The position numbers and the translations under genes are program-made. Under the pieces are notes generated by a model. The model ran no database searches and was not told the DNA's origin. It worked only from the letters and a program-made list of their open reading frames with translations. A stretch of DNA of 64,000 nt from positions 30,237 through 94,236 of the forward strand of contig JAPFQF010000036.1 in NCBI GenBank assembly GCA_029255365.1, read 5' to 3'. Positions 1-64,000 of the stretch are shown in pieces (the first letter of the stretch is position 1; every line of letters starts with the position of its first letter). The DNA comes from Nitrosopumilus sp. (GTDB lineage Archaea > Thermoproteota > Nitrososphaeria > Nitrososphaerales > Nitrosopumilaceae).

Positions 1-1
1 A

Positions 2-493
2 TGGGAATTAGAAAACAAAGGTTACACTACTGACGAACCTCGCTTATCTCCGTCAACTTATGTTGCGCAACCTCCAGATGAGGGATTGCGCGCATATCTA
101 TTTGATGTTAGTAGAGCTTTGGGAAAAGAAGAAAGTGTAATGGTTGATGTGAGATCTCCTGCAGAATTTACCGGTCAAATTACGGCACCTCCAGAATATC
201 CGATGGAACATGCACAAAGAGGCGGTCATATTCCTAATGCAAATAATATTCCATGGGCAACTGCAGTTAATGATGCTGATGGCACTTTCAAAGCAGTTGA
301 AGAGTTAAGACAGAACTACGAGCCAAAAGGAGTTACTCCGGACAAAGATGTAATTTGTTACTGCAGAATAGGAGAACGTTCTTCACACAGTTGGTTTGTA
401 TTGAAATATCTGCTTGGATATCCAAAGGTTCGAAACTATGATGGTTCATGGACTGAATGGGGAAACATGATCGGAAATCCTGTGGAAAAATAA
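2..493 (+). CDS. Rhodanese-family sulfurtransferase, 5'-partial (runs off window start)
   Basis: Frame open from position 2 (WELENKGY...); [17 protein letters not shown], active-site YCRIGER and YDGSWTEWG rhodanese signature. Confidence 0.92.
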
Positions 494-494
494 A

Positions 495-806
495 TTGCTT
501 TTAGACCTTCCAGTTCTTGAGCAAGGCACTTTCTATTTTATCAAAGACGGCGAGTCTGATATTGTAATGGAGGATAAAACAAAACGAGGGCTTGAAATTA
601 AAGAAACATCGATTGACGAAAAAATTAATGTCAAAGCCGATAAAGGGATGATTCACGACATGGATGGAATTGGGCATTGGGTTCCTATTAGGTGGTATTT
701 TTCAAAGGACTCATTTGATCTATCCCAAGTGTTAATTCATGCAGAAGCCATGGAAAAAAAATACACTGAACTCAGGGAACTCACATGTCCTGATGATGAC
801 GACTGA
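495..806 (+). CDS. Hypothetical protein
   Basis: 103-aa ORF, TTG start directly after sulfurtransferase stop. Confidence 0.7.
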   Translation: MLLDLPVLEQGTFYFIKDGESDIVMEDKTKRGLEIKETSIDEKINVKADKGMIHDMDGIGHWVPIRWYFSKDSFDLSQVLIHAEAMEKKYTELRELTCPDDDD

Positions 807-843
807 TAACCTTTTTAAATAAAACTAAGTTACTAAAAACCAG

Positions 844-1794
844 ATGTCATTACTTCTTAAAGATCGAGTATGGTCCATGGAAGCTGCCACTGCAAAGCGT
901 GGTGTTTATCCGTTACATGGGTTCAAACTGGGACTTTATAGATTACCGATTAAATTAGAAGAACCTGCTGAACTAAAATCTGTTCATGATGGCCTCAAAA
1001 AGGCATTTGAAATGGACATGTACGCAGATAGGATTTACGCAACATATCGTTGGAAAGAACAAAACATGGCTGATCCTGATGCCAAAGGATACGAGGAAGT
1101 CAACTTGTCAGTTACAGTAGAAATTGTCACTGGTGAAGTTGTAGATATAATTTATCAAATTTTTCCAATTGAAAAATTCGGCGATCCTAATTGGGTTAAA
1201 GATTACAGAAAGAAAGCAGACCATTTTGCCAAATTAGTCATTGACACAATTTTGCGAAACACCATCTTGGCAGACAAAATGATTTCTCATTTTGTCAAGT
1301 CCGAAAAAATTTCCGAAGTTGCCGCCATTCAAAAACTGGAGGAACTAACACCTCTTGCAAAAATTGTTCTTGGTGCCAAACCAAAACCAGTTGAGGCGAA
1401 AAATGATGAAGAAGGGGAAGAAGATGACGATTCAATTGAGATTCCTGATGGGGCAAAACCTGGACCAATTGATGTTAATTTCAAATCAAAAATGAAATTG
1501 TCTACAGCATTTGATGCCATGGGATATTCAATCAAAACCTGGGGAAGAAAGGGTATAAACAACGGCATTATGGGAGTCTGGGGAGAATTTGTTTCGGTAG
1601 ATTACGATATTTGTATTGCAGATGGTGGATGCATTGAAGCATGTCCTGTTGGCGTATACGAATGGTTTGACACACCTGGCAATCCTGCTTCGGGACAAAA
1701 ACCGCTGATGTCAAAAGAACCTGATTGCATTTTCTGTCTTGCATGCGAGGGTGTATGTCCTCCACAAGCAATCAAGATTTTCGAGCAAAAATAA
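844..1794 (+). CDS. Ferredoxin-domain protein (C-terminal two-cluster Fe-S domain, long N-terminal extension)
   Basis: CIADGGCIEACP and CIFCLACEGVCP motifs at C-terminus. Confidence 0.88.
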   Translation: MSLLLKDRVWSMEAATAKRGVYPLHGFKLGLYRLPIKLEEPAELKSVHDGLKKAFEMDMYADRIYATYRWKEQNMADPDAKGYEEVNLSVTVEIVTGEVVDIIYQIFPIEKFGDPNWVKDYRKKADHFAKLVIDTILRNTILADKMISHFVKSEKISEVAAIQKLEELTPLAKIVLGAKPKPVEAKNDEEGEEDDDSIEIPDGAKPGPIDVNFKSKMKLSTAFDAMGYSIKTWGRKGINNGIMGVWGEFVSVDYDICIADGGCIEACPVGVYEWFDTPGNPASGQKPLMSKEPDCIFCLACEGVCPPQAIKIFEQK

Positions 1795-1847
1795 TTTTAG
1801 TTTCTTGTCATTTAAATAACAACTAGTAATTCTGTGAAATTAGGGAT

Positions 1848-3908
1848 ATGGAAATCAACCCTTTTACTTCATTTGTGTTTCATCTGTTCATTTTATCCGC
1901 TATAATTATCACGGCATACACTGTTAACTTCTATTATCTCGTGTTTCTTTCTAGAACCAGGAAAGAACTACATCGTACTGTTGATTGGGGAACTCCTACA
2001 GTTACAATCCAATTGCCCATTTACAATGAAAAGTATGTTGCAAAACGACTTGTAGATGCTGTTTGCAATTTAGATTATCCGAAAGACAGAATGCGGATAA
2101 TGGTATGTGATGATTCTGATGACGATACGGTTGAATTACTTGGAGATCTAGTCGACGATTACAAAAAACAAGGATTTCAAATCGAGCATGTGAGACGTGG
2201 AACAAGAAAAGGGTACAAGGCTGGCGCTTTAAAACATGCGATGAAAACAACTGACACTGATCTTGTTGCAATCTTTGATGCCGATTTCATCCCCCCTTCT
2301 TGGTTTCTTAAACGAGCAATACCTTATTTCTCCTCGTCAAAGATAGGGCTAGTTCAGTGCAGGTGGGGGCATATCAACGAAAACTATTCTACCATTACCC
2401 AGGTGCAGGCGCTCAGTATTGATTTTCATTTCCTTGTGGAGCAAAAAGCGAAGAGCAATTCACATCTTTTCATGAATTTTAATGGAACCGCAGGAATCTG
2501 GAGACGTGCTTGCATTGAAGATGCTGGAGGCTGGCATACCGCTACGCTTGTAGAGGATCTTGATCTAAGCTACAGGGCACAAATGAAAGGCTGGAAATGT
2601 TTATTCGTGCCTGACATTGTCGTTAAGGCTGAATTACCTGCACAAATGAACGGGGCTAAGCGGCAACAATTCCGTTGGGCAAAAGGATCAATCCAATGTG
2701 CTGTAAAATTACTCTATGACGTTGCTTTAAAACGCGATGTTGCAATTGAAGCAAAAATTCAGGCGTTTATCCAACTCACTCGTCACATTGTTTATCCACT
2801 AATACTGATACAGTTTCTGGCTTTGCCTGTGTTGCTGGTAGGAGACATTAATCTCTATGTGGTAAGCGTTCTTCCTGCTTTGACAATTGCAATGTATCTT
2901 GTAATGGGTCCTGGCGCATACCTTATTGTTATACATGGAATGTATGATAAATCATGGAAGTCTAAGGCAAAATTACTTCCGGCATTGCTTGTCTATAATG
3001 CTGGCATGGCTGTAAACAATACTGTTGCAGTATTTGATGCAGTTTTAGGTAAGAGAAATGAATTTCATAGGACTCCAAAATATGGAATCGTAACAAAACA
3101 CGATGATTGGAAGGACAAGGCTTACAATCTGCCGTTTACACAAACAACCCTTCTGGAAATATTTTTTGGCGTATATGGGATAATGGGAATTTTCATTGCC
3201 ATTTTTTCAAACAATCCGGTGTTTGTACCAATCATCGCTCTACAGGCTATTGGCTTTTTTTATATCGCGTATCTGAGTTTGGCTCACACTCAATTTAAAA
3301 GAAATAAATCAAGTGACAATCGAACAAAAACTAAGAAGGAAAAAATGGCAAATACTGTTTACAAACTTTCCATGATTGGAATACTGGGAATAATTATTTT
3401 TGGAGGATATATGGCAATTTCTGGTTATAATTCCGATATCTACCCACTTGATAGAGTTAGAGGAAACCTTGATGGCATAATCACTTCATCGGATCCAGAC
3501 GTAATTCGCAATCATTTAGTGGCAATTCAGGCCGATCTGGATATGGTGATGATAAATTTGCCTGAAACTGTTGATTCTGAAGGTAGAGTCATTTCAAAAA
3601 ACCCTGTTTGGTTATTTGGCACAGAATCTACAAATTTCCTTCGAATTCAAAACAACATAGATACGATGCTTGCAGGCGTTGATGAAATCGCATCCATTTC
3701 AAAAGACAACTCTGCATATCATACTGGAATGCTTGATGTTAACGATAGAGCGTCGATACTGAAAATCAACATAATGGATGCGACCCCGTACATGTATGTC
3801 AGTCCTGCAAATATGGTGATGAGTGCTGTCTGGGTTGCTGCAATTATTGGAATTTTTGCCGCATTAAAAAGAAAGAAAGAACAACTCAATAAACTCGACG
3901 AAGAGTGA
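1848..3908 (+). CDS. Processive GT2 glycosyltransferase (cellulose-synthase-like) with extra C-terminal membrane domain
   Basis: QLPIYNE, DDS, KAGAL, FDADF, EDLD and QQFRW (QxxRW) motifs; multiple TM helices. Confidence 0.9.
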   Translation: MEINPFTSFVFHLFILSAIIITAYTVNFYYLVFLSRTRKELHRTVDWGTPTVTIQLPIYNEKYVAKRLVDAVCNLDYPKDRMRIMVCDDSDDDTVELLGDLVDDYKKQGFQIEHVRRGTRKGYKAGALKHAMKTTDTDLVAIFDADFIPPSWFLKRAIPYFSSSKIGLVQCRWGHINENYSTITQVQALSIDFHFLVEQKAKSNSHLFMNFNGTAGIWRRACIEDAGGWHTATLVEDLDLSYRAQMKGWKCLFVPDIVVKAELPAQMNGAKRQQFRWAKGSIQCAVKLLYDVALKRDVAIEAKIQAFIQLTRHIVYPLILIQFLALPVLLVGDINLYVVSVLPALTIAMYLVMGPGAYLIVIHGMYDKSWKSKAKLLPALLVYNAGMAVNNTVAVFDAVLGKRNEFHRTPKYGIVTKHDDWKDKAYNLPFTQTTLLEIFFGVYGIMGIFIAIFSNNPVFVPIIALQAIGFFYIAYLSLAHTQFKRNKSSDNRTKTKKEKMANTVYKLSMIGILGIIIFGGYMAISGYNSDIYPLDRVRGNLDGIITSSDPDVIRNHLVAIQADLDMVMINLPETVDSEGRVISKNPVWLFGTESTNFLRIQNNIDTMLAGVDEIASISKDNSAYHTGMLDVNDRASILKINIMDATPYMYVSPANMVMSAVWVAAIIGIFAALKRKKEQLNKLDEE

Positions 3909-5402
3909 TCAAGAAATATTAAGATCTATCCTGATTTCATCCACTGCTCTAATTCCATAAATGTCTCTTACCTGCTGAATTCTGATTGATTCTTTTAACA
4001 TGTCTCTGCCTATCGTATTTGTTAAAATTGAATAGACGTCGCTGAATCTTACTTCCCACTTGTCTGCACAATCTAGTATTTTGCCAACTGCCCACTGTCT
4101 TACTTCGTGAGGTAATGGGATTTTCTCTCCGGATTCTATTGAGATTCTGTCAAACAAATTCACAATGTCAGCTGTCTGTGATGCCATTTTTTCAATGTCT
4201 TTTACAACTCCATATTTTGACTCTGCATTCATTCTGATGTTTGACTGATATTCTGAAAGCTTTAGCAAAGCCATGACCTCTTTTGATGAATTACCTGATG
4301 CCTTGCTCGTAACTTCCTTGACTGATTGTAATTCTTGAAACAGCCTTTCGGATTTTTTATGGAATTCAATCGTTGATTCATCTTGTCTCTTTAGCGTATC
4401 TGACACTGATGATATTTTTTGTTCAATGCTGTTTGTTTTGTCAAGGACGTTTTCTTTGAAATTGGAAAACTCCTTTTGAGCTGATTTCAACCCTTCTCCA
4501 ACAAACGCTGTGGAGTCTGCTCTTTGTACTAGGACGCCAATCTCAGTCTCAATTTTATCTATTTTTCCGCCTAAATCTTTGATGCTTTCAATGCTCAAAT
4601 TGTTTACGGCATTTGCTTTTGATGATATGGCGTCAAATTGTTGTTTGAGGCCGTCTATTACCCCTCCTAGCGAATCAATCTTTGATGCTTTGGATGAGAT
4701 GGCGTCAATTGTGATTTTGATTGCATCCAGCTCTGCATGGAGGTCTGTAGTTGATGCAACTCCGTCTGAAATTCTTCCAAGTTCCTGTTTGAGACTTTCA
4801 ATAATTTGAGAGCCTGTATCAAACTTTGCAGTTTTTCCTGAAATCTCCTTTATAGTATTTTTAAGATCATCCATTTCAGACCCGATTTTTAAAAATGAAT
4901 CTGACTTTCCAGAAACTTTTCTTAGGTCATCTCTTACTTCGTCAATTCTTTGAGCGATTTTGATAATCATCTGAGAATTGTTTTTAGCTGAATTTATGCT
5001 ATCTTCCACTTGTTCTGGTTTTGACAATTTTTGCAATTCGGAAATTCTGCTGATCTCTTTTTCTAGTTTGGACGTTTGGTCGTTAATTTTATTGACCAAA
5101 TTTGACTGTGATCTGACTTGGTTTAACCCGGCGTATAGTTTTTGGGTATCGCCTTCTATGATGTCGATTTGTTTTGATTGTTTTTGAATATACTCTAATG
5201 TTGATGTTAATGTGTCAATCATCCCTTTCATGGAGATTAGAACTTTTTGATTTTCACCAAATATTTTTGACATTACTTTGATCTCTTTTTGTAATGCTTT
5301 GTTTGAATCTGAAACTGATGCTACCTTTTTTAATAATGCCGAAGAATTAGGCTCTTTTTTTGCCTTTGCTGCTGTTTTCTTCTTTGTGGTTTTGGCATCC
5401 AT
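3909..5402 (-). CDS. Long coiled-coil protein
   Basis: 497 aa, heptad-rich, Lys/Ala N-terminal tail, globular C-terminus. Confidence 0.8.
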   Translation of the reverse strand: MDAKTTKKKTAAKAKKEPNSSALLKKVASVSDSNKALQKEIKVMSKIFGENQKVLISMKGMIDTLTSTLEYIQKQSKQIDIIEGDTQKLYAGLNQVRSQSNLVNKINDQTSKLEKEISRISELQKLSKPEQVEDSINSAKNNSQMIIKIAQRIDEVRDDLRKVSGKSDSFLKIGSEMDDLKNTIKEISGKTAKFDTGSQIIESLKQELGRISDGVASTTDLHAELDAIKITIDAISSKASKIDSLGGVIDGLKQQFDAISSKANAVNNLSIESIKDLGGKIDKIETEIGVLVQRADSTAFVGEGLKSAQKEFSNFKENVLDKTNSIEQKISSVSDTLKRQDESTIEFHKKSERLFQELQSVKEVTSKASGNSSKEVMALLKLSEYQSNIRMNAESKYGVVKDIEKMASQTADIVNLFDRISIESGEKIPLPHEVRQWAVGKILDCADKWEVRFSDVYSILTNTIGRDMLKESIRIQQVRDIYGIRAVDEIRIDLNIS

Positions 5403-5462
5403 GTAAAGTCATTTAAAATTTAAAGATAAAAAAGTTGGGTGTAAAATAAAACATGTAAAGAG

Positions 5463-5570
5463 TTACTTGTTTACGACTGTTGGTTCATGAAGCAGTTCAT
5501 GAAATGTTTTTTCGGCCAAACCGTTCACTGTCTCGATAAATCCTCTTGGACAATATTCGCATTGAATCAT
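5463..5570 (-). CDS. C2H2-type zinc-finger microprotein (35 aa)
   Basis: Read manually: MIQCEYCPRGFIETVNGLAEKTFHELLHEPTVVNK; CxxC...F...HxxxH; TATA-like TATTAATA about 25-30 nt upstream. Confidence 0.75.
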   Translation of the reverse strand: MIQCEYCPRGFIETVNGLAEKTFHELLHEPTVVNK

Positions 5571-5595
5571 ATAGTACGGTATGGTACCGTACTAT
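5571..5595. promoter_or_regulatory. Perfect 11-bp inverted repeat (operator-like) between the TATA box and ATG of the zinc-finger microgene
   Basis: ATAGTACGGTA-tgg-TACCGTACTAT. Confidence 0.6.
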
Positions 5596-5625
5596 TAATA
5601 CCAAGGTGATTGCAAAGTAACCAAG

Positions 5626-5693
5626 TATGCAGTCAGATACCCCAGGTCATGTCTCTTCATTTTGTTCAGCTGACCTAATCATCACTCTGCATA
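5626..5693 (-). ncRNA. C/D-box sRNA
   Basis: Minus strand: TATGCAG stem, C GTGATGA, 9-nt guide, D' CTGA, C' ATGAAGA, 17-nt guide, D CTGA, CTGCATA stem. Confidence 0.75.
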
Positions 5694-5820
5694 TTGATTA
5701 TGATGTCTGGGCATAAAGAGGTTAAATATTTCCAAAACAGATGAGCCTGGCATTGAATTGAAATCATTTTTCATATTTTCAATCCGTAATCATTTTTAAA
5801 CGAATTTGTCAACTGTTAGC

Positions 5821-7149
5821 ATGCAAAACATTCCGCTTCAACTAGATTCCGGCGGAATTCCTAGCACGCTCAACAATACTGTGACAAGCTTGGCTGATCA
5901 AATAACTCTGGAATTGCCTCATACGAGTTTTGTTACTGATTTAGCATTCATTATGATTATCGGTGCTGTTGTAACACTTGCTTTTTTCAAAATCAAACAA
6001 CCGCTGATCATAGGCTATCTTTTTGCAGGAATGTTGATTGGACCTTTATCGCCATTTTGGTCTTGGGTGTTGCCTGAAGGTGGCCCGCCGACAGATGCAT
6101 TGCACGGTGTTGGAATTCTATCTGATATTGTTGCATTGAATCTTTTTGCAGAAATCGGCGTCATCTTACTTCTCTTTGTAATTGGAATAGAGTTCCCTTA
6201 TGCGAAAATCAAGACTGTTGGTCGCGCGGCCATCGGCGTTGGAACTGTAGGGTTGTTTTTGACATTGACTGTTTTGTTCTATGCGGCAAGTGCGCTTGGG
6301 TTGGTATTCATGGATGCTTTGTTTATTGCAGCAGCGTTATCTATATCCAGCACTGCAATCATTGTCAAACTATTGGAAGAGATGGGGAGAATTAACAAAG
6401 AATCCTCCATCATGATTCTGGGAATCTTGATTGTAGAGGACGTGATAGCCGTTATTCTGATTTCCTCACTGCAATCTATTGCTCTGGTGGGAACAGTGTC
6501 CGTTGAATCAGTTGTCGTAGTTGTATTGGTTGCAGCCGGTTTGATTGTAGGAACGTTTACTATTGCAACTCGCATCATTCCTCATCTCATTGACAGAGTT
6601 GCAGCCGCAGAGCACCGCGAAATTTTACTTCTGAGTGTTCTAGGCGTTTGTTTTGGCTATGCGCTATTGGCCAATATTGTAGGCCTGTCGGTAGCAATCG
6701 GTGCATTTTTGGCAGGGGTTTTGGTTGCTGAGTCTAAATCGGCAGAAGTTGCAAAGTTACTTTCAAGTCCGATTAAAGACATGTTTGTGGCTATATTCTT
6801 TATTTCAGTTGGCGCTTTGATGGATGTGTCCCAACTTGAAAATTATATTTTTGTAGCCATCGCACTAATTGCAGTTACAATTGGCATGAAATTTGGGGGG
6901 AACATGATTGGAAATGTGATTTTTAAACAGAAACGTGGCAAAGCACTTCGTTCAGCATTTGTTTTGGCAGCTCCTAGGGGGGAATTTTCTATTGTTATTG
7001 TCAAGGTCGGTGTAGATATAGGCGCAGTTAGTGCTTTCCTATTCCCGTTAGTTGGCATTATTTCTATAATCACCGCGTTCATTTCTCCATTCCTGATAAA
7101 GACTGGCGACAAAATAATTCCATCTCTGGAAGGCAAAAAAGATGTCTGA
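5821..7149 (+). CDS. Cation:proton antiporter, CPA2 (Kef-type) family
   Basis: Many TM helices; GVILLLFVIGIE, SISSTAII, LIVED, PRGEFS motifs; ATG at 5821 (TTG at 5806 also possible). Confidence 0.9.
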   Translation: MQNIPLQLDSGGIPSTLNNTVTSLADQITLELPHTSFVTDLAFIMIIGAVVTLAFFKIKQPLIIGYLFAGMLIGPLSPFWSWVLPEGGPPTDALHGVGILSDIVALNLFAEIGVILLLFVIGIEFPYAKIKTVGRAAIGVGTVGLFLTLTVLFYAASALGLVFMDALFIAAALSISSTAIIVKLLEEMGRINKESSIMILGILIVEDVIAVILISSLQSIALVGTVSVESVVVVVLVAAGLIVGTFTIATRIIPHLIDRVAAAEHREILLLSVLGVCFGYALLANIVGLSVAIGAFLAGVLVAESKSAEVAKLLSSPIKDMFVAIFFISVGALMDVSQLENYIFVAIALIAVTIGMKFGGNMIGNVIFKQKRGKALRSAFVLAAPRGEFSIVIVKVGVDIGAVSAFLFPLVGIISIITAFISPFLIKTGDKIIPSLEGKKDV

Positions 7150-7570
7150 TGAATTAAAGCGATTCTTGGATCAGGTGCATTCTGGAATAACTACTTTTGA
7201 TTTTGAAGGGATTGAAACTCCCTGCATTGAACTAGATGAGAGAAAATATGATGAGATGCTATCAAAAGTTGCTGGAGCATCTCTGTCAATTAATACTGAT
7301 TTGAATATTTTACAGGATGGATTAGGAAATGTGTTTGTTGAAGTGAAACTGACTTTTTCAAAAGGCAACATTGTGGAAACATTTCTTGTGGATGCCAAAT
7401 CCAACCTCCATTTCTTCAAAGCCCTTACAAAGACATCCATGCTTGCACTCTCTTCACCAAAATCGAATTATGGGAAAGACAATGTGTTTATGATTCAATT
7501 GCCGCGCCCAGAAAAAGCTCAAGACGCACTTGAAATAATTCAAGATGCCCTGATTCCAAAGAATAAATAA
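7142..7570 (+). CDS. Hypothetical protein
   Basis: 142-aa ORF overlapping antiporter stop. Confidence 0.7.
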   Translation: MSDELKRFLDQVHSGITTFDFEGIETPCIELDERKYDEMLSKVAGASLSINTDLNILQDGLGNVFVEVKLTFSKGNIVETFLVDAKSNLHFFKALTKTSMLALSSPKSNYGKDNVFMIQLPRPEKAQDALEIIQDALIPKNK

Positions 7571-8017
7571 AAGACGGCCGTTTTAATGGGGAATGCAGTG
7601 CTGTGGGTGTGAACGGCAGGCTGTCATTTGACCTTTTTAGAAACTATGGGTAAAAATTTTAAAAAATATGAAAAAATTATCTAGTTTCCTGAAACAAAAT
7701 TCCAAATAAAACTGAGCAATTCTTTAATCATGAATCCCGCTCTCGAAAAAAGGAGTCAATCCGAATGCTAAATATTCGCTGACTGTGCTCGACCAAAATT
7801 TTAACCATCTGTCTGAAATTTATTTCAAACAATTCTGTATTCCGTGGCGGGTTTGTGCTCAAAATCCTATCCGTCGGGAGTACGTTTGGTGTTGGAGCGG
7901 AAGACGCTTTTGAGGCGATACGTGAAAAATGCAATGACCGTGCCATTACTTTAACCCCACGCGAGTAAAAGTAACAATTCAAAAATTATTTTAATGGCAG
8001 TTTTAGTGGTTTATTCT

Positions 8018-8362
8018 ATGAAGCGAATTGAGGCGATGGTGCCTAATATGAGACGACGTCAAGTAGTAGAAGGCATTCTCCAAGCGGGTGCAAAGGGAGT
8101 AACGTTGGTTGAAAGCCGAGGCAAAGGGGATGGTGAAAGACCTATGGTCAAGGGGGCCAGAGGTACTGCAAAATACATTGCAGATTATAACCGAATTGAC
8201 ACCATAATTACCATGGTTGACGATTCAAAAGTTGATTCTATAGTGTCTGCAATTATGAATACAGCCTACAGGGGCAACGAGGGGGACGGCATGATTTTTG
8301 TTTCTACAATCGATGAAGCGTACAAAATATCTACAAAAGAAAAAATATCTTCATTAAGTTAG
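8018..8362 (+). CDS. P-II family nitrogen regulatory protein
   Basis: MKRIEA start, GVT...RGKG, T-loop Y, GDGMIFVSTIDEAYKIST. Confidence 0.9.
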   Translation: MKRIEAMVPNMRRRQVVEGILQAGAKGVTLVESRGKGDGERPMVKGARGTAKYIADYNRIDTIITMVDDSKVDSIVSAIMNTAYRGNEGDGMIFVSTIDEAYKISTKEKISSLS

Positions 8363-8469
8363 ATCCACGCATTTGGCCTTTTTCAAAACTGTGGCAAAAA
8401 TTGCAATTACTTCCAAATGATGCAAATTGTGATTAATTGGAATTAAAATCAAGTCTCTGACGGTTTAAA

Positions 8470-9501
8470 CTAAGCATTGCCTGGAGACAGTTCTCGTTCA
8501 AGCTGGTACAGTCTGTCAATTCTTTTGTAGGTTAACGGGTGTGTTCTGAAAATCTCCCCAAACTTGCTGAAACTGCTTTTTCGTTCCCAGTCCATGGCTT
8601 TTTTCACCTCACTTTCTGAAATGTTCTGATCCTCGTAATATGAAGAGAATTTTATCACTTCATAACTTGACGCAATGGGATCTACTGCATAAAATGAGCG
8701 CAATGTGGAGTTCTTTGCTTCTTGTTTTTGTAAACTCAGGCCGTAGGTAATCTTTGCCAAGGCATTTGCAAGTATGGTTGGCTTTACCTGCCGTCCTGCA
8801 AAACTGTCTGCATAAAATTCTCTAAGGCGTGAAAAGTAAAGAATCAAAAGATTTGTTACGAAATACACTACAAATGCACCGATTCCGATTAAAACTGCAG
8901 CACTGCCTTGATTTCTTCTTCCTCCAAACATGGTGGACAATGCAATGAAATATGCTATGGTGGGAATCACTGAGATGATTGTCATGACAACCATGTCGTT
9001 ATGTTTTATGTGTCCTATTTCATGAGCGATAACTCCCATGACTTCGTCTTTTGTCAATGTGTTGAGCAGCCCGCGAGTTAAAGTTAATGTTGCAGATTTA
9101 CTTGTCCTGCCAAATACAAATGCATTGGGCATACTGGTATTTGCTATGGTGATTTTTGGGATTTTCACTTTGTTTTTGATGCAAATTTCATGAACCATCT
9201 CTTCAATCCATGGAAATTCATCTCTGTTCAGTGGACTCATATTTGTACTCCATCTTACTATTGATGGCCCTACTGCCCACTGGAACAAACCCAAGACTAC
9301 TGCCATTCCAACTGTGGCAAAAATCCCAAGATTAAAATAAAATGAAAGGCCTGCTAGCAATGCAAAGAGCAATCCAAAAACTAGAACCATTGTAAGGCTC
9401 ATTGAAGCTACAAGTCCCTTGTTCACAAACTCAGCGTTAGATGTTGAGATATAATTGTTAGAATCAAAGTCCCTATTCAAATAATCTAATTTTGCCTGCA
9501 T
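8470..9501 (-). CDS. htpX: M48 membrane zinc metalloprotease HtpX
   Basis: PNAF, HEIGH, SRLREFYAD, THP motifs. Confidence 0.9.
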   Translation of the reverse strand: MQAKLDYLNRDFDSNNYISTSNAEFVNKGLVASMSLTMVLVFGLLFALLAGLSFYFNLGIFATVGMAVVLGLFQWAVGPSIVRWSTNMSPLNRDEFPWIEEMVHEICIKNKVKIPKITIANTSMPNAFVFGRTSKSATLTLTRGLLNTLTKDEVMGVIAHEIGHIKHNDMVVMTIISVIPTIAYFIALSTMFGGRRNQGSAAVLIGIGAFVVYFVTNLLILYFSRLREFYADSFAGRQVKPTILANALAKITYGLSLQKQEAKNSTLRSFYAVDPIASSYEVIKFSSYYEDQNISESEVKKAMDWERKSSFSKFGEIFRTHPLTYKRIDRLYQLERELSPGNA

Positions 9502-9562
9502 AGGATAGACGCTCTCCTGGGGAATTGCCCCTTTGGTTCGAGGCCCTGATATGAAATAACCG

Positions 9563-9637
9563 TGCTCCCATCGGGATTCGAACCCGAGTCTTTGGCTTGA
9601 GAAGCCAAAGTGCTTAACCGGACTACACTATAGGAGC
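9563..9637 (-). tRNA. tRNA-Glu(CTC)
   Basis: Reverse complement GCTCCTATAGTGTAG...TTGGC-TT-CTC-AA-GCCAA...GGTTCGAATCC...GGGAGCA forms a cloverleaf. Confidence 0.95.
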
Positions 9638-9748
9638 TTGATGAAAAATAAATTGAATCTTAATTTAAAGGAAATGTTTTGACTTTGAATGGATTTGTAA
9701 AACTTTGTGAGTTGATTCATTTATAGAAAAATCGCCTGTAAAAAAGAC

Positions 9749-10633
9749 ATGGATATGAAAAAATTCATTGAAAAAAATGGATTATCCGCTTTCCCAATTG
9801 GATTGGGCGGGTGTAGAACTTCTGGCTTGTCTTACGATTCATGTGATTATGATCTTTTTGTTTTTGATGAAAAATCAGAACCGGGAACAGTTTTCAAACA
9901 TGGTGATGAATTTGTCAATGTCCACCATGCGTCATTATCTGAAACCAATTCCGAAAAACTTCTCCAATATTACCGGTTGGAAATCCTTCAGGACGAATCA
10001 TGGGATTTGCAGATGATGCTTTCCAGGATTAATGAAAAGCATGTTTCGTTATTTTCTGATTTTGCAAAAAACTGTTTGATAGAATCTCAATTCTGTTGCC
10101 AAAAAACAACAGAGTCCATTCAAAGTCTTGACGTGTTTGCCCCTTGCTGGCAAAAATGTGCCACTTTTTACTTGGCAAAAGCTATCTCTTCAATCAACCA
10201 TCAGCGTTCAAGCCCTTCTCACATGCTTGACTCCTTCCGTAAGATGCAGAAAAATGCCGTCAACGAACATATCTCTATTGTAACTCAGACAGTCGGAATT
10301 GAACGGGCCACTCCTACATTGCTTGAGCGAATGCTGAAATCAACGATGGGGTTTTCTGATCTAATTGAGAAAAACAATCACTCTGAAATTATTCGGCAAA
10401 AACACGATTTCTTTGTAAAAAATTCCATGCTTTCTGATTGCTATTTCTATTTGGCGTATGTGAATAAAGAAAATTTTGTAAAAATTAAGGATACCCTGAG
10501 TCGCCAGCCTGACCTTTTTTACATACTCAGGGTTGCCTTTGACGTTGAGGCTGATTCCCATCTACTTCGACAGCAATCCGAACTTGTACAGAAATCTTGC
10601 AATGAAATACTTGGGATTCTTTCAAGTGCGTAG
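9749..10633 (+). CDS. Hypothetical protein with N-terminal nucleotidyltransferase-like motif
   Basis: GLGGCRTSG...CDYDLFV resembles the pol-beta hG[GS]x9-13DhD motif; helical C-terminal part. Confidence 0.7.
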   Translation: MDMKKFIEKNGLSAFPIGLGGCRTSGLSYDSCDYDLFVFDEKSEPGTVFKHGDEFVNVHHASLSETNSEKLLQYYRLEILQDESWDLQMMLSRINEKHVSLFSDFAKNCLIESQFCCQKTTESIQSLDVFAPCWQKCATFYLAKAISSINHQRSSPSHMLDSFRKMQKNAVNEHISIVTQTVGIERATPTLLERMLKSTMGFSDLIEKNNHSEIIRQKHDFFVKNSMLSDCYFYLAYVNKENFVKIKDTLSRQPDLFYILRVAFDVEADSHLLRQQSELVQKSCNEILGILSSA

Positions 10634-10686
10634 CGTTCCATCTGGATGTACTAACCTTTTAAAATGAGTAAAATTACTGGTTTATC

Positions 10687-10830
10687 ATGGTAGATCAAGC
10701 ATGTGGATGCGAAGCTGACAGCGGCGATCCAGATTATTCCTGCGATTGTGCAATGCAAGGTCATTGTATATGCAGTTCTGATTGCAAATGTAATACCGAC
10801 GTTTGTAAAGAAGCAACTAAAAGTTACTAA
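10687..10830 (+). CDS. Metallothionein-like Cys-rich peptide (47 aa)
   Basis: MVDQACGCEADSGDPDYSCDCAMQGHCICSSDCKCNTDVCKEATKSY; 9 Cys, four CxC; TTTTAAAA about 25 nt upstream, T-rich tract downstream. Confidence 0.7.
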   Translation: MVDQACGCEADSGDPDYSCDCAMQGHCICSSDCKCNTDVCKEATKSY

Positions 10831-10863
10831 TTGGACTAGAGTTCCAATACTAATTTTTTATTT

Positions 10864-11034
10864 TTATTTATCATCATCATCGTCAAAGCCCCATGACTTT
10901 ACTAATTCTTTTTGGAACTTGTCAGCTTGTTTTTCATCCAGTGAGAATCCGCAATTTTTGTGAGTAGGAACTACAGTCATGCCGTCTAGTTTGAATTCAA
11001 CTTCAAACAAATGTACTTTGGAGCATTCACACAT
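10864..11034 (-). CDS. Small Cys/His protein (56 aa)
   Basis: MCECSKVHLFEVEFKLDGMTVVPTHKNCGFSLDEKQADKFQKELVKSWGFDDDDDK read manually. Confidence 0.7.
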   Translation of the reverse strand: MCECSKVHLFEVEFKLDGMTVVPTHKNCGFSLDEKQADKFQKELVKSWGFDDDDDK

Positions 11035-11158
11035 TTCTGGAATTTCTGTGCTTGTTCCTCTATATTTGCTTATTTGAATAAGATTTCACTGCCTATTTTT
11101 TCACTCTTTACATATATGAAAAACGTTTAACTATCCGTTTTGACAATTTTTTTTAGAT

Positions 11159-12622
11159 TTGAAAACATCATTATTGATAATTTCAGCAATTACTGCATTA
11201 CTTTTTGGATTATTGGCAAGTCCTTCAGCTTTTGCACAAGTCCACACTGGGGGTGTTGATAAAGAAGGTTCTTGGTATGCTGGTGAAGGTCTCAAACAAG
11301 GAGATTTCTTTTCTTATTCTATGTGTCATGTGGATTACAAAGAATGCACTACATTTGAAATGGATATTTGGATCAAAGGTGACAAACAAGTTGGTAGTGA
11401 AAGTAAATGGTTAGCTGAAGTGGCTGTTTTTGATGGAAGTAAAATAATTGTCGGTGAAATAGAACTTGGAAAAATTGCTCCAGAACCAACAGGTGGCAGT
11501 CCAGAACTGGGGCTATACCGTGGAGCATTCAAATCTTCTATAGTTTGGTTATCTGCATTTGCAACATCTGATGGCAGCTCTGGTGGAAAAGGACCAAAAG
11601 AGTTCAGTGCGATATCTTGGGGTAAAATTGGAAATATTGGTGGAGAGCAAGTTTTTCCAATGGCAATTGAAACCATTACAGTTCCTGCAGGAACTTGGGA
11701 AACAGTTCAAATAGGATGGAAAACTGGTGGTGCTACAAGCAAGATTTGGATTGTAGATGATTTTCCATTTCCAATAAAAGCTAAAACATACACTCATGTT
11801 TCACAAGGAATACCTCCAACAGAATACGATTTTAAATTATTAGAGTATAGAGAAAATGTTCAAAAATCTCCTATTGATAAATACACGTCAACTACAAGTG
11901 AATTTGCAGCTGCTGGATGTGAAACTGACATTGAAAAATCAATCAGCATAAAAAAACCTACACATAACTTTGATTATCAAGTTCACTTGTTTTATGGGCC
12001 TGAAGATCTTGTTCAAGGATGTGAAACTAACTGGCTCATAAATTTTATCAAAAAATCAGACGATGCTGAATTTCTAAATCAAGTTCAATATGATATTTTT
12101 GTTGTGGATGATAACTTGACTCCCTTAAGATCTATTGCTCAAGAAGAAGGTAGGGATTTCCTTTATTCTCCATCTGGACAAGCTTTAGTTGATTTTATTA
12201 TTAAAGAAGAACCTGGAACGGCAAAATATGTTATATGGATTTATGGTTTATCTCCTGAAGGTATTGTACCCAACGTTAGATCTGATTATTTGAAAATACA
12301 AGTTCCAATTTATGGTTCTGATGACACATCTTCTGTTCAAAAAATCCCCTCATGGATTAAGAATAATGCAGGATGGTGGGCTGATGGCTCCATTGATGAT
12401 AATTCATTTGTGCAGGGAATCCAATTCCTGATCAAAGAGGGAATAATGAAGATCCCTCCAACAACTCAGGGCTCTGGCGGAAGTACAAACAACATCCCCT
12501 CATGGATTAAGAATAATGCAGGATGGTGGGCTGATGGCTCCATTGATGATAATTCATTTGTGCAGGGAATCCAATTCCTGATCAAAGAGGGAATCATGAA
12601 GATTCCACTTAGTAAAAGTTAA
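11159..12622 (+). CDS. Secreted/surface protein with two C-terminal IPxWIKNNAGWWADG repeat domains
   Basis: Signal peptide ending AFA; duplicated thaumarchaeal C-terminal domain. Confidence 0.85.
   Translation: MKTSLLIISAITALLFGLLASPSAFAQVHTGGVDKEGSWYAGEGLKQGDFFSYSMCHVDYKECTTFEMDIWIKGDKQVGSESKWLAEVAVFDGSKIIVGEIELGKIAPEPTGGSPELGLYRGAFKSSIVWLSAFATSDGSSGGKGPKEFSAISWGKIGNIGGEQVFPMAIETITVPAGTWETVQIGWKTGGATSKIWIVDDFPFPIKAKTYTHVSQGIPPTEYDFKLLEYRENVQKSPIDKYTSTTSEFAAAGCETDIEKSISIKKPTHNFDYQVHLFYGPEDLVQGCETNWLINFIKKSDDAEFLNQVQYDIFVVDDNLTPLRSIAQEEGRDFLYSPSGQALVDFIIKEEPGTAKYVIWIYGLSPEGIVPNVRSDYLKIQVPIYGSDDTSSVQKIPSWIKNNAGWWADGSIDDNSFVQGIQFLIKEGIMKIPPTTQGSGGSTNNIPSWIKNNAGWWADGSIDDNSFVQGIQFLIKEGIMKIPLSKS
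12344..12603 (+). repeat. Intragenic direct repeat of about 110 bp (12344-12453 and 12494-12603)
   Basis: First 101 nt identical, one mismatch in 110 nt, 150-nt period. Confidence 0.95.
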
Positions 12623-12720
12623 ACAAATTCAGGTTCGGAACCTGATGCATGGTACGAGTGATATTTTTTATGATGTTTTACATTCAAATTACTAAAATCT
12701 CTTAATAATATCGAATCAAT

Positions 12721-13080
12721 ATGGTAGGTCTTTTCAAACATCCTAAACGCCAAATCAAAAAATTACTTAGAGATGGTGAATATGATGAGGCTATAGCATT
12801 TGGAATGAGTCTGGAGTCTGAATATTCTGAAGACCATGATTTTATGTTTATCATGGGCAGTGCTTTTTTTATCGTAGATGACGCGCAAAGGGCATTGCCC
12901 TATTTTGAAAAGGCATTCCAATTGGATGACGCTGATGTTGAGACTCTGACTCTTAAGACTAACGTACATTTGGCATTGGAACAGAAAGACGAGGCTCTTG
13001 CTTGCTGCAGGTATATTGTGAAGCTTCAACCAAAAAATACTGAAGCTCAGGAACTACTTGAAAAACTTGAAAGTATTTGA
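12721..13080 (+). CDS. TPR-repeat protein
   Basis: GEYDEAI, ALPYFEKAFQLD, EALACC...LQPKN TPR-like helices. Confidence 0.8.
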   Translation: MVGLFKHPKRQIKKLLRDGEYDEAIAFGMSLESEYSEDHDFMFIMGSAFFIVDDAQRALPYFEKAFQLDDADVETLTLKTNVHLALEQKDEALACCRYIVKLQPKNTEAQELLEKLESI

Positions 13081-13092
13081 TTTAGGAAATTA

Positions 13093-13602
13093 TTATTTCT
13101 TTTTCATCTCATACACATTTTCCATTAGCCAATTACAAAATGCTGTAACTTTGTCATCAAAATCAGTCCAAATGTGAACTGAATGAGGTAAAATGTCTAT
13201 TTTCCAATTCTCTGTAAATACTCTTACCCCTTCTTTATTTTCGTACATGTAGGCATCTTCCGTTTTAACATCTCCTAACATTTCAACTGCTTTTTGTTTG
13301 ATGATTTCTCTATCTATTGGAAATCTTTTCCTGTCGTAATCGATAATCAAGCTCAGATCTCTTTTGCCATAATTTTCAAATTCTTCAATTCTGCCTTGTT
13401 TTGGAAAATTTACAATCAATTTGATGTTGTATTTTTTCCCAACCTCTTTGCCGATTTCAACAATTCGGGTGTATGCCATTGCCGGATTTTTGTTTAATAG
13501 AAATCTGATCTGTGCTAGGTCTTTTTTCAGTTCAGATTGCAAGTCGCTGACTAGTTCTGAAAATATCATCACTTTCTTCTGAAAAATTCCTATTATAATC
13601 AT
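13093..13602 (-). CDS. Hypothetical protein
   Basis: 169-aa ORF; true start may be slightly downstream. Confidence 0.7.
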   Translation of the reverse strand: MIIIGIFQKKVMIFSELVSDLQSELKKDLAQIRFLLNKNPAMAYTRIVEIGKEVGKKYNIKLIVNFPKQGRIEEFENYGKRDLSLIIDYDRKRFPIDREIIKQKAVEMLGDVKTEDAYMYENKEGVRVFTENWKIDILPHSVHIWTDFDDKVTAFCNWLMENVYEMKKK

Positions 13603-13679
13603 TAGATTCCAAACTCCAACACGCTAAAGTTCACACCCTTCAAAAAATTTAATAAAAAGAGATTGGGATTCATACTGGA

Positions 13680-13823
13680 ATGAGTGCAGTATTTGATGCA
13701 GAAATAGCAGAACGCGAATGCCCCGGATGCAAAAGAATGACAAAGTCAATGTTTTGTCCAAAGTGTGGCAAGTGCGAATTCTGTCACAAGATAATGGAAG
13801 GGGAATTAAAATGTCAAAATTAG
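13680..13823 (+). CDS. Zinc-ribbon microprotein (47 aa)
   Basis: MSAVFDAEIAERECPGCKRMTKSMFCPKCGKCEFCHKIMEGELKCQN; CPGC, CPKC, CEFCH. Confidence 0.7.
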   Translation: MSAVFDAEIAERECPGCKRMTKSMFCPKCGKCEFCHKIMEGELKCQN

Positions 13824-13974
13824 ATGCGCCTTAAGCCGACTTTTTGAGAATTATACAATACGCCAAACTCCGATCTGTAACATTTCAGAATTCCCTTGTT
13901 TATGCTAGGAAAACATTACTATTCATTAATTTCTGCCAAGATTGGTTTTTTTAGAACTTCGATTAGTTCAGAAC

Positions 13975-14619
13975 ATGGCAATGCCTATGGATTATGACGG
14001 GATGAGGACAGATGACGCTTCACTGAGAACCGACAATGTGGATGATTACAGGAGAACATGCATTGATTTTATCGAGGATATCTCACATGATTATGAGGCA
14101 TGGGTTGATTATTACAAATTGCCTGAAGACGAGGACAAAAGAAGGCGTGCGGGCATCCGTGCCACCATCACGCGAACCAATGACTGGATAGCAAAAGTTG
14201 CACAGTCAATCAAGGCAATTGACGTTGTTATGAATGACGGAATACAAAAAATGGCCGAGGCCACTGCGGGAAAGCCTCTCCAAATAGGCGTTTTTGTAAA
14301 TCACAAATCCGGTTACACCGAAACAAGTCCCGGAATAATTGATGTCAGTGTAAGGGGCACTGCAAGGGAAGGGAGAAAAATGAAACTTGGATTTCATTTT
14401 AAAGACGACCGATTTAGAGTTGAATCAACGTGCAATGCTCGTTTTGCTGAGGAAAACTTGCCTACTCAGGAATTTGAAAATTTGGATATCCATCTTAAAC
14501 TTTATGCCGAAGGTGCAAAGCCACGCGATGTTATCTCATTCACTGTGACTCTGAGTGAAATTGAAAACGATGTTGAATTTGACAGACGGGGAATTTCGAC
14601 TATTGTTCATCTGGTATAG
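13975..14619 (+). CDS. Hypothetical protein
   Basis: About 214 aa from ATG 13975; helical N-half, beta-rich C-half. Confidence 0.7.
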   Translation: MAMPMDYDGMRTDDASLRTDNVDDYRRTCIDFIEDISHDYEAWVDYYKLPEDEDKRRRAGIRATITRTNDWIAKVAQSIKAIDVVMNDGIQKMAEATAGKPLQIGVFVNHKSGYTETSPGIIDVSVRGTAREGRKMKLGFHFKDDRFRVESTCNARFAEENLPTQEFENLDIHLKLYAEGAKPRDVISFTVTLSEIENDVEFDRRGISTIVHLV

Positions 14620-16846
14620 ATTCGCGAACGTCTTCCTCACCTATGTAGTCGATAAATTTTCCAGTGTTTTCAAGTTTTATTGAATTTATTTCTTCCAATC
14701 TGTCCAAGGAATTCATCTTCAGATATCCCTCAGAAGCAGTATACAAGACATCCTCAATATAGAAAGTTCTTGCATTGCTCATTCCGTAGTAGCCTGAATC
14801 TTCTGCAGAATGTGTTATGGTTCCTTTGAGATTGAATCCGTCCGAACTGTTCAAATCAAATACGTAGAACCCGCTCCAACGGTTGTAGTCTGGCGCAAAC
14901 TTTTTGGCACTTGAAATTACGTCAAGACCTTTGGAATCCCCGCTGATTGGAATTGACAAGACTCCACTTTTTTTATCAAAGAAGAATGCCTTGTGATTAT
15001 TTAGCGCTTCTGAATAAGTTGAACTATCTCCAACTATGATATCATCTGTGACTTTTGGATTACTCACATCTGCTACATTAAACAATGCAATTTTGATTCC
15101 TAATTGTTGGACTCTGCCGTTTTCAATTTCTTTCGTGTCTCTTCCAAATCCTATGACATGTTCCTCATCATATGGATGCAAATAGTTTGAAAACCCTGGA
15201 ATCTTCAACTCTCCTAGTATTTTTGGGGTGTCTGAGGATAAATCAATTACAAAGAAAGGATCAATCTGCTCGAATGTTACCAGGTATAGCCTGTCCCCCA
15301 TGAATCGTGCAGAGAAAATACTCTCCTCGGGGGCAATTTCATCTAATCCTCCTACAATGTTTAGTTCTTCATCTAAGATGTAGACTGCGTTTGAGCGAAC
15401 TGTTCCTTGATGTTGAATGTAATATTCTGTAGTTGTTGCGACTCTGAATCTGTCTCCGTTTTCATCCATGGAGAACTGATTTAGTAGTCTGCCTGGCACC
15501 GAACCCTTGGCTATGTATTCAATTTTGTCCTCATCAATTGAAATTTTATGAATAATTGTTTTTCTGGTGTCTTCCTGAATTTTGACATCGTATTCGTTTA
15601 GTGCCTCTCTAATTTTTTCAAACAACTCTTCCTTGTCATTTTTATCCATTTGGTTGTAAGACTTTTGCATCAATTCTGAAATTTTCATCCACTGCGCTGA
15701 TGAGCTAATTGAGAAATCATTTTTGATTGCTTTGATTTGTTCTTGAATGTTGTTTGGCAATAGCGGCACCACCACATCAAAGAATCTGTCTTGTGCAGAA
15801 TTTTCATAGAATCCAAATGGCATATCTTGCTGATATGTGAGGTAAAAGTTATCTTCAGATACGTAGAATGTGCCCGAATAGCCCATTAGAAATGACTCTG
15901 AATTTATTTTATCTCCGAAAATATTGATTGCTGTTAATGTGTTAAAGTTTGAAAACTGCTCCACATTATCAAAGTAAAATGCATCCGGTGTCATGATTCT
16001 AACTGAATCCTCCATTATTATTGGGAGTCTTGGATACTGATAGTCAATATTGCTGTTTGTTACAAAGTACGCATAGTCTCCAATCATTCGAGCATCCATG
16101 AAATAGCCGTCTATGGAATAATCTTTTAGAATTGTAGGATGTTCTTTGTCTGATACATCTACAATCAATGCATGCGTAACAGAACTGTACGAACGCGTAG
16201 GAACAAAGTCGTACTGTGGAATAATCTCGTCGTCACTTTGCCCATTGTAAAATATTACCAGTCTGTCATCATTTAGGAACATGTTCTGAATGTATTGTGA
16301 TTCAATATCTAGTGCAATTTTTAAAATTAATTTTGCTGATTCTGCAGGATATGCATCAATGATTGAAAGTGTATTTTGTGATACAATGTACACATACTTT
16401 GAATCGTTTTTAAGATAATCCGGCTCGTCTACATTTTCAACTTGAACATTTGTTGTTGAATACTCTGATCCTCCTGATTCTGTTTTAGATGCTCCATCTG
16501 AAGGCATAGATGAAACTGATGGAACAGGAACTCCTGCAGATGCGGCACTATCAAACATTACACTTTCTTCAACTGCCATGGATTTCATCATTCGATTATC
16601 GTAGAAATTTCCTCCAAATGATGATGATGTCTCCAGAATGTTTTTTAGCTCTTCTTGTGATGATATTTTTTTAACATTGTTTGTGCCTTCAAAATATTCA
16701 GAAACTGATTTGTCGACATAGATTATTTCAGTTTGAGGTGTTTGTGTAATTTGTGGTTGATTATCAAATCCTATTGAAAACATTATTCCTGCTGTAACTA
16801 TTACCGAAATGGCGATTACAATTGGTATTGTTATTTTTGAGTTCAT
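14600..16846 (-). CDS. Membrane-anchored secreted beta-propeller domain protein
   Basis: N-terminal TM; YSTTNVQVENVDEPD, LLNQFSMDE, GELKIPGFSNYLHP motifs of the Beta_propel family. Confidence 0.88.
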   Translation of the reverse strand: MNSKITIPIVIAISVIVTAGIMFSIGFDNQPQITQTPQTEIIYVDKSVSEYFEGTNNVKKISSQEELKNILETSSSFGGNFYDNRMMKSMAVEESVMFDSAASAGVPVPSVSSMPSDGASKTESGGSEYSTTNVQVENVDEPDYLKNDSKYVYIVSQNTLSIIDAYPAESAKLILKIALDIESQYIQNMFLNDDRLVIFYNGQSDDEIIPQYDFVPTRSYSSVTHALIVDVSDKEHPTILKDYSIDGYFMDARMIGDYAYFVTNSNIDYQYPRLPIIMEDSVRIMTPDAFYFDNVEQFSNFNTLTAINIFGDKINSESFLMGYSGTFYVSEDNFYLTYQQDMPFGFYENSAQDRFFDVVVPLLPNNIQEQIKAIKNDFSISSSAQWMKISELMQKSYNQMDKNDKEELFEKIREALNEYDVKIQEDTRKTIIHKISIDEDKIEYIAKGSVPGRLLNQFSMDENGDRFRVATTTEYYIQHQGTVRSNAVYILDEELNIVGGLDEIAPEESIFSARFMGDRLYLVTFEQIDPFFVIDLSSDTPKILGELKIPGFSNYLHPYDEEHVIGFGRDTKEIENGRVQQLGIKIALFNVADVSNPKVTDDIIVGDSSTYSEALNNHKAFFFDKKSGVLSIPISGDSKGLDVISSAKKFAPDYNRWSGFYVFDLNSSDGFNLKGTITHSAEDSGYYGMSNARTFYIEDVLYTASEGYLKMNSLDRLEEINSIKLENTGKFIDYIGEEDVRESIPDEQ

Positions 16847-16929
16847 TTTTTATCCCCACTCTGTAAGCTGTTTGTCTTTTTGAAAACTCGCATTTAGTGA
16901 TTGCTATCCTTTCGTAGTTGGGGATAAAA

Positions 16930-16959
16930 TGTTTAGTGAAATCCCAATTTCACCAAACA
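16930..16959. promoter_or_regulatory. 13-bp inverted repeat (one mismatch), candidate operator between divergent genes
   Basis: TGTTTAGTGAAAT-ccca-ATTTCACCAAACA next to TTTACATATA. Confidence 0.6.
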
Positions 16960-16993
16960 ATTTACATATACTGGAATCAGTTAATCAACTCTG

Positions 16994-17734
16994 TTGTCCG
17001 CCGATGAATTGCCAAACGACGAATTGATTGAAAATATCAAAATTATTGCAACTGATGATGAAAAAATAAAGTCCTTTGGTGAGATATTTACCAGTGATTC
17101 CAGCCGCAAAATCCTTCAATTATTATTTAATGAAGAGTTGTCTGCTAATCAGATTGCTCAAAAAAGTGATGTATCAATTCAATTAGTCAAATATCATCTA
17201 AACAAACTACAAGATCTTGGTGTGGTAAAAGTCTCAAAGATTGAAAAAAATTCAAAATCTCAAGACATGAAAATTTACTCCGCATCAAAATTCAGTCTTG
17301 TTATAGTTCCACCTAAACTATCAGAAAAAACTAAAGAAAGTAAACTACTGGTTCACTCGTTTAGACATATCTACAAAGTTGCCGGACTTGGAATTGCAAC
17401 TGGGCTTTCAGGGTTGTTTTCTCTATCTCAGTTCAAAAACAAACAAATCTTCGTAGGTGATCCTGCTGGCGGTTTTTCAACTGTTGGGGAATCTGCCAAG
17501 AGCATGCAATCAATTCCAAGTGAAGAGTCTATGCGTTCACTTCCTGCATCTGCCCCGATGGTTGCAGAATCCGAATCCCGGGATGTCGCCCAACACGGTT
17601 TGGACGTTGCAGAAACTGTGGCAAATTCCGAGATAACTGCAAGCTCTGATTTGTTTTTGCCTTTTGTAATGGTTACCCTGCTTTTGGGTGCGATTACCGC
17701 ATATTATTTGTGGAAATTAAGAAAGTCCAGTTAA
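16994..17734 (+). CDS. ArsR-type wHTH regulator with C-terminal transmembrane segments
   Basis: SRKILQLL...SANQIA...LVKYHLNKLQDLGVV; hydrophobic segments VAGLGIATGLSGLF and LFLPFVMVTLLLGAITAYYLW. Confidence 0.85.
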   Translation: MSADELPNDELIENIKIIATDDEKIKSFGEIFTSDSSRKILQLLFNEELSANQIAQKSDVSIQLVKYHLNKLQDLGVVKVSKIEKNSKSQDMKIYSASKFSLVIVPPKLSEKTKESKLLVHSFRHIYKVAGLGIATGLSGLFSLSQFKNKQIFVGDPAGGFSTVGESAKSMQSIPSEESMRSLPASAPMVAESESRDVAQHGLDVAETVANSEITASSDLFLPFVMVTLLLGAITAYYLWKLRKSS

Positions 17735-18048
17735 TTCAGCGTTACTTCTATTGCGACCCTTTTTTCTTTAGCTCTTTCTTCCCCGGGGTATTTTAGAATG
17801 GATATTTTTTCATTCAGTTCTTGGTCTGTCACCAATTTTGCATTTCCTGTGAAGGTAGTGCCGTTGTACTGAATTTTGACTAGTGGGTTTGCCAGGGCAT
17901 TTTGAAACCAGTCTCCGTCTGGCCTGTGCCTTGAAAAGTAAATTTTTCCATCATGGTTGACTGCACGGAGCATCACGCTGTGTTCTCTTCCTGTCTTTCT
18001 TCCCTTCGTGATAAGGATTGGGCGAAACAGATTTTCCTTAATTTCCAT
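17731..18048 (-). CDS. Deazaflavin-dependent nitroreductase (Ddn)-like split-barrel protein
   Basis: LITKGRKTGREH and DWFQNALANPLV motifs. Confidence 0.75.
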   Translation of the reverse strand: MEIKENLFRPILITKGRKTGREHSVMLRAVNHDGKIYFSRHRPDGDWFQNALANPLVKIQYNGTTFTGNAKLVTDQELNEKISILKYPGEERAKEKRVAIEVTLN

Positions 18049-18138
18049 GCGTAGTTTTTTTTGCAGTCAAGTAATTTAACCCCATTGATAGAAATTTCTG
18101 ATATTCGGTGTCATAAGCAAATCTGTTGATTTGACGGC

Positions 18139-18591
18139 ATGTCCATAAAACTTGAAGGCATGCCTGCCAATCTGGCCACTGCCGATACATTTACTGGAAA
18201 AAAAGTCATCGATAGAGAAGGAATTGAATATGGTAAAGTCAAACACATTCACATTAACAAAGACACGCTAGCTGTAAACGGTGTGACTATCCATCAGGGA
18301 TTCCGCAGAGATTATTTTCTATCTGAGGATTACATTGACAAGTTTTCTGATGAAACGCTGCTTCTTAGCCGACCTCCTGTGAGAACTGGAATTCCGGTAA
18401 CTGATATTGACAGACACAAAATTGGCAAAGTAAAGCGATTGCATAAAAATTCAGAAACAAACGAATTGGAATCAATTGAAGTCACTGACGGTCTAATGCA
18501 TTCCAAAATCCTATCCAAATCTGATATTTGGGGTGTGGGGGAAAAAGTCATTTTAAGAATGACCAAAGAAGAATTCAAAAAACTTGAATAA
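18139..18591 (+). CDS. Tandem PRC-barrel domain protein
   Basis: GKKVIDREGIEYGKV and GIPVTDIDRHKIGKV repeats. Confidence 0.8.
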   Translation: MSIKLEGMPANLATADTFTGKKVIDREGIEYGKVKHIHINKDTLAVNGVTIHQGFRRDYFLSEDYIDKFSDETLLLSRPPVRTGIPVTDIDRHKIGKVKRLHKNSETNELESIEVTDGLMHSKILSKSDIWGVGEKVILRMTKEEFKKLE

Positions 18592-18799
18592 TCTCTTTTA
18601 ATCTCTTTTTTTAAAATGACCTTTTTTGATTATTTTGTTTTTTTAGAACAAACATCGCATACGGGAATTCCTTCTCGAATCTTCACTTCCACATTTGACG
18701 AGTGGCATTTTTGACATAATCCTTTCATGCCTTTGATTCGTTAATCGGTCTTTAAATTTTTTATGAGGATCGGCTAAACCGATCCTTAGCAATTTATAA

Positions 18800-19819
18800 T
18801 TGATAACTGCGATCAATGTGTTGTACTCGATAGAGACAAAATCTCTTACCAAATCATTTGGTGACACAATTGCAGTAAATGATATTTCATTTGCAGTAGA
18901 GCAGGGCGAAATCTTTGGATTCCTGGGACCTAACGGCGCTGGCAAAAGTACCACCATGATGATTCTGACCACTCTGCTAAAACCTACGTCTGGAGCAGCA
19001 TTGATTTCAGGATTTGACGTCTCTACAAATCCCAAACAAGTCAGAGAAAATATCGGCTATGTTCAACAAGAATCAACCGTTGACGAGTATCTTACGGGAC
19101 GAGAAAACCTTCTGCTACAGGCAAAACTTAACCATATTCCAAAAAATGAAATCAGCGAAAGAATTGACGATGTTTTGGAATTAATCGAACTCGTTGACAA
19201 ACAAGATCATGCCGTTGTCACATATTCAGGCGGTATGAGAAAGAGATTGGACATTGCAGGAGGGCTGCTGCATAGGCCAAAAGTGTTGTTTCTAGACGAG
19301 CCTACAGTCGGATTGGATATTCAAACTCGTAGAAAAATTTGGGAATACATAAAAAAAATCCACACTGAATTTGATATGACAATTTTTGTTTCTACACATT
19401 ACATGGAGGAGGCAGACCAGCTGTGTGACAGGGTGGGAATTATTGATGGGGGAAAAATCCAAGTAATTGATTCTCCTGAAAACATGAAAAATGCAATGGG
19501 AAATGAAGTAATCTCTATGGTTATTGATGAAGGTAAAAATCAAGAGTCATTTGTCTCTGAGATTAGAAAAATTGAATTTGTTAAGAAAATTAACGAAGAT
19601 GGCTCTAAACTTACTTTATTTACATCTAATGGCACCGAAGTGATTCCAAAAATATTTCAAATTTCATCCGAACTTGGAATCAAAATAAAGGCTATCTCTC
19701 TAACTCAGCCGACACTTGATGACGTTTTCATTTCTTACACTGGACATGAAATCAAAGGCGATGACTCTGGGTTTAACAGAAAACGCGAGCATGCAAAGAT
19801 GAAGAGGCTACGCGCATGA
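18800..19819 (+). CDS. ABC transporter ATP-binding protein (DrrA-like)
   Basis: GPNGAGKST, YSGGM, LFLDEPT; start may be GTG near 18818. Confidence 0.93.
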   Translation: MITAINVLYSIETKSLTKSFGDTIAVNDISFAVEQGEIFGFLGPNGAGKSTTMMILTTLLKPTSGAALISGFDVSTNPKQVRENIGYVQQESTVDEYLTGRENLLLQAKLNHIPKNEISERIDDVLELIELVDKQDHAVVTYSGGMRKRLDIAGGLLHRPKVLFLDEPTVGLDIQTRRKIWEYIKKIHTEFDMTIFVSTHYMEEADQLCDRVGIIDGGKIQVIDSPENMKNAMGNEVISMVIDEGKNQESFVSEIRKIEFVKKINEDGSKLTLFTSNGTEVIPKIFQISSELGIKIKAISLTQPTLDDVFISYTGHEIKGDDSGFNRKREHAKMKRLRA

Positions 19820-20601
19820 ATACTATTCTGTATGATACGTATACAATTTTTTGGAGAGAACTAAAACGATACAAAAAGTCTCGCAGTGGAGTTTTAATCA
19901 GACTGATTCAGCCTGTAATTTGGATCATCGTTATCGGAAACACGTTTTCTGGAACTGAACCACTGATTCAATCAGTTGGATTTGAGGGAAAGTACATCGA
20001 ATTCATGGCACCTGGCGTCATTATTCTTACTGCCATTTTTACTAGTATCTTTGGCGGTGTCAATACTTTGTGGGATAGGCGGTATGGTTTTATGAATAAA
20101 GCATTATCTTCTCCGATTTCTCGTTCTGCAATTGCATTGGGAAAAATGTCTGCAATTTCTTTGATTGCTGCATTGCAAGCTAGTTTGATTATAGGGATTG
20201 CGCTGGCTATCGGCGTCAATTTCCCTAATCCAATAATGATTGCGCCAATCATGGTAATTGTAATTTTATTTTCTTTAGGCTTTTCTGGAATCTCTGTAAT
20301 TGTTGCAGCTACTGCAAAGTCCCAGGAAACTTTTTGGGGCATGATTAATTTTCTTGGAATGCCGTTGTTCATGCTTAGCCCTGCGTTATTCCCATTAGAA
20401 TTACTGCCAGACTGGCTTGCAGTAATTGCAAAACTAAACCCTGTAACATATACGATTTTACTGGTAAGAGAGTTGATGACGGGAGTATCTGAAGGTGGCA
20501 TTCCAATACTTTTGAGCCTCGGAGTTTTGATAGCCTTTGTACTTGTAATGGTGGCACTGGCAAGCTATGTGTTTACGCGTGAAGTGAACAAACCTTTTTG
20601 A
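19816..20601 (+). CDS. ABC-2 type permease
   Basis: About 6 TM helices, MAPG, NPVTY; overlaps ATPase stop (ATGA). Confidence 0.92.
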   Translation: MNTILYDTYTIFWRELKRYKKSRSGVLIRLIQPVIWIIVIGNTFSGTEPLIQSVGFEGKYIEFMAPGVIILTAIFTSIFGGVNTLWDRRYGFMNKALSSPISRSAIALGKMSAISLIAALQASLIIGIALAIGVNFPNPIMIAPIMVIVILFSLGFSGISVIVAATAKSQETFWGMINFLGMPLFMLSPALFPLELLPDWLAVIAKLNPVTYTILLVRELMTGVSEGGIPILLSLGVLIAFVLVMVALASYVFTREVNKPF

Positions 20602-20672
20602 CATAAAGTTGACAAGAAATCCAATTATTCTTAACCCTGATGATCTTTGCAAAATTTTGAAACGATAGTACG

Positions 20673-22247
20673 TTGTCAACTATCAATATTGTCATGACTT
20701 TATCGGTAATTTTACTAGCTAGTTCTTTGACGCAATATTCTTTTGCGCTTGGAGACTATGACTATATCTCAGAATGGGGCCAATTTGGAATATACACCCC
20801 CGGCCTTTTTTCGTTTCCCCAATTCATTGCAGTGGATGATGATGGAAATTCGTATGTGACTGATTTGGGAAATAAACGCGTTCAAAAATTTTCTAGCAGC
20901 GGTGAATTTGTAAGTACGTGGGGGCACAGCGGAACACTGGCTGGAGCATTTCACTATCCTGCTGGAATTGCGGTGGGTGACGGTTTTGTTTATGTTGTAG
21001 ATCATGATTTACACACGGTCCAAAAATTCTATCTTAACGGAACGTTTGTTGATCAATGGGGAGGTTACGGGACACATGACGGGGAATTCAAGTACCCTTA
21101 TGGTGTTGCCACTGATTCTGAAAACCATGTGTATGTTGTAGATACCGGAAATCAAAGAATTCAAAAATTTACTTCTGATGGGGATTTCATTTTATCCTTT
21201 GGCTCTAGTGGAATGGCTCCTGGCAAATTCCTCACTGCGTTTGGAATTGGCATTGATGAAAACAACGATGTGTATGTGACTGATAAAGGAAATCGCAAGA
21301 TTGACAAGTTTGATTCTGACGGTTTTTTGTTAAAGTCAATGCCGTTCCGCGGATCAAACTATGTTTTCTCTCCTGAGGGAATTACAATTGACTCTGATGG
21401 CAAGATGTTTGTTGCAAATTCTGCAAATAACAGAATCCTATATCTTGAGCAAGGTGATGACTTGTCTCTGAATATTTTTGAGCAACGTGGGCCTTACCCA
21501 TCAACGTTAACTGCACCTACTGATGTCGCATTGGGTGTTAATGGGGAATTGCTAGTTGTGGATTCTGGATCTCACAAAGTAAAATCATTTGAAACCCCGT
21601 TCTATACGGAACCTGAGGTTGCAGATGTAATTGAAATTGTGGCGCCTGAAATCATTCAAAACTATCCAGACGATGAAATTAATCCCACAATTATGGCTCC
21701 GAGTGACTTGGTTTTAGATGCAACTGATCTGTACACTCCAGTCTCTATCGGAGATGCAATTGCAGCTGATTCTGGTAGTGGAATTCAAGCAATTTTGAAT
21801 AATGCCCCCGAATTATTTTCTTTGGGTGTCCACAAAGTTATCTGGATTGCATTTGATAATGCCGGTAATACTGCAGAGACATATCAAACCATTACGATTA
21901 ATGCTTGTGGAAATGCTTACTCTGATTATAACAAAATAGTTGGAACCATTGAAGATGACATACTTCAAGGAACCTCTTCAGATGATTTGATCTTTGGATT
22001 AAGCGGCGATGATATCATCAGTGGCCTTGGCGGCAATGACTGTATTTTTGGTGGAGAAGGTGATGATGTCATCTATGGGAATGATGGATATGACACTATA
22101 TTTGGGAATGATGGAAATGACATCCTCAAAGGTCAATCAGGATACGATGTAATTTATGGTAATTTGGGAATGGATGTGCTTGACGGTGGTTCCGAAAATG
22201 ACAATTGCTATGATTCAGACGAAGATCTACTGTTAAACTGTGAATGA
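20673..22247 (+). CDS. Secreted NHL-repeat protein with HYR-like domain and RTX-type Ca-binding repeats
   Basis: Signal peptide; repeated FxYPxGIAxD...YVxDxGNxRIQKF; C-terminal GxxGDD/GNDxL nonapeptides. Confidence 0.88.
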   Translation: MSTINIVMTLSVILLASSLTQYSFALGDYDYISEWGQFGIYTPGLFSFPQFIAVDDDGNSYVTDLGNKRVQKFSSSGEFVSTWGHSGTLAGAFHYPAGIAVGDGFVYVVDHDLHTVQKFYLNGTFVDQWGGYGTHDGEFKYPYGVATDSENHVYVVDTGNQRIQKFTSDGDFILSFGSSGMAPGKFLTAFGIGIDENNDVYVTDKGNRKIDKFDSDGFLLKSMPFRGSNYVFSPEGITIDSDGKMFVANSANNRILYLEQGDDLSLNIFEQRGPYPSTLTAPTDVALGVNGELLVVDSGSHKVKSFETPFYTEPEVADVIEIVAPEIIQNYPDDEINPTIMAPSDLVLDATDLYTPVSIGDAIAADSGSGIQAILNNAPELFSLGVHKVIWIAFDNAGNTAETYQTITINACGNAYSDYNKIVGTIEDDILQGTSSDDLIFGLSGDDIISGLGGNDCIFGGEGDDVIYGNDGYDTIFGNDGNDILKGQSGYDVIYGNLGMDVLDGGSENDNCYDSDEDLLLNCE

Positions 22248-22633
22248 TCACCTGATTTATGGCAAACAACCAAAATTGATTGTAAAAAAATAATGTCCTT
22301 GCGCAAGTGTCTGTTGGGATAATTTCTTACTTGGATGGAATTTCTGGATCACTCATTTTGATTTTAACCTGCAATGCCTCGGATTATAGTAATTTAATGA
22401 TTCAAACGAATCTGGAAAGATGTACGCCAAATGTTGATTAGATTCAAATCTCCAACACGCTTAAGTTCAAAATATGTCTCGCTCTCATTTCAAAAGTGAC
22501 TTTTTGTATCAATTATGCACTAAATAGGCAAAAATTTGGAATGACCTGATGGCAATCTATTTTGAGAATGGAGCCACATGCAGCGTATGTCATTGGAAAT
22601 ATTGCCGTGACTAGGACAAACATGATTGTTGGA

Positions 22634-23179
22634 TTACTTTTTTTTAATCAATAAAGTGTGCTGTATCTCCTGTAAGCTGCTGATGAATTTCTGTTTTGCC
22701 TCAAATTCATCCTTGACTGCTATGACTATTTCGGTCGGTGATAACATGACATCTTTAACGACAAGTGGGGAACTTAGACCTAGTATCTCACATAACATCT
22801 CAAAAACATTTTTGAACTGAGAGTCTCCCCTGTATTTGTAAACAGTCTTGCCATCAATTATTTTTGGATAACTTTCAAGAGGTATTATCAAGTTTGGCGA
22901 ACTGAATTCAGAGATAAAAGTATCGATATCTTTAGAGATGGACGATTTAAGATCTGCTTTGGTTCGCTCTGACTGCTCTTTCATTCTTTGAAGATCTGCC
23001 ATCTTGTCATCATATCCGACACCAGTTATTTTTGCAAATGTAGATTCAGTTGCCCGTTTTAATGGAATTTCGTGGAGTTGTACGTTCACACTAGACAGTG
23101 AATCCTCAATTTCGTGCAGTTTTACTCTGTTCTCCTTTATCTGAACTGCAATGCTTTCTAGATTCTCAAAGTCAGACAT
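22634..23179 (-). CDS. Hypothetical protein, N-terminal coiled coil; operon partner of the tubulin-like ORF
   Basis: 181 aa, ATG 4 nt after upstream stop. Confidence 0.75.
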   Translation of the reverse strand: MSDFENLESIAVQIKENRVKLHEIEDSLSSVNVQLHEIPLKRATESTFAKITGVGYDDKMADLQRMKEQSERTKADLKSSISKDIDTFISEFSSPNLIIPLESYPKIIDGKTVYKYRGDSQFKNVFEMLCEILGLSSPLVVKDVMLSPTEIVIAVKDEFEAKQKFISSLQEIQHTLLIKKK

Positions 23180-23183
23180 GTCT

Positions 23184-23969
23184 TTAGCTGAATTGATGTA
23201 CTACATCCATTAGGCCTTGTTTAAATTCCTCAGTTGAAAGTCCCCATTTGCCATATTCCTCTTTGTACCCGTCCCATGATTCTTCAGCTTCTTTTGCAAT
23301 CTCGAGAATTTTAGGTCCAATTGCCTTGGTGTTGATCAATGCCGCAATGCTTGCCTGTTCCCCCTCTATTATTGGAATTTTTACAAAGATCATTCTTGAT
23401 TCCTCAATGTTGAATTTGTCCTTGATGATTCTTTTGATCGCCTCGCGTTCTTTGATATCAAATTCACCTTTTACTTTGACTAGTACGCAACAAGAATCTC
23501 TGGAACTGCCATTGTTCCTGATGTCATTTTCATCAATGTCAAAAAGCAAGCCATCTTCTTTTTTGCCAATTTTATTCAAAAGATCTTCCATAGTGTTATT
23601 CTTGGTTGATGTAAGCATGTCCCTTCCCCACTGGTTTTCAGATGGACTTACAGGCATTATCCAAGGAATGGCAAATTTTGGTTTTTTAGTTGCAAGCCAT
23701 GTGCGATAATTAGACATGTCCCATTCGGTTTCTCTTGCAAACGATGAGATGAACATGGAGATGGTATTTGCAGCAATCAAGTTCATTCCCTTGTAGTCTT
23801 TCCATCCGACCTCGTGTTCTTTTCGAAGATCATCTATTATGGATGGAATTTTTTGTAACTTTTTTTCATGTTGGTGTGAGATTGCCTTTTCATGGATTGT
23901 CGCTGTCCATGGTGGCACTGCACTCGCAATCAAATATAGTGCATGATTGACCTGTTTGACGGTACGCAA
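23184..23969 (-). CDS. Divergent tubulin-like protein, N-terminally truncated (lacks GGGTGSG loop); possibly a pseudogene
   Basis: YKGMN, DMSNYRTWL, FAIPWIMPV, CCVLVKVKGE, LINTKAI and YGKWGLSTEEF align collinearly with alpha-tubulin by eye. Confidence 0.65.
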   Translation of the reverse strand: MRTVKQVNHALYLIASAVPPWTATIHEKAISHQHEKKLQKIPSIIDDLRKEHEVGWKDYKGMNLIAANTISMFISSFARETEWDMSNYRTWLATKKPKFAIPWIMPVSPSENQWGRDMLTSTKNNTMEDLLNKIGKKEDGLLFDIDENDIRNNGSSRDSCCVLVKVKGEFDIKEREAIKRIIKDKFNIEESRMIFVKIPIIEGEQASIAALINTKAIGPKILEIAKEAEESWDGYKEEYGKWGLSTEEFKQGLMDVVHQFS

Positions 23970-24012
23970 TGCCTTGATTTTTATCTCAGCAAAATTTTTT
24001 TGAAATATTCAA

Positions 24013-25098
24013 ATGGAAATATTGCAACTAATACAATCTAATTTACTCACGCCGATAATCCTCTTTTTCCTATTTGGAATTATTGCGGCTAGAATAAAGT
24101 CTGATCTGAAAATCCCTGAAGCGATTTCAGAATTCTTGCCAATCTATCTTCTTGCAGCAATAGGCCTTCATGGTGGAATTGAGATGAGAAATACTGGATT
24201 TGAAAACATGTTGATTCCAATGTTAGTTGCAATTGGATTATCCTTGCTAATGACATTAAACCACTATCAAATTTTACGTAGATTGGGCAAATTCAATATT
24301 TTTGATTCATATGCGTTAGCATCAACATATGGCGCTGTAGGGGCTGTCACATTTTCAGTTGGTCTGTCATTTTTGAAGAATCAGGGGGTGACATCTGAAG
24401 GATATCTTGCAGCAATTTTGGCTGTTCTAGAACCTGTTGCTTTCATTTTAGCAATATTTTTGACAAACATGGCAGTTTCAAAACAAATTCGTCAGAAAAA
24501 AAAATCATTCACTAAAGGTGATGACTCTGATCTTAATATGGGCATTCAAGAAACAAAAACAAACCTTTCTCAAGTTTTACATGAATCCGTAACTGGCAAG
24601 GCAATAGTTATTCTTCTTGGAAGTATTGTAATAGGTTATATCATTGGCGAATCTGGATTTGATTCTATCAAAATAGTATTTGATGAAATGTTTACTGGAG
24701 CAATTGTAATTTTTATGATTGAGATGGGAATAATCGCCGGTCAAAGATTAGGTGATATTAAAAAAGTTGGAATTTTCCTTATAGCGTTTGCTGTAATCAT
24801 GCCAACTTTCAATGGTATAGTGGGAGTATTGGTTGCTACGGCCATGGGTTTGAGCCTGGGTGGAGCGGTAATGTTTGGATTACTATTGGCAAGCGCTTCG
24901 TTTATCGCAGCACCGGCAGTTTTACGCCATGCAATTCCGCAAGCAAATCCTAGTCTTTACATTACATCTGCTTTAGGAATTACATTCCCATACAACATTA
25001 TTGTTTTACTTCCAATCATGTTTTCAATTTCGACAATCGTTCATACTGGAGAAGGATCGATAGACTTATTCAATTACATCACAAAGGGTTGGATATGA
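24013..25098 (+). CDS. sbtA: Sodium-dependent bicarbonate transporter SbtA family permease
   Basis: KSDLKIP, YLLAAIGLHGG, YGAVGAVTF, EMGIIAG, ASASFIAAPA, LGITFPYNI motifs. Confidence 0.9.
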   Translation: MEILQLIQSNLLTPIILFFLFGIIAARIKSDLKIPEAISEFLPIYLLAAIGLHGGIEMRNTGFENMLIPMLVAIGLSLLMTLNHYQILRRLGKFNIFDSYALASTYGAVGAVTFSVGLSFLKNQGVTSEGYLAAILAVLEPVAFILAIFLTNMAVSKQIRQKKKSFTKGDDSDLNMGIQETKTNLSQVLHESVTGKAIVILLGSIVIGYIIGESGFDSIKIVFDEMFTGAIVIFMIEMGIIAGQRLGDIKKVGIFLIAFAVIMPTFNGIVGVLVATAMGLSLGGAVMFGLLLASASFIAAPAVLRHAIPQANPSLYITSALGITFPYNIIVLLPIMFSISTIVHTGEGSIDLFNYITKGWI

Positions 25099-25397
25099 AA
25101 CTCTACACTGTAAAATTACTAACTATTACTTGTGAGATTCTTGCCCAAAAAAATATTATTAAAATTTTAAACAAACATGAAATTAATGCCTATACAACTT
25201 ATGAAGTAGGTGGGAATGGTGCACGTGGAATTCGTGGTCAAGGACTTGAAAATGAAAAAAATGTCAAAGTTGAAGTTATATTGCGTGAGGAAAAATTACA
25301 AGATGTGGTTGAAGAAATCTCCAGAACAATGTTTGCTAATTTTACTATAATTGTATATGTTAGTGATGTTAGTGTAGTCAGAACTGAAAAATTCTAA
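25095..25397 (+). CDS. sbtB: P-II-like SbtB protein
   Basis: KLLTITCE, YT...GNGARG, NVKVEVI, VVRTEKF; overlaps sbtA stop. Confidence 0.85.
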   Translation: MKLYTVKLLTITCEILAQKNIIKILNKHEINAYTTYEVGGNGARGIRGQGLENEKNVKVEVILREEKLQDVVEEISRTMFANFTIIVYVSDVSVVRTEKF

Positions 25398-25693
25398 CAA
25401 CATTTATCGTCTGAACATAAGACTGGAATTTTTTTACTAGTTTTTGTAACGTTTGATATTAATTCTGACAATTGTTTGTTTGATATTGCATACATTGCTT
25501 TTTTCCCCTCATCCCTTGATTTGACAATCCCACATTTTTTCAATGTCTTTAGATGGTGGGAGACTAACGGTTGATCTTTTTTTAATTTTTTAACAAAATC
25601 ATTTACACAGAGTTCTTTATCTTTTTGTAACAATTCTAAAATTTCAAAACGTGTTTCATCACAAATGCATTTTAACAGACTGACTCCATTCAT
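25394..25693 (-). CDS. arsR: ArsR/SmtB family repressor
   Basis: DETRFEIL, ELCVND, QPLVSHHLKTLKKCGIV, C-terminal CC. Confidence 0.88.
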   Translation of the reverse strand: MNGVSLLKCICDETRFEILELLQKDKELCVNDFVKKLKKDQPLVSHHLKTLKKCGIVKSRDEGKKAMYAISNKQLSELISNVTKTSKKIPVLCSDDKCC

Positions 25694-25714
25694 ATCAATT
25701 TAAGTTTATATGAA
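25689..25714. promoter_or_regulatory. Candidate ArsR operator
   Basis: TTCATAT-N12-ATATGAA inverted repeat in the arsR/arsC divergent region. Confidence 0.5.
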
Positions 25715-25739
25715 CCAATATTTATGTTATATCACAGAT

Positions 25740-26141
25740 ATGTCTGAAAATGTACTGTTTGTGTGCGTAGAAAATGCAGGCAGGAGCCAAATGGCTGAAG
25801 CCTTTTTTAGAAAATATGCGCCTGTTCGATTCAACGTTTTCAGCGCTGGTACTACACCATCATCACAACTAAATCCGATTGTCATTCAGGTAATGAAAGA
25901 AATTGGTATAGATATGACAAATCAACACCCTAAGATGTTATCCCACTCAATGATTGAGAACTCTTCTAAAACTGTTAACATGGGATGCATGGATAGAGAA
26001 TCATGTCCTTCTTTGTTTGTAAAGGATGTACTTGATTGGAATATTTCTGATCCAAAAGAAAAATCTCTTGATGAAGTAAGAGAAATCCGTGATAAAATAA
26101 AATCTGAAGTAATGAATCTCATCAAAACTCTTGAGGCATGA
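25740..26141 (+). CDS. arsC: Arsenate reductase (LMW-PTP fold)
   Basis: FVCVENAGRSQMAE, GCMDRESCP, DP. Confidence 0.9.
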   Translation: MSENVLFVCVENAGRSQMAEAFFRKYAPVRFNVFSAGTTPSSQLNPIVIQVMKEIGIDMTNQHPKMLSHSMIENSSKTVNMGCMDRESCPSLFVKDVLDWNISDPKEKSLDEVREIRDKIKSEVMNLIKTLEA

Positions 26142-26146
26142 CGTAA

Positions 26147-26827
26147 ATGACATATTCTAATTTACAAATTTTTACAGTTGAACTAATTGGAACCTTTGTT
26201 CTTGTAATATTTGCAACTGGTTCTATTGTTTATGATGCTGAATTTTTGGATGGTCAATTGGGAATTCCCTTTGCAGCACTGGCTCCTTTTATTGCATTGC
26301 TCATCGGTGTCTATTCTTTCGGAAAAATATCTTTGGCGCATTTTAATCCTGCAGTTACTATTGGTTACTATATTACAGGACATATCTCAAAAATTCAAAT
26401 TGTGTATTATTTTGCAGCAGAAATAATTGGTGCAGTATTAGGTTCTCTTTTTGTACTGATGTTCATTGGAGACAAGGCAAATCTAGGTGCAAATGCTCCT
26501 AATTATGATTTTTCAATTTTTTTAATTTTTTCAGTTGAGGTTTTAGCTTCTGCAATGTTGATGGGTGTAATATTTTATGTCGTGTATACAAAAGGCCTAA
26601 GAGGATTTAGCGGTGTTGCAATAGGTGGAATCGTTGGATTGGATATTCTCTTTTTGGCTTTTATCTCTGGAGCCTCTATGAATCCAGCTAGGGCATTAGC
26701 TCCTGCATTGTTATCTGGCACGTTTGAAAATTTATGGTTATACTGGACTGCTCCATTTGTTGGGACTATGATCGTTGCTTTTTTGTTTAGAGGGAAATTT
26801 CGGGCACAAAGAAAGGGGGAATCATAG
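26147..26827 (+). CDS. MIP family channel (aquaporin/aquaglyceroporin, probable arsenite channel)
   Basis: HFNPAVT and SMNPARAL NPA boxes; downstream of arsC. Confidence 0.9.
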   Translation: MTYSNLQIFTVELIGTFVLVIFATGSIVYDAEFLDGQLGIPFAALAPFIALLIGVYSFGKISLAHFNPAVTIGYYITGHISKIQIVYYFAAEIIGAVLGSLFVLMFIGDKANLGANAPNYDFSIFLIFSVEVLASAMLMGVIFYVVYTKGLRGFSGVAIGGIVGLDILFLAFISGASMNPARALAPALLSGTFENLWLYWTAPFVGTMIVAFLFRGKFRAQRKGES

Positions 26828-26909
26828 AAATAAGGATTCTACATAGTTCTCAGATCTCTACCCAATCTACCACCACTTCTCTTTAGTTTCATTTTCTTCT
26901 AATATTGTC

Positions 26910-27329
26910 ATGATCACATCTAATCTTGAAAGAAATTTGGCAATATCCAGTCTATGCAAGTATATCATATCTACAAATGAAAAAATTCGTTCTGTTATTT
27001 CATTAAATAAGAATGGAAGAATGATTGAATCTGAATTTTCATATGACCAAATAATACCAAAAATGAGTAAATCTGAAACAGAGATGCTCTATATGCAAAG
27101 AACACTGCAGACATCACTAAGTATGGAATTTGATAATTTACTTGGACCCCTAAACTATATGATTTTTGAAAGGGAAACAATGTTTGAATTTATTTTTCCA
27201 TTTTCTGAAGGAGTTCTTTTTGTTACATCTGATTTAGATATTATTCCAAGATATCTATCTAAAAAAATATTATTTATTTTAAATGATTTTGATTGGAGGT
27301 CTAAAAACTTAATTTGTAAAAATGCCTGA
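26910..27329 (+). CDS. Hypothetical protein (thaumarchaeal roadblock/profilin-like family)
   Basis: IRSVISLNKNGRMI and EFDNLLGPLNY pattern. Confidence 0.65.
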   Translation: MITSNLERNLAISSLCKYIISTNEKIRSVISLNKNGRMIESEFSYDQIIPKMSKSETEMLYMQRTLQTSLSMEFDNLLGPLNYMIFERETMFEFIFPFSEGVLFVTSDLDIIPRYLSKKILFILNDFDWRSKNLICKNA

Positions 27330-27480
27330 TGAAAGCTGTAGAAGATGTGGGTTTGAATTAAAAGAATTATCAAAATGTTCTGGATGTAGAAAATTGTATC
27401 AACAAATATGTATCCGTTGTAATAACGTCCCTTTACCAAAAATTCATTATTGTGATATTGGTATTTGTATGTCTTCTTAG
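27322..27480 (+). CDS. Zinc-finger microprotein (52 aa)
   Basis: MPDESCRRCGFELKELSKCSGCRKLYQQICIRCNNVPLPKIHYCDIGICMSS; three CxxC plus HxC. Confidence 0.72.
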   Translation: MPDESCRRCGFELKELSKCSGCRKLYQQICIRCNNVPLPKIHYCDIGICMSS

Positions 27481-27949
27481 ATTTATGAATTTTTAAAACT
27501 ATTATGTATTATCAGTAAATTCTATAGATTCTGGTTTTAGATCTGATATTTGTAATATGTTAAAGTGATTTTTTCTATACATATTGCATGTATCTTATTG
27601 ATTACTGAAAATCATTACAATTTTGTTTTATGATATTTTGTTATAGTGTAATCAATGACTGCACCCTCCTTCCCTGAGATGGACAATCCCTCATTTTCCA
27701 AAATTCTGTTGTCAAAAGAAATTGCAGATATCATTAAACAAGTTGTACGAGAATCATCTAACACGATTCAACAAATGGGCAATGATGGGGGGACTACAGG
27801 TTAATGATTAAAACAACTAAATTTCAATGCAGTCCAAGTTATTGGCGCAAACAAGAAAATCAGGATAAGATTATCTATTCCTAGTTTTATGCCTAAAAAA
27901 CAGCTAAATTCAATCTTTTACGAATAATAATGACCTAAAATATCCTTGA

Positions 27950-29230
27950 ATGATGTCTGAATCAAAGAAATTATTTAATCTTGCAAAAAAGGTAATTCCC
28001 TCAGGTGTTAATAGCCCTGTTAGGTATTTTGAGCCTTATCCATTTTTTACAAAAAAAGCAGATGGGGCATACATTTGGGATGTCGACAATAACCGATACA
28101 TTGACTATTGCAACGGTTACGGGGCATTGCTTTTAGGCCATAGGCGAAAAGAAATTATCCAATCTGTGACAAACCAACTTTCCAAAGGAACTCTTTATTG
28201 TACTCCAACTGAATCTGAAACAGAACTATCAAAATTGATTATTGGAAATTTTCCATCCATTGACAAAGTACGATTGATGAACACTGGTGGCGAGGCTACC
28301 ATGACTGCAATAAGACTGGCGCGAGGATTTACAAAAAAGAAAAAAATTATCAAATTCGAAGGATGCTATCATGGCGCACATGATTCTGTTTTGGTAAAAG
28401 CAGGATCCGGCTCTGCACATAACGGAATTTCTGTTTCTGATGGTGGATTAGACGAGGTTTCAAAAAATACTTTGGTTGTGGAATATAACAACACTGAAGA
28501 TCTGCAAAAGACAATTCAGAAAAATAAAGATGTTGCTGGGGTCATTGTGGAGCCCATTCTGGCAAACATGGGTTTGATTTTGCCTGAAAAGAACTTCTTA
28601 TCTGATTTACGAAAAATCACCAAAGAAAACAACATCCCGTTAATTTTTGACGAGGTGGTAACTGGTTTTAGAGTTGCACCCGGCGGAGCTCAGGAACATT
28701 TTGGAATAAAGCCCGACATTACAACCCTGGCCAAAGCTCTGAGTAACGGATTTACAATATCTGCAGTGGGCGGAAGAAAAGAGATTATGGACTTGCTCTC
28801 ACCTGGCGGCAAGGTTTACCAGGCAAGTACATTTGCAGGCAATCCTATATCTGTCATTGCCGCAATCAGCTCAATTAAGACGATAAACAAAATCAAAAAC
28901 AAACTATACTCTAAACTTGAACGGTTCAATTTGCGATTTTCCACCACTCTGGATGATGTGGCCACTGACATGAAAATTCCCCACCAGATCAATTTTACGG
29001 CCTCAATGTTTCAAATTTTCTTTACCGACAAGCCCGTTGTTGATTATAAAACATCAAAGAACGCAAATGCAAAGAAATTTCAAAAAATGTTCCAGACCTT
29101 GTTGAAAAAAGGGATATTCATCGCGCCATCACAGTTTGAAGTCGTTTTTCTATCTGATGCCCATACCGAAACTGACATAAACAAAACACTCGACGCATAC
29201 CGCTTTGCGTTAAAATCGGTGAAGAATTGA
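27950..29230 (+). CDS. hemL: Glutamate-1-semialdehyde 2,1-aminomutase
   Basis: GVNSPVR, FEGCYHG, FDEVVTGFR, YQASTFAGNP. Confidence 0.96.
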   Translation: MMSESKKLFNLAKKVIPSGVNSPVRYFEPYPFFTKKADGAYIWDVDNNRYIDYCNGYGALLLGHRRKEIIQSVTNQLSKGTLYCTPTESETELSKLIIGNFPSIDKVRLMNTGGEATMTAIRLARGFTKKKKIIKFEGCYHGAHDSVLVKAGSGSAHNGISVSDGGLDEVSKNTLVVEYNNTEDLQKTIQKNKDVAGVIVEPILANMGLILPEKNFLSDLRKITKENNIPLIFDEVVTGFRVAPGGAQEHFGIKPDITTLAKALSNGFTISAVGGRKEIMDLLSPGGKVYQASTFAGNPISVIAAISSIKTINKIKNKLYSKLERFNLRFSTTLDDVATDMKIPHQINFTASMFQIFFTDKPVVDYKTSKNANAKKFQKMFQTLLKKGIFIAPSQFEVVFLSDAHTETDINKTLDAYRFALKSVKN

Positions 29231-30162
29231 AGTACATAGTTGGAGCCAGGGGGAGTCAGTTATCTCTTGCACAAACTAACTGGGTTATTTCTGAACTAAA
29301 AAAAGTAAACCCCGGTTGTGATTATGAAATCAAAACAATCATTACAAAGGGCGATACTGATACTAGGCCATTATTTGCAATAGATCAAAAAGGAATTTTT
29401 GAAAAAGAGATTGACAGGGCGGTTGCTCTGAAGGAAGTGGATTTTGCAGTACACAGTTTGAAGGACGTTCCATCAGAACTGGAAGAAAACCTTGTCCTTG
29501 CATCTGTTCCAAAACGAGAGGCAGTAAATGACGTATTCATCTCTTCAGACGGTTCTACATTGGATGATATCAAGGCAGGCTCTGTAGTCGGAACCAGCTC
29601 ACTTCGACGTGCAGTGCAAGTTTCAAGAAAAAGACCTGACGTAATTGTAAAACCAATTCGCGGAAACATTGAAACAAGAATCAAAAAAATATCCGGAGAA
29701 ACATATGATGCGGTAGTTCTTGCACAGGCGGGAATCTCGAGACTCGGGGTTGATGTAAAATTCACTCCTTTATCCATGGATGACTTTTCTCCATCGCCTG
29801 GGCAGGGTGCAATTGCTATAGTTGCAAGGGCGGATGACTCTGAAACAATTTCAATGTTAAAAAAAATCGAAGACGCTGATTCCCGCTTAGAGATTGAGGC
29901 TGAGCGCTCTCTTTCTGACTATGTTGATTCTGGATGCAGATTTCCTTTGGGTGCATATGCGAAATCAAATGGCGCCGAGATGACCTTGAGCGTATCAGCA
30001 TTCTCTGTAGATGGGAAGCAGTCCATACATGTAGAGAAAACTGGAAACAAGGATGATCCCAAATCTTTGGGAAGAATTGTTGGAGAAGAGCTGCGTACGA
30101 AAGGAGTTAATGATCTTGCATTAAATTGGAGAGCAAAAGTGGAGGAGTGGAATAAATCATGA
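29227..30162 (+). CDS. hemC: Hydroxymethylbilane synthase
   Basis: GARGSQLSLAQ, VHSLKDVP, GTSSLRR, RGNIETR, GC cofactor site. Confidence 0.96.
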   Translation: MKYIVGARGSQLSLAQTNWVISELKKVNPGCDYEIKTIITKGDTDTRPLFAIDQKGIFEKEIDRAVALKEVDFAVHSLKDVPSELEENLVLASVPKREAVNDVFISSDGSTLDDIKAGSVVGTSSLRRAVQVSRKRPDVIVKPIRGNIETRIKKISGETYDAVVLAQAGISRLGVDVKFTPLSMDDFSPSPGQGAIAIVARADDSETISMLKKIEDADSRLEIEAERSLSDYVDSGCRFPLGAYAKSNGAEMTLSVSAFSVDGKQSIHVEKTGNKDDPKSLGRIVGEELRTKGVNDLALNWRAKVEEWNKS

Positions 30163-30899
30163 CTGGAAAAGTGTATCTTGTTGGTGCAGGGCCTGGGGAC
30201 AGCAAATTGATCACGCTGCGAGCAGTCGAATTACTTGAAAAAGCAGACGTTGTCCTGTACGACAGGCTAGTCAGCAAGAAAATCATCTCGATGATTCCGA
30301 AATCTGCAGAAAAACTCTATGTCGGCCGCGCAGTGGGCGATGATACAACTCACCAAAACACAACCAACGATTTGATGGTAAAATATGCAAAATCTAAAAA
30401 AAATATAGTCAGACTAAAGGGCGGCGATCCTATTATCTTTGGACGTGGTGGGGAAGAGGCAGAGTTTCTCAAAGCAAACAAAATAAAATATGAGATTGTT
30501 CCCGGCATTACTTCCGGAATCGGCTCTGCAACATATGCTGGCATTCCTCTGACTCACAGAAAATATGCTTCATCTGTAGTCTTTGTAACGGGACATGAAG
30601 ATCCTGAAAAGAAAAAAGAGATTGTCAAATGGAAGAATCTTGCAAAGTCTGTCGATACAATTGTAATTATGATGGGCCTTTCACGAATCGATGTTATCTG
30701 TAAACAACTTATCGCCGGAGGGTTGGACAAAAAAACCCCCGTGGCTGTAATTCAAAACGGAACCACTCCCCAACAAAAAATGATTAAAGGGACTGTGACA
30801 AACATTGCAAAAAAAGTCAAAGAAAACAAAATCACTCCCCCCACAAACATCATTATTGGCAAGGTGGTTGACTTGTCAGAAACTATCGGGTGGAAATAA
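30159..30899 (+). CDS. cobA: Uroporphyrinogen-III C-methyltransferase
   Basis: VYLVGAGPGD, RLKGGDP, VPGITS. Confidence 0.95.
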   Translation: MTGKVYLVGAGPGDSKLITLRAVELLEKADVVLYDRLVSKKIISMIPKSAEKLYVGRAVGDDTTHQNTTNDLMVKYAKSKKNIVRLKGGDPIIFGRGGEEAEFLKANKIKYEIVPGITSGIGSATYAGIPLTHRKYASSVVFVTGHEDPEKKKEIVKWKNLAKSVDTIVIMMGLSRIDVICKQLIAGGLDKKTPVAVIQNGTTPQQKMIKGTVTNIAKKVKENKITPPTNIIIGKVVDLSETIGWK

Positions 30900-31696
30900 T
30901 GCTTGACGGAAAAACAATTGCAATTACACGCTCACAAGACGACGCTTCGGAATTCATCTCTCTGGCCAACCAAAACAATGCGACACCAATCCCGTTGCCT
31001 ACGATTGAGCTTGTGAGCAAGGGCGAAAAAATCGTCAACGAGTTTCTAGAATCTGTTGAACGATACGATCCTGACTATTCTGTTTTTATGAGTTCTAAGG
31101 CTGTCAAATTACTATTCGATACTGCAAGGAATGTCGGCAAGCTGGAGAAACTGCAACTGGCAGTTGCAAATACAACCGTGATGTCTGTCGGACCTAAAAC
31201 AACTATTGCCCTTGAATCTGAAGGAATCAAAGTTAATCATCAGCCCACAACTTTCTCCTCGGTGGGCGTTGGAGAAGAGTTTACAAACCTTCACGCTGTC
31301 GGCAAAAAAGTAATCATTCCCCGCAGCGGTGCATCCACTCCGTTTCTAAAAGAACTGCTGAACAAAATCGGGATTGATGTCTTGGAGATTCACCTGTATG
31401 ACGTATGTGCATTCAGAGACACCACTCAATGGAATGGATTCAGAGATCTGTTCTCTCAAAACAAAATCGACGGCGTTGTATTTACCAGTGCATCGTCTGT
31501 CAGGGGGTTCTTTGAGATAATGTCAAAGGACTATGCGATGGGTTCATTGCTTGACAATTTGGAAAAATTATCTGTGGTCTCTATTGGCCCATTCACGTCA
31601 GACGAGTTAAAAAAATTCAAAGTTCAAAACACCGTCGCTGAAGTTCATACCGTTGCTGGTGCTTTTGATGCCATGAAAAGCACATTTGCTGTTTGA
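30899..31696 (+). CDS. hemD: Uroporphyrinogen-III synthase
   Basis: IAITR, VGPKT, FTSASSV, SIGPFT. Confidence 0.9.
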   Translation: MLDGKTIAITRSQDDASEFISLANQNNATPIPLPTIELVSKGEKIVNEFLESVERYDPDYSVFMSSKAVKLLFDTARNVGKLEKLQLAVANTTVMSVGPKTTIALESEGIKVNHQPTTFSSVGVGEEFTNLHAVGKKVIIPRSGASTPFLKELLNKIGIDVLEIHLYDVCAFRDTTQWNGFRDLFSQNKIDGVVFTSASSVRGFFEIMSKDYAMGSLLDNLEKLSVVSIGPFTSDELKKFKVQNTVAEVHTVAGAFDAMKSTFAV

Positions 31697-31703
31697 TCAA
31701 AAA

Positions 31704-31731
31704 TTTAGCTGAAGCTATTTAGCTGTGCCTA
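31704..31731 (+). promoter_or_regulatory. Two tandem TTTAGCTnnnnCTA boxes upstream of sufB
   Basis: TTTAGCTGAAGCTA TTTAGCTGTGCCTA; same motif upstream of sufC. Confidence 0.5.
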
Positions 31732-31773
31732 TTTTTCCTCATGTATTTATAATATAACGGGGTTATGATAGAC

Positions 31774-33174
31774 ATGACTGCTGAAAATTTGGATATGGAT
31801 TATTCAAAATATGACTTTAAGGATTCTACCGAACTGTATGTTCACCTTAGCAAGAAAGGGCTGTCTAAGGAAACTGTAATTGAAATTAGTAAAATGAAGG
31901 ATGAGCCACAATGGATGCTTGATTTTAGACTACGTTCTTATGATATTTTTATGAAAAAGCCAATGCCAACTTGGGGCGGAGATCTTACCCAAATCGATTT
32001 CCAAAACATCTACTATTATGCAAAAGCGTCTGAAAAAGTGGAAAAGAACTGGGATGATGTGCCAGACAATGTCAAAAAAACATTTGACAAACTTGGAATT
32101 CCAGAGGCTGAAAAGAAATTCCTAGCTGGCGTCGGCGCACAATACGAATCCGAAGTCGTATATCACAGTCTGAGGGAAGACTTGGCAAAACAAGGAGTTC
32201 TCTTTTTAGATACCGATGCAGCTCTGAAAGAACATCCGGAGCTATTCAAAAAATACTTTGGCAAGATCATTCCTCCGGAGGATAACAAATTTGCAGCACT
32301 AAACAGTGCAGTTTGGAGTGGCGGCTCTTTCATCTATGTTCCACCAGGCGTCCATATTGACATGCCTTTGCAAGCATACTTTAGAATTAATGCAGAAAAC
32401 ATCGGTCAGTTCGAAAGAACATTGATCATTGTAGATGAAGGCGCAGAAGTACATTACATTGAAGGATGTACCGCTCCCGTGTATTCCTCTGAATCACTTC
32501 ACTCTGCAGTTGTAGAACTAGTTGCACTCAAAGATGCAAAACTAAGATACACTACAATTCAGAACTGGAGTGCAGATGTTTACAACCTTGTTACAAAACG
32601 TGCTTATGCGCATGAAGGTGCAACCGTGGAATGGATTGATGGAAACATTGGCAGCAAACTGACAATGAAATATCCTGGCGTCTATCTTATGGGAGAAAGA
32701 GCATATGGCGAAACACTTTCTATCGCATTTGCAGGCAAAGGACAACATCAGGACACAGGCGCTAAGATGGTTCATCTTGCACCAAATACAACTTCCAAAG
32801 TCACATCAAAGTCGGTAAGCAGACTGAATGGACGTTCAACTTACAGAGGAATGCTACATGTGGCAAAAGGCGCTACCGGCGTGAAGTCTACTGTAAGATG
32901 CGATGCATTACTCTTAGACGATACATCCAAAACAGATACCTATCCATACATGGAAATCAATCAGGAAGATGCAACAATCACTCACGAAGCAACCGTTGGA
33001 AAAATTGGCGATGACCAAATCTTCTATCTTATGACCAGAGGATTCAGCGAGGAAGACGCACTATCTCTAATTGTTAACGGTTTCATGGAACCATTCACAA
33101 AAGAATTGCCGATGGAGTATGCCGTTGAATTAAACAGACTCATTAAACTTGAGATGGATGACTCTGTAGGATAG
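31774..33174 (+). CDS. sufB: Fe-S cluster assembly protein SufB
   Basis: [36 protein letters not shown]. Confidence 0.97.
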
Positions 33175-33202
33175 CCTTCTAAAAACATAATTTTGATAAA
33201 TC

Positions 33203-34603
33203 ATGTCTCAAGCAATCCTTTCAAAACTCAGCACCGCTGATATCGATGAACTTTCTTCATCCAGAAACGAACCTAGTTGGTTGAAAGATTACAGAAAGAG
33301 TTCGTTGATTATCTATGATGGTCTGCCTCTTGAACTGTCTCCTCTGTACAACAAATACACTGATGCAAAAAAAATGGACCCGGAAAAAGTATCTCTTTCG
33401 ACATCCACAACTACAAATGTTCCTGGCTTTCTTGTAAAAAGACTGAGTGAACTGGAAAATGAAATATGTATTATTCAAATCGGCACCAATATTCATAAAA
33501 TAAATCTCCCTGACGATTTAAAATCCAAGGGGCTGGTAATCTCCTCGATATCTGATGCAATCAAAAACAACCCCGAACTGGTAAGAAAGGCGTTGGAGGC
33601 CTCCAAGTCTCAAGATGATAAATTTACAGCGCTAAACAATGCCGCATTCAATTCTGGAATATTCATTCACATTCCGCGAAATTTGGTGCTAGACAAACCG
33701 ATTTACTTTATGACATGTTTGTCAGATGATGACAATTCCGTAATCTCTAGAAACATAATATTTGCAGATGAGAGCAGCAAGGCCGCAATTGTCCAGGAAC
33801 AATATTCCCCTAAAACTGAAGCACAGCAGGCATATCTTGAATTATTAAACACAAATCTTGCAGCAAATGCACAACTGGATATTACCACTCTGCAAATGAT
33901 GGACCAACACGCTGTAACCTTTACGACCAGACGGACAGATCTGGCAAAAGATTCTAAAGTAAATTGGTATTCTGGATTGTTCGGATCTATGCTATCCAGA
34001 TACAAAATCGAATATTTTCTTAATGGATCAGGCGCATCATCTAATGATTCTGAGGTGGTATTTGGAAACAACGAGCAGTCATTTGACATCCAAACCGATG
34101 TTAACCATGAGAGCCCATCCACTGAGGGGAGGGTAGTCGAAAAATCCATTCTAAGAAACAAATCAAAATCTCTCTTTAAGGGAATGATTAGAATCAAAGA
34201 AAATGCATCTAAATCAAATTCATTCTTGTCTGGCCGTTCAATTCTGTTGGACAAGGATGCAAAGTCAGATTCAATTCCCGGATTGGAAATTTTCACTAAC
34301 GATGTAAAGGCCACCCACTCTGCATCTGTTGCACAAATTGACGAGGAACAGATTTTTTATCTTAGAACCAGATGCCTTACCCGCGAAGAAGCCGAAAGAA
34401 CAATCGTTGAAGGGTTCTTGGAGCCACTTTCCAGAAAAATGTCTTTTCAAGTTAGGGCATGGATTGCTTACCTTATTGAATCTAAATGGGAGAACAAAGA
34501 ACTTACAATTAACACTGATGAAGAACTAGCCAAATTTGTTGAAATTGAAGAGACTCGTTACGACGAAGACTCTGAGATGGAAAAACACTACAAGTATCGG
34601 TGA
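33203..34603 (+). CDS. sufD: Fe-S cluster assembly protein SufD
   Basis: PGLEIFTNDVKATHSASV, FYLRTR. Confidence 0.93.
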   Translation: MSQAILSKLSTADIDELSSSRNEPSWLKDYRKSSLIIYDGLPLELSPLYNKYTDAKKMDPEKVSLSTSTTTNVPGFLVKRLSELENEICIIQIGTNIHKINLPDDLKSKGLVISSISDAIKNNPELVRKALEASKSQDDKFTALNNAAFNSGIFIHIPRNLVLDKPIYFMTCLSDDDNSVISRNIIFADESSKAAIVQEQYSPKTEAQQAYLELLNTNLAANAQLDITTLQMMDQHAVTFTTRRTDLAKDSKVNWYSGLFGSMLSRYKIEYFLNGSGASSNDSEVVFGNNEQSFDIQTDVNHESPSTEGRVVEKSILRNKSKSLFKGMIRIKENASKSNSFLSGRSILLDKDAKSDSIPGLEIFTNDVKATHSASVAQIDEEQIFYLRTRCLTREEAERTIVEGFLEPLSRKMSFQVRAWIAYLIESKWENKELTINTDEELAKFVEIEETRYDEDSEMEKHYKYR

Positions 34604-34607
34604 TATT

Positions 34608-34916
34608 TTGTCTGAATGGATTAAAGCTTGTACTTTGGCGCAGGTAAAGGAAGGCCAACTTTTCGGATTTATTCACGGTGATAAGAAACTGCTTATTGCA
34701 AATCTCAAGGGAAAAATTCATGCGACTGACTTAATTTGCACGCATGCTGACGCAGATCTTTCAACCGGATTTCTAAGCGAAGAAGGCGTACGTTGCCCGC
34801 TGCACCTCTCTGTCTTTAATTTAGTCAACGGCGAACCGCAAAATCTTCCTGCTGAAGCACCTCTAAAAATTTACAATGTTAAAATAGATGCCGACGAAAT
34901 TTACGTGGAGATTTAA
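34608..34916 (+). CDS. Rieske-type [2Fe-2S] ferredoxin
   Basis: CTH...CPLH; TTG start 34608. Confidence 0.9.
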   Translation: MSEWIKACTLAQVKEGQLFGFIHGDKKLLIANLKGKIHATDLICTHADADLSTGFLSEEGVRCPLHLSVFNLVNGEPQNLPAEAPLKIYNVKIDADEIYVEI

Positions 34917-34919
34917 AAT

Positions 34920-36164
34920 ATGCAAAGTACAGAGTCTCTATTTGAAAATCTGAGAAAAGATTTTCCAATTCTAAAAAGAACCGTCAGGGACAACAAGCGT
35001 CTTGTCTATCTTGACAATGCGTCCACAACACAAAAGCCAAACCAGGTCATTGATGCCATTACTGATTATTACCAAAACCACAATGCAAATATCCACAGGG
35101 CAGTCTATGCACTAGCTGAAGAATCAACTGAGGCGTATGAGGCAACCCGAGACAAAATTGCCGATTTCATCAACATAAAAAACCGCCAAGAGATAATCTT
35201 TGTTCGAGGGACAACAGAGGCAATCAATCTTGTTGCCTATTCTTGGGGCAGGCCTCACATCAAAGAAGGTGACATTATCGTCACTACTGAATACGAACAC
35301 CACAGTAACATTGTGCCATGGCAACTTCTTGTTAAGGAGAAGGGCGCAAAATTGGAATACATTGGAATGAACGATGGCGGCGAATTGATTTTAGATGATC
35401 TTGACAAACATCTTGCAACAGGCAAAGTAAAACTTGTAACATTTAGCCTGATGTCAAATGTTCTTGGAACAATTACTGACGCCAAAAAGATCATTGAAAA
35501 ATGCAAAGCCGCAGGCGTTCTAACTTTGATTGATGGCGCTCAAGCAGTTCCACACATGAAAGTTGATATTGAAAAATTAGGATGCGACTTTTTTGCATTT
35601 TCTGGCCATAAGATGCTGGGGCCAACTGGAATTGGAGTTTTATGGGCTAAAAAATCTGTTCTGGAAACAATGGTCCCATTTCATGGCGGCGGCGATATGA
35701 TTAGAGAAGTTCACAAATATGAGGCTACTTGGAATGATCTACCTTACAAATTTGAAGCTGGCACTCCAAACATTGCAGACGTCATTGGATTTGGAGCTGC
35801 AATCGACTATCTTGTTAAAATTGGAATGGACAATGTGCGTGAACATGAAATTGAGCTAACAAAATATGCCATGGAAAAACTATCCGCAGTCAAAGGACTT
35901 CGCATCTACGGCACAAAAGATATTTCAAAACGCGGCGGGGTCATATCATTTAATTTTTCAGATGTTCACCCACACGATGTTGCTCAGATTGTTGACGGGG
36001 AAGGGATTGCAGTCAGATCTGGCCATCACTGTGCACAAGTGCTGATGGAGAGACTGAATGTTGCAGCCACATCAAGGGCCAGCTTTTACATTTACAACAC
36101 TAAGCAAGACATTGATATTCTGGTAAATGCGTTAAATATTGTGGCAAAGGTGTTCAAGTTATGA
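34920..36164 (+). CDS. sufS: Cysteine desulfurase SufS
   Basis: YLDNASTTQKP, SGHKMLGPTG, RSGHHCA. Confidence 0.96.
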   Translation: MQSTESLFENLRKDFPILKRTVRDNKRLVYLDNASTTQKPNQVIDAITDYYQNHNANIHRAVYALAEESTEAYEATRDKIADFINIKNRQEIIFVRGTTEAINLVAYSWGRPHIKEGDIIVTTEYEHHSNIVPWQLLVKEKGAKLEYIGMNDGGELILDDLDKHLATGKVKLVTFSLMSNVLGTITDAKKIIEKCKAAGVLTLIDGAQAVPHMKVDIEKLGCDFFAFSGHKMLGPTGIGVLWAKKSVLETMVPFHGGGDMIREVHKYEATWNDLPYKFEAGTPNIADVIGFGAAIDYLVKIGMDNVREHEIELTKYAMEKLSAVKGLRIYGTKDISKRGGVISFNFSDVHPHDVAQIVDGEGIAVRSGHHCAQVLMERLNVAATSRASFYIYNTKQDIDILVNALNIVAKVFKL

Positions 36165-36604
36165 GTGGCAATGCGGATATTTACCATGAGATGATAGTTG
36201 ATTATTCAAGAAACCCGATTAACTATGGTCAGATTGAAAACCACGATGTAACATTTCACGACTCCAACCCACTTTGTGGCGACAGCATTGATATTGATAT
36301 AAAAATTGACGAAAACAAAATCACTGATATCAAGTTCCATGGGAAGGGGTGTGCAATTTGCATGGCCTGCTCTTCCGTTCTGACTGAAATTACAAAGGGA
36401 AAGAGTATCGACGAGGCAAGGACAATTGAAAAACATGACGTCTTGAGCGAACTAGGCCTTGAGCATCTTCAGGCAGTCAGAATAAAATGCGCGTTGCTTT
36501 CTCTCAAGGTGCTCAAATCTGCGCTTTATACCTACATTGGAAAGAACCTGAGTGATGCCGAAGATGTGGATAAACTAAAAACAGAGGCAGAAAATCTGTA
36601 CTAG
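36161..36604 (+). CDS. sufU: SufU/IscU-type scaffold protein
   Basis: NPLCGD, GCAICMA, RIKCALL. Confidence 0.9.
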   Translation: MSGNADIYHEMIVDYSRNPINYGQIENHDVTFHDSNPLCGDSIDIDIKIDENKITDIKFHGKGCAICMACSSVLTEITKGKSIDEARTIEKHDVLSELGLEHLQAVRIKCALLSLKVLKSALYTYIGKNLSDAEDVDKLKTEAENLY

Positions 36605-36605
36605 T

Positions 36606-36953
36606 ATGAGTGACTTTGTCCCTGAAATCCCTATAGCACTTCAGATAAGAAAAATAATCTTTGAAAAATTCAACGACGTTGACACCAAATTTACAAACGA
36701 TGATATTTTTGAAACCCTACAGTCAAACGGTGACCTGGACCCATCTTGGATAATTGACGACACCGAGTCATTTTTTACAGACATTTGCAATTCTGGCCTC
36801 GCAAGAAACATTGCTCAGAATTTGACCACCATGTATCTGAAATTATTTGATCCTATTGAGAAATTCCATTGCAAATCTTGTGACAATGATGTCTATATGG
36901 GACTGTCTGAAGAAAGACTGTGCCCTAACACTTCTTGCAGATCTGTTATTTAG
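36606..36953 (+). CDS. Hypothetical protein with C-terminal Zn ribbon
   Basis: CKSC...CPNTSC. Confidence 0.75.
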   Translation: MSDFVPEIPIALQIRKIIFEKFNDVDTKFTNDDIFETLQSNGDLDPSWIIDDTESFFTDICNSGLARNIAQNLTTMYLKLFDPIEKFHCKSCDNDVYMGLSEERLCPNTSCRSVI

Positions 36954-38172
36954 ATTTGTATTTTATTACAGCATCCTCTAACGCTTTGATCATTGGCAGT
37001 TTTTCCCCTGTAAGGTAAAGTACCAACGCGCCACCTGCCGTACTGACATGGTTGATTTTGTCTGCCAATCCCTGCTGTTTTAGCGCTGTAGTGAGATGTC
37101 CTCCGCTTACAATGGTCGTTGCCATGGAGTTTGCAACTGCGTTGAGAAGTGCTTTTGTTCCATAGCTGAAATTTTCTTTTTCAAAAAATCCTGCAGGCCC
37201 GCTGATGAATACCGTTCCCGCACCTGCAATTAATTTTGAATAATATTCCACGGTCTTTGGACCCAAGTCTAATATTTTGTCCCCTTTGCCCATCTCTCTT
37301 ACATCCATCTCCACCCTTTGCCCCTCTCTGTCGATTGCAATGTCAACTGGCGTTGCAAACACATCTGGATATTCTCCAATCAGCGAGTGAGCTTTTGCAA
37401 CAACCTCGTCTTCTCGTTTTATTCCAAGCGGTGACTTGATTCTAGCTTGAGCACGCATGAACACATTGCCAATCAATCCTGTTAACAGAACGTGATCTGC
37501 ACGCCCGTTCTGAATCAATAATTTTATCGCCTCCAACCTGTCTGGAATTTTAGATCCTCCTAAGATAATTACGTGTGGGGCTTTGGCCACTGTCATTATT
37601 TCATTCAGATTTCTGACTTCTCTCTCTACAATTCGCCCCGCACATGCTGGCAATACTTGTGCAAATCCCACAATTGACGGGTGTGACCTATGCGCACTTG
37701 GAAATGAATCTAATACACACAAATCAAATAATTTTGATAATCTGGACACCATGATTGTTTTAGCTGCATTTTCTGGAGTAAACTCGTAATTTTCCTCAGC
37801 ACATAATCGAAGATTGTCCAAAAGTAAAATTTCGCCGTCTTTTAGATTTTTGATTGCATCCTGTGCAGCTTCGCCAATGGTGTCTTCGACATATTTTATT
37901 TCTCTACCCATTAATTTTTCAAGAACTTTGGCATGCTTGTCCATTCCAGTGTACTCGCTATTTCCAACCCTACCTTGATGTGAGCCGATTACAACTTTTG
38001 ACTCTTTTAACGATTGTAGGGTTTCAATCGCCTCCTCAATTCTTTTAGTGCCTGAAATCTCTCGTGTTTGAGGATCTATTGGGCAGTTCATGTCCACTCT
38101 CAAAAAAACGGTCTTACCTTTTAGGTCAAAATCATCTAATGTGAGAACCTTCACAACCTGTCTATTGTGCAC
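36946..38172 (-). CDS. pgk: Phosphoglycerate kinase
   Basis: LRVDMN, SHQGR, AHRSH, GPAGFFE, HVSTAGGA. Confidence 0.96.
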   Translation of the reverse strand: MHNRQVVKVLTLDDFDLKGKTVFLRVDMNCPIDPQTREISGTKRIEEAIETLQSLKESKVVIGSHQGRVGNSEYTGMDKHAKVLEKLMGREIKYVEDTIGEAAQDAIKNLKDGEILLLDNLRLCAEENYEFTPENAAKTIMVSRLSKLFDLCVLDSFPSAHRSHPSIVGFAQVLPACAGRIVEREVRNLNEIMTVAKAPHVIILGGSKIPDRLEAIKLLIQNGRADHVLLTGLIGNVFMRAQARIKSPLGIKREDEVVAKAHSLIGEYPDVFATPVDIAIDREGQRVEMDVREMGKGDKILDLGPKTVEYYSKLIAGAGTVFISGPAGFFEKENFSYGTKALLNAVANSMATTIVSGGHLTTALKQQGLADKINHVSTAGGALVLYLTGEKLPMIKALEDAVIKYKSK

Positions 38173-38287
38173 TTGGTTAAATTCTTTGAGCCGATCAAAA
38201 TTGTTTTCTTTATTTCATTTTCAACCACGTGTTTCAAAACTTATCCATTGACAAAAATTAAAAGACACGTGTTTGAGGTTTTGTTAA

Positions 38288-38956
38288 TTGCAAAATTGGA
38301 TTTTTGATATCAGGTCTCGCTCATTCGTTCTTCTTACAATTTTATTTCTAATTGTTACATCCATGGTGTATTTTGGAATTACAGAAAACTTTGATCATAT
38401 CATAGTATTGTTTTTCTCTGAAAATGTTGGAAACCCTTCCCTTGATCTCATAATGCAATCTATAACAGAAAGCGGTGAGGCTTTGTGGATGATGGGTTTT
38501 GCAATTCTGATACTGATAATTCCAAGAACCCGGAGAGTGGGGGTTACTTTGATGATACTGATTGTAATTTCTACATTGCTTACTGGCTATGTCAAGTGCG
38601 GTGTTGACCGTGACAGGCCTGATTTTGAGTACGAATCAGCTGCATTTCCTGTCCCTGTGAGCAAGGATACATTTGCCTTGTTTTGTGATGGCGGATACGA
38701 TGCCTCGTATCCTTCGGGTCATGCGGCAAGGTCTGTGATATTTGCAATCATTTTGGGATATGCTCTGTCTGAAAGATTTCCACGCGGCGCGTATCTGATG
38801 TTCTTGTATCCTATTCTGATCTCATTAAGCAGACTCTACGTTTTGGAACATTATCCTATGGATGTGATTGGCGGTACTGTGGTTGGGGTTATGTTGGCTG
38901 GAGTCATGGCAAAGAGAACAAAACTTTACAAAATTTTTGACAAATCAAAAACCTAG
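38288..38956 (+). CDS. PAP2 family phosphatase
   Basis: K...RDRP, PSGH, SRLYVLEHYPMDV. Confidence 0.92.
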   Translation: MQNWIFDIRSRSFVLLTILFLIVTSMVYFGITENFDHIIVLFFSENVGNPSLDLIMQSITESGEALWMMGFAILILIIPRTRRVGVTLMILIVISTLLTGYVKCGVDRDRPDFEYESAAFPVPVSKDTFALFCDGGYDASYPSGHAARSVIFAIILGYALSERFPRGAYLMFLYPILISLSRLYVLEHYPMDVIGGTVVGVMLAGVMAKRTKLYKIFDKSKT

Positions 38957-39256
38957 TTCTGTCAAAACATCCCGATGTATCAAAACTATTGCATAGTGGT
39001 CATCGTCATGATGGTATGTCCAATACTTGATATCCCTGTCTTCGTTTTTTTGTCTTAGACCTGTGGTGATTCCTGTTGTCACAGTGTACCCTATTCTTTT
39101 AGCGTTTTTTGGCTCTTTTGGCATCAGGACCTTATACCCTTCTTTTTTTCCTTTAAATCCAAGATTTACCATCTCTTCTACTGCAACCATTGCCTCTTTC
39201 TCATCTTTGACATCGAATGTTTTTGATATTGACAAATCTTTTGGATGGAATTCCAT
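38945..39256 (-). CDS. Hypothetical protein
   Basis: 103-aa ORF with ATG and upstream AT-rich promoter. Confidence 0.7.
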   Translation of the reverse strand: MEFHPKDLSISKTFDVKDEKEAMVAVEEMVNLGFKGKKEGYKVLMPKEPKNAKRIGYTVTTGITTGLRQKNEDRDIKYWTYHHDDDHYAIVLIHRDVLTELGF

Positions 39257-39381
39257 GATGTTGGTAAAACCTCTTAACTAATATTTTTTAAAAAACCATT
39301 TCCAGCGATTAATTCAAGTTAATTTTCTTTACATGGAAGTCAAATCATGGTAATATTCACACCTTAACAGACCCTTTTATC

Positions 39382-40098
39382 GTGATTCAGTCATTGACCT
39401 CATTAGAAAAACAAGTAATTCAATTACGACAAAAGAAGCAAGAAGCAACTAAACTTCGTCAAAAAGCTGAAAATCAAGTCAAACAACTCCGTTCTGCAGA
39501 AAAACGTTCTTCTTCAGGTTTACAAACAATTGATAAAAAAATTGAATCTGATCGAGAAGAATCAGTCGATGTTTCAAACGTTCTTCTTAGAAAAAATGCT
39601 CAATTGGAAAGTATTGGAAGATTGGTAGCCACAGCAGAAGAAAGACTTGCCAAGGAAAAAGAGGCGATAGACCAGATTGAGCAAGAAATTGAATTTGCTG
39701 ACGGTCCTATTGAAAAGGAAAACGCTGAGGCCAGATTGCATTCATTAAATAATCATGTAAGTGAATTGTCTGAGGAAATCAAAATGAGACAAAAGACTGC
39801 TAAAAAGATTTCAGACGAGGTTACAAATTTCTCTGACATGCAGTCCAAAATTGCTTCAAAAATCCAAAAACAGACTAAATCAAAACCCTCTTTACGTAAA
39901 AATAAAGTTTCAAGCCACAAGGCAGCACAACAGTTTCTTAAAGATTTGGATAGAAAAATCAAAGCCGAAGAATCTGCTCAGAAATTATTGGAAAATGCAT
40001 ATTCAAAATTAAAAGAATCATCAGCACAGAAAAAGACTGCAGCTAAAAAGAGACCTGCACAGAAAAAGACTGCAGCTAAAAAGAAATCTAGACGCTAA
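39382..40098 (+). CDS. Coiled-coil protein with Lys/Ala-rich repeat tail
   Basis: Heptad-rich; C-terminal AQKKTAAKK x2. Confidence 0.78.
   Translation: MIQSLTSLEKQVIQLRQKKQEATKLRQKAENQVKQLRSAEKRSSSGLQTIDKKIESDREESVDVSNVLLRKNAQLESIGRLVATAEERLAKEKEAIDQIEQEIEFADGPIEKENAEARLHSLNNHVSELSEEIKMRQKTAKKISDEVTNFSDMQSKIASKIQKQTKSKPSLRKNKVSSHKAAQQFLKDLDRKIKAEESAQKLLENAYSKLKESSAQKKTAAKKRPAQKKTAAKKKSRR
40024..40084 (+). repeat. 28-bp direct repeat (33-nt period) encoding AQKKTAAKK
   Basis: GCACAGAAAAAGACTGCAGCTAAAAAGA at 40024 and 40057. Confidence 0.9.
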
Positions 40099-40327
40099 TC
40101 TTTAGAACCTACATCAAATTATTCTCTACAATATTGGTATGGATTATTTTATAATTTTTAAAACAAACATCCTGGGTTGACAATCCGAATCGCTGGACTG
40201 ATTGCATTTTTTTTAATAATTGATTTACCGTTACGTGTTCTTTTGCAACAGTTGACGCGTTTATCAATAACTAGTAAGCATAGAACTTCATTGAGCGGTG
40301 AGGCAATACGTCCGTTTATAGTGTTGG

Positions 40328-40597
40328 ATGAGATTGAAAAACAAATTGACTAGTTTCCATAATGTGACTGTAAAGGATTATGGAAAAATCAAAAGAGGAT
40401 TGAAAAAATCATTCAAAACAATTCCTTGTCTGAGTGACGACAGATCTGTGGTTGAAACTTTTGATATAATTTCGGGGGATTCCAAATTTCCAATAACCTA
40501 TTTCAAAACAAAGACACTCCAAATTCGGGAAGAATCGTCTAATAATTCTAAAAAAGTAATCGAAGTAATTCGAAATATTTTGGACGTTGCTTCTTAG
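40328..40597 (+). CDS. Hypothetical protein
   Basis: 89-aa ORF. Confidence 0.55.
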   Translation: MRLKNKLTSFHNVTVKDYGKIKRGLKKSFKTIPCLSDDRSVVETFDIISGDSKFPITYFKTKTLQIREESSNNSKKVIEVIRNILDVAS

Positions 40598-40690
40598 AAT
40601 CTGAATCTCAATTAATCATTGAATTTCTAATTGGCTTTAGTTGCAACTGGTGTGTACATAAAATAAAATAAATTTTGCAACGTAACTAAT

Positions 40691-41026
40691 CTATTCAGGA
40701 TTGATATCCATCTTACCAAATTTACCTTTGGTTAGGGATACTTGGCCTTTGAACTCATTGGTATATCCATTTGTAATGACGACTTTATCTCCAACATTTA
40801 CTGCTTTGATATCGTCACCCCACAAAGTGAGTTTCATTTGGTTTTCTTCAGATTTATCTTCGTTAGCTATTACTGCATCGCAAACATCCACTGTCCCACT
40901 TCCACTTTTGAGATTTACAGTTCTTGGTTCGCCTTTGCTTATGACTTCTGCATCAACATTAACTCCGCTTCGCATTTTCTTTGCGTCGGAAATTGGTATG
41001 TATTCTGACATTATTTTTGAGTCCAT
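40691..41026 (-). CDS. Single OB-fold ssDNA-binding protein (SSB/RPA-like)
   Basis: KLTLWGD, ITNGYTNEFKGQVSLTKGKFG. Confidence 0.88.
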   Translation of the reverse strand: MDSKIMSEYIPISDAKKMRSGVNVDAEVISKGEPRTVNLKSGSGTVDVCDAVIANEDKSEENQMKLTLWGDDIKAVNVGDKVVITNGYTNEFKGQVSLTKGKFGKMDINPE

Positions 41027-41131
41027 GGCGCACGATTATAAGCTTTGTTAAAAAATTAATCAAATTACCGATCAAATTTTCAATTTGCCTCAATAGTAAT
41101 CGAGAAATATCGGTCATTACACAATCTCGTT

Positions 41132-41232
41132 GCAGAGGTATCGAAGCCCGGTCAACCGAGAGGGACTCAAGATCCTCAAAATAGGAAATCCCTTCTCTCA
41201 GGAGTTCGTGGGTTCGAATCCCACCCTCTGCA
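41132..41232 (+). tRNA. tRNA-Leu(CAA) with an intron of about 16 nt (approx. 41172-41187)
   Basis: GCAGAGG acceptor, AGGGA-CT-CAA-G[intron]A-TCCCT, long variable arm, GGTTCGAATCC. Confidence 0.9.
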
Positions 41233-41276
41233 CTAAATTTTAATCAGCACTGACATATTTTGTAAAATTTTTAAAA

Positions 41277-41399
41277 TTATGCTACGATTGTCTTTACTCT
41301 GGTGACTGAATGCCTTGAAATTTTCTTGTGCATTTCGGCAATTTGATCGTCCTTGAAGGACAAATTGCATCTAAAACACTTCCAAATCATTTCGGTCAT
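41277..41399 (-). CDS. C2H2-type zinc-finger microprotein (40 aa)
   Basis: MTEMIWKCFRCNLSFKDDQIAEMHKKISRHSVTRVKTIVA; CxxCxxxF x8 H x5 H. Confidence 0.75.
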   Translation of the reverse strand: MTEMIWKCFRCNLSFKDDQIAEMHKKISRHSVTRVKTIVA

Positions 41400-41583
41400 G
41401 AGTTAATGAGGCATAAATAACTTATAAAGATATTGCATGATTGATCCAATTTGTTACAATACCTGATCATTGATCTAAAAAACATGTAATTTTTATAATT
41501 TTTTAGATCATAATGAAATTTTTTCATGACTAAATGCAAATCCAAGGGTTTAGAAACAAAAAATGTCCTACTATTTTTGAAAG

Positions 41584-42204
41584 ATGTTGGATATTTTTGA
41601 AATTTTTGGAGAATTTTCATATTTTGGAATTTTTCTTGCACTAATTGCAGTAAATGCATCTCCAATTTTGATGCCTCCCAGCTGGATAATTTTGACATCG
41701 TTTTATCTTCTTGATCCGACCCTGAATGTGGTAATTCTTGCAATGGTAGGGGCTACGGGAGCTACCATTGGCAGGTTTATTCTTAAACGGATTAGCGTGA
41801 TCTTTAGAAGATTTGTTGCTGAGGAACAAAAAACCAACCTTGACGTGATTGGGGATTATCTGAATCGAAAAAAATACGGCTATGTCATTGCATCTTTTTT
41901 GTTTGGCGCAACTCCGCTTCCAAGCAACATGCTGTTTATCGCTTACGGACTAATGCGTGCAAAGAGTATGGGAATTTATGTCGGATTTTGGTTTGGCAGG
42001 ACCATTTCATACATAATTATGATCCATTTCGGCAATGTCGTTTTGACTCCTTTCTTAGAAATATTCGAGGATCGTCTAACTGGAATTTTATTAATCGATG
42101 CTGCTGGCATTGGATTAATTGTCGTTTTTGCATCTGTCAATTGGACTCTTTTAATAACTCAGCGGAAAATAAAATTTGTCAGGCCAAAAATATGGAGATT
42201 CTAA
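41584..42204 (+). CDS. DedA/VTT-like membrane protein
   Basis: PP re-entrant segment, GATGATIG, TPLPSN. Confidence 0.75.
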   Translation: MLDIFEIFGEFSYFGIFLALIAVNASPILMPPSWIILTSFYLLDPTLNVVILAMVGATGATIGRFILKRISVIFRRFVAEEQKTNLDVIGDYLNRKKYGYVIASFLFGATPLPSNMLFIAYGLMRAKSMGIYVGFWFGRTISYIIMIHFGNVVLTPFLEIFEDRLTGILLIDAAGIGLIVVFASVNWTLLITQRKIKFVRPKIWRF

Positions 42205-42825
42205 ATGAAAGTTACTGATTCAATCAAAAATGAAGTCAAAGAAATAATGGTTGAAGACCCTGCACATGATTTTGAACATGTCATGAGAGTATACAAGAAT
42301 GCTCAAAAAATGTGCAAGTTAGAAAAGGCAAATGAGAAACTGGTTCTTGCCTCTGCACTGTTACATGACATTGCCTCCTACCCAAAATCTGACAAGCGTT
42401 CTAAACTGTCTTCTATCCAAAGTGCAAAAAAGTCAGAGCAAATTTTAAAAAATTTTGATTTCTCAAAAGAGGAAATTAGAATAATTTCCGACGCAATACG
42501 TGATCATAGCTTTTCCCAAAATAAAACCCCCGCGTCTCTTGAAGGAAAAATTCTTCAGGATGCTGACAGGTTGGATGCGTTGGGTGCAATAGGTATTGCA
42601 AGAGTTTTTGCTACGGGCGGATCACTCAAGCGACCGTTTTACAACATTGACGACCCCTTCTGTAAAACAAGAACGCCTGATGATAAAATTTGGACTGTTG
42701 ATCATTTCTTTCAAAAGTTGCTCAAGCTGGAATCTTTGATGAACACAAAATCTGGCAAGGCCGAAGCGAAAAAGAGAACTGCTGTGCTAAAGGAATTCTT
42801 AAAACAACTAAAGCAGGAAATTTAG
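42205..42825 (+). CDS. HD-domain phosphohydrolase
   Basis: HDFEHVMRV, LLHD, QDADRLDALGAIG. Confidence 0.92.
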   Translation: MKVTDSIKNEVKEIMVEDPAHDFEHVMRVYKNAQKMCKLEKANEKLVLASALLHDIASYPKSDKRSKLSSIQSAKKSEQILKNFDFSKEEIRIISDAIRDHSFSQNKTPASLEGKILQDADRLDALGAIGIARVFATGGSLKRPFYNIDDPFCKTRTPDDKIWTVDHFFQKLLKLESLMNTKSGKAEAKKRTAVLKEFLKQLKQEI

Positions 42826-43133
42826 CCGTAATCGACATATCTGTCGTAACGAATCTCAATCTCCTTGTTCTCCCCTGATTTTATCTTGGCATATTCCTCA
42901 TTCTTTCTACATTCGATATACTTGCAAATTTCTGTAAATTCCACATCCTTTGGATACGATTCAAAGACAGGTTCAACTAGGCGTAAATATTCCAGTGTTT
43001 TTTCTCTGAATTCTTCTCTGGTTGGTTTTTTGATTCCTTTCATTCTAAACCAAACTGCACTCCAACTTGCCCCTACAACATGTGGCAATAAGTCAAATGC
43101 TCTTTGAATCTCAAAACGTTCGTCGTTTCTCAT
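42822..43133 (-). CDS. Hypothetical protein
   Basis: 103 aa, overlaps hemB stop. Confidence 0.7.
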   Translation of the reverse strand: MRNDERFEIQRAFDLLPHVVGASWSAVWFRMKGIKKPTREEFREKTLEYLRLVEPVFESYPKDVEFTEICKYIECRKNEEYAKIKSGENKEIEIRYDRYVDYG

Positions 43134-44110
43134 GATTCCTGAAGAAATCTTGAAGCTGATTTTGCAAAATATGTCACTATCATGTCTGCTCCTGCTCTTT
43201 TAATCGAATATAAAATTTCAAGTGTGATGTCCTTTTCATTTACATAGCCTAGCTGTGAAGCGGCTTTTACCAATGCATATTCTCCAGACACGCTGTATGC
43301 TGAAACTGGAACGTTGTATTTTCTTCTTGTCTCTGAAATTAAATCCAGATACGCCAGTGCTGGTTTAATCATGACAATGTCAACGCCTTCTTGGATGTCT
43401 GTTTCCACTTCCATCATCGCTTCTCTTGCATTTGTATATGGAACTTGGTATGTCTTCCTATCTCCGAACTTTGGAGCACATTCTGCAGCGTCCCTGAATG
43501 GTGAGTAAAAGTTTGAACGATGTTTGGCAGAGTGTGACATTATTGATACGTCTGTAAACCCTTCACCGTCTAGTGCTTTTCGTATTGCTGCAACTTGACC
43601 GTCCATCATTGCAGATGGTGAAACGGTGTCGACTCCTGCTCTTGCTTGGCTGATTGCAATTTTTGCAAGCGTTTCAAGGCTGGTATCGTTATCGATTTTA
43701 TTTCCTTTGACGATTCCACAATGCCCCGTGGATGTGAATTGACACAAACAAACATCAGCCATGATTACTATTTTATCCCCAAATTTTTCTCTGATCTGAG
43801 AAATTGCTTTTTGAACAATTCCGCTATCGTCAAAAGCAGAACTTCCAGCTTCATCTTTCTGAGATGGAATTCCAAATAACATGATTGCTGGAATCCCTAA
43901 ATCTATTATTGATGCAACTTCATCATTGACATCGCCTAATGGCAGTCTTTCTATTTCTGACATTGATTCAATCTTTACTTTTTCTTTCAAATCTTCCTGA
44001 ACAAATACTGGACAGATGAAATCTTTTGGAGAAAGCGTGGTCTGTTGAACTAGTTCTCTCATCTTATCTGATGTTCTCAGTCGACGTAGACGTCTAGTTG
44101 GAAACGACAT
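43130..44110 (-). CDS. hemB: Porphobilinogen synthase
   Basis: DVCLCQFTSTGHCG, SAMMDG, FYSPFRDA, MIKPAL. Confidence 0.96.
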   Translation of the reverse strand: MSFPTRRLRRLRTSDKMRELVQQTTLSPKDFICPVFVQEDLKEKVKIESMSEIERLPLGDVNDEVASIIDLGIPAIMLFGIPSQKDEAGSSAFDDSGIVQKAISQIREKFGDKIVIMADVCLCQFTSTGHCGIVKGNKIDNDTSLETLAKIAISQARAGVDTVSPSAMMDGQVAAIRKALDGEGFTDVSIMSHSAKHRSNFYSPFRDAAECAPKFGDRKTYQVPYTNAREAMMEVETDIQEGVDIVMIKPALAYLDLISETRRKYNVPVSAYSVSGEYALVKAASQLGYVNEKDITLEILYSIKRAGADMIVTYFAKSASRFLQES

Positions 44111-44140
44111 GGTGAAATTCTCTTTAGGTAAAATATAATC

Positions 44141-45412
44141 CTAGTCTACTTGATTCTGTTTTTTATAGTCAAACAGTTTGCTTGCCATCTCTGCAACCTC
44201 TGGATTGCCCTGTTCCGACGCTTTTCTGATGTTGTTCATCGGGGTTGAGATGATGCTTTCCACAATCGCTTTTGTCAACTCGTCTATGATTTTGATCTTC
44301 CTCTCATCTTTTTCATCAAGCATTTGAAGTGCTTTTTGCAACTCCTTTTCTCTGAGATTTTCTATGTTCTTGAACACGTCTTTTACAAGTGGCTCTGCAT
44401 CTAGTCTTTTCATTAAGGCTTCTAATACAATTACTTCCTCATTAATTATATTTTCAACTGTTTTTACCTTATTCAATCTGGCATTCATGTTTTTTTCTAC
44501 CATCTCTGCAATTTGATCTAGGTTCATCAGTTTTACCCCCCCAATCGTTGCGACTTTTTCGTCGACTGTTCTGGGATTGGACAGATCCAAAATCATCATT
44601 CCATTGCTTTTGTTTTTCATGGCTTTTGTAATTCTTTCATTTGTGACAAGAAAGTATGGTGCAGTTGTTGCTACAAAAATCACATCATAGTTGTCAAATC
44701 TTGAAAGGACTGCTTCGAACTTGACTGGATTCCCGCCCATCGTTTCACAAAATGTTTCTGACCTACCTATCGTCCTGCTTGTAACGTCAAATGAGTAGCC
44801 CCTCCTCTGTAACGATTTTGCAACAAGAGTTGATACTTCTCCCGTTCCAATCAGCAACACTTTCTTTGTTTTTAATTCGTCAACGTTTTCTTCTGCGAGC
44901 TTTACTGCCATGGATCCGACTGAAATTCCTCCGGCACCAATACCGCTAGAGTTTCTGATCCTGGTCCCAATTCTAATCGCCTTGTCGAATAATGTGTTGA
45001 GATGCTGCCCTGACGCTTTTGCTTCTCTGGCAGATGTGATGGAGTTTTTTATTTGTCTTAAAATTTGCTCCTCTCCTAACACCATGGAGTCTAACCCTGA
45101 TGTCAGCTTCAACAAATGATGTAACGCGTCATGGTTTTCCACGAATTCCATGTTTTCATTAAATGCTTCTTTCTCAAGACCTGTGATCGTTGCCCATGTT
45201 TTCTTGATCTTGTCTAAATCATATGTTTTAGATTTTCCAAATATTTCGATTCGGTTGCATGTTTGAATAATTACACATTCGTCCAGCCCTGAGTCTTTTT
45301 TGAATCGCTCATACGCATTATTCATGTCCCTAATTGTAAATTTTTCAAGGATGTGAATTGGTGAGTTACGAAAAGTAACGCGTGCATTGATGATATTTTG
45401 ATTCATTTCCAA
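44141..45412 (-). CDS. hemA: Glutamyl-tRNA reductase
   Basis: TCNRIE, SGLDSMVLGEEQI, IGTGEV, DLSNPR. Confidence 0.96.
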   Translation of the reverse strand: MEMNQNIINARVTFRNSPIHILEKFTIRDMNNAYERFKKDSGLDECVIIQTCNRIEIFGKSKTYDLDKIKKTWATITGLEKEAFNENMEFVENHDALHHLLKLTSGLDSMVLGEEQILRQIKNSITSAREAKASGQHLNTLFDKAIRIGTRIRNSSGIGAGGISVGSMAVKLAEENVDELKTKKVLLIGTGEVSTLVAKSLQRRGYSFDVTSRTIGRSETFCETMGGNPVKFEAVLSRFDNYDVIFVATTAPYFLVTNERITKAMKNKSNGMMILDLSNPRTVDEKVATIGGVKLMNLDQIAEMVEKNMNARLNKVKTVENIINEEVIVLEALMKRLDAEPLVKDVFKNIENLREKELQKALQMLDEKDERKIKIIDELTKAIVESIISTPMNNIRKASEQGNPEVAEMASKLFDYKKQNQVD

Positions 45413-46056
45413 TTTCTCAATATTGTCCTGGCTCGTTTTTCAGCTTTTTTTATCTGACCGTCTTTTATTAACTGATCAATCTCATTATCCACCATGATAC
45501 TACGTAGGCATTCCCTTCTTTGGTCCTGAGTGGATATGATTTCTTTGGCTAACTCCCTTACCATTTTTTGAATCCTGATTTGAGCGATGTCTTCTTTGGT
45601 GATTATTTTTTTGAACAGTTTTTCTGACTTGTCTTTAATTTTTTTTGACATTGCAGGACTTCTTCCGCCAGTGAAAATTGCAATTTGTATGATGTTTTCA
45701 AAATCAATTATTGCCGGATTTGAAAAGTCACTGTCCTCTGGACTGTCAGAACTGTATACCATGATGCCTCTCTTTTTTGCATCTTTGATGATCCTCTGAT
45801 TTATTTTTCCGTCGTCTGTCGTTGTAATGATCAAATTGGGTTTTAGTTTTGAAATGAATCCAGTGTCTGTAATTTTTTGTTTCATTAATTTGATTTTTTT
45901 AGATTTGGCCAGTTCGTTGATTTGAGAATTTACTGAGTCGCTGATGACTATGATGTCGCATTCTTGTTTTAGTGCCGAGGCGATTCTCTTCTGTGCCTCA
46001 TTTCCGCCCCCTATGATGACTATTTTTTTATTTTGAAGATTAAGATCAACTATCAT
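45403..46056 (-). CDS. sirC: Precorrin-2 dehydrogenase (SirC/CysG N-terminal type)
   Basis: IIGGGNEA, DFSNPA, TGGRSPA. Confidence 0.9.
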   Translation of the reverse strand: MIVDLNLQNKKIVIIGGGNEAQKRIASALKQECDIIVISDSVNSQINELAKSKKIKLMKQKITDTGFISKLKPNLIITTTDDGKINQRIIKDAKKRGIMVYSSDSPEDSDFSNPAIIDFENIIQIAIFTGGRSPAMSKKIKDKSEKLFKKIITKEDIAQIRIQKMVRELAKEIISTQDQRRECLRSIMVDNEIDQLIKDGQIKKAEKRARTILRNWK

Positions 46057-46149
46057 CGATCAAATGAACTCCAGTTTCTATTTATGTATTAAAAATTGGA
46101 GCGTAAGATACTAGCTACATTTTTAATTGAACAGCAGGTTATTGACATA

Positions 46150-47175
46150 TTGTCTTCTCTGGATGAATCTGACAAGGAACTTCTAAATGAAATTCAATGG
46201 ACTTTTCCGCTTGTAACAAGACCTTTTGATGCAATTGCCAAAAAGTTTGATACCACCCCCGAAGACATCAAATCACGATTAAAAAAGTTAAAGAAAATTG
46301 GGGTTCTGAGACAACTAAGTGCAATTTTTGACACGAGAAAACTCGGTTACACAAGTTCCCTAGTTGCTATGGAGATTGAATCTGACAAATTAGAACAAGT
46401 TGCAAGCAAAATTAACGGCCATCCCGGCGTAAGTCATAACTATGAGCGAGATCATGAGTTTAATCTCTGGTTTACTTTAGCTGTTCCTCCTGGCGCTGAT
46501 TTGAAATCTGAGCTTGAAAAATTCAACGTTCTGAAAGGAATCAAAAAAGTCAGAATGCTTCCAACCTTACAGCTATTCAAAATCGGTGTCAAACTTGACA
46601 TGGTGGATGACAAGAAACATGATGTTGCACCTACTGAGGAGAAAAAAGAAATTAAAAATGTTGAATTTATTCCGACTGAAGACGATAAAGACTTCATCCG
46701 TGAATTGCAGAAAGACATGGATATCATCGACGAGCCTTTTGTACTTGCGGCAAAAAATCTTGGAATCACTGAGAATGAATTATTTGAAAAAATGAGATAT
46801 TATGAGGATATTGGCGTCATGCGAAGATTTGCTGCTATCCTGAGACATAGACAAGTAGGATTCACTGCAAATGGCATGATTGTATGGAAAGTTCCTGAAG
46901 ACAGAATTAAGCAAGTCGGCGAAACGTTAGGCTCATTTCCACAGGTAAGTCATTGTTATGAGAGACCTACCTATGCTGATTGGCCTTTCAATGTCTTTTC
47001 CATGATTCACTGCAAAACCCATAATGAGGCACATGAGGTGGCAAAAACAATTCAGCAACAAATCAATGTGGATGAATATGACATTCTTTTCAGCACCCGT
47101 GAATTCAAGAAAACGCGCGTTGAATATTTTGTAGAAAACTCATTCAGCTTGGAAGAATCAATTTCGGCATCTTAG
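46150..47175 (+). CDS. Fused siroheme decarboxylase AhbA/AhbB (NirD/L-like)
   Basis: Two Lrp-like halves with HPGVSHNYER and VSHCYERP; FPLVTRPF; probable TTG start 46150. Confidence 0.88.
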   Translation: MSSLDESDKELLNEIQWTFPLVTRPFDAIAKKFDTTPEDIKSRLKKLKKIGVLRQLSAIFDTRKLGYTSSLVAMEIESDKLEQVASKINGHPGVSHNYERDHEFNLWFTLAVPPGADLKSELEKFNVLKGIKKVRMLPTLQLFKIGVKLDMVDDKKHDVAPTEEKKEIKNVEFIPTEDDKDFIRELQKDMDIIDEPFVLAAKNLGITENELFEKMRYYEDIGVMRRFAAILRHRQVGFTANGMIVWKVPEDRIKQVGETLGSFPQVSHCYERPTYADWPFNVFSMIHCKTHNEAHEVAKTIQQQINVDEYDILFSTREFKKTRVEYFVENSFSLEESISAS

Positions 47176-47510
47176 AACTCGTTTTTATCATGTCCCACGA
47201 CATGAATTGTACAAAAGTATTGATCATTCATGTTGCAATAGTATGTGGAGTCCTCCCCGCATTCCCTGCATGGCGGCTTTTCATCTAGTTCTGACAATCT
47301 GGTGTGGTAGACCTTGCTTCTGGGTGTGACGTTTGAGTTTTTGTAGATTCTAGTTAGGTTCGAATAGTACTCTAATTCCTCGGGGTTTAGTTCTTGCTCG
47401 TTTTTGATTTTTTTAATCATGGATTCCCATTTTTTGTATTTGCCGATTTTGGCAAGTTTCATCATTTCAATGATCTCGACTGTCTTTTCTGAATCTATTG
47501 GGGTACTCAT
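47172..47510 (-). CDS. Hypothetical protein with C-terminal Zn-finger
   Basis: CREC...C...CTIH...H. Confidence 0.72.
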   Translation of the reverse strand: MSTPIDSEKTVEIIEMMKLAKIGKYKKWESMIKKIKNEQELNPEELEYYSNLTRIYKNSNVTPRSKVYHTRLSELDEKPPCRECGEDSTYYCNMNDQYFCTIHVVGHDKNEF

Positions 47511-47517
47511 TTACAGA

Positions 47518-48516
47518 TTAGTTTGTTTGAGGCGTTGCTTTTAATTCGTATGATGGCCAAGTGTTGTACAACTCGTCGATTTCTCTCATGTCAGAGTCTG
47601 AAATGTATTTTCCGTCTGACATTTCGGCATAACTGACAACTTCTTCCTCGCTGATCATTGTTGGAAGCACCGTTGCAAATCCTTTCTTTGTCATCATGAA
47701 TTTCATTGCAAATTCAGTAATGCTCAGTCCGTTCCTGTCCGCAATCGGTTTGAACTGTTCGACTTTTTCTAACGATGCCTTTAGCCACTCTCTTTTTCTT
47801 ACTGACCTGTGATCATTATCGTCGAATTTAGTGTCCGCATTTACTTTTCCCGTTAGAATTCCTGACGCCTCTGGAACTCTTACTAGAATGCCTACGTCTT
47901 TTTCTTCTGCTCTTTTCATCAGCTCGTTTCCTGGAGTTTGCTCTAGTATGTTGTAGACTGTTTGAACCGCGCTGAGATTTGGCTTTTCCATTGCTTCCAT
48001 TCCTTCCTGCGTCCATCCAATTGCAGGACCTAGAGCAATTTGATATGTTTTGATGGAACCTTCTTTGACAAAGCTGTCTAGTACGTTGAATATTGAATCG
48101 TTTCTTACATCTTTTAGTTTTGGATTGTGTACCCCGTACATGTCAACGTGATCTGTTTGCAATCTTTCCAAGCTGTTTTTCAATGCCATTCTGGTGAAAT
48201 CTTCGTCAAATCTTTGCGGAAGTTCCTTGTGCCCTATTTGTTCGACGTCGCTAAAGTCATAACCGTATTTTGTCGAAATGACAACCTCGTCCCTCATGTC
48301 TTTGAAGACTTCGCCGATTAGTTTTTCGCTTAATCCTTTGCCGTACAAGTCTCCTGTTTCAAAGAAGTTAATCCCAACATCGTATGCTTTTTTGAGCATT
48401 CTTTTTGCTTCATCCTCTTCGATTTTTTTGCCCCACCAATCAAGAGCAATTGCCCACGCTCCAAACCCTATCTCTGATATTTTTAAATCCGTTTTTCCGA
48501 GCTTGTTGTACTTCAT
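47518..48516 (-). CDS. Aldo/keto reductase
   Basis: LGKTDLKISEIGFG, YGKGLSE, SLERLQTDHVD. Confidence 0.92.
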   Translation of the reverse strand: MKYNKLGKTDLKISEIGFGAWAIALDWWGKKIEEDEAKRMLKKAYDVGINFFETGDLYGKGLSEKLIGEVFKDMRDEVVISTKYGYDFSDVEQIGHKELPQRFDEDFTRMALKNSLERLQTDHVDMYGVHNPKLKDVRNDSIFNVLDSFVKEGSIKTYQIALGPAIGWTQEGMEAMEKPNLSAVQTVYNILEQTPGNELMKRAEEKDVGILVRVPEASGILTGKVNADTKFDDNDHRSVRKREWLKASLEKVEQFKPIADRNGLSITEFAMKFMMTKKGFATVLPTMISEEEVVSYAEMSDGKYISDSDMREIDELYNTWPSYELKATPQTN

Positions 48517-48522
48517 CTTTAT

Positions 48523-49197
48523 CTATCCTAAACTCGAAATCAGCGGCATGATATCTTTTTTGACGCACACAATCATCGGAATGTCGTTTTTGACATAGGT
48601 TGAAACTTGGGTTTCCCTCAAATCCATGATGAGATCTTGGAAATCCCTGATATCGTCGACTTCAAATGCCAGCATGAAATCTTCGTCGTGTATTCCAAAA
48701 GAGTATGTTGTATTGAGGACTACTTGCGGATATTTTCTACTGACCTCTATGTGTTCGTCCATGATTTCCTGACGTTTTTCTTTTGGCAGCAGATACCATT
48801 CTCTTGTTTTTGTAAAAGGATAAACTATGACGTGTTTTTTTGGATCATTTCCTGTGAGAAACCCGTGAACCTTTTGCTCTTGCACGTATAGGGATGGCCT
48901 AGTGCATGACAAGTATGTTCTGGATGGGAGAATGTACTTGCCAAAGACTGTTTTGTATATTTTTTCAATTACGATCTGAATTTCCTCCACTGTTTTTGCT
49001 GCAAACCAAAACAAAAAGTCGGCATCGTCTCTTAATCCTAAATTTGAATATGTCCTATACATTATCCCTGAATTGTTGATTACGTTTTCAACTTCTTTTG
49101 CAGACTCTTCTTTTGCCAGATCTGCCATCCATCTCCATTTTGGGTCTACTTTGAAAAATGAGAAATTGAAATAGTATTGGTTATTTTCTTCTGCCAT
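48523..49197 (-). CDS. Chlorite dismutase-family protein, probable coproheme decarboxylase (ChdC/HemQ)
   Basis: YPFTK, WYLLP...RQEIMDEH, SFGIHD. Confidence 0.8.
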   Translation of the reverse strand: MAEENNQYYFNFSFFKVDPKWRWMADLAKEESAKEVENVINNSGIMYRTYSNLGLRDDADFLFWFAAKTVEEIQIVIEKIYKTVFGKYILPSRTYLSCTRPSLYVQEQKVHGFLTGNDPKKHVIVYPFTKTREWYLLPKEKRQEIMDEHIEVSRKYPQVVLNTTYSFGIHDEDFMLAFEVDDIRDFQDLIMDLRETQVSTYVKNDIPMIVCVKKDIMPLISSLG

Positions 49198-49243
49198 ACC
49201 ACCTCCAATTTTGAAACCCTATTTAAACAAAAAAGCAGATTCT

Positions 49244-49456
49244 CTATTGTAGAACCTCGATAATCTTATCAGATGACTTGTGGCCTGACTTTATTTGTAC
49301 TGATGCTGCTGATATTTTGAAATGTTTTGCAATTTTTTTAATGATTTCTTTGTTTGCCTCCCCTTTGATTGGTTTTGATTTTACCCCTATCGTAATTTGA
49401 TCATCTTCTATTTCTAAAAATTCCCTGGAAAATTCTACGTGAACTTTGTAAATCAA
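49244..49456 (-). CDS. DUF167 family protein
   Basis: PIKGEANKEII, GHKSSDK. Confidence 0.85.
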   Translation of the reverse strand: MIYKVHVEFSREFLEIEDDQITIGVKSKPIKGEANKEIIKKIAKHFKISAASVQIKSGHKSSDKIIEVLQ

Positions 49457-49490
49457 CAGTTTTTTGGAAAAATACTCTGTTTAAATTTGG

Positions 49491-50261
49491 TTAGGCTGAT
49501 TGTTCCAAGGCCCATTCGTAGCCCTCTGCTTCCAGCTTGTCTGCAAGTGACGCGTCTCCCGTTTTCAACACTTGGCCTCTGGCAAACACGTGAACAAAGT
49601 CTAGTTTGTCTAAGAATTTTAAAATTCTTGCATAGTGTGTGATTATGATTATTGTTGCATCCTTGCCTGCAACTTTGCTGATTGCCTTGGCTACTGCCTG
49701 AACTGCATCTATGTCTAACCCTGAATCTGGTTCGTCTAGAATTGAAATTTTTGGTTTTAATACTGCCATCTGCAATACTTCGGCACGTTTCTTTTCGCCT
49801 CCTGAGAATCCCTCGTTAAGATATCTTGAAAGAAATTCTTCTCTCAGTCCTACTTTTTCCAGGTTTTCTTTGAGGTATTTTTGAAATTCTCTTACTGTGA
49901 TGAACACTTCTCTATCGTCTCCTTCAAGCGCTTTACTTAGGGAATTGTACGCTGTTCTTAGAAAGTGAGAGAATCCAACGCCTGAAACTTCGGTTGGGTA
50001 TTGAAATCCCAAGAATAGTCCTTTCTTTGCTCTTTCATCAGCTGACAGGCCTAGTATGCTTTCGCCGTCTATCAAAATATCCCCCTTGGTAACTACGTAT
50101 TTTGGATGTGCAAGCAATGTGTAAGCTAGAGTGCTTTTTCCTGAGCCGTTTGGTCCCATGATGGCGTGTACTTCCCCCGGACCTGTTTTCAAATTGACAC
50201 CTTTGAGAATCTCCTTACCTTCTATTGATACGTGAAGATCTTTGATTTCTAAGACTGCCAT
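49491..50261 (-). CDS. sufC: Fe-S assembly ATPase SufC
   Basis: HAIMGPNGSGKST, FQYP, NEGFSGGEKKR, DSGLDIDA. Confidence 0.96.
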   Translation of the reverse strand: MAVLEIKDLHVSIEGKEILKGVNLKTGPGEVHAIMGPNGSGKSTLAYTLLAHPKYVVTKGDILIDGESILGLSADERAKKGLFLGFQYPTEVSGVGFSHFLRTAYNSLSKALEGDDREVFITVREFQKYLKENLEKVGLREEFLSRYLNEGFSGGEKKRAEVLQMAVLKPKISILDEPDSGLDIDAVQAVAKAISKVAGKDATIIIITHYARILKFLDKLDFVHVFARGQVLKTGDASLADKLEAEGYEWALEQSA

Positions 50262-50301
50262 GTCAAAATTTGTTTTGATTCTCTATATAATACCGACGAA
50301 A

Positions 50302-50315
50302 TTTAGCTAATCCTA
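50302..50315. promoter_or_regulatory. TTTAGCTnnnnCTA box upstream of sufC
   Basis: TTTAGCTAATCCTA, matching the sufB boxes. Confidence 0.5.
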
Positions 50316-50356
50316 ATCGTAATGATTGATAATAAAATGAAAAGAGGGGGGTGTAG

Positions 50357-51313
50357 TTATTGGGCCAGAGATGGTCTCAAAGTAATTTTGAGTTTGTAGC
50401 ATGTTAGAATTTCTTTACATCTGTTTCTGATAGTGACTTCTGTAACTCCTGCAACACTTGAAACATCTCTTTGTAGGACGTTTTGACCAAGTAGAACTGA
50501 TGCTACATACAGATATGCTGCGGCTATTCCGTTAGGTGCCTTTCCGTCAGCAATGCTGCTGTCTTTAGTTTTTTCTGCAATTTCCAAGGCTAGTCTTTCA
50601 ACTCTTACCTCGGTTTGCGTCATGTTGGCTATCTTTGAGATGTATTTGTTCATGGTTACAACTGGGGCGTGTACTTGTCCCATTTCCATTACCATGGTTC
50701 TATAGTATCTAGCTGCAAGCTTTGTCTTTGATTTGACATCTTTTGCTGGACAAATTCCTCGGCAAATTTCTTCTAATGATCTTACCACTTCGCATTGTTT
50801 GCATGCCATGTAGATTGTGGCAGCTGTGATACACACTACTGATTTTCCTTTCACATCAATATGCCCATCCAAGTTTCTGTATATCATAGAAGCAGTTTCC
50901 AACACATTCCTTGAAAGGTTTAGACCGTCACACGTTTCGCCCATTTTTGCTAAAACATTTGCCAATCGCCTCTCTTTTGGTGAGGAAACTCGTACTCTTT
51001 GTTGCCATTTCCTGAGATTGTTCATCTGTCCTGCAACTTCGCGGTTTATTGTTTTTCCACTAAAGTCTTTTGAACTGATTGAAATCTCGGTAGTTATTCC
51101 CAGGTCGTGTTGGGAATAGGTTGTTTGTCCTGTTGCTCTTGCAAGCTTCATCTTGTCTTCGTAGGTTGAGCTTACTGTTTCTGGACCAAAATCTGCAATC
51201 TGATCATCGACGACAACGCCGCAACCAGAGCAGATTATTTCACCATTCTGTATGTCGTCCACCAGTGTGGACTTGCATTCAGGACAGTTTTGTTTTTCTA
51301 GTATGTTCATCAT
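50357..51313 (-). CDS. tfb: Transcription initiation factor IIB
   Basis: CPEC...CSGCG Zn ribbon, LRKWQ, cyclin repeats, GVTEVTIRNR. Confidence 0.95.
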   Translation of the reverse strand: MMNILEKQNCPECKSTLVDDIQNGEIICSGCGVVVDDQIADFGPETVSSTYEDKMKLARATGQTTYSQHDLGITTEISISSKDFSGKTINREVAGQMNNLRKWQQRVRVSSPKERRLANVLAKMGETCDGLNLSRNVLETASMIYRNLDGHIDVKGKSVVCITAATIYMACKQCEVVRSLEEICRGICPAKDVKSKTKLAARYYRTMVMEMGQVHAPVVTMNKYISKIANMTQTEVRVERLALEIAEKTKDSSIADGKAPNGIAAAYLYVASVLLGQNVLQRDVSSVAGVTEVTIRNRCKEILTCYKLKITLRPSLAQ

Positions 51314-51576
51314 TTTTTTCTCCTAAATCTTTTTGGTGTGTTAGCAGGAGATTCTTGATCGGCAAAAACTTTTTTGCCGATGTATTTTTGTATACTGTTA
51401 GTTAATGGCGTTGCTGATGCAAACGGCCTATTTATTGGACCTATCAGTTCATTTACTTTTGCAACTCTAGTTCCCGTTTTGTCACAGAGTATCTGTCCTT
51501 CAGCTAATTCCACTGATAGTTGAACGATTACCCTGCCACTGGCGGCTAGGTGCATTATTTCGCCTACCTCCTGCAA
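51310..51576 (-). CDS. gar1: H/ACA RNP protein Gar1/Naf1
   Basis: VAKVNELIGPINRPF; typical gar1-tfb linkage. Confidence 0.85.
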   Translation of the reverse strand: MQEVGEIMHLAASGRVIVQLSVELAEGQILCDKTGTRVAKVNELIGPINRPFASATPLTNSIQKYIGKKVFADQESPANTPKRFRRKK

Positions 51577-51649
51577 TTAGTTATACAATTATTGTATTCT
51601 TATCATAGACTTCTGTCAACTTTACTTTAGCTAAGAGCTAGAATTCATT

Positions 51650-51949
51650 TTATTTTGGCTGTTTTGATCTTTTTACCACTAGTTTCTCTGCAATTTTGTT
51701 GAGAATTTTTGTCTTGGAGGATTCTTTTGGCACGATGACGTATCCTGACCTTACGAACGGCCTCTTTGGGAATCTTACTTTGTCGTCTGACTCTGTAATT
51801 TCAAATCCTCCCGCCGTTGTTGCGTCCATTAATTCTTTTAACGAGGGATCAAAAACGCATTTTTCTAATCCCACCCTTCTGCCTTTTGATCTTTTTAAAT
51901 TCTTGTTAAAATAATCCAACCAGATTACGACATGCTCGTAATCTTTCAT
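51650..51949 (-). CDS. srp19: Signal recognition particle protein SRP19
   Basis: VIWLDYFN...GRRV...P. Confidence 0.9.
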   Translation of the reverse strand: MKDYEHVVIWLDYFNKNLKRSKGRRVGLEKCVFDPSLKELMDATTAGGFEITESDDKVRFPKRPFVRSGYVIVPKESSKTKILNKIAEKLVVKRSKQPK

Positions 51950-51950
51950 T

Positions 51951-52334
51951 TTATTCCTTTAGTAAAATTGCGTTGACGATTCCGTTTTGTCCTGGTTTTG
52001 AAACAACTCTGCACTTTCCATCTGCCGTTTCAAGAATTGCACCTTTTGTAATGATGCCACGTCTTTTGTAATCATTGTTTGTAGTGTTTTCTAGTACTTT
52101 GATTATTTTTGATTTCTTTACTTTGGCCTCACCTGTTGCCAAATTAACAAAGTCTATTGATTTCAAAGCTGTTTTTTGATTGTTGCCTCTAATTCTTCTG
52201 GTCACTGTAACCTGAGCTCCGTTGGTTGGCTCGTTTGGATATCTGTCTATTTCGTATTTTCTTCTAATTCTAAGTGGAATTCTTCTTCCGCCAGTAATTT
52301 TACTGGTTGCCAAATTCTCTACGGATTTTCTCAC
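51951..52334 (-). CDS. rps8e: 30S ribosomal protein S8e
   Basis: KITGG, RRKYE, IITKGAI, SKPGQNG. Confidence 0.95.
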   Translation of the reverse strand: MRKSVENLATSKITGGRRIPLRIRRKYEIDRYPNEPTNGAQVTVTRRIRGNNQKTALKSIDFVNLATGEAKVKKSKIIKVLENTTNNDYKRRGIITKGAILETADGKCRVVSKPGQNGIVNAILLKE

Positions 52335-52401
52335 GAATTGTCTCTGAATTACTCTAATTTATACAAAACGCAAAAAATTAGCCGTGAGTTAAAAACTCTG
52401 T

Positions 52402-52977
52402 CTAGTTGACTTCTGATGCTATGGGTGGCGTCGGAGTTGTCTGTCTGTTCGCTGTTTTTCTTATTTTGGAGAACAGTCTTTGCTTGAGATCTTCAACGTC
52501 CCCTTGAATCCCAAAATATTTTTGGAATTTTTCAGTTGTCGTAAAAATTTTTAATCGCCCTACATTTTGATGGCTAATGTAATCCAGATGTCGTAATTCT
52601 TTGAGATGTGCATATACTCCAGATCCTCTTGTTTCAAGAAGTTGTTTTGACGAGATTGGTTGCATGTATGCTATGTATGATAATGTTTTGAGCGTTGCGT
52701 TTGGAAGAACTGGTTTTGACGCATATTTTTTTACCATGGAGCTGTACTCTGGTTTTAATTGCATTACATAAGATCCGTCTGGAAGTATCACTATTTCCAA
52801 TGCTTTGAATGCTGATTTTGTTTTTTTCATGATGATGTCAAGTAATTCCAGGGTTTTTGTTTTGGATTCTGTGCCTGAAGCCCGTATGATGTCCTCGATT
52901 ACAAGCGGTCTTCCTGCAGAATAAAGCGCTGCTTCTATTCTTGCAGTTGCCTCGTCTTGATTGTCTATTTTTACCAT
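52402..52977 (-). CDS. scpB: SMC-Scp complex subunit ScpB
   Basis: IEAALY, TLSYIAYMQP, TTEKFQKYFG. Confidence 0.92.
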   Translation of the reverse strand: MVKIDNQDEATARIEAALYSAGRPLVIEDIIRASGTESKTKTLELLDIIMKKTKSAFKALEIVILPDGSYVMQLKPEYSSMVKKYASKPVLPNATLKTLSYIAYMQPISSKQLLETRGSGVYAHLKELRHLDYISHQNVGRLKIFTTTEKFQKYFGIQGDVEDLKQRLFSKIRKTANRQTTPTPPIASEVN

Positions 52978-52993
52978 TTTTATTCGCCTTTGA

Positions 52994-53671
52994 TCAGTTT
53001 GCCAACTCGTCTTTCATGATGATAATTTTTATGTCGTCTTCTGCCTGCTCGAGGTCTACCCTCTGATCTCTTGCCAAAAACAATGCTGCAAAGAAACATC
53101 TGATTGAATCGACTTGATCGAGGTCTGCAATTATGTCTTGTAATAATCCAAACCCTGCCGCACTGATTTTTTTCATAATGAGATCTTCGTATTTCCCTAT
53201 GATACTTTCAAGTGAGATGAAAAACTCGTTGAAATCGGGTGCTACAATTGGCTCTATTTCCAACTGTCTATTTCGTCTTGATTGCGGATTTGCAATTGTA
53301 CCTATGAGATTCTGCAACAATCCTAGCAAATCATCTAGTGAGACCGGATATGTGGATTCATGTCTGTATGGGATATCTATTAACTCAATATCTACATCTG
53401 TTCTTTGATACATTGGCTTTTTTTCCATTGCTGCTTTTTGCAATGCAAAAATACTTTCCACTTTCATCCTGTAAATTAATGATGAGGACAATGCCGCCAT
53501 TCCTGCCACTTTAAGATCTTTATTGCCTGTCTTTTCAAGAATTTTTATTAACAAATTCAAAATTTGAATTAGATCTATTTCCCAAACGTCTTTTTTGACA
53601 ACAGATGACGGACTAAATAGAATGTTTACCGGTTCTTGAGAAATGCTATCTGGAGTTTGTGATTCACTCAC
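52994..53671 (-). CDS. scpA: Kleisin ScpA
   Basis: DVWEIDL, MKVE, FFAALFLA...LEQ. Confidence 0.85.
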   Translation of the reverse strand: MSESQTPDSISQEPVNILFSPSSVVKKDVWEIDLIQILNLLIKILEKTGNKDLKVAGMAALSSSLIYRMKVESIFALQKAAMEKKPMYQRTDVDIELIDIPYRHESTYPVSLDDLLGLLQNLIGTIANPQSRRNRQLEIEPIVAPDFNEFFISLESIIGKYEDLIMKKISAAGFGLLQDIIADLDQVDSIRCFFAALFLARDQRVDLEQAEDDIKIIIMKDELAN

Positions 53672-53765
53672 ATCATTCCTCTTTGTCTATTCAATAATAT
53701 CTAAGGGCTCTATTTTTTTCTCACATCCAGTCAACTCTTATATTGTTAGAGTGGAAAATTGAATT

Positions 53766-54818
53766 ATGAAATCTGCCAGGATCTTAGCTCCAAACGAGCC
53801 TCTCGCAGTATCTGAAAGCGAGACTCCGAAACCTCAAGGTCTGCAAGTTCTAGTCAAAGTAAATTCTGTCGGCATATGTCACAGTGATTTACATTTGTGG
53901 GAAGGAGGATATGACCTAGGTGATGGGCAGTTCATGAAAGTGACTGACAGAGGAGTAAAATACCCTGTAACTCCTGGCCATGAGATTGTGGGAACTGTTG
54001 AAGAAATTGGGGACGGTGTTTCTGAAGTTGCAAAGGGAGATCAAGTTTTAATTTTTCCATGGATTGGATGCGGTGAATGCCCTGCTTGCACGGTAGGAAA
54101 TGAAAATTTATGCGATACCCCGAAATCTATGGGTGTTTTTCAAGATGGCGGCTATTCTGATTATGCTTTAATCCCAGATTCAAAATATTTGGCAAAACTT
54201 GACGGTGTGGACAAAGATGCCGCCACCTCACTTGCTTGTTCTGGACTCACAGCATACACTGCGATTAAAAAAGCAAATCAAAATTCTCCCGAGTTTATGG
54301 TGATTGTTGGAGCTGGCGGTTTAGGGTTGATGGGGGTCCAAATTGCAAAAGCCATAACTGGCGCAAAAATCATCTGCGTTGACTTGGATGATCAAAAATT
54401 AGACATCGCTAAAGGAATGGGTGCGGACTTTACAGTAAACTCCAAAGATCCTGAAACATCTCAAAAGATAATGTCTATTTGTAATGGTAAGGGTGCAGAC
54501 AGCGTTGTGGACTTTGTAAATGCCCCACCAACTGCAAAATTGGATTTTGCAATTCTTAGAAAGCGAGGCAATTTGGTTCTTGTCGGCTTGTTTGGAGGTT
54601 CCATCGAACTGTCTTTGGTGACAATTCCTTTGAAATCTATTACTATCCAAGGGGCATATACTGGAAATTATGCCGACATGGTGGAACTGCTTGACCTTGC
54701 ACGAAAGGGTACGATAAATCCCGTAATTTCAAAAAGATATTCTTTGGATGAGGCAAATAATGCCCTGGAAGATCTTAAAGCCAGAAAAATTATTGGGCGT
54801 GCTGTAATAAACCCATAA
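53766..54818 (+). CDS. Zinc-dependent alcohol dehydrogenase
   Basis: GICHSD, GHE, CGECPAC...C, GAGGLG. Confidence 0.95.
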   Translation: MKSARILAPNEPLAVSESETPKPQGLQVLVKVNSVGICHSDLHLWEGGYDLGDGQFMKVTDRGVKYPVTPGHEIVGTVEEIGDGVSEVAKGDQVLIFPWIGCGECPACTVGNENLCDTPKSMGVFQDGGYSDYALIPDSKYLAKLDGVDKDAATSLACSGLTAYTAIKKANQNSPEFMVIVGAGGLGLMGVQIAKAITGAKIICVDLDDQKLDIAKGMGADFTVNSKDPETSQKIMSICNGKGADSVVDFVNAPPTAKLDFAILRKRGNLVLVGLFGGSIELSLVTIPLKSITIQGAYTGNYADMVELLDLARKGTINPVISKRYSLDEANNALEDLKARKIIGRAVINP

Positions 54819-54863
54819 TTCGATATACTGCCACAAAATTTTATAACAGAAAAAAATTGAGTA

Positions 54864-55619
54864 TTGTTGTTGGATACCAAGACAAGCTGTGAAGTCGCAT
54901 TAACACATCTCAAAAATAAGCAATTCATAACTGCTCACATGCTTTTTCTAAATCAAGCTGAATCCCTGAAAAAAACAGAATTTCTGAAATCCGCTTTGCT
55001 GTATATGCTGGCAAATGAGTGCAAGACTCGACAGGGAAAAGTTTCTGAAAATGAAATCCGGGAAGCGAGTGATCTGTTTTTAAAATATTCAAATGCAAAA
55101 AATTCTACAAATGTAAGAGGTGCGCTGCTGTGCGCCTCAAAATGTCTTCTGAGTCTGGGCGAATTTGACAAAGCTAAAGCCGTATATCAAAAGGCTAAAT
55201 CAATGATCCAATCTTCTGTTCCTGTTACACGGCCAATTGTAATCATTGATGACAGCAAGGCGATTACAATGAAACTACAAACATATGCAAAAAAATTAGG
55301 ATATTCAGAAATCCATGTTTTTGAAAATGGCAAAGATGGCTTGACCGGATGTAAAAAATTATTTTCTGAAAATAAAGAACCTGTGGTTTTACTTGACATG
55401 GGGTTGCCTGATCTGGGGGGTGACGTAATTGCTACTAAATTACTGAAAGAAAAAATCAGTTTGCAAATAATCGTTATCACCGCAGATGAAAAAACAACTT
55501 CGCGTGTCAATAAAACAATCAGTACTGGAGTTTCAGCCTTTATTCAAAAACCATTCACTCTTGATGAGCTCAAAAAAGCTATAGATGTCGCAGAATCTGA
55601 ATACTCGCTACTACAATAA
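54864..55619 (+). CDS. Response regulator (helical-repeat N-domain plus REC)
   Basis: IIDD, LLDMGLPD, ITA, KPF. Confidence 0.85.
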   Translation: MLLDTKTSCEVALTHLKNKQFITAHMLFLNQAESLKKTEFLKSALLYMLANECKTRQGKVSENEIREASDLFLKYSNAKNSTNVRGALLCASKCLLSLGEFDKAKAVYQKAKSMIQSSVPVTRPIVIIDDSKAITMKLQTYAKKLGYSEIHVFENGKDGLTGCKKLFSENKEPVVLLDMGLPDLGGDVIATKLLKEKISLQIIVITADEKTTSRVNKTISTGVSAFIQKPFTLDELKKAIDVAESEYSLLQ

Positions 55620-56112
55620 CAGCAATGACATGTTCAGAATGCTCACATCTTTAATGTCTATTTCGTTTATCCTGTAGTCTATCAGTTCGTCTGAAAATTT
55701 CTCCACTATTTTCTGTGACGTGTTTATTTTTTCTGAATTAATCTGTAGTAACACCAACATGTTCCACTCGCCTTCCATGTTTGACACCATGAGATAGTTG
55801 TCTAGTTTTGTAATGTAATCCCTGATTGAATCTTTGACCGCTTCAAGTGATTTAGAGGGTTTTAGTTTCATCAAAACTGCTTGATACTCATTAATTCCAG
55901 ACACGTCCGTTAGAACTGCTTTGTACCCTTTGATGATGCCCGCTTTTTTCTAACCTTTCTATTCTTTTTCTAATTGTTCTGTCTGAAACATCGTGGTCTA
56001 CTTTTTTTAATGCGTCTGCTATTTCTTTTGATGGGGTTCTGGCATTACTGTTGAGAATTTCTATTATTTTTTGATCAACCTTGTCCAGATTTGACCATGC
56101 ATCTTCACTCAT
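55611..56112 (-). pseudogene. Lrp/AsnC family regulator with a +1 frameshift near 55940-55949
   Basis: HTH (LDKVDQKII...TIRKRIERLEK) and GIIKGYKAVL + effector domain lie in different frames; 502 nt = 3n+1. Confidence 0.85.
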
Positions 56113-56323
56113 ATCTCCCCAAAGATGTGATGCCTTTTGAATTTTTGGTTTATTTGTACCAATTTCCATGGTTGGAATTTAGAATCTTCTAAAATTCAAC
56201 CCGATTCCAATGTTTTTTGATCTTCTGGACTGCGTGATTGAATCGGATTCAGGTGGATTTTGTTGTGTGTCAATTTGTCTAGATTACCATACCAGTTATA
56301 TGCTCATAATCGAAATACACGAT

Positions 56324-56635
56324 ATGGGTAAGCGCCAAGTAAAAAATGAAAGTGCATTAAAAGAAATTAGATTGCCTGAAGAAGGCGAACTTTTTGGGCG
56401 TGTTTTGAAAATGATGGGCGGAGAAAATGTGATGATAAAATGCGATGATAATATTACCCGACGTGGAAGAATTAGGGGCAAACTAAAGAGAAGAGTTTGG
56501 ATTAGGGATAATGACATTGTGATAATAGCACCTTGGGATTTTAAACAAGACGAACGTGGCGACATTGTTTGGAGGTTTACACTTCCTCAAGTTGAATGGC
56601 TCAAAACACAAAATCATATTCCGAAAGATTTCTAG
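56324..56635 (+). CDS. eif1a: Translation initiation factor aIF-1A
   Basis: RGRIRGKLKRRVWIRDNDIVIIAPWDF. Confidence 0.95.
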   Translation: MGKRQVKNESALKEIRLPEEGELFGRVLKMMGGENVMIKCDDNITRRGRIRGKLKRRVWIRDNDIVIIAPWDFKQDERGDIVWRFTLPQVEWLKTQNHIPKDF

Positions 56636-56705
56636 TCCTTTACTTTTAGCTTAGTTTTCTTTCGATATCTTAGTTAATATAGTGAACATGTTGCTTGAAT
56701 ATCAA

Positions 56706-56897
56706 ATGGAACAAGGCACCGTAAAATGGTTTAACCGTACTAAGGGCTTTGGTTTTGTCGAGAGAGAAGGTGGAGACGATCTGTTTGTTCACAAATCAGA
56801 TGTTGACGGATTCATCAACGAAGGCGACAAAGTCGAGTTTGAAGTAGGCGAAGGTCAAAAAGGACCAGCAGCTCAAAAAGTTAAAAAAATAGAATAG
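56706..56897 (+). CDS. csp: Cold-shock domain protein
   Basis: GTVKWFN, KGFGF, LFVH, KGPAA. Confidence 0.95.
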
Positions 56898-56985
56898 ACA
56901 ATGAATTTTTAAATTAAGATTTCATCTTTGTTTTCTTAACCTAGTCTTTCTTTTTATTATTTTTAAAATTATTTTAAAAAATCTG

Positions 56986-57112
56986 TGGTCCCGCGGGGCG
57001 GAGTTGAACCACCGACAACCCGGTTTCTGTATGCCTGATGGGCTGTTTTTCGTTTAGCCATCTAAAGCCAACAACTACAGCCAGGAGCTCTACCAGGCTG
57101 AGCTACCACGGG
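56986..57112 (-). tRNA. tRNA-Tyr(GTA) with 50-nt canonical intron (57025-57074) and encoded CCA
   Basis: CCCGTGG/CCGCGGG acceptor, CCTGG-CT-GTA-G[intron]A-CCGGG; BHB central helix CTGT/ACAG. Confidence 0.93.
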
Positions 57113-57220
57113 ACAAAAAAATGAGGAACTCTGCTATTAAAAAACTATCGTAGATGGTTCAAATGTTGATCGTTGTGATCAGTATATGCATAAATACTCT
57201 GAAAAGTTTTTCAATTTGTA

Positions 57221-57832
57221 ATGTTGAAACAGGCGTTATCTTATTCTGGATACGTATGTGCACCATATTTACACACTCATGATTCTGTTGTACTAAAGGA
57301 TACTTGGATAAATTCAAAAAATATCGAGAAACTATACTTTGTCACTGGAACATTTTCTAGTGACAGTAAACCGTATTTTTCAAATTCCACAAATCATTAC
57401 ATCTTGGCCAAATTCAAAGACAGTGAACAAATCTCAAAAGATCTGACCATTCACAATCACGAGAAAACATCTTTCGTGTTTAACATCAAGGATGGTCTCT
57501 TTCAAAGGGAAGTCGAAGGCAATACGAATTTCATATCTATTTACTATTTGGAATACGGTGATGACGGTGATGGCTTGCAGGAAATTGCAAATCTCTTGTT
57601 GAAAAGAAACAAAATTGGGATAGCCGGACTGGGAAACATGATCACATTTTGCTTAACTCCTCCAAAATTCACATTTCCATATTCTGAAAACATTGTAGTG
57701 CTTGAAGTTACGAGTGAAAAGAGTCATCAGAGTGTAAGCAAATACTGTGATCAAACTAGGCGAGACATTAATCGAAAAGGAATGACTATGACTAGTTTGA
57801 TGAATCTTTCGATTCTTGAGACCCTAAAGTAG
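57221..57832 (+). CDS. Hypothetical protein
   Basis: 203-aa ORF. Confidence 0.72.
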   Translation: MLKQALSYSGYVCAPYLHTHDSVVLKDTWINSKNIEKLYFVTGTFSSDSKPYFSNSTNHYILAKFKDSEQISKDLTIHNHEKTSFVFNIKDGLFQREVEGNTNFISIYYLEYGDDGDGLQEIANLLLKRNKIGIAGLGNMITFCLTPPKFTFPYSENIVVLEVTSEKSHQSVSKYCDQTRRDINRKGMTMTSLMNLSILETLK

Positions 57833-57865
57833 AAAAGTTAAATATTCGACCAAAAACTCTTTTTC

Positions 57866-58279
57866 ATGAGTAAACCATCTGACCTCGGTTCATTGAAAAT
57901 TGGGTCTTACATTTTGTTACCTCACTCTGATCAACCAAGTGGGGAACCGTGCAGAATTGTAGAATATGATACTTCAAAACCTGGTAAACACGGTGCGGCA
58001 AAAGCAAGAATTGTAGGTCAGGGTGTTTTTGATGGTCAAAAAAGACCACATGTTGGTCCAGTCAGTATGCAGATTCACATCCCTCTGATTAACAAAAAAG
58101 TTGGCCAAATAATCTCGGTTATTGGCGATACAATCCAAGTTATGGATTCTGAATCATTTGAGACTATTGACATTTCTTTGATTGACGATGAAATCAAAGG
58201 CAAATTGGTAAACGGTCAAAATGTCGAATACTGGGTTGTAATGGATAGAACTAAAATAATGCGTCTTAAGAGCGATTGA
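57866..58279 (+). CDS. eif5a: Translation factor aIF-5A
   Basis: SKPGKHGAAK hypusine motif. Confidence 0.97.
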   Translation: MSKPSDLGSLKIGSYILLPHSDQPSGEPCRIVEYDTSKPGKHGAAKARIVGQGVFDGQKRPHVGPVSMQIHIPLINKKVGQIISVIGDTIQVMDSESFETIDISLIDDEIKGKLVNGQNVEYWVVMDRTKIMRLKSD

Positions 58280-58280
58280 G

Positions 58281-58344
58281 GATGCTAATGATTATCGGAA
58301 AAGCCGTCTGATTCTATGATGACGATTATGAGTATTGAAGCATC
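58281..58344 (+). ncRNA. C/D-box sRNA, predicted guide for Cm34 of a CAU-anticodon tRNA
   Basis: GATGCT stem, C ATGATTA, 13-nt guide, D' CTGA, C' ATGATGA, guide CGATTATGAGTA, D TTGA, AGCATC stem. Confidence 0.68.
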
Positions 58345-58393
58345 TCTTTTCAATAAACATGAAAAATTTATTGAGTTAAATATTTTTTAGATA

Positions 58394-59083
58394 ATGAAAT
58401 TAGCTTCTCTTTTTTCGGGAGGAAAAGATAGCACATATGCAATTCATGCTGCTAAAAAACAAGGGCATGAAATAAAATGCCTCTTGAGCATTTTTCCAAA
58501 ATCCGATGAAAGCCATCTGCTACATCATCCAAACATGAGATGGACAAAGTTACAATCGCAGTCAATGAATATCCCGCAATTGACAATCACTTCAAATTCC
58601 GATGAAACTGATGATGAATTGTCGCTGATTGAAAACCTACTGCATGATGCAAAAGATCAATTTCAAATAGACGGACTGGTTCACGGTGGAATAAAAAGTG
58701 AATTTCAAAAAGAAAAATTTGAAAGCGTTTGTTCAAAATTAGATCTGACTGTAATTGCGCCTTTGTGGGGATCTGATCCTGAACATTACATGAATGAGTT
58801 GATTGATTCAAAGTTTAATTTTATTATGACTACTGTGTCATCTGACGGGTTGGATGATTCTTGGTTGGGAAAAACAATTTCAAAATCAGACATACTCCAA
58901 TTGAAACATCTGTCTGAAAAATTCGGTTTTAATTTAAATTTTGAAGGGGGCGAGGCTGAAACATTTGTAATCAATTGCCCACTCTTTGCAAATTCGATCA
59001 AAATTAATCAATCTCAAAAAAAATGGGATGGGTATCGAGGAAGGTTTGAAATAGTGGACGCGGGGTTGAATTTCAATGCTTGA
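58394..59083 (+). CDS. Diphthine-ammonia ligase (Dph6)
   Basis: LFSGGKDS, APLW, EGGEAETFV. Confidence 0.9.
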   Translation: MKLASLFSGGKDSTYAIHAAKKQGHEIKCLLSIFPKSDESHLLHHPNMRWTKLQSQSMNIPQLTITSNSDETDDELSLIENLLHDAKDQFQIDGLVHGGIKSEFQKEKFESVCSKLDLTVIAPLWGSDPEHYMNELIDSKFNFIMTTVSSDGLDDSWLGKTISKSDILQLKHLSEKFGFNLNFEGGEAETFVINCPLFANSIKINQSQKKWDGYRGRFEIVDAGLNFNA

Positions 59084-60401
59084 TGGTCTTAAGAACAGTC
59101 TTGGAGAAGCCATTAAAAGAATTGTAAAATCTTCGGGCATAGATGAAGATCTAATCAAAGAATTATCTAAGGATGTCCAAAGAGCCTTACTGCAATCTGA
59201 TGTTAATGTGCGCCTTGTATTGGAAATTACAAAGAGCCTTGAGGCGCGTGCTCTGAATGAAATTCCTCCCCCCGGCCTCTCAAGAAAGGATCACATTGTA
59301 AAGATCCTTTATGACGAACTTTCAAAATTACTTGGAAATGAATCTGAATTTGATTTTAAATCTGGGAAGCAAAATAAGATCATCTTATTGGGGATTCAAG
59401 GCAGCGGAAAAACCACTGTGGCGTCAAAGTTGGCCAAATTTCTAACTGGACAGGGATGCAAAGTAGGGGTTGTCGGGGCTGATACGTACAGACCTGGGGC
59501 ATTGGTTCAACTAAGAACCATGTGTGAAAAATCAAATGTTGAAGTGTACGGTGAAGAAAATAACAAGGATTCTCCCAATATTGTAAAAAACGGTCTCAAG
59601 CATTTTGCAGGTCAACCATTGGATGTCATACTAATCGACACTGCTGGACGTCATAAAGAAGAACATGATCTTTTTGAAGAAATGGAGAGGATAAACAAAG
59701 TGGCAGATCCTGATTTATCTTTGCTGGTAATTGACGGGACAATAGGACAGCAATGCTTCAACCAGGCAGAAGCGTTTCATAAGACAATTCCGGTGGGCGG
59801 CATCATAATTACCAAATTGGATAGTTCGGCAAAAGGCGGTGGAGCACTTGCAGCATCTGCAGCCACTGGTGCACAAATAATGTACATTGGAACTGGCGAA
59901 AGGATAGATGATTTAGAAAAATTTTCTCCTACCAGATTCGTTGGAAGATTGCTGGGTATGGGCGATATTCAGGCCGTATTGGATTTAGCTAAACGATTAG
60001 AAAATGAGGGCGATGATGTAAGAATGAAGCGGATTTCAAGTGGAAAAATGAACATGGAGGATTTTTTTTATCAGCTTGAGGAGGTTACAAAAGTTGGCTC
60101 TCTGCAAGGACTTCTAGACAGCATGCCTGGTTTATCTGGAATGGTAAAAGGTGATCAAGTAAACCAGATGGAGGGTAGAGTTTCAAAATGGAGATACATC
60201 ATTCAAAGCATGACCAAAGCAGAAAAAGCGGATCCAGATCTGTTAAACTCCTCGAGAATCAAAAGAATTTCCCGCGGTTCTGGATGGCCAGAAGGGGAAG
60301 TCAAAGAATTGATTAAAAATTATAAAAATTCCAAGAATATGATGAAGGCTTCCAAAGGCCGTCAGATGCAAGGAACTCTTAGAAAAATGGGCTTAGGATA
60401 A
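59076..60401 (+). CDS. srp54: Signal recognition particle protein SRP54
   Basis: [23 protein letters not shown] domain IIQSMT. Confidence 0.97.
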
Positions 60402-60422
60402 CCACTAATCAAAATTTTAAAG

Positions 60423-61562
60423 ATGTCGAATTACCAGAAAATTATCCCTATTGCAAATAAAATTACTAGAAAATATGATTTATGTGATCACTGTTTGGGT
60501 AGATTGTTTTCAAAACAGTTGCATCTTACATCCAACAAACTTCTTGGAAAAAAATTAAATCCAAAATCTATAAAAAAATGCTATGTGTGCAAGAATCTCT
60601 TTGATAATCTAGATCATTTTTTAAAACTAATGCTTGACGCCTCTGCTGACTATTCTTTCAAAACTTTCAGTGTGGGATTTATGATAAAACCCTCGATCGT
60701 TGATAGGGATGATCTCATTAGATCTCTGTACAAACTAAAAGGAATTGATAGCGTAAAGGCTGGCATTGCAAAAGAATTGGGAAAACTGTATTCTAAAAAA
60801 ACAAAAAAAATGATTGATCACCTTGATCCTGATGTTACTTTTACAATAAATCTGAAAGACGAATCGTGCGAATTGCGTTCAAAATACATCACCCTTTCTG
60901 GGAGATATGCTAAACTTGAGCGAGGATTTTCTCAAAAACAAAAACCATGTGACAATTGTTCGGGAAAGGGGTGTAGGGTCTGTGATTTTCATGGCATTGC
61001 AGAATTTGACAGCGTTGAAGGCGTAATATCCAAACTGCTTTTTCAAAAACTTGGCGGCACCACTGCAAAATTCACCTGGATTGGAGGTGAGGACAAATCT
61101 AGCCTGGTTTTGGGAGACGGGCGACCATTTTTTGTAAAAATACTAAACCCTAACAAGAGAAATGCGAAATTATCTAATGTCACTGCTGATCCAATCAAAA
61201 TCAACCATTTGAAATTAGTCCGTGGATCCCCCAAAAAACCTCTTAAATTCAATTCCACCATCAGTGCAAGAATATCCACTGAATCTCAGATTGATTCAAA
61301 GAGTCTTAAAAAATTAAAAGTTCTTACCTCCAACCCTGTCGTGGTTTATGACAAGTCTGGAAAACGTTCTGAAAAGAAAATTTTTGATGTAAGATACAAA
61401 ACGTCTTCAAAGAACATGTTTACTCTGATAATCAAGGCTGAGGGGGGCCTCCCAATCAAACGATTTGTTATTGGCGATGATATTACCCCTGGAATTTCAA
61501 AAATTCTTGACACTCAATGCGTGTGTATGGAATTTGACTTTCTTGAGGTTGAAGTACAATGA
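60423..61562 (+). CDS. pus10: Pus10-family pseudouridine synthase homologue (degenerate motifs)
   Basis: CDHCLGR, CYVC THUMP region, GRYAKLERG, GGED...LGDGRPF, GGLPIK. Confidence 0.85.
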   Translation: MSNYQKIIPIANKITRKYDLCDHCLGRLFSKQLHLTSNKLLGKKLNPKSIKKCYVCKNLFDNLDHFLKLMLDASADYSFKTFSVGFMIKPSIVDRDDLIRSLYKLKGIDSVKAGIAKELGKLYSKKTKKMIDHLDPDVTFTINLKDESCELRSKYITLSGRYAKLERGFSQKQKPCDNCSGKGCRVCDFHGIAEFDSVEGVISKLLFQKLGGTTAKFTWIGGEDKSSLVLGDGRPFFVKILNPNKRNAKLSNVTADPIKINHLKLVRGSPKKPLKFNSTISARISTESQIDSKSLKKLKVLTSNPVVVYDKSGKRSEKKIFDVRYKTSSKNMFTLIIKAEGGLPIKRFVIGDDITPGISKILDTQCVCMEFDFLEVEVQ

Positions 61563-61597
61563 TAACAATTAACTAGCGCTAAAAATCGTGATTCTGT

Positions 61598-61690
61598 ATG
61601 CCAGAGAGAAAAAAAAATAAGCACATGAGACATGCTGATCAACGGGCTGATAGACGAAAGAAGAAGAAAGCCGGCAAACCAAGTTCCTGA
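61598..61690 (+). CDS. Small basic peptide (30 aa)
   Basis: MPERKKNKHMRHADQRADRRKKKKAGKPSS fills the pus10-next gene gap. Confidence 0.5.
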   Translation: MPERKKNKHMRHADQRADRRKKKKAGKPSS

Positions 61691-61726
61691 TCGAATCAAC
61701 CTTTTTACATTCAAAATTGTCGAGGG

Positions 61727-62440
61727 ATGATGTTGGATCCTCTAGTACGTTTCAAAGATGCACACTCTAAGGGAATTATCCCTGATGATGTTTTTGATTT
61801 GACTATGAAGCGATTCCCACTTGCCATTGAAGGAATCAATCGAATTGAAAAAGCGTCTGGAATCGAGTATCCTATAGCATATGTTGAGCCTTCCTTGGTT
61901 ATTTCATCGCCTAATCCAAATTCATATGAATTTGGAATCTTGTTTGCCAGAACCATCCCGATAATGTTTGAAGAAAAATTCCAGGTTGTTATTCAAATTT
62001 CGGCACCATTGATTGCTTACGGCCTTAAGGGGACAATTCATGCAATTTTGGCTCATGAGTTTTTACATTTCTTGGATTTGATGAGAAAAATCTCAAAAAT
62101 GGAGTTGCTATCTGATGAAATTTCTGGAAATTTGTTTGAAAATGTTTACAGTGATCAAACTAGGCTGTTTGAACCACGGGCTGTCTTCAAAGATCGTACC
62201 TTGCTAAACCATATTATGAAAAAATTCCCTGCAGGATTTAGAGATTTTAAGCTTGAAGACAAGGTGATGAAATTCTGGGCTGAGAAAAATCTTCCAAAGA
62301 CAAACATCTCGTTAGACACTAACACGGTAAAACTATCTGTAGAATCTCTTTCTAAAATCAAGCTTGATCCTGCATTTATTTCAAAAATGGAATTATTAGA
62401 ACAAAAAAGCTCAAAAATTCATAAAAAAAGACTCTATTAG
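61727..62440 (+). CDS. Hypothetical protein with zincin-like HExxH motif
   Basis: AILAHEFLHF. Confidence 0.78.
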   Translation: MMLDPLVRFKDAHSKGIIPDDVFDLTMKRFPLAIEGINRIEKASGIEYPIAYVEPSLVISSPNPNSYEFGILFARTIPIMFEEKFQVVIQISAPLIAYGLKGTIHAILAHEFLHFLDLMRKISKMELLSDEISGNLFENVYSDQTRLFEPRAVFKDRTLLNHIMKKFPAGFRDFKLEDKVMKFWAEKNLPKTNISLDTNTVKLSVESLSKIKLDPAFISKMELLEQKSSKIHKKRLY

Positions 62441-62557
62441 AAATTGGACATTTGCTTAAATTATTACTGATTTTTTTTGAGATGGTAAAAATCACAACGC
62501 ATGATCATATAATATTTGAAAACGAAATTTTCTCACAAGTATTTTTAAAATCTTTTT

Positions 62558-62743
62558 TTATTGTTTGAATTCTGTTAACCCACACTTACCGCAAGTGTTT
62601 CTGTCTTTGTGTTGGGCCATGAATGTTCCTTTGCCACATCTGGAACACACTTTTCTAGTTCTCGATGCTTTTTCTCCCTCTACCTTGTAATAAGATGCAA
62701 TGCTGGGGTTAGAACCCTTGCTTCCTTTTTTCACTACGGGCAT
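62558..62743 (-). CDS. rps27ae: 30S ribosomal protein S27ae
   Basis: CSRCGKGTFMAQHKDR...CGKCG. Confidence 0.95.
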   Translation of the reverse strand: MPVVKKGSKGSNPSIASYYKVEGEKASRTRKVCSRCGKGTFMAQHKDRNTCGKCGLTEFKQ

Positions 62744-63129
62744 TATTCTGATTTCTCCTCTGCTTTAGCTTCTTCAACCGGTGCTTCTACTGCTTTCGCT
62801 GCTGCGTCAGCTTCTTTCGCTGCTGCGTCAGCTTCTGCAATTTTAGCTTTAGTTTTTTCTAGTCTTAAAAATATTGTAGGATTAATGTGTTTTTTAGCTA
62901 ATGTCTCGTCATCATAAACATAGAATGTTCCTGTAATGAGAGATTTGCCGACCTGAGTTTTTAATCTCATTGGGATTACCACTTTGCCATCAAGCTTGAA
63001 CTCTTTTGTAATCATGTCTGCTGCTTCTATGCTTTTGAGCTTGCCTCCAAGGCCTGCAAAATTACAAGTTAATTCCCTTCTGGATAGAAAGGAGTTGTTG
63101 ACGTCTGTAACTGTCTTAATTAGTGACAT
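62743..63129 (-). CDS. rps24e: 30S ribosomal protein S24e
   Basis: NSFLSRREL, YVYD; adjacent to S27ae. Confidence 0.9.
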   Translation of the reverse strand: MSLIKTVTDVNNSFLSRRELTCNFAGLGGKLKSIEAADMITKEFKLDGKVVIPMRLKTQVGKSLITGTFYVYDDETLAKKHINPTIFLRLEKTKAKIAEADAAAKEADAAAKAVEAPVEEAKAEEKSE

Positions 63130-63166
63130 GTATCAAAAATCTCTAGATATTTCATATAAACCTTGA

Positions 63167-63772
63167 TTGCAGTTGCAGAAGAAATTTAAGAAATTCCCTC
63201 AAACCTATCTTGTGGAACGATATTTACTGCATTTTAAAAATGAAACATATCTGCCCCGTGATTGTAGAGAACTGGTGCACAAGGCAAGAGGCCTTATATC
63301 TGACATGAATGTCTCGGTAAGGCTTGCTAGGGTTGCCACCAAATTTATCGAGTTTGATATAGCTGCAGAAAAAGTAGATTTGGACACACTTGTAGAAAAA
63401 TTATCCCCTGTTGGAGAAATTGATAACGTGCGACATGTTGTTGAGGAGCATTTGGATAAAGACAAAGGACTTGAAGACGGAATATTTTATTTTAACAACG
63501 AGCGATTTTGGGAATGTCATGAAGCATTTGAAGGGGTCTGGAATCAATGTTACGGGAGAGAAAAGGAGCTAGTTCAGGGCATCATTCTAGTGGCTGTTGC
63601 ATTTGCTCATGAGCAGGAAAATGAGGAAAGTGTGGGTATTGGAATGCTGAAGAGATCTTTAGAAAAACTAGGTACATCGCCTTCGATGTATCATTCGATT
63701 GATGTCGATAAAATTAGAAAAAATGCAGTTGATATGCAACAAGCAAACAAGCTAACTAGATTTGAGATTTAA
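63167..63772 (+). CDS. DUF309-domain protein
   Basis: FNNERFWECHEAFEGVW, QGII...AVAFAH; start may be GTG near 63212. Confidence 0.85.
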   Translation: MQLQKKFKKFPQTYLVERYLLHFKNETYLPRDCRELVHKARGLISDMNVSVRLARVATKFIEFDIAAEKVDLDTLVEKLSPVGEIDNVRHVVEEHLDKDKGLEDGIFYFNNERFWECHEAFEGVWNQCYGREKELVQGIILVAVAFAHEQENEESVGIGMLKRSLEKLGTSPSMYHSIDVDKIRKNAVDMQQANKLTRFEI

Positions 63773-64000
63773 TTAATTCAAGTGCTTTTTCAACAACGTC
63801 TGCGCCTTGAAGCAGTCCTATACTTCCTTTTCTTGCTTGCTCTTCGGTCATTCTAGTTGTCCCGTCTTTTTTTATAAAATCACCTGAGACTAGGATTGGA
63901 ACAGGATCGTCACTGTGGCCTTTGTTGATGCACGGGGTTGAATGATCTGCAGAAATTATTATTGCAACTTTACTTGAATCAATATTCTCAACAAGTGTTT
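63756..64000 (-). CDS. apgM: 2,3-BPG-independent phosphoglycerate mutase, 3' end (partial)
   Basis: Read manually: IISADHSTPCINKGHSDDPVP...KGSIG...ELIKSQI*. Confidence 0.9.
   Translation of the reverse strand, partial: TLVENIDSSKVAIIISADHSTPCINKGHSDDPVPILVSGDFIKKDGTTRMTEEQARKGSIGLLQGADVVEKALELIKSQI

What the first reader, a model, noticed from the sequence alone, without database searches (positions are those of the whole stretch)
23184..24011. Highly divergent, 5'-truncated tubulin-like gene with eukaryote-type C-terminal helices
Seen: the 261-aa ORF aligns collinearly by eye with the C-terminal ~60% of alpha-tubulin. Y59KGMN63 matches Y224xxxN228 (guanine contacts). D84MSNYRTWL matches DLTEFQTNL (T7 loop/H8). 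FAIPWIMPV matches FPLATYAPV. SCCVLVKVKGE matches ACCLLYRGD. LINTKAI matches LSNTTAI. YGKWGLSTEEFKQGLMD matches YVGEGMEEGEFSEARED (H11-H12). Known: these H11/H12 helices characterise eukaryote-like tubulins rather than FtsZ, and eukaryote-like archaeal tubulins are rare (artubulins of Nitrosarchaeum, OdinTubulin). Seen: the N-terminal GTP-binding half with GGGTG(S/T)G is absent. The frame stays open only to a stop at 24009-24011, 2 nt from the divergent sbtA ATG, leaving almost no promoter space. Inference: a remnant of an artubulin-like or new tubulin family cut by a rearrangement, or a naturally GTPase-less tubulin that could cap or inhibit filaments.
Basis: partly seen in the sequence, partly recalled or inferred. 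Interest (0 to 1): 0.88.

Follow-up and report, generated by a model that had tools for sequence, protein, structure and literature searches.

The report
Broken back half of known artubulin
This is the back half of an already described archaeal tubulin relative (artubulin), joined directly to a scrap of an unrelated gene where its GTP-binding half and likely promoter used to be, so it is most likely a recently broken, silent gene rather than a new kind of tubulin.

Summary
The tubulin call is right; the novelty is not. Window 23187-23876 (minus) encodes residues 232-461 of a conserved 461-aa family, 93-97% identical to intact copies. In Nitrosarchaeum records this family sits in the gene neighbourhood published for artubulin. 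The first ~31 codons of the '261-aa ORF' are not tubulin: they are the antisense of a decayed phosphate-transporter (pit) 3' end. The junction lies in a 9-11 nt overlap at 23868/70-23878. Contigs of two runs bridge it, and a ~98%-identical sister population reads on into intact artubulin. The GTPase half and its upstream motif are not in the assembly (86% complete). Of 109 artubulin-positive genomes among 301 searched, only this one and G026 lack the front half, and they break at different residues (232, 293). Best reading: a recent microhomology deletion leaving a pseudogene, in a genus where 6 of 151 genomes keep the cassette. A working GTPase-less tubulin is not excluded (frame intact) but has no positive support. 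The scan already reported artubulin and its 181-aa partner gene on other DNA.

The parts
23184..23876 (-). 3' half of artubulin (family residues 232-461, 230 codons plus stop); frame intact
   Evidence: tblastn 93% to P0002 over residues 228-461; 97% to L163; Foldseek to beta-tubulin E 3.8e-6
23868..23878 (.). Junction: 9 nt (23870-23878), or 11 nt with the X9-type right side, that fit both parent sequences
   Evidence: X5/X7 left contig ends at 23878 and continues as intact artubulin, right contig begins at 23870; X9 begins at 23868; blastn of intact loci stops at 23876-23879, pit-side loci start at 23881
23879..23967 (+). Decayed 3' end of a pit (PHO4) phosphate-transporter gene; its antisense supplies the first ~31 codons of the called ORF
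   Evidence: 80% DNA match to the end of the gene before sbtA in L018/L019; that gene is PHO4, E 4.9e-87; tblastn to pit residues 301-321, 33-38%, E 0.013-0.057
23968..24012 (+). Conserved upstream element of sbtA (likely promoter/leader); not part of the tubulin gene
   Evidence: Near-identical in all 10 relative loci printed, including ones without pit upstream; promoter role inferred
22634..23179 (-). Intact 181-aa partner gene, 4 nt after the artubulin stop; helical hairpin plus small alpha/beta domain, no known family
   Evidence: Directly follows artubulin in 151 of 152 loci with room; model pLDDT 92.7; no Pfam, Foldseek or clear VIA match
24013..25098 (+). sbtA bicarbonate transporter (neighbour, intact)
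   Evidence: Pfam Sbt_1 E 3.8e-105

Best explanation
The ORF is the 3' half of a thaumarchaeal artubulin gene, cut at residue 232 and joined to the decayed end of a phosphate-transporter gene, most likely by a recent deletion through a 9-11 nt microhomology, and it is likely a silent pseudogene. Shown: identity of the remnant, position and overlap of the junction, an intact allele in a sister population, and absence of the GTPase half and upstream motif from the assembly. Inferred: the ancestor read NHL gene -> [partner <- artubulin] ... pit -> sbtA; one event removed the divergent 5' ends of both artubulin and pit with the promoters between them. With no GTP-binding domain, no native start and no native promoter, the remnant would neither be made normally nor polymerise, and it survives intact only because the event is young. 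It would be one step in the loss of the artubulin-partner cassette from this genus.
For: 93% identity to residues 228-461 of P0002 and no N-half hit anywhere in G000. Nested in the Nitrosarchaeum-type clade. Junction defined from both sides. X5 and X7 (one study) continue past 23878 with bases that read as the intact artubulin codons seen in L163/L033 and differ at only 6 of 429 sites. A 16-nt motif found upstream of 21 of 22 close intact copies has no match in G000 at <=2 mismatches. pit residues 1-172 and the DUF47 orthologue are not found in G000 either, as a deletion predicts and a reciprocal rearrangement would not. Only 2 of 109 artubulin-positive genomes lack the front half; the other, G026, lost 1324 bp across its own divergent promoter through a ~10-nt match and breaks at residue 293. 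The cassette is rare in the genus: partner in 6 of 151. The single amino-acid difference from the sister (P49R) hits a residue invariant in 84 of 84 homologues.
Against: The remnant has no stop or frameshift, and its lineage shows strong purifying selection (37 synonymous versus 2 non-synonymous codon changes on its branch, dN/dS 0.013-0.026; 5:1 against the sister). Most of that branch may predate the deletion, but the data cannot separate 'young' from 'kept'. The partner gene is also intact. G000 is 86% complete, so absence of the N-half is not proven. No expression data were examined. All four runs holding the whole junction stretch belong to one study and may be the source of the assembly; the exact junction was not found in the JGI metagenome collection (0 hits).
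Confidence: 0.84

Rival explanations
1. The remnant is expressed from a new start (TTG 23969, GTG 23918 or an internal ATG) off the divergent face of the sbtA promoter and works as a GTPase-less tubulin half that binds its partner protein, or the read-through mainly keeps the partner gene expressed.
For: Frame open to 24011; no decay; partner intact in both front-less genomes; gene callers list the product on several contigs (P0001, P0126).
Against: Sister population has the intact gene; the two natural truncations break at different residues and the second loses the H7/T7/H8 region as well; no intact artubulin is found in G000 for it to cap; the isolated half is modelled poorly (pLDDT 53.8); the partner is never found without artubulin or its remnant in 151 genus genomes; the added N-terminus is antisense pit DNA.
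Confidence: 0.06
2. The junction arose by recombination with DNA of another strain (homologous exchange on the sbtA side, microhomology on the artubulin side) or by a rearrangement that left the N-half in an unassembled part of the genome; the gene is broken either way.
For: Differences from X5 are uneven: 29 of 1357 in the cassette, 32 of 833 in the NHL gene, 38 of 517 in sbtA, 14 of 138 in the pit scrap; run X9 matches the right side better (17 of 383) and extends the overlap to 11 nt. G000 is 86% complete.
Against: X5 holds several sbtA variants, so contigs cannot be assigned to one strain; no reciprocal piece (artubulin N-half, pit N-half, upstream motif) is in the assembly.
Confidence: 0.07
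3. The truncation is an assembly chimera.
For: Only one study holds the whole stretch and its runs may be the source; no hit in the JGI collection; only contigs, not raw reads, were laid.
Against: X1 record 5 spans 22503-26500 with 0 differences at depth 44.7 and X3 record 13 spans 22503-23991 at depth 81.1; none of the 6 records laid for X1 ends at the junction; four samples hold all sampled words; a 9-11 nt overlap is shorter than the 31-letter words of these contigs.
Confidence: 0.03

Closest known systems
Artubulin of Nitrosoarchaeum (Nitrosarchaeum) limnia / koreensis (Yutin and Koonin 2012, PMC3349469; also Ca. Nitrosotenuis uzonensis, PMC3835317)
   Same: 93-97% identical over the retained half to copies in records titled Nitrosarchaeum/Nitrosopumilus; those Nitrosarchaeum loci show the published neighbours (triosephosphate isomerase-like, DNA polymerase-like, dCMP deaminase, Snf7, MFS-like); about 79% identity to Nitrosotenuis copies, as PMC3835317 reports; a separate ordinary FtsZ in the same genome.
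   Different: Lacks residues 1-231 (whole GTPase domain), start and upstream motif; no Snf7 beside it; lies between an NHL-repeat gene and the sbtA cluster.
Eukaryotic alpha/beta/gamma-tubulin and Asgard AtubA/B, OdinTubulin
   Same: Best PDB sequence matches of the full-length family (24rt E 7e-18, AtubA E 1e-16, gamma-tubulin E 7e-14); best Foldseek matches of the remnant model are beta-tubulins.
   Different: 11-15% identity in the retained half; no sequence-level match of the C-terminal half. Placement of artubulins is disputed in print: with tubulins (PMC9871819), with TubZ (PMC4202323), unresolved long branch (PMC13394414).
Thaumarchaeal FtsZ (Nitrosopumilus type)
   Same: Same superfamily; databases often label artubulins 'cell division protein FtsZ' or 'tubulin gamma'.
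   Different: G000 has its own 316-aa FtsZ-type gene on C51 with no significant BLASTP match to P0002 (E >= 0.6).
CetZ / TubZ / BtubA
   Same: VIA-align top rows for the remnant model: CetZ Z 6.7 (rmsd 5.1, 117 aligned), FtsZ 6.3, TubZ 5.5, AtubA/B2 5.5, BtubA 5.4.
   Different: These rows are tied or nearly so and under Z 8; they show the superfamily C-terminal fold, not a subfamily.

Membership tests
Artubulin | Close sequence relationship to the Nitrosarchaeum tubulin homologues | tested here: met
   93% to P0002, whose cluster members are named from Nitrosarchaeum sp.; nested in a 23-row clade, SH-aLRT 99, quick tree. The two type sequences themselves were not retrieved; the link to them is by neighbourhood and identity.
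Artubulin | Family closer to eukaryotic tubulins (gamma among the best hits) than to FtsZ | tested here: met
   For full-length relatives the best 60 PDB sequences shown are all Asgard or eukaryotic tubulins; not testable by sequence on the remnant alone.
Artubulin | Published neighbourhood: next to Snf7, beside dCMP deaminase | tested here: not met
   Not met in the window (no Snf7 nearby; three Snf7-like genes lie on C30 and C49). Met in 15 related loci. PMC3835317 reports an artubulin without adjacent Snf7, so this is not family-wide.
Artubulin / tubulin-FtsZ superfamily (functional member) | N-terminal GTPase domain with GGGTGS signature | tested here: not met
   Motifs absent from the ORF, present in L033; no N-half in G000.
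Tubulin-FtsZ superfamily | C-terminal activation-domain fold | tested here: met
   Foldseek beta-tubulin E 3.8e-6, TM-score by query only 0.32; VIA-align ranks 1-7 all superfamily members, Z 5.4-6.7; low-confidence model.
Eukaryote-type tubulin | H11-H12 helices packed on the C-terminal domain | tested here: inconclusive
   Two helices predicted at 220-240 and 246-260, pLDDT 44-67; not included in the VIA superpositions on tubulins.
Tubulin-FtsZ superfamily (functional member) | GTP-dependent polymerisation | not testable with these tools
Naturally GTPase-less tubulin family (proposed) | Same truncation conserved across lineages with its own start | tested here: not met
   2 of 109 genomes, different breakpoints; 0 of 160 fetched loci 5'-truncated with room upstream (those scans kept only the best 80 of 89 and 80 of 179, which disfavours truncated copies); the 262-aa P0120 is a frameshifted full gene.
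ESCRT-III / Snf7 (for the 181-aa partner) | Snf7 profile match or ESCRT-III fold | tested here: inconclusive
   0 of 99 members match Snf7 at E<=0.01; top VIA row is the CHMP4B hairpin (Z 7.2, rmsd 1.7, 78 aligned) but tied with unrelated hairpins.

The most novel reading that the evidence does not exclude
Twice in this genus the artubulin GTPase half was deleted while the C-terminal part and the partner gene stayed intact because the pair still does something without GTP: a natural GTPase-less tubulin fragment working with its partner protein.
Probability: 0.05. Interest if true: 0.65.

Novelty: new member of a known kind. Interest (0 to 1): 0.15.

Why it matters
Little as it stands: it is a broken copy of a family named in 2012. 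It adds two small facts. Artubulin looks dispensable in this genus (cassette in 6 of 151 genomes, 2 of the 6 front-less through separate microhomology deletions), unlike several sister genera where nearly all searched genomes have it (40/42, 28/29, 7/7). And a natural knockout with a ~98%-identical intact sister exists, which could help find the phenotype of a protein whose function is untested in the papers I read. If the fragment proved to be made and kept, it would be a tubulin working without its GTPase domain, which would be surprising.

Tried and rejected
Sequence searches of the ORF against Pfam and PDB: nothing significant. First guess that it is the ordinary thaumarchaeal FtsZ: rejected, only 5 of 61 genus genomes match and FtsZ is a separate gene. 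P0120 (262 aa, 48%) as a natural short form: rejected, L101 has both halves in two frames and L102-L107 are full length. C-terminal profile against 1.84 billion representatives: only 9 hits; of the 5 read, one is full length and four are fragments or chimeras, so no wider domain family. Exact junction pattern in JGI metagenomes: 0 hits; uninformative beyond rarity. Sigma-70 promoter scan: 7 sites versus 7.5 by chance, wrong model for archaea. Partner fold: Foldseek no match at E<=0.001, VIA best Z 7.2 among tied hairpins with only residues 1-99 well tested, Atlas best score 0.77; no family assigned. Complex prediction of artubulin with its partner was not available, so binding is untested. The careful tree did not finish; the quick tree was used (80 rows; most metagenome loci left out). 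Literature: searches 'Nitrosopumilus+FtsZ+tubulin+Thaumarchaeota', 'artubulin', 'artubulin+pseudogene' listed no paper on a truncated artubulin; subscription papers and supplements were not seen.

Full report
Observation. By sequence alone it matches nothing in Pfam or the PDB. A homologue search found 130 relatives, mostly 447-478 aa, carrying Pfam Tubulin and labelled 'FtsZ' or 'tubulin gamma'; nearly all of the longer ones cover only 85% of the query. tblastn of full-length relatives against the whole genome G000 gives one hit, residues 228-461 at 93% for P0002, and nothing for residues 1-227. The GTPase motifs are absent from the ORF and present in an intact relative. So the tubulin-family call and the 5' truncation are real.

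What family. Full-length relatives have Pfam Tubulin over residues ~12-232 and their best PDB matches are Asgard tubulins and gamma-tubulin. In records titled Nitrosarchaeum the gene follows a dCMP deaminase and a Snf7 gene (Pfam) with polymerase-, triosephosphate-isomerase- and MFS-like genes around it (named by eye from the sequences). That is the neighbourhood given for artubulin by Yutin and Koonin (PMC3349469; I read parts 1-2 of 5). Copies from Nitrosotenuis records are 77-80% identical to P0002, matching the ~79% in PMC3835317 (passages). In a quick tree of 80 C-terminal halves the remnant sits inside the 23-row Nitrosarchaeum-type clade (SH-aLRT 99) with an end branch of 0.019, 97% identical to L163. 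G000 has a separate FtsZ-type gene and three Snf7-like genes elsewhere. The host is a Nitrosopumilaceae member, probably Nitrosopumilus (inferred from relatives' titles and the size of the genus, 151 genomes; the genus size comparison is recalled). A model of the ORF is weak (pLDDT 53.8) but finds beta-tubulin first in Foldseek (E 3.8e-6) and superfamily members in the first seven VIA rows. Whether artubulins belong with tubulins or TubZ is disputed in print (passages of PMC9871819, PMC4202323, PMC13394414).

The break. DNA similarity to intact artubulin loci ends at 23876-23879; similarity to the sequence upstream of sbtA in L018/L019 begins at 23881. That sequence is the 3' end of a pit phosphate transporter (PHO4), here decayed. 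So the first ~31 codons of the called ORF are antisense pit DNA and the rest of the open frame is the antisense of sbtA's conserved upstream element, which is near-identical in the 10 relative loci printed. An open antisense stretch of that length is common enough (172 of 1905). Runs X5 and X7 (one freshwater study) carry a sister population with the same NHL-partner-artubulin order; its contig differs at 6 of 429 sites, leaves the window at 23878 and continues with intact artubulin codons, while a second contig joins the window at 23870 from other sequence (compared). The 9 nt between fit both parents; with run X9 the overlap is 11 nt. The junction is bridged by contigs of X1 (0 differences over 22503-26500) and X3, and four samples of that study hold all sampled words. 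These may be the source of the assembly, so they argue against mis-assembly but are not independent occurrences; the junction pattern was not found in JGI metagenomes. Missing from G000 along with the N-half are a 16-nt motif that precedes 21 of 22 close intact copies, pit residues 1-172 and the DUF47 orthologue. G000 is 86% complete, so these absences are not proof.

Is a front-less artubulin a kind? No. Among 301 family genomes 109 match; apart from G000 only G026 (99% complete) has a 3' piece with no 5' piece; the other partial rows are contig ends, two-contig splits or one frameshift. G026 lost 1324 bp between artubulin and its divergent upstream gene, again through a ~10-nt match, and breaks at residue 293. 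None of 160 fetched loci is 5'-truncated with room upstream (best-scoring loci only). The 262-aa P0120 is one half of a frameshifted gene. In the genus the partner gene is in 6 of 151 genomes, always with artubulin or its remnant, against 40 of 42, 28 of 29 and 7 of 7 for artubulin in three other genera.

Evidence against decay. The remnant has no stop or frameshift. Its branch carries 37 synonymous and 2 non-synonymous codon changes, dN/dS is 0.013-0.026 to eight relatives, and the G026 remnant gives 0.031. Against the sister the count is 5 synonymous to 1 non-synonymous, the latter P49R at a column invariant in 84 of 84 homologues. This fits a young deletion, since most changes would predate it, but it does not exclude retention. 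Rare residues are no more numerous than in the intact P0002 (11 versus 12). No expression data were examined.

Mechanism. Most likely (0.84): one deletion through the microhomology removed the divergent 5' ends of artubulin and pit with their promoters, leaving a silent remnant and an orphaned partner; it is a stage in loss of the cassette. The identity, junction, sister allele and absences are shown; the ancestral order, recency and silence are inferred. Rivals: recombination with another strain or a rearrangement with the N-half unassembled (0.07; divergence from X5 is uneven across the junction), an expressed GTPase-less half (0.06), an assembly chimera (0.03).

The partner. The 181-aa gene 4 nt downstream follows artubulin in 151 of 152 loci with room, whereas Snf7 is adjacent in 15 loci only. 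It models well (pLDDT 92.7: long helical hairpin plus a small alpha/beta domain) and has no family. Binding to artubulin is untested. Four earlier notes of this scan report the same pairing on other genomes; I had found it independently.

Verdict. A real but ordinary thing: a recently broken copy of a known, functionally untested family. Interest 0.15.

Noticed in passing
window 22634-23179 (minus): Intact 181-aa gene that directly follows artubulin in 151 of 152 loci with room; confident model (hairpin plus alpha/beta domain), no known family. A better candidate partner than the Snf7 gene proposed in 2012.
   Followed up: partly
L005:1492-2007 (G026:C16): A second, independent front-less artubulin (from residue 293) made by a 1324-bp deletion through a ~10-nt match that also cut the divergent upstream gene; partner intact.
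   Followed up: yes
G000:C49:68007-68497 (L183, L184): Another pit remnant right behind the biotin-synthase-like gene: only residues ~173-328, with a frameshift; no intact pit was found in the assembly.
   Followed up: partly
window 22318-22640: Intergenic stretch with short dispersed repeats (about 22437-22472 and 22488-22536) that recur on other G000 contigs and in relatives; the sister population has 372 other bases in place of 22333-22521. Unexplained; it may mark the insertion edge of the cassette.
   Followed up: no
window 23870-24510: The pit scrap and sbtA differ from run X5 by 7-10%, the cassette by 2%; run X9 matches this side better. Possible recombination at the junction.
   Followed up: partly
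L101:4453-5786; L102-L108; L138; P0149: Deeply divergent artubulins (53-57% identity). L101 is frameshifted, which explains the 262-aa database protein P0120; L102-L108 keep a ~30%-identical partner; none was detected after L138.
   Followed up: partly
P0109 (407 aa), P0148, P0150: Database proteins in which artubulin pieces are fused to the partner or to unrelated sequence; single records, possibly assembly errors or other breakages.
   Followed up: no
L054: A contig titled as a gammaproteobacterium carries a Nitrosotenuis-type artubulin and neighbourhood; probably mis-binned.
   Followed up: no
window 24013-26827: sbtA, P-II-type sbtB, then (named by eye) arsR-, arsC- and aquaporin-like genes: a cluster conserved in most genus genomes, usually behind DUF47-pit.
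   Followed up: no
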